From: Planctomycetota bacterium
Lineage (GTDB): Bacteria > Planctomycetota > GCA-002687715 > DRQF01
Assembly: GCA_036479435.1 (NCBI GenBank)
Contig: JAZGFI010000249.1
Coordinates: 1-39,000, forward strand
DNA: 39,000 bases
Direction of reading: 5' to 3'
The notes below the pieces were generated by a model. The model did no database searches, was not told where the DNA came from, and saw only the letters and a list, made by a program, of their open reading frames with translations. Shown piece by piece: positions 1-39,000 of the stretch. Positions within the stretch are counted from its first letter, which is position 1, and each line of letters starts with the position of its first letter. A program made the position numbers and the translations under genes.

Positions 1-1146
1 GGCGGCACTTACGGTTGGTCAGAGAGCTTTGTGAACGTCGTCAACTCACCCAACGCCACGGGCACCTTAAAGACGAAGCAAACGAGCTGTTTGTTTAGCT
101 CGGAGACCGTACTCAACCAAACCGTCAACTTCGCAGAAACCCACTACACCAACGAGTGTCTCGTGAACGAATGGATCGGATCCAGCTCCGTGGTTTGGGA
201 TGGGCAAGTGATTCCGATCGGTGGCGTCATCGACCTGAGCCAAGAGGACCTCGGAAGCCACAACTACATCGTGACCCGCATCGACGGTGCCAACACCGAG
301 ATCTACGATTTCGTCATCACCGTCGAGTCTGCCTACACTTCTGACTTTATGGGCTCCGCGGCCAACGGCCTCAGTCAGCCACAAATCCCCGGTGGCCCCG
401 GCGTGAGCCCCATCGTTGCGCTGCCCATCGTGCCCATGACGATTCCGATCGACTACGTCGTCCCCACCGCGACGGTGTCCTTCACCAACAACACCGAGTT
501 CGCCGTTGACATCCAGGTCGTCCCGACGGCCTTGCAAACGGGGATCATGGTAGAAGTCATGGAGAACCAAGCTCAGGTACAGCCCGGCGACACCATCGTT
601 CGCGTCATCGAGTTCGGTACCTTGCCCGGTTGGGTCGTTCCTGCAGGCGTCCCGCTCAAGGCCATGGTCAATATCCACGCCATCAGCCCCTTTGGACCAG
701 TCCTTTCCAGCACGGAAGTAACGGCGGCATCCTGCTCGCTCGTGACGGGAACCGAGGAAGACTTCATCTTTGAGTCGACCATCAACGGCGGCCCGACGCA
801 AGACCTCTGCGCTCTGAACGCCACCGCCGGTGACGTTCTGGTCTTCAAGATGCTCTCGCCCCAAGGTGCCTTTGATGGCCTTCCCGCCTTCATAGTCGGC
901 GACATTTACACGCCCGGCTTCCCGCTCACTCGAATCTTGCCGGCCTTCCCGGAGATTCATGTCAGTGCGAACTACTTCACCGTCACGCTCTTCGCCCCGC
1001 TCGCTCCGGGCGGCACCTCGGTCGCAGTGAACCTGCCCGCGGGACTCGCAGGATTCGCCATTCGCCTCCAAGGCCTAGCGGTGACGAATACCGCCGACAA
1101 CGGCCTCGTCGCCTGCACCAACGCGCACGACATTGTGATGGAATGA
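1..1146 (+). CDS. Large, probably secreted protein, 5'-truncated by the window edge, with a Planctomycete-type C-terminal beta domain
   Basis: Frame is open from base 1 (GGTYGWSESF...) to TGA at 1146. Thr/Val/Gly/Pro-rich beta-type composition; ends ...LPAGLAGFAIRLQGLAVTNTADNGLVACTNAHDIVME. Confidence 0.7.
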   Translation, partial: GGTYGWSESFVNVVNSPNATGTLKTKQTSCLFSSETVLNQTVNFAETHYTNECLVNEWIGSSSVVWDGQVIPIGGVIDLSQEDLGSHNYIVTRIDGANTEIYDFVITVESAYTSDFMGSAANGLSQPQIPGGPGVSPIVALPIVPMTIPIDYVVPTATVSFTNNTEFAVDIQVVPTALQTGIMVEVMENQAQVQPGDTIVRVIEFGTLPGWVVPAGVPLKAMVNIHAISPFGPVLSSTEVTAASCSLVTGTEEDFIFESTINGGPTQDLCALNATAGDVLVFKMLSPQGAFDGLPAFIVGDIYTPGFPLTRILPAFPEIHVSANYFTVTLFAPLAPGGTSVAVNLPAGLAGFAIRLQGLAVTNTADNGLVACTNAHDIVME

Positions 1147-1287
1147 CCGCCACCTCCCGGATACCCGGGAATCCGGTCGCGTGGTACATCACGTAGTCCA
1201 GCACGGAAGATCTACAAGGGATCTTCCGTGCTTCTTTGTTTCGACATTGGATATACTCAGGTCCAACTCGGATGGAGTACTTCTTCG

Positions 1288-1812
1288 ATGCGTTCTTTTA
1301 TTGCCGTGATCATCGGCGCTGCGGTCATGATCGCCATTAGTGCCATTGGATTGGCCGTTGCGTTTCAGTCTCTCGGCGCCGAATTCGCCTTTGAAAAAGG
1401 CAGTTGGCTGCCCAGCATCATGTGGACGGCGGCCATCGCCATTCCCTTGGGCATCTTAGCGGCGGTCTTTGGTGGCTTGATCTGCTCGATCATCGCCAAG
1501 GCGCCGGGGACGCGGCCCCCCTTGGTCTTTGCCATGATCTTTCTTCTGTTTGGACTCGGCACTGCGATGCTGGGGATCATGAGCGCCGACCAAGAGAAGG
1601 AGAACACGAGCATCGTGAAGGATCTCACGGCCTCCGCCCGATCGGCCGCTATCGAGTTGGAGAAAAAAGACCTCACGACCATGGACGCGGGTAAGAAATT
1701 CAACAAGTTCAAACCACTGTGGTACGACTTCGCCACCACGCTTTGTGGCTTCTTCGGAATCCTCTATGGCGCCCGCATGGGCCGCAAGTTTCGCGGCCCC
1801 GCGAAAGCATAA
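1288..1812 (+). CDS. Hypothetical integral membrane protein (about 4 TM helices)
   Basis: ATG 1288 preceded by GGAG; four hydrophobic segments; basic C-terminus. Confidence 0.75.
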   Translation: MRSFIAVIIGAAVMIAISAIGLAVAFQSLGAEFAFEKGSWLPSIMWTAAIAIPLGILAAVFGGLICSIIAKAPGTRPPLVFAMIFLLFGLGTAMLGIMSADQEKENTSIVKDLTASARSAAIELEKKDLTTMDAGKKFNKFKPLWYDFATTLCGFFGILYGARMGRKFRGPAKA

Positions 1813-1826
1813 ACCGAGTGCCTACT

Positions 1827-1867
1827 CGGTGCCAGGCACCGTAAAGTGACGGCGGAGTGCCTGGCAC
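1827..1867. repeat. REP-like palindromic doublet, copy 1
   Basis: cggtgccaggcaccg palindrome, spacer, then gtgcctggcac; 37/41 identical to 4125-4165. Confidence 0.8.
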
Positions 1868-1876
1868 GGTTCGTGA

Positions 1877-3994
1877 TCACTTTGCGATCTTGACCTTGGC
1901 GAAGTGGTAGACCTCGTGCCAGTCGGCGTCAAACCAGCCTTTGATGTCGAGTCGGCTGGGGAACGGCCGTCCACCTTTTAGTATCACGAAGTCCGCTTTT
2001 AGCTCAGCGTCGATCTCGCCGCCCTTGGCGTGCACGCGGGTGGCCAGCCAATGGCCCGCGATCTGTTCGAATTCAAATTGTCGCCGCCAACCGTTCGCGT
2101 ATTCGATGCTCGCGACGTTGCCGTTCTTAATCACCAGGGCTTTGACCGCGCCGCCGGTGACAAGGATGCGGCTCTTTCGGTTCGGATCGGGCTCCAAGAC
2201 CGAATCCACAAACTCTAGGTCAAACGAGCGGCGGCCGGCGAAATCGTGCCGGGCCCAAATCGAATAGCGAGCACGAATGAGATCTTCCAGTTCCTTGGGT
2301 TTCCCCAACTTCGGCTTGCGCGCAAACTTGATGTTGAGCTTTTCAAAAACTTGCCCAGCCGTCACGCCGCGCCCGGTCCAAGCGATCATCTCGAAACGGC
2401 CTTTCAACTCGCGCTGGTTTTCCCACATGTTGGCCGCCGAGGTCACAACTTGGGCATAGCTCCCTTTTAGATGCAGCGGCTCGTCCGGGTAGCGATAGGC
2501 AAAATCCCAGGCTGCACGAGCTCTCGCCACGGCACTACCCGAGGGTGGTAAGGGCGGTTTCACGCTGCCGACAAAAACGAAATCCTTCAGTTTCAGACTT
2601 ACTTTCGTCTCGAGAGTGTCGCTTGAGTAGCCGTAGACATTGTGCTCGAAGCGAACGGGGTGCACGTAGCCTGCCCTGCGACTGTGCTCATAGGCTCGCG
2701 TCTCTTTCTTCCAAACACCGGCGGCATGGGTCTGAAACTCCTGAATGAGTTTCGGAACGATCTTGCCGTTTCTCTTGGTCTCATTCTGCCGCCTGAAGAA
2801 GGCAAAACTAGACGACTCACCACCCTTGCCGCCGACCAACCGTTCTCCATCGAATTCGAAAATCTGGTGCTCAAGGTAGGGACCTTGATTCAGCGACTTG
2901 CGATACAAGGCAACAGCCGGCCCTGGCGAGAGAGAATCCATCGTTATCTGAAAGTATTGACTAAGCTCCTTGAGAGTCGGCGCCGTAAGGTGGGCGAATG
3001 CGGCAGACAAGCTGCTGGATAGGTGCCCGCGCAGGTTTTTCTCAAGAGGCTCGCCAAACTTGACAGAACCTCGCTGGTCCTTTTTCCGGGTCCAAGTGAA
3101 CCCGACCTCACCTTTTTGCGGCGCGGTCTGGCGGCCGGACGCAGTACTCTGCGCATTGAACTTGATGATCCCTTTGACCGTGAGATCGCCAGGTGGCCAA
3201 CGCTCTTGGCGCTTCCAAGCCGACGCGAGCAGAGCCTGGGCCTTTCTTTCACCGCGGTCAAACACCACACTCCAGTCTTCGACTTGGACTTTCTTCAGCT
3301 CGCCGAATAGGGTGTTGTAGAGTTCAGCCCCGGCGCTAAACGACGGGTCGATGCTCTTTGTGCCCTGCCCCACCCAGCGCTCCTCGTTGGGCGCCAAACT
3401 CTGATTGCACAGCCCCCAATTTCCCAGTCCGCTGTACCTCACTCGAAAGGTCACATCGACCCGGTAGGGCAACTTGTTGCGCACGAGTACCTGAGTAGCT
3501 TTGATCTCCCCATTGACCGGGTCTATGACCTTCTTGAGCCTCTTCTTCAAGATCTTGACGGGGTTTTTCCGGACGGAGGCTCCGCGAAAAAACGACGCCC
3601 GGAGAACCCGCACTTTGAAACTGGTGTCCCTTTTTTCCGTCCATGGCCGTAGGACGAAGTACTTCTCTTTACCCTTGGCCGGCACGCCGCGGCCAGCCCG
3701 TCCGTAGCTTGCGCCCTCGAATCGAACGGCGATCGTCTTGGGATTGGACAGGGATTTCGACCGCTTGGTATGAGGGCTCGCAATGACCTCAAATTCCAAG
3801 GGTTCTGCGCTCAGCGAACCCTTGTTTTTCACGTCAATCCGCAGAAACGCCGATTTGGCATCTTGGCTGGTCGAGCCTACTCGACACACAAGGTCGTTCA
3901 GATCGCCGGGCAGAAACTCAGGGCCGGATTGGGCAGATAGATTCGCAGGGCAAAAGCTTAGAGCCGCGAAGAATACGATGAGCACAGATTTCAT
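1877..3994 (-). CDS. Secreted hypothetical protein with two DUF3386-like segments
   Basis: Signal peptide MKSVLIVFFAALSFCPANLSA from ATG 3994; internal repeats ALLASAWKRQERWP and ARARAAWDFAYRYP; Lys/Arg-rich. Confidence 0.7.
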   Translation of the reverse strand: MKSVLIVFFAALSFCPANLSAQSGPEFLPGDLNDLVCRVGSTSQDAKSAFLRIDVKNKGSLSAEPLEFEVIASPHTKRSKSLSNPKTIAVRFEGASYGRAGRGVPAKGKEKYFVLRPWTEKRDTSFKVRVLRASFFRGASVRKNPVKILKKRLKKVIDPVNGEIKATQVLVRNKLPYRVDVTFRVRYSGLGNWGLCNQSLAPNEERWVGQGTKSIDPSFSAGAELYNTLFGELKKVQVEDWSVVFDRGERKAQALLASAWKRQERWPPGDLTVKGIIKFNAQSTASGRQTAPQKGEVGFTWTRKKDQRGSVKFGEPLEKNLRGHLSSSLSAAFAHLTAPTLKELSQYFQITMDSLSPGPAVALYRKSLNQGPYLEHQIFEFDGERLVGGKGGESSSFAFFRRQNETKRNGKIVPKLIQEFQTHAAGVWKKETRAYEHSRRAGYVHPVRFEHNVYGYSSDTLETKVSLKLKDFVFVGSVKPPLPPSGSAVARARAAWDFAYRYPDEPLHLKGSYAQVVTSAANMWENQRELKGRFEMIAWTGRGVTAGQVFEKLNIKFARKPKLGKPKELEDLIRARYSIWARHDFAGRRSFDLEFVDSVLEPDPNRKSRILVTGGAVKALVIKNGNVASIEYANGWRRQFEFEQIAGHWLATRVHAKGGEIDAELKADFVILKGGRPFPSRLDIKGWFDADWHEVYHFAKVKIAK

Positions 3995-4124
3995 GAACAA
4001 GCCCTCTGGGCCACTCACCATTTGCCGTCGACCTTGGTTTAATCGATGGCTCAGGGCAGGTCCAGGTTTTTTGTTCTTTTGCGCACCGTTATAGTACGGC
4101 TTCGCTCAGCCTTTTTTTCTTATA

Positions 4125-4165
4125 CGGTGCCTGGCACCGCAGAGTGACGGCGGGGTGCCTGGCAC
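4125..4165. repeat. REP-like palindromic doublet, copy 2
   Basis: cggtgcctggcaccg palindrome, spacer, then gtgcctggcac; direct repeat of 1827-1867. Confidence 0.8.
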
Positions 4166-4184
4166 CGGATGAGCACCATGTGAT

Positions 4185-5177
4185 GTGAGTGAGGTTTTGG
4201 TCGCGATGGATTTGGCTTCCCCTCCTGCTGGCTGCAAATTGCCGCGGGGACTCGAAAATAGCTTGGAGACTTTTGTCTCTTCGGACGCGGATGCTCTGGT
4301 GTCGGCCCGCGCCTACACGCGGCATCTGGCGCAAAGCCACTACGAGAATTTTCATGTCGGTACTTGGCTGTTTCCGGCGGAGGTTCGCGAGCACGCTTAC
4401 GCCATCTACGCCTATTGCCGCTGGGCGGATGACCTCGCCGATGAAACGGGTGACCCCGCCCTTTCGCTTGAGTTATTGAAATGGTGGCGCGAGCTTTTGC
4501 ATCAGACTTTTGAGGGTCGCTGCGGGCATCCGGTCTTTGTGGCCTTGGCCGACACGATCACCCAATTCAAACTCAGCCGCGAGCCCTTTGATCGTCTGCT
4601 CGACGCCTTTGAACAAGACCAGCGGGTTTTTCGCTACGAGACTTTTGAGCAACTCGTGGAGTACTGCCACGGCAGCGCCGACCCGGTTGGCCATCTCGTT
4701 TTGGCCCTCTTGGGTTATCACGACGAGGAACGCCGCGCCTTATCTGATAAAACCTGCACGGCCTTGCAACTTGCAAATCACTGGCAGGACATCGAGAACG
4801 ACCTTCGCCGCGGGCGCATCTACGTGCCCCAAGAAGACCTCGATCGTTTTGAGGTCAACGAAGAAGACTTGGCCATGCCCAGCGCCAACGCCGCTGTCGT
4901 TGAGTTGATCCGCTTCGAAGTCGAGCGCGCTCGTGACTGGTTTCGACAGGGCCTCCCTTTGACCAAAATGGTCCGCGGTCGGGCCCGCTTTGATATCGAT
5001 TTGTTCAGTCGAGGCGGCATGGCCATCCTCGATGCCATCGAAGCGCAGGGCTACGACGTCTTGCGCAAGCGACCCAAAGTCGGCAAATTCAAGAAGGCGC
5101 GGCTCTTGAGCGGAGCCCTTTTGCGGGGCATCGCCGGGGGCAGCTCGAAGGTTTCAGCCAACGGAGCGACTTCGTGA
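4185..5177 (+). CDS. hpnC: Squalene synthase HpnC (hydroxysqualene synthase)
   Basis: HYENFHVGTWL, YCRWADDLADE, SADPVGHLVL, ALQLANHWQD and GRIYVPQED motifs; overlaps hpnD by GTGA. Confidence 0.92.
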   Translation: MSEVLVAMDLASPPAGCKLPRGLENSLETFVSSDADALVSARAYTRHLAQSHYENFHVGTWLFPAEVREHAYAIYAYCRWADDLADETGDPALSLELLKWWRELLHQTFEGRCGHPVFVALADTITQFKLSREPFDRLLDAFEQDQRVFRYETFEQLVEYCHGSADPVGHLVLALLGYHDEERRALSDKTCTALQLANHWQDIENDLRRGRIYVPQEDLDRFEVNEEDLAMPSANAAVVELIRFEVERARDWFRQGLPLTKMVRGRARFDIDLFSRGGMAILDAIEAQGYDVLRKRPKVGKFKKARLLSGALLRGIAGGSSKVSANGATS

Positions 5178-6052
5178 GTGTAGCTCTGAGCATCGACGAG
5201 TCCATTCGGCACTGCCGCGGCATCACGCGACGGGCTGCGACGAGCTTTTACTACGCGTTTAAGACCCTCCCAAAAACCAAGCGAATTGGCTTCGAAGTCG
5301 TCTACGCCTTCATGCGGCTGTCTGACGACATCAGCGACGATGATGTTGGCTCCGGCCGCCGTGAAAAGATCCACGCTTGGAGAATCTGTTTCGACCGCGC
5401 CTTGGCTGGCGACACCTCGTCACATCCGGTGATGCCAGCACTCATGAAAGTCCTGTGCGACTTTGACATTTCGCCGAAGTACTTTCACGAGTTGATCGAC
5501 GGCACCGAACAAGACCTCGACGTTACGCGTTTTCAAACCTTCGAGGATCTTTACTCGTACTGTTACCAAGTGGCCTCAACCGTGGGACTCGTCAGCCTTC
5601 GTCTCTTCGGGCTCGTCGATCCGAACCCCAGTCGTTGGAGTGAAGCAGATGCTCTCGCCATCGCTTGCGGGCAGGGTTTTCAGCTCACCAACATCTTGAG
5701 GGATGTGAAAGAGGATACGGAGCGCGACCGGATCTACTTGCCCCACGAAGACCTTGAGCGTTTTGGCATCAACGAGGATGATCTCCGCGCCGAACGTTAC
5801 GACGAGCCCTTCAAAAACCTGATGGCCTTCGAAGCGAAACGCGCCCAGGCTTTCTACGACGAATCGGCAGAGCTCATGCACTTTGTGGCCGCCGATGCCC
5901 GGCCCTGTTTTCGAACCATGCGCGGCATCTACCACAGCATCCTTTTAGGCATCATCGCGCGCGACTATGAGATCTGGAGTACGCGCGTCCGGGTGCCGCT
6001 GCCCAAGAAGCTGGGCATCGCGGCCCGCGCATTCTTGGGATTCGGATCTTGA
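5174..6052 (+). CDS. hpnD: Presqualene diphosphate synthase HpnD
   Basis: SFYYAF, YAFMRLSDDISD, YCYQVASTVG, FQLTNILRDVKED and RIYLP motifs of the phytoene/squalene synthase family; lies between hpnC and hpnE. Confidence 0.9.
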   Translation: MSVALSIDESIRHCRGITRRAATSFYYAFKTLPKTKRIGFEVVYAFMRLSDDISDDDVGSGRREKIHAWRICFDRALAGDTSSHPVMPALMKVLCDFDISPKYFHELIDGTEQDLDVTRFQTFEDLYSYCYQVASTVGLVSLRLFGLVDPNPSRWSEADALAIACGQGFQLTNILRDVKEDTERDRIYLPHEDLERFGINEDDLRAERYDEPFKNLMAFEAKRAQAFYDESAELMHFVAADARPCFRTMRGIYHSILLGIIARDYEIWSTRVRVPLPKKLGIAARAFLGFGS

Positions 6053-7479
6053 CCGCTGGACGCGCGCTCCAATCTCATGGCAGCTCTCACGAAGTCGTCG
6101 TCGGTGGAGGTGTAGCGGGTATCGCTGCAGCCATGGCTCTCGCCGAAGCTGGCCGCCGCGTCACACTCATCGAGAAACGTCCGCAACTCGGGGGGCGGGC
6201 CCACTCTTTTGTCGACGCCAAGACCGGCGACGAAGTCGACAACGGGCAACACATCATTTTGGGCTGTTGCACCAACACCATCGATTTCATTGAGCGACTC
6301 GGTCAGGCCGACTCGATCGTATGGACCAAGGTCTTCCACTACTTGTTGCCGGGCGGTGAGCGCCACGATTTTCGGCTCCGCAATCTCCCCGCTCCCCTGC
6401 ACGCCCTGCCTGCACTTTTGGGATTCGGTGCTCTGGGGTGGGTCGATAAGGTCTCGATCATCCGCGCCTTTTTGCAACTAACCCGATGGAGTCGCGTTAG
6501 CGGCGCTCTTCACCAAGGCGAAACGATGCTCCAATGGCTAAAGCGCCATCGCCAAACCGAGCGCGCCATCAAGCGTTTTTGGCAGCCAATCCTGGTCGGT
6601 GCGGTCAATGAAGAACTCGAATTCGCCGCCGTCGGGCCTTGCCTCAAGGTGTTCCTCGAGGGTTTTTTGCCGCATCCCCAAGCCCCACGTTTTGGCGTGC
6701 CGAAAGACGGACTGCGGCGCGTCATCGCCGAACCGGCGCTCGCAAAACTCCGGGAACTCGGCGTCGATGTCCGCTTGCGACACGGGGTAAGGCGCTTTGA
6801 GCGGGGTAATGCCCAAATCAAGGGTGGTATCGAACGCCTCTACTTGGACAACGGCGAAGTCCTAAAGGTTGACGGCGTGACTTTCGCGCTGCCCGCACCG
6901 GCTTTGAGCAAGATCCAACGAGACTCCGAAGACCATCTGATCGAACCTGCATCGCCAGAGCACCTCGCCTTTTCGCCTATCGCCGGTGTTCACCTTTGGT
7001 ACGACCGCATCGTGACCGACCTTGAGCATGGTTCTTTATTGGAATCGCCGATGCACTGGTTTTTTGCGCGTACGACGGCATCGAAGAACGAAGGACAGCG
7101 CATCTCCTTCGTCATCAGCGCGTCAAGGCACCTTGAGGATCTTAGTTCCGATGCCGCCGCCGAACTCGCCGACGCGGAATTCAAGCGCTACTTGCCGCAA
7201 GCTCAGGCAGCGAAACTACTGCACCAGGTCGTCGTCCGAGAAAAGCGCGCGACCTTCTCCGCCACCCCGGCCTTCGAGGTGGAGCGACCACCGGCCGCAA
7301 CAAGTTGTCCCAACGCCGTGCTCGCCGGCGACTGGACGCGCAACGATTGGCCTTCTACGCTCGAAGGCTCGATCCGCTCGGGCCGCATTGCCGCCGACCT
7401 TAGGTTGGCCGATGGCCGCAGCCGCGTGACGCCAGACTTAAAAGTAGGCTGGCTCGCGAGACCCTACGCTCGAAAGTAA
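6049..7479 (+). CDS. hpnE: Hydroxysqualene dehydroxylase HpnE (FAD-dependent)
   Basis: GGGVAG Rossmann motif, LGGRAHSF, DNGQHIILGCC, REKRATF, LAGDWTRNDWPSTLEGSIRSG. Confidence 0.92.
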   Translation: MTAGRALQSHGSSHEVVVGGGVAGIAAAMALAEAGRRVTLIEKRPQLGGRAHSFVDAKTGDEVDNGQHIILGCCTNTIDFIERLGQADSIVWTKVFHYLLPGGERHDFRLRNLPAPLHALPALLGFGALGWVDKVSIIRAFLQLTRWSRVSGALHQGETMLQWLKRHRQTERAIKRFWQPILVGAVNEELEFAAVGPCLKVFLEGFLPHPQAPRFGVPKDGLRRVIAEPALAKLRELGVDVRLRHGVRRFERGNAQIKGGIERLYLDNGEVLKVDGVTFALPAPALSKIQRDSEDHLIEPASPEHLAFSPIAGVHLWYDRIVTDLEHGSLLESPMHWFFARTTASKNEGQRISFVISASRHLEDLSSDAAAELADAEFKRYLPQAQAAKLLHQVVVREKRATFSATPAFEVERPPAATSCPNAVLAGDWTRNDWPSTLEGSIRSGRIAADLRLADGRSRVTPDLKVGWLARPYARK

Positions 7480-7557
7480 GACCTGGGAAGCGGCACTCAC
7501 ACCGCCGCTCCCGAAAGTAGGACCGAGGGGAAGCGGCACCCACCGCGCCGCTCCCTC
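7471..7557. repeat. Tandem duplicated hairpin (41 and 43 bp units) between convergent genes; probable terminator
   Basis: Units cgaaagtaagacctgggaagcggcactcacaccgccgctcc and cgaaagtaggaccgaggggaagcggcacccaccgcgccgctcc; each folds agcggc/gccgct. Confidence 0.65.
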
Positions 7558-7563
7558 GGGTCG

Positions 7564-10134
7564 TTACCAAGCGCCGTCGAGGAAGACTCGCGCAGCCATC
7601 GGGGCTTGACCCCAAAGCGTCATGTTCCCCATGGCCTTTGATTCCGAGGTCGGGAACTGGTTCAACTTGAAGGCGATCGGAGAAAAAGTCGCTGGATCGG
7701 TCCAGTCAAAAGGACCTGGCGCACCGGCTGAGATTTGGGGATAGCGAGTTTTGGATTCCCACAAGTCTTCGGACACTTCCACGAGACTCCGCGCTCCGAG
7801 GGCCATTCCGGCATAAGCGAGGGCGTGCGATACGGTCCACACGTGATGGGAACTAAGAACTGCAACACCGGTCGTCGGCGACAAATCTCGCCAAACGAGC
7901 GCTGCGGTCTTCGCCGTCAAAGGCCCAGTAGGTCGTGACTCGATGACGTCGTTGACAAACCAGCTCGACATCCGAGTCATCGTGGTCAGAGCCGCTGAAT
8001 CGCCGAAGTTCAGGTAGTACTTGCCAAGCGCACCGAGCATGATTGCCTGCATCCAGCTCTGGGCGTGGGGGTCTGCGGCGAAGCCGTTGTTGGGAACATA
8101 TCCCAAGCTTCCAGCTTCGGCTTCTTGAAAATTCCATGCGTCGACCACGCCCACGGCCGACGCGAGAAAGCGGGTATCACCGAGAAAATTGTAGAGGTTC
8201 ACCAGAGCCTCAAGACTCCATCCGGGGATTCGCGCTCCCCACAATCCATCCCAGTTCTCTGGTCCGATTCTCAGGACGTACTCGCCGATCTCCCGCGAAG
8301 CCTCATAGCTCGCTTCATCGCCCGTGATGATGTAGTGAAGCAGGACTCCCCCCACCCAGGTGTGACTGAGCGTGGGCCCCCTAAAGTTGCCGTGGTGAAA
8401 GCCCTTTTCATAAGACTGCCCCCCGCGAAATACTGAAGCCGGATGGAGAGTATGAACCTGGTCGTAATCCCGGCGATGCAAAGCGCTGTCGCGGCCGATG
8501 TCGAAGAAGGAGTAGTCCCCCGTGCGGAAAAAGTTCAGCAGCATGCTGTAGGGCAGTCCGTAGTGCAGCGAGCTGTAGCCATCATCCCAAGTGATGTCGC
8601 CGTAGTTCTGCCAGCCGTACATCTGCTCGCCACCGTAGGTGCCACCTCGAGCCCGAAACGCGGGAAAGCCAACCGGCGGCACTGACCCGACCGCATCCGC
8701 GACATCGTCCCGGGCGAGGCATCCGCACAGGCGCTCAAAGCGTTGGTTCGAGATCTTGTCCCAGTCACGCTTGGCGACGACGAGTTCGCCGAAGGCCGCG
8801 ATCTTGCAATAGGACTCGGGGTCGGCGTGACCGATGAGTGGCGTTGCGACGCGAGCCGCCATGTCAACGAGTTCGCTCGGAGTAAACGCTGAACCCGAAC
8901 GAAAGTCGAGTTTCAAAAGGTGTGTTTTGTGACGCCCACCCTCGAATCGATAACAGCTATCGGCGAGAGGGTCGAGATTGGGCGATGAGAGGGTCGCCCA
9001 CTGTCCACCGAAGGAAGGCCCAGAGCCAAAATCCGGCCACAGCTCGATGTGCATGCCACCGCTGTCAACACTGAAGGCCTTCGGGTAGTTCTCCCAAAAA
9101 CGATCCACCGAGACCGCCATCGCCCGAGTGCCATCCCCAATCGCAAGCACGCCGTCGGCGCGGTTACCGTTCAGGATGACGTTGCCGTTGAAATGCGCTT
9201 CGTAGAAAAAGCCGCCGAGATGATTGAGGGATTGGGCGGGTGCTTGCCAGTCCTGCTTAAGCCGGAAAGAACTTCCACCAAGCGGCAAGGTGCCATCGGG
9301 ACCTTGCACGTACTGTGGTGCAGATACGAGCGGCATCGTGAGTTGAAGGGTGTCAAACCAAGCGTGCTCGGGATTTGGGCCAAGGCCCGCGACTTCACCG
9401 TAGTGACCGGGATTCTCCAGGCGAAAATCTACTTCGCAGTCGCTGCGGCCCGCAACGAATGTGGTGCGTACGGTAAAGGCAAGGCCGACGCTGGGAATCG
9501 TCCCGGTTTGGCGAATGACGGCTCTGAGGTGGCCGGCCTCTTGAACCAGACTCCGGGTCAATACGGCATTCGGCAACGCACCATTTTGGTCGACGACTCG
9601 CAATCCGCCAGGGCCTGCGACATGGACGCCGCCAATCTCAACGCGCTTAATCAACGAGAACTCTGTGGTGTCGATCACGAAGCGAGCCGCCCCGGTGTCA
9701 ATCACCAGGCGACCTGACAGCTCTTGGATGCCAATACCGGCCTGCTCTTCCGCCCCGTAACGAAGATAGTAGGTCCGTGATGCGAGAGGATCGATGTCGG
9801 CCCTAAAGGAAAACTGGACCCACTTCACCTGGGCGCTGGGATTAGATCTCAACCCGTACCAACGTGATAACACCTTGGCCTGCGAGGCAATCCGCGTGCC
9901 CTGGTCGTCTACGACACAGAGATCAAACTGAGGGTGAAAAATCGGAAGGCCTTCGGGAATGGCCACGCTCACCCGAGCGAGTTCTCCGGTCCGAACGACG
10001 TCGGCGTGGTTGTCGACGTGGAGCGGAAAGCCCCAAACTTGGGCGCGAAGCTCATGGTTCCCGACAAAGACTGAAGCCAAAATCAAAAAGGTGATATGGG
10101 CAAGGAATCTGGCGCGATTTCCCGCTGAGGACAT
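7564..10134 (-). CDS. Secreted YetA/PcRGLX-like (polysaccharide lyase family 26-like) protein
   Basis: Signal peptide; N-terminal ARVSVAIPEG...VLSRW...VKWVQFSF; central DRFWENYPKAF; C-terminal helical region with GWQNYGD, SHTWVGG and ARIPGW motifs. Confidence 0.55.
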   Translation of the reverse strand: MSSAGNRARFLAHITFLILASVFVGNHELRAQVWGFPLHVDNHADVVRTGELARVSVAIPEGLPIFHPQFDLCVVDDQGTRIASQAKVLSRWYGLRSNPSAQVKWVQFSFRADIDPLASRTYYLRYGAEEQAGIGIQELSGRLVIDTGAARFVIDTTEFSLIKRVEIGGVHVAGPGGLRVVDQNGALPNAVLTRSLVQEAGHLRAVIRQTGTIPSVGLAFTVRTTFVAGRSDCEVDFRLENPGHYGEVAGLGPNPEHAWFDTLQLTMPLVSAPQYVQGPDGTLPLGGSSFRLKQDWQAPAQSLNHLGGFFYEAHFNGNVILNGNRADGVLAIGDGTRAMAVSVDRFWENYPKAFSVDSGGMHIELWPDFGSGPSFGGQWATLSSPNLDPLADSCYRFEGGRHKTHLLKLDFRSGSAFTPSELVDMAARVATPLIGHADPESYCKIAAFGELVVAKRDWDKISNQRFERLCGCLARDDVADAVGSVPPVGFPAFRARGGTYGGEQMYGWQNYGDITWDDGYSSLHYGLPYSMLLNFFRTGDYSFFDIGRDSALHRRDYDQVHTLHPASVFRGGQSYEKGFHHGNFRGPTLSHTWVGGVLLHYIITGDEASYEASREIGEYVLRIGPENWDGLWGARIPGWSLEALVNLYNFLGDTRFLASAVGVVDAWNFQEAEAGSLGYVPNNGFAADPHAQSWMQAIMLGALGKYYLNFGDSAALTTMTRMSSWFVNDVIESRPTGPLTAKTAALVWRDLSPTTGVAVLSSHHVWTVSHALAYAGMALGARSLVEVSEDLWESKTRYPQISAGAPGPFDWTDPATFSPIAFKLNQFPTSESKAMGNMTLWGQAPMAARVFLDGAW

Positions 10135-10454
10135 ACTGTGATTTTCTCCGCGACGGCAGGTCGATGGACCTTGTTCGGCGGGAGCATGTATTTCCTCGAC
10201 ACCGCACGAAGAAAATACTCAGGCTAGACTGCTCCTCTACACGAGTCGCAACCGAGTCGAGCCGTCGGCCCCCAACCGTTGAACAAGACGCCCTTACCGC
10301 AGTCCCCGGGGAGGGACAGGGCATCAACAGGAAGCGCAGGAGTGATCCCTCTGCAATCCCATCGCGACATAGAAAATTGCGAAGTGCCGGTACAACTAAT
10401 CCAAAAACTTTTGGCGGTGCGCCCGAACTATGTGACCTAAATTTCTCATCCGGA

Positions 10455-11239
10455 TCACACAAGTTCAGGGGCCGATTGACAGCTAACCGGCCGAAAGAAC
10501 CGCTCGATAACCGCGGTACCGGCCGAGCTGCTGCGGCTATCCATCGACGCGGGCCAGGGACCGCCGTGCTGCATGGCCGCACAAAATTCGGCGCCAGTCG
10601 GGAATCCACCAAAGAGAATGCGTCCCGCGCGCTCTTCGAGGATCGGAGGCAATTCCAAAAGAAGGTCTTCGTCGCCCTCTCCCGACATCAACGTTGCCGT
10701 CAACTGCCCTTCAAGTCCCTCACAGATCGCGATGAGTTCGGCGCGATCAACCGCTTCCACACCAAGTACGCCCGGCCCAAAAATTTCTTCGGCGAGGCGT
10801 GAATCCTGAAGAAATCGATCCGCACTGACGGCGGTGCGAGAAGGACCAGGGGTTTGACGTGGACCTTCCTTGAGACCAGCACCTGCCGCCTCAAGTCGAT
10901 CCAAGGCGCGTGCATAACCGCTCGCAATTTTAGGGTGCAGGGCAATGCCGGGTTCCGCCCGATCCGCTAGGTTTCCGAGATGACCGAGGAAAGCGTCGTA
11001 GGATTCGGATCTCAGCCCGATGACGGGGCCGGGGTTCGCGCAGAACTGTCCAAAGCCAAAGATCAGCGAAGAAAAATACTCGGCCGCAATCTCTTGGGGT
11101 TTAACGCGAGAGACCCCGGCAAGAGCAGAAGTGAATTTTGGCTGCCGAGGTCGGAGAAAACGAGAATCGGGGCGAAATCATAGAGCGTCCGGCCGCCGAC
11201 TTGGGAACCCGTGAAGACGACCGCAGCAATCGAGGGCTC
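10455..11239 (-). pseudogene. 3' remnant of alpha-ketoglutaric semialdehyde dehydrogenase (ALDH family, lhpG-like)
   Basis: Reads EPSIAAVVFTGSQVGG...VFSDLGSQNSLLLLPGSL, frameshift near 11100, then SLIFGFGQFCANPG...EEIFGP...GRILFGGFPTG...HGGPWPA...IERFFRPV. The N-terminal part of the ALDH is absent. Confidence 0.85.
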
Positions 11240-11715
11240 GTTCCTTGGCTAAGGCGGCGATGCGATCCGGCTCTCAAAGTCCGTGTCATAGGCGACCGGG
11301 TTGTTGTAGAGCATGACCTCAAGCGAAGAACTGCGCATGATCTCAAGCATTTGCATTTCCATCTCGCGGTCGTCGCCTTGGTAGACCTAGGGCGGAAAGG
11401 CCATGAGGCCCCCACATCCCAAGGCCTCCGCTTCATTAGCCAAAACCACCGCCTCTTCTGTCGACAACGCGGCGATTCCCGGAATGATGGGGATCTTATT
11501 CTCAACGGCCTCAGTGAGAGTCGAGATGACGGAAAGCCTCTCTTCAAGCTGAAGAGTTACTCCCTCACCCAAAGACCCGAGTGAAACCAAGTCGTGCTGC
11601 CCGCCGCCACCAAGACCCGAGGGTGTACGGCCAAAAAGGCGTGGTCGACTTCACTATCTTCGGCAAAGGGAGTCGTGATGGCCGCTATCACGCCGTGTCA
11701 TTCAAAGTCCGTCGT
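11240..11715 (-). pseudogene. 5' remnant of a DapA-family pyrroline-4-hydroxy-2-carboxylate deaminase (lhpC-like)
   Basis: E*HGVIAAITTPF (TGA 11698-11700 at a usual Trp), frameshift near 11595, LGSLGEG...LMAFPP*VY (TAG 11387-11389 at a usual Tyr), MLYNNPVAYDTDF; ends before the catalytic Lys. Confidence 0.85.
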
Positions 11716-13090
11716 TGTGTCGATCTTTCTGTTTCGCCGTGGCAGCGGCGTAGACGCCGAACGAGGCCATCGAAATCGGAGCCAGCGGCAGCCTCGCTTG
11801 CTCTTCTGGCCAGCCGTACAAAAACTGCAATGCCGGGCCGCAAACTCGCGCCTGACAAGTGCCCATCCCCGCGCGAGTCGCCAGCTTGGCTTCGCGCACT
11901 GAAGTAAAACCGTCGAGCTCGCCCCGCGTGACGTCTTCGCAGCGGCAAATGAGCGTTCGCGGCTGCGACATCTCCTTCAATTCGTCGCGAAGCGCGAAAG
12001 TTGCTTCTAGTTGTTTCGCGAACTCACGTTCCTTATCTCGCTTCGCATGCAGTTTCGCGGCAGCGGCGATGCGGCCGACAGCCGCCAAGCCGGCGATTTC
12101 ACCTTCGACCAAAGCGCAGTCAAGTCCGCCGATACCGCAAGGTTCACCCGCAGCAAAAATTCCCGCCACCGATGTCTCTTGATTGTCGTCGACCTTCAGG
12201 GAACCGAGACGATCTTCACAACCTAAGTACCTCGCGAGTCGAATCTCCGGCACTAAGCCAAAGCCACAAGCCAGCAGGTCACAACTCAACGCCTGCCGGC
12301 CCGTCACCGTGCGCAACACCACCGACTCGAGCTTGTCTTGCCCCAAAGCTTTTAGGGGCCAAGCGTCGTAGACGCGCCGAATTTTAGCGAGGCTCCGCAT
12401 GTAGCCGAAAGCCTGAACTAACTTCGCCGGACGTTTCCAAAGGCCCACACCTAAGCGGCGAACGTGATGGGCTGAAACCTGCTCGACAATGGCCTGCACC
12501 GCGGCGCCGGCTTCTTGAAAAGCGGCGGCGACGGCGATCAACAGAGGCCCGGTCCCCGCCACGACGATACGCTTGCCCTTGATGTCGAAGCCATTATTGA
12601 CGAGTGCTTGCAAACCGCCCGTACCGAAGACGCCGGGACGAGTCCAGCCTTCGAAGGGCAAAAAGCGCTCTCGGGCCCCTGTAGCCAAAACCAATCGCTC
12701 GCAGCTAAGAACCATGGCTTCATCGCCACGACTCAAGAACAGGCGGTGACTTTGAGCGGCACCCAAAGATCGAGTTTGGCTAGCGCCAAGCATTTGATCG
12801 TGGGCGCCACCAAGCTCTTGGTCGTGGGCTCCGCCCACGACGGTCACGCCACAAAATATCTGCACGCCGAGTCGATCTAGCTCGCGGCGCCGTAGGTCAA
12901 CGATCTGGTTTTTTTTCGATGTCGCATCACAAATATCGCGGCGCCAAATTTGGCCGCCCGGGTGAGGATTTTCGTCGATCAGCGCCACGCTAAATCGCGC
13001 GACCGCCGCGGCGCGAGCCGCGGCCAAACCCGCCGGCCCCGCCCCTACGACCACCAGATCAAAGTGCTGGGCTCTCTTATCACTCACCAC
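11702..13090 (-). CDS. FAD/NAD(P)-dependent oxidoreductase with C-terminal BFD-like [2Fe-2S] domain; D-hydroxyproline dehydrogenase alpha subunit (LhpE/HcnB-like)
   Basis: GAGPAG, GGQIWR, LVLATGARERFLPFEGWT, ICRCEDV, RAGMGTCQARVCG; operon context. Confidence 0.85.
   Translation of the reverse strand: MVSDKRAQHFDLVVVGAGPAGLAAARAAAVARFSVALIDENPHPGGQIWRRDICDATSKKNQIVDLRRRELDRLGVQIFCGVTVVGGAHDQELGGAHDQMLGASQTRSLGAAQSHRLFLSRGDEAMVLSCERLVLATGARERFLPFEGWTRPGVFGTGGLQALVNNGFDIKGKRIVVAGTGPLLIAVAAAFQEAGAAVQAIVEQVSAHHVRRLGVGLWKRPAKLVQAFGYMRSLAKIRRVYDAWPLKALGQDKLESVVLRTVTGRQALSCDLLACGFGLVPEIRLARYLGCEDRLGSLKVDDNQETSVAGIFAAGEPCGIGGLDCALVEGEIAGLAAVGRIAAAAKLHAKRDKEREFAKQLEATFALRDELKEMSQPRTLICRCEDVTRGELDGFTSVREAKLATRAGMGTCQARVCGPALQFLYGWPEEQARLPLAPISMASFGVYAAATAKQKDRHNDGL
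12740..12835 (-). repeat. In-frame 24-bp tandem repeat (4 degenerate copies) inside the oxidoreductase
   Basis: Encodes GGAHDQEL GGAHDQML GASQTRSL GAAQSHRL. Confidence 0.8.
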
Positions 13091-13343
13091 CGGTGCGAAC
13101 CTCCAGGCCCGGACGGCAAAGCGTCATGCAGGCTCGAACGGTGCGAAAGTCATCGACGACGACTCGGCACTCGTGGCAAATCCCCACCCCGCAAAAGGGA
13201 GCGCGAGTTCCACCTTTCACGGCACGGCGAAATTGAAAATGGCCTTCGTTCAAAAGCAGAGTCGCCAGGGTCCAATCCGATCGCGCGGCAAAAGGACGGC
13301 CGTCGACGAAGACCTCAAACTCCCTTTCGACCCTACCTGACAT
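13080..13343 (-). CDS. [2Fe-2S]-binding subunit (LhpF/HcnA-like)
   Basis: RAPFCGVGICHECRV...RACMT motif. Confidence 0.88.
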   Translation of the reverse strand: MSGRVEREFEVFVDGRPFAARSDWTLATLLLNEGHFQFRRAVKGGTRAPFCGVGICHECRVVVDDFRTVRACMTLCRPGLEVRTGGE

Positions 13344-14481
13344 CCCGTAGTCCTTTGCTCTCGGCGAATCTTCCCGGCAAATAGGGGGACCCGTCGATGC
13401 GCGAACGCCGTTCCATCACCACGTTCGTAATCAACTCTGCGGTCGCGAGCGCCGTCGTAATGCCCAGGCCTTCGTGCCCCGCCGCCAAAAAAACACCCGG
13501 CGCGCTAAGAATGGGGCCAATGAGCGGTAAGCCATCAGGCGTCGCCGCGCGAATGCCAGTCCAAGCTCGGACGCAGTTCAGGTCGGCGATTCGCGGCATG
13601 AATTCCTGAGCTCGAGTCAACATTCGAGACAAGATCGGCAACTCGACTTCTCGCGAACTGACATCGAATTGACGCGAGCTCCCAATCAACATCTGACCCG
13701 TACGCCGCGGCTGGATGTTGAAGGCGACGGAAGTGTCCTCGTCTCCATGAGCTCTCTTCAAGTAGCCAAACTCCAAGACTTGCCGTCGGCAAAACCCCGG
13801 CACCCTGTCGGTGATGACCAGATGTCCTTTTCGCGGCCGCATGGCCAGGCCCAAATCAATACCGCGCAAGAGCTCAAGAGCGGCCATCCCCGCCGCGTTA
13901 ACCACCACTGGAGCTTTCAGAACCTCACCGTCTCGGGTCAGGACGCCGCCGTCCGCAATGGCTTCGACTTTTCGCCCCCGATGAAATTTGGCACCGATCT
14001 CAAGCGCCTTGTCCATCAGCCATCGCGCGGCCGCTGGAGGGTAAATACTGGCATCTTGAGGAACGAGCAGAGCGCCTCGAAAACCCTTGCGCAGGTTTGG
14101 TTCGTAGGCGGCAAGCTGAGCGGGTGCCACCATCTCGGCTTTGACATCTCGGTCGCGATAAAAATCGCGACGAGCTTCGGCCGCGGCGAGTTCATCCTCG
14201 TCGCGAGCCACCCAGAGGGTTCCGGAGGTGTCGACTTCGCAAGCGGCTGGCAAGTGCGGTAAAAATGTATCCCAGAGCACACGCGAGCGATGACATAGGG
14301 CGAACTGCGCCTCAGAATCATCCATCACGACTAGATGCCCCATGGCGGAAGCCGTGCTTTGGGTACCGACGGCTTCGGGATCAATGATGTCGACGGCAAG
14401 CCCCGCTCGCGCCAGCCACCACGCACAGGCCGAGCCGACAATGCCGGCCCCAACTACGATCACGTCCCGCAAGGAGCTCAA
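13333..14481 (-). CDS. FAD-dependent D-amino acid oxidase family; D-hydroxyproline dehydrogenase beta subunit (LhpB-like)
   Basis: GAGIVG, AMGHLVVMDD, PRKGHLVITDR, SVAFNIQPRRTGQMLIGSSRQ, AGHEGLGITTA. Likely TTG start at 14481 overlapping the upstream stop (TTGA). Confidence 0.88.
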   Translation of the reverse strand: MSSLRDVIVVGAGIVGSACAWWLARAGLAVDIIDPEAVGTQSTASAMGHLVVMDDSEAQFALCHRSRVLWDTFLPHLPAACEVDTSGTLWVARDEDELAAAEARRDFYRDRDVKAEMVAPAQLAAYEPNLRKGFRGALLVPQDASIYPPAAARWLMDKALEIGAKFHRGRKVEAIADGGVLTRDGEVLKAPVVVNAAGMAALELLRGIDLGLAMRPRKGHLVITDRVPGFCRRQVLEFGYLKRAHGDEDTSVAFNIQPRRTGQMLIGSSRQFDVSSREVELPILSRMLTRAQEFMPRIADLNCVRAWTGIRAATPDGLPLIGPILSAPGVFLAAGHEGLGITTALATAELITNVVMERRSRIDGSPYLPGRFAESKGLRDVR

Positions 14482-15440
14482 TCGAAAACGCCCCCGGCCC
14501 AAGTATCTTTGGGGTCGATCTGCAAACGACTCTCGGCGGTAATGAAGGCCCGACCGCGAATGGTCGGGATGACGCCCCGGGCCGTCATTTGAATGGTTCC
14601 CTCAAAGCGACTCCCGATGATGCTCTCTTGCCGCCAGACTTCCCCCGCTTGCAACTTGCCGTCAGCGGCGAGGCAGGCCAGCTTCGCCGAGGTCCCGGTG
14701 CCGCAGGGTGAGCGGTCGTAGGCGCCGCCGGGGCACATCACGAAGTTCTTCGAGTCAGCGTCAGCTCGCGTCGGCGGCCCAAAAAGTTCGATGTGATCGA
14801 TCTCATGACCGTCACCGCCCTGGATGCCCGCTCTAAGAAGACTGCGCCGAATATCCGCTGCAAATGCGGTCAGCTGTGGAACCCAATCGACGCTAAGTTT
14901 CAGGTCGTTGATATCCACGAGAAAAAACCAGTTGCCGCCCCAGGCGACGTCACCTTGGATGCGGCCATGGGTGTCTGTTTCAACGACAAGTTTCTCTTGT
15001 ATCCGAAAACTCTCGACGTTTTCGACGGCAATGCTGCCGTCGCGGCCGAGATCCATCGTCACTGTGCCCGCCGGCGTCTCAAGTTGGTATCGGCCATCAG
15101 CGATGATCCCGGCATGTCGGAGCGATGCTCCCAAACCCATCGTCCCGTGGACGCACATGCCGAGGTAAGCAACGTTGTTGAAAAAAACGACCTGACCGAT
15201 GCTGCCGCCGCCATGAACGCCATGGTCCAAAAAACCATCCGCCGGCATCCAAAGCCCGCCGACGACAGCCTCAAAACCGCGCGGCTCATTCACCACCAAA
15301 TGTCGAAAGCGATCGTGCGATTGGGCAAGGCGGTCCCTTTTTTCGGCGGCTGTGCCGCCACCGAGGTCGGGCCCCCCCGCCATAACGATACGCGTCGGCT
15401 CGCCTTCGGTATGAGAATCAAGGGTCTCGATGACTCTCAA
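14478..15440 (-). CDS. 4-hydroxyproline 2-epimerase (proline racemase family)
   Basis: DSHTEGEPTR, NEPRG, FFNNVAYLGMCVHG, GGNWFFLV, IDHIELFG, YDRSPCGTGTSAK; Cys/Cys catalytic pair. Confidence 0.9.
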   Translation of the reverse strand: MRVIETLDSHTEGEPTRIVMAGGPDLGGGTAAEKRDRLAQSHDRFRHLVVNEPRGFEAVVGGLWMPADGFLDHGVHGGGSIGQVVFFNNVAYLGMCVHGTMGLGASLRHAGIIADGRYQLETPAGTVTMDLGRDGSIAVENVESFRIQEKLVVETDTHGRIQGDVAWGGNWFFLVDINDLKLSVDWVPQLTAFAADIRRSLLRAGIQGGDGHEIDHIELFGPPTRADADSKNFVMCPGGAYDRSPCGTGTSAKLACLAADGKLQAGEVWRQESIIGSRFEGTIQMTARGVIPTIRGRAFITAESRLQIDPKDTWAGGVFD

Positions 15441-16003
15441 TGATGGACCCGCGTGGTGTCCGCCAACATGAAGAATTCGCAGGGCTCATCGCCGTCGTTG
15501 CGATATTCAGTCGTGGTTTGGGGACCGTAGGTGATCGTGTCACGGGGGCCGAGCACGTGTTCGGTGCCGCCGAGGAGCAGGGTTAACTGGCCGTGGATCA
15601 CGGTGGCGTGCTCGATGATGCCGTGGCGATTGGCGGCCATTTCGCCCGCCGACTTTTTGGGCGGAATGGTGTACCAAGCCAGCTCGATACCGGGGTGCAT
15701 CAACTCTGAGGTGATGCCGTGGCGCACCACGTCGGTTTCAGGGTCGACGAGGACGCGGCGGTCTTGGTGGCGTATGACGCGCACCACCGGCTCGAAGGAT
15801 TCTTCAATGAGGTCGGTCAGCGAGCACCCGAGCGCGCGCGCAATTTGATAGGCGAGGCGTACGGTGGGGTTCTTGACGCCTCGCTCCACCTCCGACAGCA
15901 TGGCGGTACTGACTCCGCTTAAAGAAGCCAGTTCTTCGAGCGTAATCCCCTGTTGGCGACGCCGGCGGCGAACGCTTCCCCCAATTTCTGCTTCTTGCGA
16001 CAT
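15437..16003 (-). CDS. XRE-family HTH regulator with C-terminal cupin domain
   Basis: ITLEELASLSGVSTAMLSEVERGVKNPT helix-turn-helix; cupin HGIIEHATVIHGQL...EYRN; first gene of the operon. Confidence 0.9.
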   Translation of the reverse strand: MSQEAEIGGSVRRRRRQQGITLEELASLSGVSTAMLSEVERGVKNPTVRLAYQIARALGCSLTDLIEESFEPVVRVIRHQDRRVLVDPETDVVRHGITSELMHPGIELAWYTIPPKKSAGEMAANRHGIIEHATVIHGQLTLLLGGTEHVLGPRDTITYGPQTTTEYRNDGDEPCEFFMLADTTRVHH

Positions 16004-16092
16004 GGCGTAATTTTCTACGCTATCGCTAAAAACTACAAGGGCGGCCTAAGTGACTGAAAAGAAACTACTTGAGGAGTCGCCTGACATCTCCT

Positions 16093-16839
16093 TTAGCGGG
16101 ATTTCTTTTCGCTAGGCTTTTCGGACGCGGCTTTTGCGCGCTCTCTTTCCATGGCAAGGCGGTATCGACGCCACTCTCCCGCGCGCTCCGTTCCGGCTTC
16201 AGCATCGAGTTCCGTCAACAACTTGGCCATGATTGAGACGCCCGAAGAAAACCCCACGATGACGACGGCATTCGACTGCGGCACCGCTGAGACAAGACTC
16301 GAGCGATGGTCTTGAACGAGATGCCGCAACGCGCGTTCAGCATTCTCACAGGGAAGGTTCGTAAGTGGCATGAGTACCGATACGACTTCTGCGGGCCGGT
16401 CATAGTTTTTTAGCTCCGCCAGGGAGATGTACGCCGCATTGGACTTCAACGTATTCGCAGTACTGACGTCCTCTATCGTCACCATTCGCAAATGCTTGGG
16501 GCCGTTGTGGACAATCGCCATCTCGTTCATCTTGAAGAACGTCTGAAACACCGACTCGGCGTCAACTCGCTTGAACTTCATCTTGCCGACACCATTGAGC
16601 GTGCGGTTTTGGAAGAGCCGCGCGTTGTAGATCACGTTTTGGTCCGTCATCCTCGCGTACAGTTCGATGAACTCTTTGAAGTGAATTCCCTCAGAGAGAT
16701 CGAGGCTAAAAAGCGCTTCGTCCTGGTCTTGTTTTTGGTCCTGAGTCGAGCCGAAGGCCTGGTGGCTGGTCTCGATAGAAGCGGGCCCCACAACACACAG
16801 GGCCGCGATGAGGGCAGTAATAAGAGACTTGGAAATCAT
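16093..16839 (-). CDS. Secreted protein made of secretin (GspD) N0/N1-like domains only
   Basis: ATG 16839 after GGAG; signal-like N-terminus; FKEFIELYARMTDQNVIY (N0-like) and VSVLMPLTNL...VSAVPQSNAVVIVG...LLTELD (N1-like); no barrel domain. Confidence 0.65.
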   Translation of the reverse strand: MISKSLITALIAALCVVGPASIETSHQAFGSTQDQKQDQDEALFSLDLSEGIHFKEFIELYARMTDQNVIYNARLFQNRTLNGVGKMKFKRVDAESVFQTFFKMNEMAIVHNGPKHLRMVTIEDVSTANTLKSNAAYISLAELKNYDRPAEVVSVLMPLTNLPCENAERALRHLVQDHRSSLVSAVPQSNAVVIVGFSSGVSIMAKLLTELDAEAGTERAGEWRRYRLAMERERAKAASEKPSEKKSR

Positions 16840-16926
16840 GGGTTTTCTCCACCTTAAGTGTGTCCTTACGTCTTGTAGACGAAGACCCCTATCCGGGATT
16901 CCCAAAGGCTCGAAATTTTTGGAACG

Positions 16927-17628
16927 CTAAGCCGGCGGCAGATCGAGGGCGAGGAGAGCTTCGGCGAGCTTCAGCGCCAAAACTTGGCTGCGGTCCCTTA
17001 GTTCCAACAACTCAGGCACCAACGAGGGATGCCGAAGCACCTGCCCGAAGATGTAGGACCGGCGGAACTGCCGTCCGTCGTAAGACATGACGACGGCGTT
17101 TGGCAAGTCGTCGCTGATGATGTCAGAGACGATGCGCAGTCCGGTGTAGGGAACGTCGTGTTGGCGAGCCCAGGCAAAGGCCGTGGCGCTTTCCATGTCC
17201 ACCAAATCCGCCGATGTTCTTAGCGCAAGCTTGGCTTTCGCGGCCGCATCTGCCGGTGCGGCGACACTTCTCAAGACGGTCGGTTGGTAGCCGAGTCGGC
17301 GAAAAGAAGCCTGCTCGGGAGTTGGCGGCAGCTCGTGGAAGGCATCTTCATCGGCAATCGCTTCAATAAAGCAAAGCTGTGAGCGCGGCAACTCGGGATG
17401 AAGCGCCCCCGCGAATCCCGCGTGAATTAAGCGGGCCGGAGGCGACTCTTCGAGCGTAGCCAGCCACTCGTTCATGTTCGCAGCCCCCGGACCGATCACA
17501 CGGACGTCGTGGACGGCGTCACCTTTTTGGGCTCGATAAGAACTTGCCGAACCTTTAAGCTCGTAGCCCCGAGAAGCGAGTAGTTTGCGAAACGGTGCCG
17601 CCTCTTCGATCAGGGCGAACAGGATCAC
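16927..17628 (-). CDS. hpnG: Hopanoid-associated nucleoside phosphorylase (HpnG-like)
   Basis: FALIEEA, GPGA, HAGFAGAL, LVDMESA and LRIVSD motifs of the PNP/UDP family; overlaps the shc stop codon. Confidence 0.75.
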   Translation of the reverse strand: MILFALIEEAAPFRKLLASRGYELKGSASSYRAQKGDAVHDVRVIGPGAANMNEWLATLEESPPARLIHAGFAGALHPELPRSQLCFIEAIADEDAFHELPPTPEQASFRRLGYQPTVLRSVAAPADAAAKAKLALRTSADLVDMESATAFAWARQHDVPYTGLRIVSDIISDDLPNAVVMSYDGRQFRRSYIFGQVLRHPSLVPELLELRDRSQVLALKLAEALLALDLPPA

Positions 17629-19646
17629 GAGACTTGTTCGCGGAGCTCACCACCGGAATTCGAACCAGAGCCCGGAAAAGTGGCAGCATCTTTGCCGCGG
17701 CGTCCGGCAATAGCGTCGCGCCACATCGCCACCGCCATGACCGGGAAATAGAGGCGATAGAGGTAGTAGCGCAAGTAGAAGACCTTCGGGAATCCGGTGC
17801 CGGTCCAATACTCTTCTTCCCAGCTACCGTCGCTTAGTTGCGTGGTTGTAAAGTAATCAATCGCGCGGCGGCAAGCCTTGCAGTCGGCGCGGCCCGCGGC
17901 GATGAGACCCATGAGCGCCCACGCCGTTTGACTGGGTGTCGACATCCCCTGTCCCATTTGGCTGGGATCTTCGTAGGACGCAATCGACTCGCCAAAACCG
18001 CCGTCTTCGTTTTGAACCGACTCCAACCAATCCGCCGCGCGGCGGATGTAGGGCTGCTCCATGTCCTCGCCGACTTCGGTGAGGCCGCGCAGGACCTGCC
18101 ACGTACCGTAGATGTAGTTGACGCCCCAGCGGCCGTACCAGGGCCCTATCGGATCCTGCTCGCGTTTGATGAACTTGATGGCGCGCTGGACATCGAGGTT
18201 GTCCTTGCGAATCCCAAACAGGCCCATCATTTCCAAGACACGCGCCGTGATGTCCGCAGTGGGCGGATCGATCATCGCGTTGTGATCGGCAAACGGGACG
18301 TTGGTCAGCAGGCGGCGGTTGTTGTCGCGGTCAAAAGCCGCCCAGCCCCCTTCGCGCGATTGCATCGCCCACACCCAACGCATTGCGCGCCCAAGGGCGC
18401 CATCAGCTTTTTCCGGCGCCACGCGCTTTAGAGCCATCATCACCATGATGGTGTCGTCAACGTCGGGATAGAATTCGTTTTGATACTCGAAATACCAGCC
18501 GCCCGGCTGCACGCCCTTTACTTTGTGAGACCAGTCGCCAAAGGACTTCACTTCGCGCGCGAGCAGCCAATCGGCAGCCGACTGCATCGAATCGTGGCTC
18601 TCGGGAAGCCCGGCCATCGCCATGGCATTGAGCGCAATCGATGTGTCCCAAACCGGTGAGTGGCAGGGTTGAATGCGAATCTCGTCGTCGGAAGACGGCA
18701 CGCGCAATCCTTTGAACGACTCCATGGCCATCTTGAAATGCGGTTCGTCTTCGTCGTATCCCAATGCATCGAAGGCGACGAGGCTGTAGAAAATCGGCGG
18801 GAAGATCGCTCCCAAGCCATCGCTCTTTTCGAAGCGCGCTTTCATCCAATCCATGGCGCGATTGATGGCGAGTTTCCGCAAGGGCCGAATCTTCAGCTTC
18901 CCATTGACGGACTCCGCAAGTTTCGCGGCCTTGTCCAACGACGAGAAAATGAGGCGCCAAGTCTTTGAAGTGCCATCAACTTCTTTGCGCTGATAGTCAA
19001 CCGCGGTTGCAACATCGACCCGAAGCTCGTCGATGCGGGCCGCCGCCGGCACTTCGCAGCAGGGCTTCAAGGCCCACACCAAAGACAGCGGGATAATGAT
19101 CGTCCGCGACCAACTCGACATCTCGTAGATGTTGAAGGGAAACCACTTCGGAAAAAGGATCAACTCTGGGGGCACCGCGGGGCATTCGTCCCAACCGACC
19201 TGCCCAAAAAGCGAGAGCGTCAACTTGGTGAAGGTGTTGCAGGCGTCAATGCCGCCCAGATCGCAAATGCGCTGGCGCGCGCGGGCCATGTGCGGCGCAT
19301 CGGGATCGTCCCCGAAAAGCTTCAAGGCAAAATAGGCCTTCACCGAAGCGCTAACGTCCGAGGGGCCACCGGGATAAAGCGAAAACCCACCCATTTCGTT
19401 CTGGCCGCGCCGCAAAAATCGCAGGCATTTTTCGAGTTCTTCCCGATCTCGGTCGGCACGACCCAAAAGGTAGTGAAGTAAGACGTACTCAGAGGAGAGG
19501 ATCGTGTCTCCTTCCAGCTCACCGACCCAATGCCCGTCGCTGTTTTGAGCCGCTGTCAGCGCCTGCACCGCGCGGCTCAAGACGAAGTTGGGGAGTTCCT
19601 TTTCGCCATTAGTGGCAGTTGGCCCCTGATCCTGACGGTTTTCCAT
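17625..19646 (-). CDS. shc: Squalene-hopene cyclase
   Basis: QNSDGHWVGELEGD, QPCHSPVWDT, catalytic YPDVDDT, WYGRWGVNYIYGT, QW repeats, TGTGFPKVFYLRY. Confidence 0.97.
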   Translation of the reverse strand: MENRQDQGPTATNGEKELPNFVLSRAVQALTAAQNSDGHWVGELEGDTILSSEYVLLHYLLGRADRDREELEKCLRFLRRGQNEMGGFSLYPGGPSDVSASVKAYFALKLFGDDPDAPHMARARQRICDLGGIDACNTFTKLTLSLFGQVGWDECPAVPPELILFPKWFPFNIYEMSSWSRTIIIPLSLVWALKPCCEVPAAARIDELRVDVATAVDYQRKEVDGTSKTWRLIFSSLDKAAKLAESVNGKLKIRPLRKLAINRAMDWMKARFEKSDGLGAIFPPIFYSLVAFDALGYDEDEPHFKMAMESFKGLRVPSSDDEIRIQPCHSPVWDTSIALNAMAMAGLPESHDSMQSAADWLLAREVKSFGDWSHKVKGVQPGGWYFEYQNEFYPDVDDTIMVMMALKRVAPEKADGALGRAMRWVWAMQSREGGWAAFDRDNNRRLLTNVPFADHNAMIDPPTADITARVLEMMGLFGIRKDNLDVQRAIKFIKREQDPIGPWYGRWGVNYIYGTWQVLRGLTEVGEDMEQPYIRRAADWLESVQNEDGGFGESIASYEDPSQMGQGMSTPSQTAWALMGLIAAGRADCKACRRAIDYFTTTQLSDGSWEEEYWTGTGFPKVFYLRYYLYRLYFPVMAVAMWRDAIAGRRGKDAATFPGSGSNSGGELREQVS

Positions 19647-20123
19647 GAACGAAAGTCTCTCGCTGAACGGCGCTTGAGCGATTCCCCGCGGTCGCCTGGG
19701 AACCTAAGGGGCGACCAGGAAGAGGCCGAAGACCCCGGGCTGGGGTTCGCGCTCCTCTCCGCGGGCGCTTACGCTCGGGCGGCAGCGCTGAGCATGACCG
19801 CGACCGCCCGCCGGTTCAAGGGGCCAGCCCTTATCCCAAACTGGCTGCGGACTTGGATTTCCGCCTTGGGCGTGCTCAAGGCCAACTGGGCAGGCCAGAC
19901 CGGTTCGAGATCGACCTTCCACCTTGTCATAGAGGGCAAAATCCGCTAATTCTGCCGTTGTAACCGCTGCGCTTTGACCGGCATTGTGGCCAGATCAGCG
20001 GGCCGTCTCAAATAGACGGGCACGCCGAATCGATGGGACTTTAGAGTCGCTCGTTTCGACGAAAATGGGACGCACCGGGTCGGCAAGGATTCTCCGCCGC
20101 CCCACGGTGCTTAAGAGGTGTCC

Positions 20124-21071
20124 ATGAAAGTACACTTGGCTCAACCGCGAGGCTTTTGCGCTGGCGTCGAACGCGCCATCGAAATCGTCGAGATCGCGCT
20201 CAGAACCTACGGTGCCCCGGTCTACGTGCGCAAGGAAATTGTCCACAACAAGACCGTCGTCGAAGGGCTCAAGCCCAAGGGCGTTGTTTTTGTCGAAGAA
20301 CTTAACGAGGTTCCCGACAACGCCGTCGTGGTCTTCAGTGCCCACGGAGTTTCTCCCGCGGTCAAGGCCGAAGCCGAAGCCCGCGGCCTCGACGTCATCG
20401 ACGCGACTTGCCCCTTGGTGGCCAAAGTCCACATCGAAGTCGTCAACTTCGTCAAAAGGGGCTTCGAAATCATCCTGATCGGTCACGCGGGCCACGAAGA
20501 AGTCGAAGGCACTATGGGCGAAGCGCCGGCCTCGACACACCTGGTCGAGACTCTGGCGGACGTTGACAAGCTCTCCTTCACTGCGGAACAGCAACTGGCA
20601 TTGGTGACGCAGACCACCCTTTCTCTCGACGACACCGCCGAGATCATGGCCGCCGTCAAAAAGAAATTCCCCCAGGCACACACGCCGCCAAAAGACGACA
20701 TCTGCTACGCGACCCAAAATCGCCAGCAGGCGGTCAAAAAGATGGTGGCGAACACCGATGTGTTCTTGATCCTGGGCGCATCAAACTCGTCGAACTCGGT
20801 GCGCCTCGCCGAAGTCGCCCAAAGCCATGGTTGCGCCGCTTACTTGATTCCTACGGCCACTGAGCTCGACCCGAACTGGCTCACCGGCAAAAAAACCGTC
20901 GGCGTCAGCGCCGGCGCATCGGCGCCCGAGAGTCTGGTTGATGAGTTGCTGATCAAACTCAGGGAACTTGGCTACGGCGACACGGAAACGGTCGTTTACG
21001 CGACCGAAAACGTGAAATTCCCGCTCCCCAAACAACTTCTCGCTTCCAGCGAGTCGAATGAACTAAGCTAA
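20124..21071 (+). CDS. ispH: 4-hydroxy-3-methylbut-2-enyl diphosphate reductase
   Basis: PRGFCAGV, EIVHN, FSAHGV, DATCPLV, HEEVEG, DICYATQNRQ, NSSNS, AGASAP; ATG 20124 after GAGG. Confidence 0.97.
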   Translation: MKVHLAQPRGFCAGVERAIEIVEIALRTYGAPVYVRKEIVHNKTVVEGLKPKGVVFVEELNEVPDNAVVVFSAHGVSPAVKAEAEARGLDVIDATCPLVAKVHIEVVNFVKRGFEIILIGHAGHEEVEGTMGEAPASTHLVETLADVDKLSFTAEQQLALVTQTTLSLDDTAEIMAAVKKKFPQAHTPPKDDICYATQNRQQAVKKMVANTDVFLILGASNSSNSVRLAEVAQSHGCAAYLIPTATELDPNWLTGKKTVGVSAGASAPESLVDELLIKLRELGYGDTETVVYATENVKFPLPKQLLASSESNELS

Positions 21072-21120
21072 CCCTTGGGTCCTGGCTTCCAGCCGCATCG
21101 GTGGACCCCGAGAGAACGAT

Positions 21121-22986
21121 ATGACTCAGTACCTTGATGACATCAACGGCCCCGAAGACCTCAAGGCCCTCCCTTTGGAGGCCTTGCCAGTTCTCGCCGA
21201 AGAGATTCGCGATCGCATCGTCGAAGTGATGCCCGTCAACGGCGGCCATTTCGCGCCCAGCCTTGGCGTGGTTGAGATCACGATCGCTTTGCACCGGGTG
21301 TTCGATTTCCGCAAGGATCAGCTCACTCTGGACGTGGCCCACCAATGCTACCCGCACAAGATGCTCACGGGCCGACGCGAGTGGTACCAAAAGATTCGCC
21401 TGAAGGGCGGACCCGCCGGCTACACCCGACCGGAAGAGAGCCCCTTTGATTGGTTCATGTGGGCCCACGCCGGAACGTCGATTTCGACGGCACTCGGCAT
21501 GGCTCGCGCTAACCACGGCGGCGACACTTGGTCGGTCGCCCTGATTGGCGACGGCTCAATCCCCACTGGCGTTGCTCTGGAGGCCCTTAACAACTGGGGC
21601 GTCCTCAAAGATGAGAAGTTGATTGTCATCTTAAATGACAACGACATGTCGATAGCTCCCAGCGTCGGCGGCATGTCGAACTACTTCAAACGCATCAAAC
21701 GCGAAGCCAAATCCGGAAACAAGTTCGCCGGTAGCGACGGCAGCAACGCCGAACTCGGTCGCTTTTTCGATGGCTTCAATATCGGCGATCTCTTCCAAGG
21801 CCCCTACGACGGCCACAATCTCTTTGCCTTGATCGACCTCTTCACCGAGATCAAAAAGAGCAACAAAGGTGCGCTCCTTCACCTTGAAACCGTGAAGGGC
21901 AAGGGACACCGCGAGGCCGAAAAGGATGCCTATAAGTGGCACGCCGTTGGCGGCGCCAAAGTACCCGCAGCAAAGAAAACCGAGTTCGCTCGATTTGGCT
22001 CCGTGCCCTACACCAAGGTCTTCGCCGACGCCCTCATCAAACGCGCGCGCCGTGACGACAAGGTACACGCCATCACCGCCGCAATGCCCAGCGGCACCGG
22101 GCTAGAGAAGTTCGAAGCTGAGTTCCCCGACCGTTTCTACGACGTCGGCATTGCCGAACAGCACGGCGTCGCCTTCGCCGCCGGACTCGCGAAGTGCGGC
22201 AAGACGGCGGTCGCCGCGATCTATTCGACCTTTTTGCAGCGCGCCTTCGACCAGCTGTTCCAAGAGATCGCCTTGAACCGCAATCCTGTTCTACTGTGCA
22301 TGGATCGCGCTGGCGTGGTTGGACCCGATGGCGCCACCCACAACGGTTGCTTCGACATTGCCTACACCCGCGCCTTGCCCCGCATCAACATCATGGCGCC
22401 GGCGGACGGCTCGGAACTCGAAGACATGATGAACATGTCCATGGATCTACGCATTCCCGCCGCAATCCGTTACCCGCGCACCGCGACGCCTAATCCCGAA
22501 AAAGAATACCCGCGCACGAACGAGCTTGAGCTCGGCCGCGCCGACATTCTGCGACGTGGTCGACACGGCGCGGTGATGGCCTACGGTTCGATGGTCTACC
22601 ACGCGATGGAAGCCGCCGAGATCCTAGCGAAAAGCGGCATCGAGTTGACGGTCTACAACGCACGCTTTGTCCGTCCCTTGGACATCGACATGCTGCGCGA
22701 CTCGCTTGAGAATCACCCCGTGGCCATCACCGTAGAGGAGCACACGATCCACGGTGGCTTTGGATCGGCCTGCCTCGAACAAGCGTCCCTCCACGGCCTC
22801 AGCGCACAGCGATTGCGCTTGGTGGGCATCGATGACGAATTCGTCGAGCACGGCACGCGATTCGAAATGCTCGAAGAGCTGGGACTCTCCCCCGCTCGCC
22901 TCGCCGACCGTTTTCGCGAAATGGTGCAGCAATGCCCCAAGATTGACTCGGCCGAAAACCTGACGCGAGAGTCAGAGAACTTCTAG
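21121..22986 (+). CDS. dxs: 1-deoxy-D-xylulose-5-phosphate synthase
   Basis: GGHFAPSLGVVE, HQCYPHKMLTGR, GDG...LNDN thiamine motif, DVGIAEQH, IYSTFLQRAFDQ, DRAGVVGPDGATH. Confidence 0.97.
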   Translation: MTQYLDDINGPEDLKALPLEALPVLAEEIRDRIVEVMPVNGGHFAPSLGVVEITIALHRVFDFRKDQLTLDVAHQCYPHKMLTGRREWYQKIRLKGGPAGYTRPEESPFDWFMWAHAGTSISTALGMARANHGGDTWSVALIGDGSIPTGVALEALNNWGVLKDEKLIVILNDNDMSIAPSVGGMSNYFKRIKREAKSGNKFAGSDGSNAELGRFFDGFNIGDLFQGPYDGHNLFALIDLFTEIKKSNKGALLHLETVKGKGHREAEKDAYKWHAVGGAKVPAAKKTEFARFGSVPYTKVFADALIKRARRDDKVHAITAAMPSGTGLEKFEAEFPDRFYDVGIAEQHGVAFAAGLAKCGKTAVAAIYSTFLQRAFDQLFQEIALNRNPVLLCMDRAGVVGPDGATHNGCFDIAYTRALPRINIMAPADGSELEDMMNMSMDLRIPAAIRYPRTATPNPEKEYPRTNELELGRADILRRGRHGAVMAYGSMVYHAMEAAEILAKSGIELTVYNARFVRPLDIDMLRDSLENHPVAITVEEHTIHGGFGSACLEQASLHGLSAQRLRLVGIDDEFVEHGTRFEMLEELGLSPARLADRFREMVQQCPKIDSAENLTRESENF

Positions 22987-23002
22987 CCGAATTCGCCCCG
23001 CA

Positions 23003-23077
23003 CCAAAAAACGAAGCGCCCACCATACTCATACTCAAATTCAGTTTGAATTTGAGCATGGTGGGCGCTTTGTTTTGG
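23003..23077. terminator. Bidirectional rho-independent terminator between convergent genes
   Basis: aagcgcccaccat..actcaaattca / tgaatttgagcatggtgggcgctt inverted repeat flanked by A- and T-tracts; one arm has a tactca duplication. Confidence 0.8.
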
Positions 23078-23098
23078 ACAAGATCGCCAGCCCCTGAA

Positions 23099-26071
23099 TT
23101 AGAGATCGAGTCGAACGCGCTTGGTCTCACCCGAAACAACATCGACCGTCGTGGTTTGGCTGTCGCGTTCGACCGACGCGATGACTTCGTAACGTCCCGA
23201 CACCAAGCTGAGAAAGTTGATCTCGGCTCCCACAACCCCGAATTGTGTCGTTTCGAATTTGGTCTCGGAGTCGATGCGTTTCAGACGGACGGAAGCAAAG
23301 GCATGAGCATTCGATCCGCCCCGATTCACCGTGACGACAAGTTGGCCTCCCGTCACCATTTGAAAATCCGCGAGTTCAGCGCCGCTAGATGCGACGACGA
23401 TAGCCCGCGAAACAACCGATTCGTATCCAGGCTTTGACAGGCTCAGGCTATAAGTCCCAGCTTCGATGTAGAGAATCTCGAAGTTGCCTTGAGCATCGCT
23501 CCGAATCTGAGCCGCACCGCGCCCCACCATGCCCGCGAAGTCGAAAGGTGAGGCGCCGAGGTTACCGCGGTTGACGTTTTCACGGTTGGGGTTGAGAGCC
23601 TCGAAACTGATCGCAACACCGGAAATCGGGCGGCGCGTTGAGCGGTCCGTTATCTGGCCTTTGATACTAGCTCCGGGGAGTTCGAGGTCGGCTTGGGCCG
23701 TACCGCCCTTGGCGACGGAGACCGATTCAGAGATCTTGGTATTGCGCCCCGGCAAGGTTAGCTCCACGCGGTATTCGCCACCTTCGACTTCTTCGAACTT
23801 GTACTGGCCATCCTTGTTGGTGGTCGCCGTCTTGCCGCCTAAAAGACTGAGCATGGTCGCTTGTTCGCCGCGTCCCAGAGATCGCAAGATGAGCTTGACA
23901 TCGGCTTGCGGAACGCCGTTGGCGCGGACAACGCCGCTGATCTCAGCTTTGCGTACAAGCACCAAGTTTCTCACCAGGTGACCACCTGAAACCAAAGAAA
24001 CTGCTTCACCCTGATCTTTGTCTTTGGTCCCGGAAGCGCCGCTCAACAATGCCGCGAATCCGGCCGTCGCGTCGCTGGCGGCTTTCTCGCGTGATACGGT
24101 GAGACGATAGTTGCCCGGGTTGAGCACTTTGAATTCGTAGCGGCCGCCAGTCTGGGTGCGCGCGGCAAGATTGCCCTTCATCGCGCCGCCCAAGAGGCGC
24201 CGAACACGGTCTTCGTTGCCGGCGTTCGGATCATCCTCGGTCAACTTGACGTAAGCACCTACAACGATTTCACCGTGATCGTCCCGCACGGTCCCGGTGA
24301 GTTTCGCGCCCGCGATGAGTAAGATTTCGATTTCGGTCTTGGGCTTAATCAAACTGACTTTTTGGCTCTCGCCTTTCGCATAGTCTTGGTGCTCGGCCGT
24401 GACTTCGTAGTTGCCCTTTTCGAGCCCGCGCAGGGCAAAGCGACCGTCTTTGTCGGACTTCGCACTGGCTCCGCCGCTAGCGTGATCGTCGCCCCTGAGG
24501 AGTTGACCGAAATCCATACTGCGATTCTTCAGGGAATCGCCGCTGTCTTTTGCGGCGCGTACCTTCACCCCAGCTTGCGGCAGACCTTCGGGATTGCGAA
24601 CAATTCCCGTCAAAAGAAACTCCGCCTGAAGGGCATAGCGTTCACTGTAGACGTCGCCGGGTTTAAGGTTGGTCACACTGGCCGTCTTCTCCGCATAGCC
24701 ATCGGCGCGGATAGCGAACTCCACGCGCGTACCGCGCAAGTCAACGACGGCAAACAAACCGGGCTCGTCGGGGATGCCTAAGCGCCGGGCCGCTTCTTCG
24801 CCAACCAAAGCGCCAGCCGGCGCGCCGGCCGTGCGGCTGAGCGAGCGAATACTGATCTCAATCTTCGAAGTAATCGGCGAGTTGTTGACATCGACAGCGA
24901 TGCCTTTGACCGTCGGGCTCGCCTTCAGCTTGAGCTCGACAAAGTCCTTATCGGCGGGGACGATTTCGTTTTTGGACTCAAGATAGCCTTGCTTGCTCAA
25001 AGCAAGTCTTACCGGGGCCTCATCGAGGCCAACGATAGAGAAGTTGCCATCGTCGTCGCTAATCGCTTCGCGAGCCGCGGCACCCCGACGCCCTGATCCG
25101 CGATTAGGTCGCATCATCCGCGAGCTTCGCGTGCCCGAGCTGCGAGTGGCTTTCACGAGCACGCCTGCGATGGGCTTGCCAACCACGTTCGTGATGTTTC
25201 CCGATACGGTTCGTCCCGTCTTAAGAGTCAGAGTTAATTCGGGAACCGCTTCCCCTTCACGGAGCTTGATCCGACTGGAGGCGACCACGGGACGATCATG
25301 AGTGTCGGCCCGTACGATGGCTTCGCCCTCTTCGAGACCGCGCAAGGAAAATCGTCCGTATTCGTCAGTGAGCGTGCTGCGGTGGTCGCCGGCGTTGAGG
25401 GCGCGGCTTAAGATCTGCGAGCCGATGTCGGTAGATCTTCGAAGCGGTGCCACTTCGGCGCTGACTTCGACACCGGGCATCGGCTCGTTGTTTTCATTGA
25501 CGACCAAACCGCGGATCTCGAGACCCGCCGACAATTCGATATCGCCCCATTCGATCGCGCTGTCTTCGGCTAGGCGAACGTCATCTCGGTGATCTTTGAA
25601 TTCGGGGTGCCGGATCAGGACTGCGTAGTTCGTCCGAGCCGGAAGACGGCTTTTGGCGAAGCGGCCATCGCTGCGACTTTTTAGGACCACCCAATTCGCG
25701 GAATTGGCGCCGCCGGAAAGGAAGCCGGACCAAGGTTGGCCCTGTGGTTTCAACCGGATGATGGCGCCTTCGATCGGCTCTCCCTCAGAGTCGACGACAC
25801 GGCCGCTGATGAAAGGAGCAAGCAATGGAGCGTCGGCTTCGTTGGCGTCCAACCCCGGGTCTTGCGAGCCCGCCCGCCCGGACTGAGGAGATCCACTCGT
25901 GCTGCGGTGATTTTGCCCACGGCGAGTCGCGCGATCGTCCAAGCGAGCTTCTTGCGTCGACTCGCCGGAGTTTTCGAACTCTTCGAGGTCGGGAGTATTC
26001 TGGAGATCCCAGACGTAAATGCCTACCCCAAGCAAGAGTAAGACCATTACGGGAACAACAAATCGAGCCAT
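23099..26071 (-). CDS. Membrane-anchored protein with multiple carboxypeptidase-regulatory-like beta-sandwich repeats
   Basis: N-terminal hydrophobic anchor; about 8 repeats of the type ISGRVVD..GEPI.GA...TD..GRF.L.GL..G.Y; AGGAGG RBS. Confidence 0.85.
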   Translation of the reverse strand: MARFVVPVMVLLLLGVGIYVWDLQNTPDLEEFENSGESTQEARLDDRATRRGQNHRSTSGSPQSGRAGSQDPGLDANEADAPLLAPFISGRVVDSEGEPIEGAIIRLKPQGQPWSGFLSGGANSANWVVLKSRSDGRFAKSRLPARTNYAVLIRHPEFKDHRDDVRLAEDSAIEWGDIELSAGLEIRGLVVNENNEPMPGVEVSAEVAPLRRSTDIGSQILSRALNAGDHRSTLTDEYGRFSLRGLEEGEAIVRADTHDRPVVASSRIKLREGEAVPELTLTLKTGRTVSGNITNVVGKPIAGVLVKATRSSGTRSSRMMRPNRGSGRRGAAAREAISDDDGNFSIVGLDEAPVRLALSKQGYLESKNEIVPADKDFVELKLKASPTVKGIAVDVNNSPITSKIEISIRSLSRTAGAPAGALVGEEAARRLGIPDEPGLFAVVDLRGTRVEFAIRADGYAEKTASVTNLKPGDVYSERYALQAEFLLTGIVRNPEGLPQAGVKVRAAKDSGDSLKNRSMDFGQLLRGDDHASGGASAKSDKDGRFALRGLEKGNYEVTAEHQDYAKGESQKVSLIKPKTEIEILLIAGAKLTGTVRDDHGEIVVGAYVKLTEDDPNAGNEDRVRRLLGGAMKGNLAARTQTGGRYEFKVLNPGNYRLTVSREKAASDATAGFAALLSGASGTKDKDQGEAVSLVSGGHLVRNLVLVRKAEISGVVRANGVPQADVKLILRSLGRGEQATMLSLLGGKTATTNKDGQYKFEEVEGGEYRVELTLPGRNTKISESVSVAKGGTAQADLELPGASIKGQITDRSTRRPISGVAISFEALNPNRENVNRGNLGASPFDFAGMVGRGAAQIRSDAQGNFEILYIEAGTYSLSLSKPGYESVVSRAIVVASSGAELADFQMVTGGQLVVTVNRGGSNAHAFASVRLKRIDSETKFETTQFGVVGAEINFLSLVSGRYEVIASVERDSQTTTVDVVSGETKRVRLDL

Positions 26072-26115
26072 GATCGCCTCCTTGAGCTACAAAGACGCAA
26101 AAGATGCCCAAAGAT

Positions 26116-26212
26116 CGCTAGATCTTTCGAATCGGCGCTAGATCTTTCGAATCGGCGCTCCATATCTATCGAAATTCCGCAGATAGATCTTTCGACATCC
26201 CATCGCCAGATC
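26116..26212. repeat. 20-bp tandem repeat plus degenerate AGATCT-core copies
   Basis: cgctagatctttcgaatcgg twice (26116-26155), catatctatcgaa (26161), tagatctttcga (26184), cagatct (26207). Confidence 0.75.
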
Positions 26213-26215
26213 TCG

Positions 26216-26257
26216 GAGAGGCCTCGATCGCAACTCAATCTCATTGCGAGGCCTCTC
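26216..26257. terminator. Hairpin downstream of tRNA-Leu; possible terminator or processing signal
   Basis: gagaggcctcg...cgaggcctctc inverted repeat; no clear U-tract. Confidence 0.4.
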
Positions 26258-26309
26258 GGCTTCGTCCGCAGCTCAGTTTTGGGTTAGGGCTTACTGAAAC
26301 CCTCGTAAA

Positions 26310-26391
26310 TGCGAAGGGAGGGGCTCGAACCCTCACACCTTTCGGTACAGGATCCTAAATCCTGCGCGTCTGCCAATTCCGCCACCCTCGC
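26310..26391 (-). tRNA. tRNA-Leu (anticodon TAG), CCA not encoded
   Basis: GCGAGGG/CCTTCGC acceptor stem, GGCGGAATTGGCAGACGC D-arm, CAGGA-TTTAGGA-TCCTG anticodon arm, long variable arm, GGTTCGAGCCC T-arm; 82 nt. Confidence 0.96.
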
Positions 26392-26402
26392 GTGGTGACC
26401 GG

Positions 26403-26411
26403 AGCTTAGCA
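26403..26411 (-). promoter_or_regulatory. Possible extended -10 element (TGcTAAGCT) for tRNA-Leu
   Basis: Minus strand reads TGCTAAGCT ending 11 nt upstream of the mature tRNA 5' end; -35 match weak. Confidence 0.35.
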
Positions 26412-26508
26412 GACTGTCGTCGAGCGCAAACCGCTGATAATGTCGGCCTCCCCCGCTTGTTCCCTTTCGAAAGACCAACGCGTGCGCCTGCCTCCAGAAA
26501 GCGAATTG

Positions 26509-27513
26509 ATGCGCCGCCACACGGTACCGGTGAAGTCCGCCACCTGGCCCCTGGACCCAGAGTCGATCTTTGGCCGGCCGGGCCCTTTTGGCCTTGAGAT
26601 CGGATTCGGCAATGGCGCTTTCGCCGAACGCGAAGCCCTACAGGCTCCGGATTGGAACTTTCTCGCGGTCGAGATTTCCTGGTCCTGTGTCCATCACCTT
26701 TTCAAGCGCATCGAGCACAGCGACATCCACAACCTGAAGATCATCCGTTCCGATGCGGCCTTCGTGCTCCGAGAATTGATCCCCGCCAATAGCCTCTATC
26801 GGGTTGTCATCAACCACCCCGACCCTTGGCCCAAAGGGCGCCATGTCGGGCGGCGACTGTTACAGGCCGAGTTTTTTGCCCTTCTTTCCACCCGAATGCG
26901 CCGCGGGGCCGAGGTCAGGATCGCCACGGATCACGCCGGTTATGCGGAGTGGATTGGCAAGATCCTCGAGGACCAAGACAACTTCGTCTCGATCTACGGC
27001 AGCAGCGAGGTCCCCGATCTCGAAGGCCACCTCGTCACGAAATACCAAGCCAAAGCCCAAGCGCAGGGCATCGACAACCACTTCTTCGTTTGGAAGAAAA
27101 CTGCGGCGGACGCCCCGTCCAGGCCGCGACAGGAGCCCGAAGCAATGCCCAACGTCCTTCTCAGCGGACACGACCCGTCGCTGCCATTGTTCGCGGATTT
27201 CGAACCCATTCGCGCCCGCGAAGTCCACGACGAGATCGACATCACGGTCAGCCTACAGCGCGTCTACCACCGTATCGATGACGATCAGTGGCTGGTCGAA
27301 TGCACCGTCAACGAGGGCGCCTTCAAGCAACAAGTCGCGGTTATCGTGGTGGAAGGTGACAACGGCCAGGTGGTCATCAAACTCAGTGGCCTGGGCCATC
27401 CCCGCGCCACCTACGGAGTGAAACGCGCAGTCCACCACGTCGTGGCCACGATCCTCGCTCGTCACCCCGGCATCATCGTCGACCACAGCACCGTGGGAGA
27501 GATTGCGCGTTAG
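26509..27513 (+). CDS. trmB: tRNA (guanine-N7)-methyltransferase with a C-terminal extension
   Basis: LEIGFGNG, NFLAVEIS, NHPDPWPKGRHVGRRL, ATDH, TKYQ; about 125 extra C-terminal residues. Start is 26509 or 26440. Confidence 0.9.
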   Translation: MRRHTVPVKSATWPLDPESIFGRPGPFGLEIGFGNGAFAEREALQAPDWNFLAVEISWSCVHHLFKRIEHSDIHNLKIIRSDAAFVLRELIPANSLYRVVINHPDPWPKGRHVGRRLLQAEFFALLSTRMRRGAEVRIATDHAGYAEWIGKILEDQDNFVSIYGSSEVPDLEGHLVTKYQAKAQAQGIDNHFFVWKKTAADAPSRPRQEPEAMPNVLLSGHDPSLPLFADFEPIRAREVHDEIDITVSLQRVYHRIDDDQWLVECTVNEGAFKQQVAVIVVEGDNGQVVIKLSGLGHPRATYGVKRAVHHVVATILARHPGIIVDHSTVGEIAR

Positions 27514-27841
27514 TAGGCCGCGACGAGAACGCCCGACCTGGGTCATTCCCTAAGCCCCATTGCCCCGTACGGGGCAAAAATTGAATTCCCTCCCGAATGC
27601 ATGAATTCTCAGAAAGCGCTACGCCGCTTCGGCTTCGGATCGGTTCTCGATCCTATCCCGGTTAGGCACAAGCCTTGCGTCAGTCTTCATGTTGTTACAG
27701 CGCGAGCCAAACCGTTCCGACAGAAGTTCGCGGGAAGTACCCAGGCCGGCGGGATTACCCCCCAATGAAACGAGCCCACCCCTAAGAGCCCACCTGATTT
27801 AGGTAGCGAGAACACTATTCTGGCTGGTTCACGAAACAACG

Positions 27842-27874
27842 AGGACCCCGGGCCATCTGGCTCGGGGTCTTTTC
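27842..27874 (+). terminator. Rho-independent terminator
   Basis: gaccccgggcc-atct-ggctcggggtc followed by TTTT. Confidence 0.75.
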
Positions 27875-28064
27875 CAATTTCCAGCCGATTTTTGGGCTTC
27901 CGGTTCCGACTTCTGAGAAACTTCCACGGAGGCCAGTCGTCCTTAGTTTTGCGTCGTCGCCACCAGTCCTGTCGAGAATCGACGATTCTCGGCCTCGTTT
28001 GGTGCAGGCTTTGCGGAATTCCCGTTGGAGTGGACGGCCTTGGGCCGCAAGGGAGCACAGAACT

Positions 28065-29813
28065 ATGCAGAACCAAGTCTTAGACCCTTCGACGGGCATA
28101 TCGCGTCCGATCGGAAACGCACACCTAAGAGCGTTATTTTACTCATGCGTCCTCCTCGGGCTTTTTAGCGGGTCGTTGCTGGCCCACGGAGGCCAGTTCA
28201 GCGGGCCGCAACCGGGACGGCCTAGCAACTCGCCCAAACCGGGTTCGCCCCGCGGTGGAGGTGGCAGTACGGCTGGCTTTGATCCGAGTTGGCGCAACTG
28301 GTGGGATCGCAACCGCGAGGAGTTCTTCGATGTTCGCGCTCGGCGCGCGGCCAAGAGCAAGGCAGGCAACGATCAGGGCAAGTACGCCAAGGACTCCCTG
28401 CACGTCCCCGCCACACGCAAGGACATCAACGAGACAATCGTTCCCCTGCTACTTTCGGCGCTCAAGGACAAAAATCCCGACGTTCGCGATGCGGCAGCTA
28501 TCGCGGTCGGACGCGCGGCGTCCGTGCCCGCACTTGAACACCTCATCCCCTTGCTCGGCGATAGTCACAAAAAAGTCCGTGAAGCGGCCCTTTTGGGAAT
28601 GGGCCTACTCAAGCATGCAAAGGCCGAACAGACCATCATCAACCACATGAAGGCGCGCAACACTTCCTTTCGCGAGCGCGGTGTAGCGGCGATCGCCCTG
28701 GGATTGTCGGGTGGCGATCGTGCGGAAGAAGCGCTCTCGAGAAAACTCGGTTCAGTCTTCCCCTTCGTTTCCATTCCTCGGGCCAAACTCAAAGGAGTTG
28801 AAGGCGCTCGCGCCTTGGGATTGGGTCTTTCTAAGCGCGAGGGGCACGACTCCTCCTTGGTGAACGCCTACGACAAAGCGAAAACCAAAGACAGAAGCTT
28901 CAAGCCCATGGTCTTGTCCGCTCTCACCAAACTTGGCGGCACGAATGCCGCGGGCCTTGTCTCCAGAGCGCTCAAAGACCGGGATAATGACGTCCGGCGT
29001 AGTGCTGCGATCTTGGCGGGCCGAGCTTTTTCCAGCGGCGACGAAAAACAAGTGAAGCGAGTGCTCTCGGCCTATCGAAGCGAAAAAGACGCGCACACAC
29101 GACAGTTTCTACTGATTTCCTTGGGCCGACTTGCCCATCCGCTCGGCGTCAGCGCACTCCGCAAGGTCATGAAAACCGCCAAGAAACGGGAAGAGCGCGC
29201 CTTCGCGGCCCTTGCCCTGGGAATTGCGAACGACCGCGAGTCGATTCGGACCATGCACAAGATCCTCGCCAAAGAAAAAGACCAAGTCCTTCGCGGCGCG
29301 GTTTGTGTTTCGATCGGGATCCTCGGTGACAAGGCCTCGGGCGAAACCCTCAACAAGCTGCTGAAAGCAACCGGCAACCCCGTGCTTCGCGCGGACTTGG
29401 TAACCGGTCTCGCGATGCTCGACCATCAAGATTCTCTGCCACAAATACGCAAGGTCACGGGCCAAGCGAGAAATTCGCGCTTAGTTCGCTCCTGCGGATT
29501 GGCTCTCGCTCTGCTGCAAGATTCGACATCGCTTGATCAAATGATCAACATCATGCGCAACTCCGGCAGCGTTGCAGTGAAGGGCGGCATGGCGACAGCT
29601 CTGGGCCGCGCCGCGGATCGCCGGGTGATCGCTCGCTTAGTGAAAATCGTCAAAGATCGGCGCGAGACCGACCTCACCCGAGCTTTCGCCGTGGTGTCGC
29701 TCGGCCTCATCGGGGACAAATCCGAACGCTCGGACTTCAGTCGCGTTTCGATCGACAGCAATTTCGGCTTGCTCAATGCTGAGGCCTATAAGCAGGTCCT
29801 CGACATCTTCTAG
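28065..29813 (+). CDS. Secreted HEAT-repeat protein
   Basis: ATG 28065 after GGAG; hydrophobic signal ending LLA-HGGQFSGP; many ALKD..PDVR.AAA.A.G HEAT/PBS-lyase repeats. Confidence 0.85.
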   Translation: MQNQVLDPSTGISRPIGNAHLRALFYSCVLLGLFSGSLLAHGGQFSGPQPGRPSNSPKPGSPRGGGGSTAGFDPSWRNWWDRNREEFFDVRARRAAKSKAGNDQGKYAKDSLHVPATRKDINETIVPLLLSALKDKNPDVRDAAAIAVGRAASVPALEHLIPLLGDSHKKVREAALLGMGLLKHAKAEQTIINHMKARNTSFRERGVAAIALGLSGGDRAEEALSRKLGSVFPFVSIPRAKLKGVEGARALGLGLSKREGHDSSLVNAYDKAKTKDRSFKPMVLSALTKLGGTNAAGLVSRALKDRDNDVRRSAAILAGRAFSSGDEKQVKRVLSAYRSEKDAHTRQFLLISLGRLAHPLGVSALRKVMKTAKKREERAFAALALGIANDRESIRTMHKILAKEKDQVLRGAVCVSIGILGDKASGETLNKLLKATGNPVLRADLVTGLAMLDHQDSLPQIRKVTGQARNSRLVRSCGLALALLQDSTSLDQMINIMRNSGSVAVKGGMATALGRAADRRVIARLVKIVKDRRETDLTRAFAVVSLGLIGDKSERSDFSRVSIDSNFGLLNAEAYKQVLDIF

Positions 29814-29985
29814 GGAATCTGACCCCGGCAAGCTCTCAATGGCCCCGTGGCCCGCCAGAACGCGCCTCGGGGCAGTTTTTTGTCCGCAAATTTGGCGAAT
29901 TGTTGCCGATTGCCAAGCTAGCGCTCGTCTCCACTTAGCCTTGGCTTGTTACCATTGCCAGCGCCGACCCTGGAGACCCCTTTCA

Positions 29986-31497
29986 ATGCGTTTGTCGATT
30001 GTCCTCGTCCTTGCCGTTGCGGGAGCCACTTTCTTGGCGCCCGAACTGGCATCCCAAGTTGAAGTCGAAACTGATCTGTTCATCGCCGATCGCGGCTCTC
30101 AGATGAACGGAAGCGACGGAGAGATCCGCCGCTACACTCATACTGGCATGTTCTTGAATACTCTGCCGGCCGCCGGGTCCGGCGCCCTCCGAGGCATCGG
30201 TTTCGATCTGGATGACAACCTTTTCGTCGCGCGCGGCAACAGCATTCTTCGCTACACCGGCGACCCTTTTGTGCCCGACGCCGCAGGTTTCGCGACGGGA
30301 ACCAAAGCTCAGAACGTCGAGATCAATCCCGTCACGGGGAATGTCTGGGCAAGCTTCGGTGTCAATGCCACAGAGGCCGAGCTACGCGAGTACGACACCA
30401 CCGGGCTCTTGCTGCAGACGATCACGGACCCCTTGTTCGTTCAGTTGCGTTCTTTTTGCTTCAGTGAAGATGGCGATCGGATTTTCCTCGCCAACGTCGA
30501 AGGCAACAATGTGCTCGTTGGCGATGTGTCCGTCACCCCCCCGGTATTCGTGGTGCACAGTTCGCTCGGAGCATTTGGAGCGGCGGCCTACGCGCCGATT
30601 CACATCGCTCGGGACGCCGCCTTTGAAACCGACGACCTCTACGTCGCCGGTGACTACATCGCGGCTAACGATGTCCTTCGCATTACCGGAGCGGCCGGGC
30701 TGGGCACAGCCCAGAGCATCTTGAACGTTTCGGGCATCACCGGCCTCAACGCCCCCGGCGGAATTTGGGTCGACTCTTGGGGCAGCCTCTACGTCGCCAG
30801 CCGCGATCGCAACATGGGCACGCCTGGTCTCTTTTCCTTTCGTTTGGACGGGCAACCGCAGACCGTGGCACCACTACTTGGTTCTGAGCACATCAATCCG
30901 ATCGACGTCGCTTTTTTGAAACGACGTCTCGATCTCACGATCGACAGCAATGTCGACAATGACGTCTTTCAAGTTGGTGGAAATTCCGCCATCGTCATTG
31001 GCGACAACCAACCGACCATCCGCGTCAACGTCGACGCTCCGGACTATCCGAATAGCCCCTACGTCTTTTTGTTTTCGCTGATGACTAACGGGCAATGTGC
31101 CAACGGCGACCCGGTTCGTCCGCGCGGCGAAGGCTTGCCCTTTAGCATCGACGATCCGCGGCGGACGCCGCTCGAACTCGATGCACTGTTTTTGCAGTCG
31201 CAACAGATGCTGAACGCCTCGATTTCGCCGGGGGGGTTTATTCCCTTTATCCTCGACCCCGCACTCAACTGTCCGCAATCGACACCGGGATTTTCGCTCT
31301 TTCAGTTCGGCGTCACGGATGCCAATGGGCATGCGGAGGCCTTCATCCAGTTTCCGACTTTCCCTGTGGCCTGCTTTCCGAACCCCTTCGACGTCCGTAT
31401 CGGCTTCGCTGCGGCAGTCTTGGACATGAACACCGGACCCGTGGGTATCGGCGTCATCAGCGGGGCCCCGACCTGCTTGTCGCTCTTTCTCCTCTAG
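29986..31497 (+). CDS. Secreted beta-propeller (NHL/SMP-30-like) protein with C-terminal beta domain
   Basis: ATG 29986 after GGAG; signal peptide; blade motifs RGIGFDLDDNLFVA, PGGIWVDSWGSLYVA, NPIDVAF. Confidence 0.7.
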   Translation: MRLSIVLVLAVAGATFLAPELASQVEVETDLFIADRGSQMNGSDGEIRRYTHTGMFLNTLPAAGSGALRGIGFDLDDNLFVARGNSILRYTGDPFVPDAAGFATGTKAQNVEINPVTGNVWASFGVNATEAELREYDTTGLLLQTITDPLFVQLRSFCFSEDGDRIFLANVEGNNVLVGDVSVTPPVFVVHSSLGAFGAAAYAPIHIARDAAFETDDLYVAGDYIAANDVLRITGAAGLGTAQSILNVSGITGLNAPGGIWVDSWGSLYVASRDRNMGTPGLFSFRLDGQPQTVAPLLGSEHINPIDVAFLKRRLDLTIDSNVDNDVFQVGGNSAIVIGDNQPTIRVNVDAPDYPNSPYVFLFSLMTNGQCANGDPVRPRGEGLPFSIDDPRRTPLELDALFLQSQQMLNASISPGGFIPFILDPALNCPQSTPGFSLFQFGVTDANGHAEAFIQFPTFPVACFPNPFDVRIGFAAAVLDMNTGPVGIGVISGAPTCLSLFLL

Positions 31498-31656
31498 GGC
31501 CCTAAGCACCGCTGCGGGACCAACTTCGGCACCCTGCCGAGGGTCAGGGGAAAACCCGACCCTCCAAAACGGGAAAATTGCCCAAAGGGAAGCCAACATA
31601 GGGTGATCGCCTGCGTTTTTCGCGCGGAGTTGATGTTGCCACAGGGAGAATCCGGA

Positions 31657-32310
31657 ATGTCCCGCACTCTTGCCGTCTTGATGACAACGCTGGCCCTCTT
31701 TGCGGTCGGCTGCGTTCAAACCAGAGTTCACGAGTTTCATCGCGATCCCGCCTTCGACGGTGAGCGCTATGAAAAGATGATCGTCCATTGCTCGGTGGAA
31801 GGTGCTGATCGCCGGCAGTTGATGGAGAACATCGTGGCGGATCGCCTGCGCGATGCTGGCTACGACGCCATCGCAAGCCACCACGTCGAAGCTAGATCCA
31901 AGAGCCAAAAGAAGAACTTTCAACTGGGTGACTACCCCGGATACGATGCCTTGGTCTGGATCGGGTGGGGCGAGTACGAAGAGACCATCGCGCGCACACC
32001 GGGTTACGTCGAGCACTATGTGACTCTCGGCTATGGCGGCGGTTTTGGACATCGTCGCCAGGGCTACCGGCGCCGCGGCGGACACTTCGGGGGCGGCTTC
32101 GGCACGGTTTTTCACGCACCGACCGAGCGCCGCCGCTGGTGGCTTCGCACACGCATCGAGTTGATCGACGCCGCCACGGAGAAGAAAGTCTGGAGTGGCA
32201 AGGCCGACACCACAAGTCGCCATGGCGATCTTCCTGATCTCGCGGAGGATCTTGCGGGCGAAATCGTCTCCATCTTGCGTGAGCGGCCGGCGCAGATCCG
32301 GCACGGCTGA
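31657..32310 (+). CDS. Lipoprotein, DUF4136-like
   Basis: Lipobox AVGC; Gly/Arg/aromatic loop; RIELIDAATEKKVWSG motif. Confidence 0.75.
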   Translation: MSRTLAVLMTTLALFAVGCVQTRVHEFHRDPAFDGERYEKMIVHCSVEGADRRQLMENIVADRLRDAGYDAIASHHVEARSKSQKKNFQLGDYPGYDALVWIGWGEYEETIARTPGYVEHYVTLGYGGGFGHRRQGYRRRGGHFGGGFGTVFHAPTERRRWWLRTRIELIDAATEKKVWSGKADTTSRHGDLPDLAEDLAGEIVSILRERPAQIRHG

Positions 32311-32337
32311 TTTCAATCACCCGAGCAGATGATTGAC

Positions 32338-32374
32338 AAGAGCGCGGCGTCGATCAACTCGACGCCGCGCTCTT
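32338..32374. terminator. Perfect 16-bp inverted repeat; bidirectional terminator
   Basis: aagagcgcggcgtcga-tcaac-tcgacgccgcgctctt between convergent genes. Confidence 0.8.
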
Positions 32375-32406
32375 TCGTTCTATCTCATGAGGCGCGTAGC
32401 GCGCAG

Positions 32407-34197
32407 TCAGTCGATCTCAAGGTCGTGAATCGCCTCTTCCACGCGCCCCCGTACGTCCGGGGAGAGATCGGCGCGATCTAAGAGATCCCGCATCGCCGCG
32501 AGCGAGGCAACGTCACCGCGTTTCACCAACCCGCGCACCGCGGACAACAGCGAAAAGCGTCCACTGTTGCGGTCGGCCAATACCGTTCTCAAAAAACGGG
32601 TCGCCGCCGGAATGTCTCCTTCCAAGCGAGCGACGTTGCTCACAACGTGAGAACGCCGATAGCGATCTTTGGTTTCGTGGTAGATCGTCGCAAGAATCGT
32701 CACGCCTTCGCCTTCGCCCCGCTCTGCTGCGTAGCTCGCAGCGCGATACTTCACCCACTCGTCCAAATCCGCGCGGGCCACCGTCAAGAAATGCTGACTG
32801 AGATCAACATCCGGCAAGCGATTGAGGCAAAACAACGCCGCACGCCGCATCTTGGCTTCGCGGTCAAAGCAGGCTCGCTCCAAAGCGCGTCGCGTATCTG
32901 GTAGTGCTATCTCCGCGATCAGTGCCATCACCGCGATGCGCCGCAGCTCAGCATCTTCAGAGTTGAAGACACCAACCAAGGTCGTCACCGCCTCTGCGCC
33001 AAAATCGCGAAGTCTCGTGGCAGTTTGAATCGTCAATGGCGAAGGCGAGTTAAGCCGCACCGAGTTCGTCTGGTCCACAACGTGGAGATAAGAGGCAATG
33101 ATCACCGCGGGCGTGTCTTCATTCGCCGCCTGCAATTCGCTAGAGCTGCGCAGCAGCGTGAGTTCATACTGCAAGAACTGGTTGGCCGCCACAACACTCT
33201 CCAGTTCGCCCCGCAAACCCCCGAGGAGTGACTCAAGCTCAGCAATGCGCGACACCGAGATGGCCTCCAGAGCTGCGCCCTGTGGTGAGGGCCGCAGTTG
33301 ACGGCTGTCACCAGCTTGCAGCGACTCGACGCCTTCGTCGGTTCGAAGCTCAACATGGCCGCGCAAGACCAACACACTTTCTTCCAGTTGGTGGGCCCTA
33401 AGAACCAAAGTCGCATCCCGCCCCTCAAGGCGTCCTGCGGGGAGCCCAAACTCAAAACCGTGATCGCGGATGTGCAAGGTGGCGGTACCGTGCACCAATT
33501 CGACATCAAAAGGTTCAGCGCTATCGACCGGCAGAGCTCTCAATCCGAGGATGGAGCCCTCGCTCAACACCATCATGCCAGCGCCTTCGACTTGCAGCAC
33601 AAGGTCGCCTTCGCCCTGCTCAGCCAATAACTCCAGGCCCTCGCCAAGCGCTTGTCCGCGCTCGCGGTCAAAACGACTCCAGACTTCGCTCCCTGCGGGC
33701 CTGACTTGCAAACCGCCAGCGCGCAAGGACAGCAATGGGGCTTCTGACGCCGCGACCACGACTCTCGATACCGGCGCGGGAACCGCAGCACTTTCACCGT
33801 AGTAGGCGCGGTCGAAGAACATGCCGCCGCCAAAACTGATGCCAACCAGCGCTGCGGCCGCGAGTCCCCAAGACGCCACGGTCTTCCACCGTAGTGTGGG
33901 CATCGGAGGCCTGCGTTCGGTGTCATGCCGACGATCAAACTCGGTACGCGAAGGCGTCGTCTCCGGCATCCCCGGCGAGAACAGATGGTCGCTGGCCAAA
34001 ACTCGATCTGGCGCTACCGCCAGCATTAAGGCCGTCGAGACTTCTTCATCATCCGACCAATAGGCAGCGCAGCTCTCGCACTCTTTCAAGTGCGTTTGAA
34101 AGGCCAAGTTCTCCGACCCGGTTAGCTCACCGTCCAAAAACAGCTCGAGCTTTTCGTTCACAAAAACGCAGGGGTCGTCGCGGTGAAAGAGGTTCAT
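32407..34197 (-). CDS. Anti-sigma factor: zinc finger (HxxxCxxC), TM helix, FecR-like domain, coiled coil, HEAT repeats
   Basis: FLDGEL...HLKECESC; hydrophobic WGLAAAALVGISFGGG; VELVHGTA...VLVLRGHVEL...LQAGD; C-terminal HEAT-like repeats; ATGA overlap with the sigma gene. Confidence 0.8.
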   Translation of the reverse strand: MNLFHRDDPCVFVNEKLELFLDGELTGSENLAFQTHLKECESCAAYWSDDEEVSTALMLAVAPDRVLASDHLFSPGMPETTPSRTEFDRRHDTERRPPMPTLRWKTVASWGLAAAALVGISFGGGMFFDRAYYGESAAVPAPVSRVVVAASEAPLLSLRAGGLQVRPAGSEVWSRFDRERGQALGEGLELLAEQGEGDLVLQVEGAGMMVLSEGSILGLRALPVDSAEPFDVELVHGTATLHIRDHGFEFGLPAGRLEGRDATLVLRAHQLEESVLVLRGHVELRTDEGVESLQAGDSRQLRPSPQGAALEAISVSRIAELESLLGGLRGELESVVAANQFLQYELTLLRSSSELQAANEDTPAVIIASYLHVVDQTNSVRLNSPSPLTIQTATRLRDFGAEAVTTLVGVFNSEDAELRRIAVMALIAEIALPDTRRALERACFDREAKMRRAALFCLNRLPDVDLSQHFLTVARADLDEWVKYRAASYAAERGEGEGVTILATIYHETKDRYRRSHVVSNVARLEGDIPAATRFLRTVLADRNSGRFSLLSAVRGLVKRGDVASLAAMRDLLDRADLSPDVRGRVEEAIHDLEID

Positions 34198-34772
34198 TCG
34201 GCGTCCTCCACTTTCAAGAACTCCTTCAGCTTCAACTTGCTACGGTGAAGAATGATGCTCACCGAATTCGCGGAGATCCCGAGCTCACGCCCGATATCTC
34301 GACACGACAGTCCATTCGAATAACGCATCAACAACACCGTCCGGTAACGATCCGATAGTTCGCCTATTGCTTGTACGACTGAGGCCGCACGTTCTTCCAT
34401 CACCGCTTGCTCATCGGGGGCTGCGGTCGACTTTTTGTTGAAGATTCCGTAGTGAGCGATGCCTTCGGTCGAGAACACATCGTTCTCCAACTTCCCGCGC
34501 CGCAACTTCGAGATTCCAAGGTTCACGCCAATCCGAAACAGCCAAGTCGAGAAGCGAAAGTTCTTTCGATAGCGATCGATGAATTGAAAGGCCCGCAGAA
34601 ATGTCTCCTGCGTCACATCGCGCGCCAACTCCGTATCGCCGACCACTCCAAACACGATGTTGTAGAGCGACTTCTCGTACCTTCGCGTCAGCTCCCCAAA
34701 AGCGGCCTGGTCTTTTTCCAGCGCCCGCCCAATCAGCAGCTCTTCTTCGACTTCACTCAGTTCCTGGCCCAT
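34194..34772 (-). CDS. ECF sigma-70 factor
   Basis: AFGELTRRY, ARDVTQETFLRAF, FSTWLFRI (region 2) and LSDRYRTVLLMRY...IGRELGIS (region 4); ATG 34772 after GGAG. Confidence 0.93.
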   Translation of the reverse strand: MGQELSEVEEELLIGRALEKDQAAFGELTRRYEKSLYNIVFGVVGDTELARDVTQETFLRAFQFIDRYRKNFRFSTWLFRIGVNLGISKLRRGKLENDVFSTEGIAHYGIFNKKSTAAPDEQAVMEERAASVVQAIGELSDRYRTVLLMRYSNGLSCRDIGRELGISANSVSIILHRSKLKLKEFLKVEDAE

Positions 34773-35005
34773 GGGCACTCCGCATTCTGGGGAATCAGCT
34801 CTGCAACAGATTCTACCGCTGAACCCCCCGATCCTTTCGCTCTTTTCCCCACACCCGGCATACCCATTCGCGGCCTCAAGTTACTGCATCTAAATTACTT
34901 ACAGCGCTCCCGCTATCTCTGCCCTCGATCGCCCCCATTTCCGCCCCTCATCGATACGCTCGATTTGGACAGTTAGCATGCGCCCCAACCCAAAGAGGCC
35001 TCCCG

Positions 35006-35452
35006 ATGACGACCGAAGAACGCGAAGAAATCTGGTTTTTGGCCGAGGGTGAGATCGAGGGCCAACCCTCTCTCATGCGCGGCCGCAAAGATCTCGACTC
35101 TCTCGCCACGCCCGCCTCACACCCCATCCGCCTCGTCATCACCTGGTTCTGCGAAGACCCCGAGGCCACCGGGCTCCCCTCCCCTTCCGACTTCGAAAAA
35201 GTCACCGACTTCGAGATCGAACTCAGCGCCACCCTCGAAGAACCCGCCATCGCCTTCTGCGCCTTCGTCTTCAGCTACGACGGCACCGTCGAGTTCAACT
35301 TCTACGCCAGCAATCTCAACGACACCGTCGCCGCCCTCGAAGCCACCTTCGGCGAAGAACCCCAGCTCCCCATCCAACTCGCTTCTGAAGAGGAACCCGA
35401 CTGGGCCGACTACCGCGCCATCCTCAGCGACATCGACAACGCCGAGGATTGA
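35006..35452 (+). CDS. DUF695-like acidic protein
   Basis: W...G.IEGQP...R, GLPSPSDFEKVTDFE, G.VEFNFY and EEEPDWADY pattern. Confidence 0.7.
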   Translation: MTTEEREEIWFLAEGEIEGQPSLMRGRKDLDSLATPASHPIRLVITWFCEDPEATGLPSPSDFEKVTDFEIELSATLEEPAIAFCAFVFSYDGTVEFNFYASNLNDTVAALEATFGEEPQLPIQLASEEEPDWADYRAILSDIDNAED

Positions 35453-35775
35453 TCCTCAATAGAACATGGACGCTTCGCCGTTCCTCTGAGTGCTCAAGGG
35501 CCCTCACCAGGCAGAGGCTCCTTTTCATTTCACCAAACCGAGTTCGGCAAGATGCAGGAACAACAGATAATCCTGGTTCCTCCCGGCAGTAGACAACTTG
35601 GCGTACGACCACCGGCACAGACTTTTCCCCTCGGGCGACTGCACGCTAGAGTCAACGGGGTAGCTGAAATCTGTCGCGATACATTTCGCGAAGCGGATGG
35701 CCTAGCTGGAAGACATCGACTGATCTCGAATGGTTGCTAAACTGCTGAGACACAGCAAACAACAGGTGAAACACG

Positions 35776-35871
35776 ATGAATTTTTTGGCTGCCGACACAG
35801 TCCTCGCGTTCTTGCTTGCGACTGCCTTGATGAGTTGCGGGGCGAAACCTCAAGCTGAAGCTGCCAATTAA
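35776..35871 (+). CDS. 31-aa lipoprotein signal peptide ORF, probably a truncated gene remnant
   Basis: AGGTG RBS; MNFLAADTVLAFLLATALMS-CGAKPQAEAAN*; lipobox LMSC; too short for the ORF track. Confidence 0.45.
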   Translation: MNFLAADTVLAFLLATALMSCGAKPQAEAAN

Positions 35872-36717
35872 GTGGGAGAATTAGGTCTGACTCCGAATGG
35901 CAATGAGACCACGCCGCCCTCAGACGGTTCGTTTGGGGATGATCTCGCGAAGTTCTACGAGTCCTCTTTGGTGCCGCTCATCTTCAAGCCCTTCGCGGCA
36001 GATATTGCCAAGCGGGCGGCGGAGTTGCAGCCTTGTACAATCTTGGAAGTTGCCTGCGGCACCGGGGTCGCCACGCGCGCGCTTGCGACGGCACTTTCTA
36101 CAGAGTGCGACCTCACTGCGACGGATCTCAGCGAGGCGATGATCGCCCACGCTAAGATCGTGGGCACTCCGCGGGCAGTAAGCTGGCGACAGGCGGACGC
36201 CGCAGCCTTGCCCTACGACGATTCTTCTTTCGACTTGGTGGTTTGCCAGTTCGGGGTCATGTTTTTTTCAGATCGCGAGGCCGCCTATCGCGAGATCAAG
36301 CGAGTGCTGCGTCCGGGCGGCACATTTTTGTTCAGCCTATGGAATGCAGTTGAGCACAATGACTTCGCAGGATTGGTGGTCGCCGCTACGGACAGTCTGT
36401 TTGCGGACGACCCTCCGGTGTTTTTGGCCCGCACGCCGCACGGGCATAGCTGCCCCGAAGAGATTCGATCCGAATTGAGAGCCGCTGGTTTTGGGACTTG
36501 CAAGTTGGATCAGCGGCGCGAAGTCAGCCAATCAGTAAGCCCGGAGTTTGCCGCAACCGCTTACTGCCACGGCACTCCTTTGCGCAATGAGATTGAGGCC
36601 CGTCGCCCGAACGGACTCGCCGAGGTGACGGCTACCATTGCCGCCGCGTTTCGATCACGGTATGGCGATGGACACTTCGAGGGCAAAACGAGCGCAGTCG
36701 TCGTTTCGGCCCGCTAA
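35872..36717 (+). CDS. Class I SAM-dependent methyltransferase (UbiE-like)
   Basis: YESSLVPLIF, ILEVACGTG, ATDLSEAM, LPYDDSSFDLVVCQFGVMFF, RVLRPGG; start codon uncertain. Confidence 0.88.
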   Translation: MGELGLTPNGNETTPPSDGSFGDDLAKFYESSLVPLIFKPFAADIAKRAAELQPCTILEVACGTGVATRALATALSTECDLTATDLSEAMIAHAKIVGTPRAVSWRQADAAALPYDDSSFDLVVCQFGVMFFSDREAAYREIKRVLRPGGTFLFSLWNAVEHNDFAGLVVAATDSLFADDPPVFLARTPHGHSCPEEIRSELRAAGFGTCKLDQRREVSQSVSPEFAATAYCHGTPLRNEIEARRPNGLAEVTATIAAAFRSRYGDGHFEGKTSAVVVSAR

Positions 36718-36796
36718 GACAGCGCGACTGCGACTGGACGCCTTTGCAGTTGCAGACCATGATGGTGACCCGTGGTCTTTAGAAAGAGAGAAGCCG

Positions 36797-37222
36797 GTGC
36801 CCCGTATTCTTGCCTTAGCCTTGCTTGTCGCCGCTATGACTTCATGCTCAAGACCTGTCGTCAGCGAGAACGTTGCGGATGAAGAGCTGCAAGCCGCACA
36901 CCGCATCGTTGTCATCTATACGCCCGGCTGAGGCGCTGGTCCCCTCGCGGTCGCGAGGATCAAGGCGATAGCTCTTCAGCACTCCATTGCCGTTGAAGTT
37001 GAATCACGGGTCCTGAAGACGGAATCCGAAATTGACGAGAGCTACAAAGGCAGCCCATCGATTCTCATGAACGGCATGGACCTTGAGCCTGCCGCACGCG
37101 ATCGCTTAGTGGAGGGTTTTTGCTGACGCGTTTATCCAGGCTCTCAGCCTGGAGCTCCCGGGGTACCCGGAGACGCCATGATCGAAGCTGGATTTCGCGA
37201 AATGGCTTGGCTACTCGATTGA
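36797..37222 (+). CDS. Putative thioredoxin-fold lipoprotein with two selenocysteines (U45, U110), 141 aa
   Basis: GTG 36797 after a purine-rich RBS; lipobox AAMTS-C; in-frame TGA at 36929 and 37124; intervening YKGSPSILMNGMDLEP and downstream RVY...GVP...MIEAGF match a family with Y..GC and G..CR.Y; hairpins follow both TGAs. Confidence 0.8.
36934..36967 (+). promoter_or_regulatory. Candidate bacterial SECIS element for TGA 36929
   Basis: cctcgc-GGTC-gcgagg stem starts 11 nt after the TGA; lower stem tggt/atca with a CC bulge. Confidence 0.7.
37135..37172 (+). promoter_or_regulatory. Tandem hairpins after TGA 37124; candidate second SECIS
   Basis: tccaggct-ctc-agcctgga (8 bp) then ctcccggg-gta-cccggag. 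Confidence 0.5.
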
Positions 37223-37258
37223 GTCAGCAACGACTCACTGCCTCAATTGACCAGTTCT

Positions 37259-38372
37259 TCACTCAACGACTTCGAATCCTTCAAAGCTAGCATCCAGCGT
37301 CGGCGCAAAAGCATCCGCGGTAGCCACCGCTTTTAAGAATTCCTTCAAATGATCGAGCCGGACTCGTCGGCTGAACTCCAGGCTCCAAGATTTCTCGCCG
37401 TCCGAATTCTCACTGGCTTCCGCTTCCTCGAGTTTATATCCCGCTTTCTCGGCGCGCATTTTGATCGCCTCAAAGGCGGCTTTCGTCGAAGCCGAAAAAG
37501 AGAACACGATCTTGCGTCGCACGTTGATCCGCAGGCTATTGCGACGATATCTGGCCAAGGCCCGTATGACGGATGCGTCAAGTTGAATGACGCGTTCGGC
37601 GAGACAGGCCTTCAAAATTGGAGCTTCTTCGATTTCAACGACTCCCTCCTTGGCGCGGCCTAAAACCCTCGCCAAGTACCCACTGGCAGGAGCCAGAACC
37701 CCGAAGTGACCAATCTTCGGCACGACGAGCACTTTGAGTTTTGGATTTCGATTGTGTCGTTGCATAAGCCTCGCATCGCCGGAGTTGCCCCAAACCCCCT
37801 CGATGACCAGGGTGGGAGACTTGATGTGCGGCAGGAATCTAATCGGGGCGCGAAGGTCGCTCTCTTGGTGGTCTTCAACGTCAAACTTGCAATCTTCGGG
37901 TCCGTAGCCGTCGGCCCTCGCAACCGGACCAAAGGCGACGACCTGCTTGAAGATGTCCGTGGCGCCAGCGACTAAAAGCACCAGCGTGCCACCGGTGCTG
38001 TGACCGCCGAGATAGATCCGGTCAGGGTCGACACCCTTAAGACCCTTCAAGAACTGACCCGCAGCAACGACGTCTTCGACTTCGCCGTAGAAAGACTCTT
38101 GCTGCCACGGATTGCCGGCGCTTCCGCGGAGAGCGGGATACATCGTGATGAAACCGGCCTCGCGAAATGCGCGCGCCGACTAATCGTTGCCGCGTGGTCT
38201 GGGCCGCCAAATCCCAGCGCCGTACCCGCCGGCGTGTTCAGCGACAATTAGAACTTCCCAACGCGACTCATGCGCCAGGAGGATTCCCCGTTAGCAACCA
38301 TACGATTGCGGGGTGTTTCTTCTCGCTGTTCTTCGGAGCGACACCAACAGGGATCAGTCCAAACTTGCTCAT
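37259..38372 (-). pseudogene. Alpha/beta hydrolase (prolyl oligopeptidase-like) fused to an RraB-like domain, with a disrupted 5' end
   Basis: Intact 37259-38143 part has GHSTGG nucleophile elbow and GHF. Upstream in-frame TAG at 38180-38182 (GND*SARAFREAG) and an out-of-frame fragment KKHPAIVWLLTG within 38268-38372. Confidence 0.7.
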
Positions 38373-38459
38373 GAGTTTTCCACCTTGTGTTGCCTGAACT
38401 TGACCTGTCGCGCATCTTGCTTGGAAACTGGACGAAGTGAACGATCAGGAGCCTTCATC

Positions 38460-38831
38460 ATGATCAAACTGGCGATACCGGTCCTGCATGTCGCGTCCTC
38501 CGCCGCGGCGGAGGAATTCTACGGCGGCAAGCTGGGCTTTCGAAAGCACTTCTCCTATCGAGCCGACGACTCGAAGACCGACCCCTGCTACATGGGTTTT
38601 CGGCGAGACGAGGCTTTTCTTCATTTGTCGTCGTTTCCCGGCGATGGCGTTGCAGGGTGCGCTGTCTACTTGGTGGTCGAAGATGTGGACGCAATCTATC
38701 GGGAGATCATGGCCAAGGGACTGACGATCGCTCAAGAACCCGTCGATCAGACATGGGGGAACCGCGAGCTTTACGTTGAGGATGCGGATGGGAATAGCAT
38801 CCGCTTCGTGCAGGAGAAGATGGAAGGATGA
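38460..38831 (+). CDS. VOC/glyoxalase (bleomycin-resistance-like) protein
   Basis: ATG 38460 after AGGAG; AIPVLHV, EFYGGKLGF, VEDVDA, DQTWGNRELYVEDADGNSIRF. Confidence 0.9.
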   Translation: MIKLAIPVLHVASSAAAEEFYGGKLGFRKHFSYRADDSKTDPCYMGFRRDEAFLHLSSFPGDGVAGCAVYLVVEDVDAIYREIMAKGLTIAQEPVDQTWGNRELYVEDADGNSIRFVQEKMEG

Positions 38832-38835
38832 AGGC

Positions 38836-38883
38836 AGTTAGGTGGGAGAAAAGTGTCTGACCTAGAAAAGCGGGAGAATTTAG
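38836..38883. repeat. Degenerate GTGGGAGAA..GTCTGAC element, related to 35866-35901
   Basis: 21/30 ungapped identity between 35872-35901 and 38842-38871; partial extra copy gcgggagaatt at 38870. Confidence 0.5.
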
Positions 38884-39000
38884 TCGTCGGGTAGACCAGG
38901 GAGATTTTTCTCCCCAGCCCCCCACAGATCCGGACGTGCGCGATTGACGCATCCGGCTCCTCGTTAGACGGGTTCGCTAAGTGATGAGGACCGAGTGGAC

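Follow-up and report, generated by a model that had tools for sequence, protein, structure and literature searches.

Can a stretch of DNA interrupted by two in-frame TGA codons encode an intact protein and, if so, what would this protein do? The question is raised by positions 36797-37222 of a 39,000-nucleotide stretch from a Planctomycetota bacterium (the window, by which we mean the whole stretch analysed), where an earlier note had proposed a hidden lipoprotein with selenocysteine (Sec) at two conserved Cys sites, possibly acting in redox chemistry or heavy-metal binding. We consider it very likely that 36797-37222 is a genuine gene for a double-Sec lipoprotein of the DF family. This family is already catalogued among selenoproteins, and the finding is therefore less novel than the note implied: it was described in 2025 (Xiao & Zhang, mSystems, PMC12013277) from Desulfosediminicola flagellatus, under the name 'hypothetical protein DF', as an orphan with one Sec and no known function. 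That article places the Sec of the founder at site 1 (supplementary file 3) and reports neither homologues with TGA nor a conserved domain or function, whereas TGA homologues and a link to mercury genes are found here. A single Sec is likewise listed for the family in a review table (PMC13188914). The catalogue entry for DF (one Sec, one organism, no TGA homologues, no domain, no function) is incomplete; new here are an apparently exported, Sec-bearing subclade, a strong tie to mercury genes across the family, and a SECIS-like hairpin that coincides with a conserved PGVPG motif.

An intact reading frame with two internal TGA codons

Read directly, the translation of 36797-37222 runs in a single frame of 141 residues plus stop, with no frameshift and no stops other than the TGAs listed in Table 1. 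Translation and ORF positions agree with the earlier description of a frameshift-free read-through that fills the gap between its neighbours: a methyltransferase ORF on the same strand ends at 36717, 79 nt before the gene, and 36 nt beyond it, at 37259, lies the end of a convergent ORF. The peptide matches the one proposed previously except for a V/M difference at the GTG start codon. A reading of the region as split small ORFs was rejected.

Table 1. Sequence features of the 36797-37222 gene, in window coordinates
Feature	Position	Strand	Description
Whole gene	36797..37222	+	141 codons plus TGA stop; GTG start; predicted Sec at codons 45 and 110
Predicted signal peptide with lipobox	36797..36847	+	M/V-P-R-ILALALLVAAM-T-S-C17; read from sequence
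In-frame TGA 1, predicted Sec45	36929..36931	+	First-Cys position of a thioredoxin-type active site, at the strand 1/helix 1 junction of the model
SECIS-like hairpin 1	36943..36958	+	6-bp stem CCUCGC/GCGAGG; GGUC loop at 36949-36952
Cys109-Sec110 (TGC TGA), predicted CU dipeptide	37121..37126	+	TGA at 37124-37126 is family site 2, in the C-R-x-Y motif
SECIS-like structure 2	37128..37176	+	Hairpin a at 37135-37153, hairpin b at 37158-37170, outer stem closing both
Terminal TGA, true stop	37220..37222	+	Relatives stop at TAG within 3 residues (L015, L041)

Across 36700-37300 there are 0 differences from contigs of sequencing runs X1, X2 and X3, which belong to three studies, X1 and X2 being possibly the source of the window sequence; two short contigs of run X7 also cover both TGAs. 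Since identical sequence was recovered in contigs from runs of three studies, the TGAs are not assembly errors. No RNA run figures among the sequencing runs listed with the window sequence. Scanning 35600-37500 found no promoter-like site, and no more terminator-like sites than in shuffled sequence; that the gene is co-transcribed with the upstream methyltransferase would be a guess.

The wider neighbours encode a SAM methyltransferase, an S9/RraB protein, a glyoxalase, a DUF695 protein and an ECF sigma/anti-sigma pair. A conserved pairing with the methyltransferase was considered and dropped. The enzyme of the window and the one that lies two genes downstream at locus L040 share 27% identity over 142 residues, which reflects generic core similarity, and neither scores above any specific NCBIfam cut-off; we thus claim no such pairing.

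The earlier suggestion of a membrane-anchored lipoprotein is in line with a lipoprotein-type signal at the N-terminus, in which Cys17 is the predicted lipidation site. The succession of elements given in Table 1, ending in T-S-C17, presumably fits a PROSITE-type lipobox rule. The closest relative (L015) has a canonical L-A-G-C lipobox, and further aligned relatives carry either a VLAC lipobox (L042) or a plain signal peptide (L041). From these N-termini, the window protein is predicted to be exported and lipidated.

TGA and Cys occupy the same two columns in relatives

If the two TGAs encode Sec, related genes should show TGA or Cys at the same columns, and both are found. The gene of L015, in genome G054, encodes a protein 46% identical to that of the window, has TGA at both sites and ends in TAG. 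Both sites are also TGA in L016, from genome G035, a genome in which a triple-Sec DF-MerC fusion was found. The site 2 TGA is present in four metagenome contigs; L041 and L042 combine it with Cys at site 1, and L043 and L044 carry it in genes whose 5' ends are cut off. TGA-bearing DF members, with between one and three Sec residues each, thus occur in at least three genomes of the sampled phylum and four metagenome contigs. This alternation of TGA and Cys at both columns is the classic signature of Sec.

Identity to L015 amounts to 11/44 residues (25%) before U45, 28/64 (44%) between the two sites and 19/31 (61%) after U110. Conservation therefore rises after the TGAs, as opposed to what random decay would leave.

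The gene is sporadic: it turned up in none of the 8 same-family genomes searched, and only one of 14 same-order genomes (G022) gave a match, with two Cys-form copies. In the class of G054 (3 genomes) it occurs in G054 only. With a clade-specific profile, the exported double-Sec form was detected solely in G000 and G054 within a 401-genome phylum sample, and a search of genome contigs with a two-sequence alignment returned one locus, L040, which carries the gene of L015.

A divergent DF-family protein

The window protein matches the NCBIfam model NF049942, 'DF family (seleno)protein', with an E value of 7.5e-16 and 57.9 bits, residues 37-131 aligning to positions 1-95 of the 96-position model, that is, to the full-length domain. 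Because the curated cut-off lies higher, at 70 bits, we file the protein as a divergent variant and not as a member that passes the model. It is the lowest scorer of its clade; L041 (82.8 bits) and L042 (88.6 bits) pass, and L015 reaches 69.3 bits. The score of L016 is 43.5 bits. The clade-specific profile gives 200.8 bits over 36797-37216. Judged by its sequence, the window protein is thus a divergent, presumably exported member of the family.

The note had placed both TGAs on conserved Cys positions, and the alignments agree. Cys or Sec occupies site 1 in 20/20 and site 2 in 19/20 sequences of a 20-sequence alignment, and for the best 150 family representatives the figures for Cys are 150/150 at site 1, which is of the G-C-P-N type, and 148/150 at site 2. 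In the same 150, the S-P pair is invariant (150/150), as is the R that follows site 2 (150/150), and the Y is present in 144/150. The cis-Pro-type G-S-P-T and the C-R-x-Y motifs of the family correspond to G-S-P-S and U-R-V-Y in the window protein. In contrast, the proposed assignment to DUF2703 did not hold: Pfam PF10865 scores 12.6 bits (E 0.15), short of its gathering threshold of 23.6 bits, and the sister family NF049942 fits instead. No Pfam family was matched by the window protein.

That standard gene callers would miss the gene also proved correct, and 36797-37222 is invisible to them. When the read-through protein was used in a word-indexed search of 5.8 billion predicted proteins, no match at E <= 1e-3 was obtained among those of 78-249 aa, and hence no relative of near length. 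A literature search for selenoproteins under the 'DF family' name found nothing.

Several features set the window protein apart within the family, with which it shares the two Cys/Sec columns, both motifs and, as in the founder, Sec at site 1. It has two predicted Sec residues as compared to the single one listed, and a C-terminal extension with a PGVPG...AGW motif. It also carries its lipoprotein signal, whereas an N-terminal extension of at least 22 residues is present in 14 of the 150 best representatives, one of them lipobox-like.

The AlphaFold (AF2) model has a thioredoxin-like fold, with a pLDDT of 92.2 and a pTM of 0.83. VIA-align of the model gave a best Z of 7.3 and a top 50 made up almost entirely of thioredoxin-fold chains; a Foldseek search against the PDB had no match at E <= 0.001 and recovered thioredoxins weakly (best E 8.3e-3). 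The protein has no CxxC, its second Cys/Sec being located 65 residues away in the family-specific C-R-x-Y motif. U45 and C109/U110 may be near each other in the folded protein.

Predicted selenocysteine decoding

All the Sec genes that the earlier note had suggested looking for are present. The genome encodes selA (526 bits), selB (357 bits) and selD (372 bits), each above its curated cut-off, and a tRNA-Sec with anticodon tca at 33644-33741 of contig C117, beside selD and selA; selB is located on contig C237. The selD gene has an in-frame TGA of its own and is thus Sec-containing. TGA terminates 1020 of 2236 long ORFs and is the commonest ordinary stop, which rules out global recoding.

Downstream of each internal TGA lies a candidate SECIS-like structure. 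The loop of hairpin 1 spans +21 to +24 after TGA1, with GU at +22/+23 counted from the U of UGA. In E. coli fdhF, the GU of the loop is found at +23/+24. The palindrome of hairpin 1, CUCGCGGUCGCGAG, occurs at an equal distance in L015, and a similar hairpin was lacking from both L041 and L042, whose site 1 is Cys. The stability of hairpin 1 does not exceed that of shuffled sequences (z -0.25 to -0.47), and as just two sequences carry it, in identical form, there is no covariation.

Structure 2 folds better than expected, with z -2.85 and 1/200 shuffles equally good. Hairpin b presents a GUA loop at +40 to +42 after TGA2 with GU at +40/+41, farther away than in fdhF and bordering on the 16-37 nt span reportedly used by bSECISearch. 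G40 and U41 are invariant in an alignment of 6 relatives, and hairpin b forms in 5/6 of the individual folds. It overlaps the codons of the PGVPG motif (37157-37171); third codon positions are conserved in its stem, and the third position in the loop varies (T/A/C). Structure 2 would thus offer a clean example of an RNA structure that constrains a protein sequence. When 36500-37600 was compared with Rfam (E <= 10), no SECIS family matched, and the single hit was Mcr7 noise at 11.3 bits. After the terminal TGA, the 62 nt examined contain no SECIS-like hairpin at the proper distance and fold weakly (-8.5 kcal/mol, z -0.47).

Taken together, these data suggest that Sec is inserted at codons 45 and 110. 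It is highly improbable that the gene is instead a decaying pseudogene, a former Cys-type DF gene with two nonsense mutations (TGY to TGA) of which at most 44 codons would be translated. Cys codons are indeed one transition or transversion from TGA, the window protein has the lowest NF049942 score of its clade, and the gene was not detected in the same-family genomes searched; such decay is nevertheless difficult to reconcile with a frame free of frameshifts and further stops, with TGAs at the same columns in G054 and G035 and at site 2 in the four metagenome contigs, with an identity to L015 that peaks after the second TGA, and with conserved hairpins in a genome that has the full Sec machinery. 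We give equally little credence to read-through by near-cognate Trp or Cys, or to local recoding, either of which would yield an ordinary Cys/Trp protein, although hairpin 1 is thermodynamically unremarkable, no Rfam SECIS family was matched, and selenium incorporation is deduced from sequence: more long ORFs end in TGA than in any other stop, selA, selB, selD and tRNA-Sec accompany a selD that itself contains an in-frame TGA, and at both columns TGA is exchanged only with Cys.

Association of the DF family with mercury genes

Clues to function come from other members of the family. Among 47 long family representatives scanned, 32 are fused to MerT/HMA, MerB or MerC domains; the partners are MerT in 24 (20 of which also have HMA), HMA only in 1, MerB in 5, the MerB HTH domain in 1 and MerC in 1. 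L020, for instance, is a DF-MerT-HMA fusion, and in L016 and L033 DF is joined to a MerC-like domain. Four of the 7 Cys-type DF loci in the phylum lie beside, or are fused to, MerR-type, MerT/HMA or MerA-like genes, in orders such as MerR-DF-MerT/HMA (L019) and DF-MerT/HMA-HMA-MerA-like (L023). In L017, DF forms the N-terminal part of a fusion with a flavoprotein disulfide reductase; identification of this reductase as MerA was rejected, glutathione reductase being the best match (306 bits, MerA 253 bits) and all scores lying below the cut-offs. Some family members (P0004, P0006, P0028) are tandem fusions with Thioredoxin_3/glutaredoxin domains.

The association stems from cytoplasmic Cys-type members, whereas the clade of the window protein is predicted to be exported. 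No mer gene adjoins any of five Sec-type loci (the window, L040, L041, L042 and L016), and merR, merT, merP, merA, merB and merC are neither adjacent nor fused to the window gene. In the window genome (92% completeness) MerT has no match, and MerA none above cut-off, the best score being 372.5 as compared to 454.45 bits.

Based on the family-wide gene fusions, we favour soft-metal handling of the mercury type over generic redox chemistry. Of the two roles offered by the earlier note, the heavy-metal option is thus preferred to the redox one. The mechanism that we propose is as follows. SelB and Sec-tRNA(Sec) would read each internal UGA, aided by the hairpin just downstream in the mRNA, and the third UGA, having no such hairpin, would terminate translation. 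To the later steps we give somewhat less than an even chance. Once the protein is exported and lipidated at Cys17, U45 together with C109/U110 would form one soft-ligand site, which in the periplasm would bind a metal or metalloid that is thiophilic and of the Hg(II) type. The Cys-type members in the cytoplasm would apparently play an equivalent role next to MerT, MerC, MerB and MerA-like proteins.

A broader proposal, which we put forward tentatively, is that DF is an unrecognised thioredoxin-fold chaperone for mercury and soft metals in mer systems, including a fusion to a MerA-like reductase in which it would replace the usual N-terminal metal-binding domain; the window protein would then stand for a rare exported branch whose ligands have become selenium (U45 and C109-U110), a selenolate trap able to capture Hg(II)-type metals where MerA and MerT are absent. 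Should this hold, it would be a protein-level form of mercury-selenium antagonism, periplasmic and membrane-tethered. It would follow that the founder protein, for which one Sec is listed, probably has two and was published in a form cut short at site 2.

A genuine double-Sec lipoprotein could also be a periplasmic redox catalyst that binds no metal, a reading that we regard as rather unlikely. U45 and U110 (or C109) would cycle between selenol and diselenide or selenenylsulfide and thereby reduce or isomerise a substrate, for example a protein disulfide, a peroxide or an oxyanion of the selenite/tellurite type. The thioredoxin-like fold, in which U45 takes the place of the nucleophilic Cys of thioredoxins, is in line with such activity, as are the tandem Thioredoxin_3/glutaredoxin fusions; in addition, the majority of bacterial selenoproteins are redox proteins according to a review (PMC9312934), no mer or ars genes are found near any exported-clade member examined, and the genome has neither MerT nor a MerA above cut-off. 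A catalyst of this kind would, however, have no CxxC and a partner Cys/Sec 65 residues distant, and the main fusion partners in the family are metal transporters and MerB (32/47), not redox enzymes. Established chemistry also suggests that a periplasmic diselenide would be very hard to re-reduce.

With respect to the preferred soft-metal reading, the pattern of fusions and neighbourhoods gives the hypothetical DF family a concrete, testable role in mercury and soft-metal handling, and hints that mer operons have an accessory component that is new. An exported protein with a Sec...Cys-Sec site would amount either to a natural ligand of unusual strength for Hg and soft metals or to a periplasmic diselenide centre, and either outcome bears on selenium biochemistry and metal bioremediation.

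Comparison with known soft-metal proteins

DUF2703 is also a small thioredoxin-like domain; cross-matches are weak, some DF members reaching E values of 1e-6 to 1e-10. DUF2703-type relatives have an N-terminal CxxC that the DF clade does not. As for DF, a fusion links DUF2703 to metal(loid) handling, since L032 is an ArsD-DUF2703 fusion in this sister family. ArsD, an arsenic metallochaperone, has a thioredoxin-like fold, and its clustered Cys bind a soft metalloid that is handed to a transporter. It thus shares its fold with DF, and the ArsD-DUF2703 fusion lies within the same superfamily; ArsD is cytoplasmic and has no Sec, unlike the window protein, and a Pfam search showed no ArsD match to the latter.

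Two Hg(II) binders of the mer operon with an HMA fold, MerP and the N-terminal MerA domain, may be functional analogues of DF, as small two-cysteine soft-metal binders that work with MerT. DF genes take mer-operon positions in L019 and L023, and MerP is exported, as is predicted for the window protein. The folds are unrelated, ferredoxin-like HMA for MerP and thioredoxin-like for DF. In MerP/HMA proteins the ligands lie in a GMTCxxC motif, whereas those of the window protein would be 65 residues apart and include Sec; moreover, the window genome has no MerT and no MerA above cut-off.

The thioredoxin-like and CU-motif selenoproteins of organometal systems (SaoT, SaoC, SaoB and MerT-family selenoproteins; Haft & Gwadz, preprint 10.1101/2022.07.06.499078) provide a further comparison. 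They belong to families different from that of the window protein, which matched neither NF040730 nor other Sao models of NCBIfam, and the window contains no SAO-type neighbourhood. According to that work, these selenoproteins use Sec in place of a metal-ligand Cys, have a CU dipeptide and in some cases are exported or lipoproteins; CU dipeptides are described there as rare in selenoproteins and tied to mercury and organometal systems.

Reading frame and Sec machinery

With TGA read through, the window gene translates as one open frame free of frameshifts, starting 79 nt downstream of a methyltransferase ORF on the same strand that ends at 36717, and followed after 36 nt by the end, at 37259, of a convergent ORF. 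Contigs from three sequencing runs of three studies (X1, X2 and X3) match the stretch 36700-37300 letter for letter, although X1 and X2 may themselves be the source of the window assembly, and a fourth run has two short contigs spanning both internal TGAs. The TGAs are therefore not assembly artefacts. Among the long ORFs of this genome, TGA is also the most frequent stop (1020 of 2236, with 630 TAG and 586 TAA), which rules out its genome-wide reassignment. The third TGA is a true stop, because the fold 3' of it is weak (-8.5 kcal/mol) and relatives of the protein terminate at TAG no more than 3 residues from its position.

The selenocysteine (Sec) machinery, on whose presence the earlier note had made its reading depend, is complete: the genome carries selA (526 bits), selB (357 bits, summed with adjacent same-frame matches), selD (372 bits) and a tRNA-Sec with anticodon tca, which adjoins selD and selA in a compact cluster on contig C117. 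One in-frame TGA lies within selD itself, which is therefore of the Sec type.

Positions and strands of the features discussed, in the window and at other loci
Feature	Sequence	Position	Strand	Remark
Double-Sec candidate gene	Window	36797-37222	+	One open frame with TGA read through
Start codon GTG	Window	36797	+	Translation
In-frame TGA 1 (codon 45, site 1)	Window	36929-36931	+	Translation
In-frame TGA 2 (codon 110, site 2)	Window	37124-37126	+	Translation
Final TGA	Window	37220-37222	+	Translation
Hairpin 1 after TGA 1	Window	36943-36958	+	6-bp stem, GGUC loop, GU at +22/+23
Two-hairpin structure after TGA 2	Window	37128-37176	+	z -2.85; 1/200 shuffles folds as well
S9-hydrolase/RraB ORF	Window	37259-38143	-	294 aa
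ECF sigma factor and anti-sigma partner	Window	32407-34778	-	Sigma factor at 34194-34778
selA-selD-tRNA-Sec cluster	C117	33644-36236	-	
DF-reductase gene	L017	1163-2827	+	555 aa
MerR/CadR-type regulator	L017	720-1274	-	Divergent from DF-reductase gene
ArsD-DUF2703 fusion	L032	1195-2169	-	Single ORF
DF-MerC-like gene	L016	1072-1794	-	In-frame TGAs at codons 12, 76 and 136

Family, conserved columns and fold

Searches were run with Cys substituted for U. No Pfam family was assigned to the window protein, its match to DUF2703 being weak (E 0.15, 12.6 bits versus a 23.6-bit cut-off), but NCBIfam NF049942, the 'DF family (seleno)protein' to which DUF2703 is the sister family, was matched over model positions 1-95 of 96 (E 7.5e-16), with a score of 57.9 bits that is below the curated 70-bit cut-off. 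Among its clade sisters, the proteins of metagenome contigs L041 and L042 score 82.8 and 88.6, and that of genome G054 (locus L015, the same gene as L040) 69.3; as the first two pass the cut-off, the clade belongs to NF049942, and the window protein is, as judged from these scores, its most divergent member.

At E <= 1e-3, a profile built from 20 relatives matched 5966 cluster representatives in a set of 1.84 billion proteins (3164 at E <= 1e-10). Among the best 150 representatives, the codon-45 column holds Cys in 150 and the codon-110 column in 148, while S-P of the G-S-P-T motif and the R directly after site 2 are kept in all 150. Homologues thus align Cys or TGA at positions 45 and 110, bearing out the proposal that both TGAs fall on conserved Cys positions.

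AlphaFold modelled the mature protein with confidence (pLDDT 92.2, pTM 0.83), and VIA-align finds the model thioredoxin-like (best Z 7.3; the thioredoxin fold in almost every one of the top 50 chains); Foldseek gave weak thioredoxin matches (best E 8.3e-3). In this model U45 lies between strand 1 and helix 1, the place of the thioredoxins' nucleophilic Cys. The family label first proposed therefore holds as regards a small thioredoxin-fold protein, and fails as regards DUF2703.

TGA-bearing relatives

DF matches were found in 26 of the 401 genomes of the phylum sample, three of which (the window genome, G054 and G035) have two in-frame TGAs; the remaining matches carry Cys at site 1 and, in all but one, also at site 2. 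The G054 protein, about 46-47% identical to the window protein, has U at both sites and a TAG stop. The same clade includes four metagenome contigs, all with TGA at site 2; L041 and L042 carry Cys at site 1, and L043 and L044 are cut off at their 5' ends. TGA therefore recurs at the same columns in other assemblies.

A decaying pseudogene should lose similarity downstream of its first TGA, an outcome that the earlier note had named as evidence against its reading. The contrary pattern was found: identity in the alignment with L015 climbs along the gene, the invariant columns numbering 11/44 before U45, 28/64 between U45 and U110 and 19/31 beyond U110, which is the reverse of what a nonsense mutation followed by decay would leave. 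A pseudogene is highly improbable. We consider it just as improbable that the TGAs are read through without Sec. The window gene is very likely a genuine double-Sec protein gene, and the original observation was real and correctly read.

Hairpins downstream of the TGA codons

The SECIS of E. coli fdhF has a GGUC loop with G23 and U24. L015 has the same palindrome as hairpin 1 at the same distance from TGA 1, and L041 and L042, with Cys at site 1, are without a comparable hairpin. Taken alone, hairpin 1 folds no more stably than shuffled sequence (z -0.25) and displays no covariation.

Downstream of TGA 2, pairing in hairpin a is kept despite sequence change (for example A:U in the window versus U:A in L015). 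Hairpin b (CCCGGG-GUN-CCCGGG) is present in 5/6 individual minimum-energy folds, and all 6 relatives share its G40 and U41; compared with E. coli elements, its GU loop at +40/+41 is a long way downstream of the UGA, and zero Rfam families matched the RNA elements. The codons of the clade's PGVPG motif are the ones that form hairpin b; their third positions are conserved in the stem and variable (T, A, C) in the loop. This motif is absent from Cys-type family members in the alignment, and its peptide sequence seems to be set by the RNA element.

Predicted export and rarity of the clade

The window protein begins with M/V-P-R, followed by ILALALLVAAM and T-S-C17, a sequence that fits the lipobox rule, and we infer that it is exported. 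Within the clade, L015 has a canonical L-A-G-C lipobox, L042 has V-L-A-C, and L041 a signal peptide without Cys. At least 22 residues precede the domain in 14 of the best 150 representatives, and among those 14 P0082 alone has a lipobox-like match. Because N-terminal extensions are so few, the core DF family looks cytoplasmic, and the clade of the window protein would be an exported offshoot. This clade is rare, with members in 2/401 genomes of the phylum sample and 1/3 genomes of G054's class; in a collection of 185,579 species, one locus was reachable with the patterns used.

Mercury and metalloid links

Of the 50 listed representatives of at least 175 aa, 47 were searched for further domains. 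Mercury-related fused domains were present in 32: MerT in 24 (19 above the Pfam gathering score, 20 also with an HMA domain), HMA only in one, MerB in five, the MerB helix-turn-helix domain only in one and MerC in one. The other 15 had thioredoxin/glutaredoxin repeats, NUDIX, ABC-2, SnoaL, Glucodextran_N, or nothing. The phylum sample also contains a DF-MerT-HMA fusion (L020) and a DF-MerC fusion (L033). A mer-type link was found in 4/7 Cys-type loci examined, and none at L021, L013 and L014. DF adjoins MerT-HMA at L018, the gene order at L019 is MerR-DF-MerT/HMA, and at L023 DF-MerT/HMA-HMA is followed by a reductase with MerA as best match. At L017 (genome G022), DF forms the N-terminus of a flavoprotein disulfide reductase, in the place of MerA's usual HMA-type metal-binding domain; this reductase is unassignable as MerA, scoring 306 bits for glutathione reductase and 253 bits for MerA, all below cut-offs. 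In genome G355, fusion of ArsD (127.6 bits) to DUF2703 (70.9 bits) links DF's sister family to arsenic handling.

Two Cys-type DF paralogues (L017 and L014) lie about 6.6 kb apart on contig C208 of G022, and the second adjoins an IS21 IstB gene, a possible sign that the mer-like cluster is mobile. In G035 (L016), DF is fused to a MerC-like membrane domain (24.9 bits, below the Pfam cut-off of 27.6). Its third TGA lies within C-P-T-U, a motif that reads C-P-A-C in the Cys homologues L033 and L035, and the frame stays open for 105 further codons with transmembrane-like segments; the hairpins after the three TGAs have z values of -1.76, +0.20 and -2.32.

The simplest reading of these fusions and neighbourhoods is that the DF domain may be a two-ligand soft-metal binder that delivers Hg(II)-type ions to transporters and enzymes or receives ions from them. 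The clade of the window protein would have relocated this site to the periplasm and rebuilt it with selenium, as U45 plus C109-U110. CU dipeptides are described, in passages of a preprint by Haft & Gwadz (10.1101/2022.07.06.499078), as rare among selenoproteins and tied to mercury/organometal systems. Against extending the metal role to the window protein, mer genes adjoin none of the exported or Sec-type DF members, and the window genome (92% completeness) has zero MerT matches and zero MerA matches above cut-off. Metal binding is our tentative preference for the window protein; its main rival, a periplasmic selenol/diselenide redox role, we hold to be less likely.

Relation to published selenoproteins

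'Hypothetical protein DF' was described from one organism, Desulfosediminicola flagellatus (Xiao & Zhang 2025, mSystems, PMC12013277), and the passages on it in that article report no TGA-containing homologues elsewhere, conserved domain or function. A table in a 2026 review (PMC13188914) gives it under NF049942 with one Sec, and includes several two-Sec families, so that such proteins are precedented. The founder sequence (supplementary file 3 of PMC12013277) carries U at site 1 and stops at ...FGIS, one residue before the site-2 column as judged versus L018, which has the same motif-to-site spacing; it therefore looks cut, and was probably truncated at a second TGA. No link between the DF domain and mer operons was found in the literature searched.

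Read from its sequence, the window protein is a predicted exported lipoprotein with two Sec residues and a CU dipeptide; its selenoprotein family was catalogued in 2025. To this family our analysis adds TGA-bearing relatives, a SECIS-like hairpin apparently written into the PGVPG motif, an association with mercury genes, and candidate forms with one, two and three Sec.

Gene setting

The window gene's own neighbours say little about function: a generic class I SAM methyltransferase, an S9-hydrolase/RraB protein, a glyoxalase, DUF695, and an ECF sigma factor with its anti-sigma factor. Neighbours of L040, L041 and L042 are unrelated. The S9-hydrolase/RraB ORF shows an unusual pairing: a partial prolyl-oligopeptidase/alpha-beta-hydrolase region, matching only positions 42-107 of the Peptidase_S9 profile, and at the C-terminus an RraB (regulator of ribonuclease activity B) domain. 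The ECF sigma factor gene overlaps by 4 nt that of its 596-aa anti-sigma partner, which has zf-HC2 at its N-terminus and HEAT repeats at its C-terminus.
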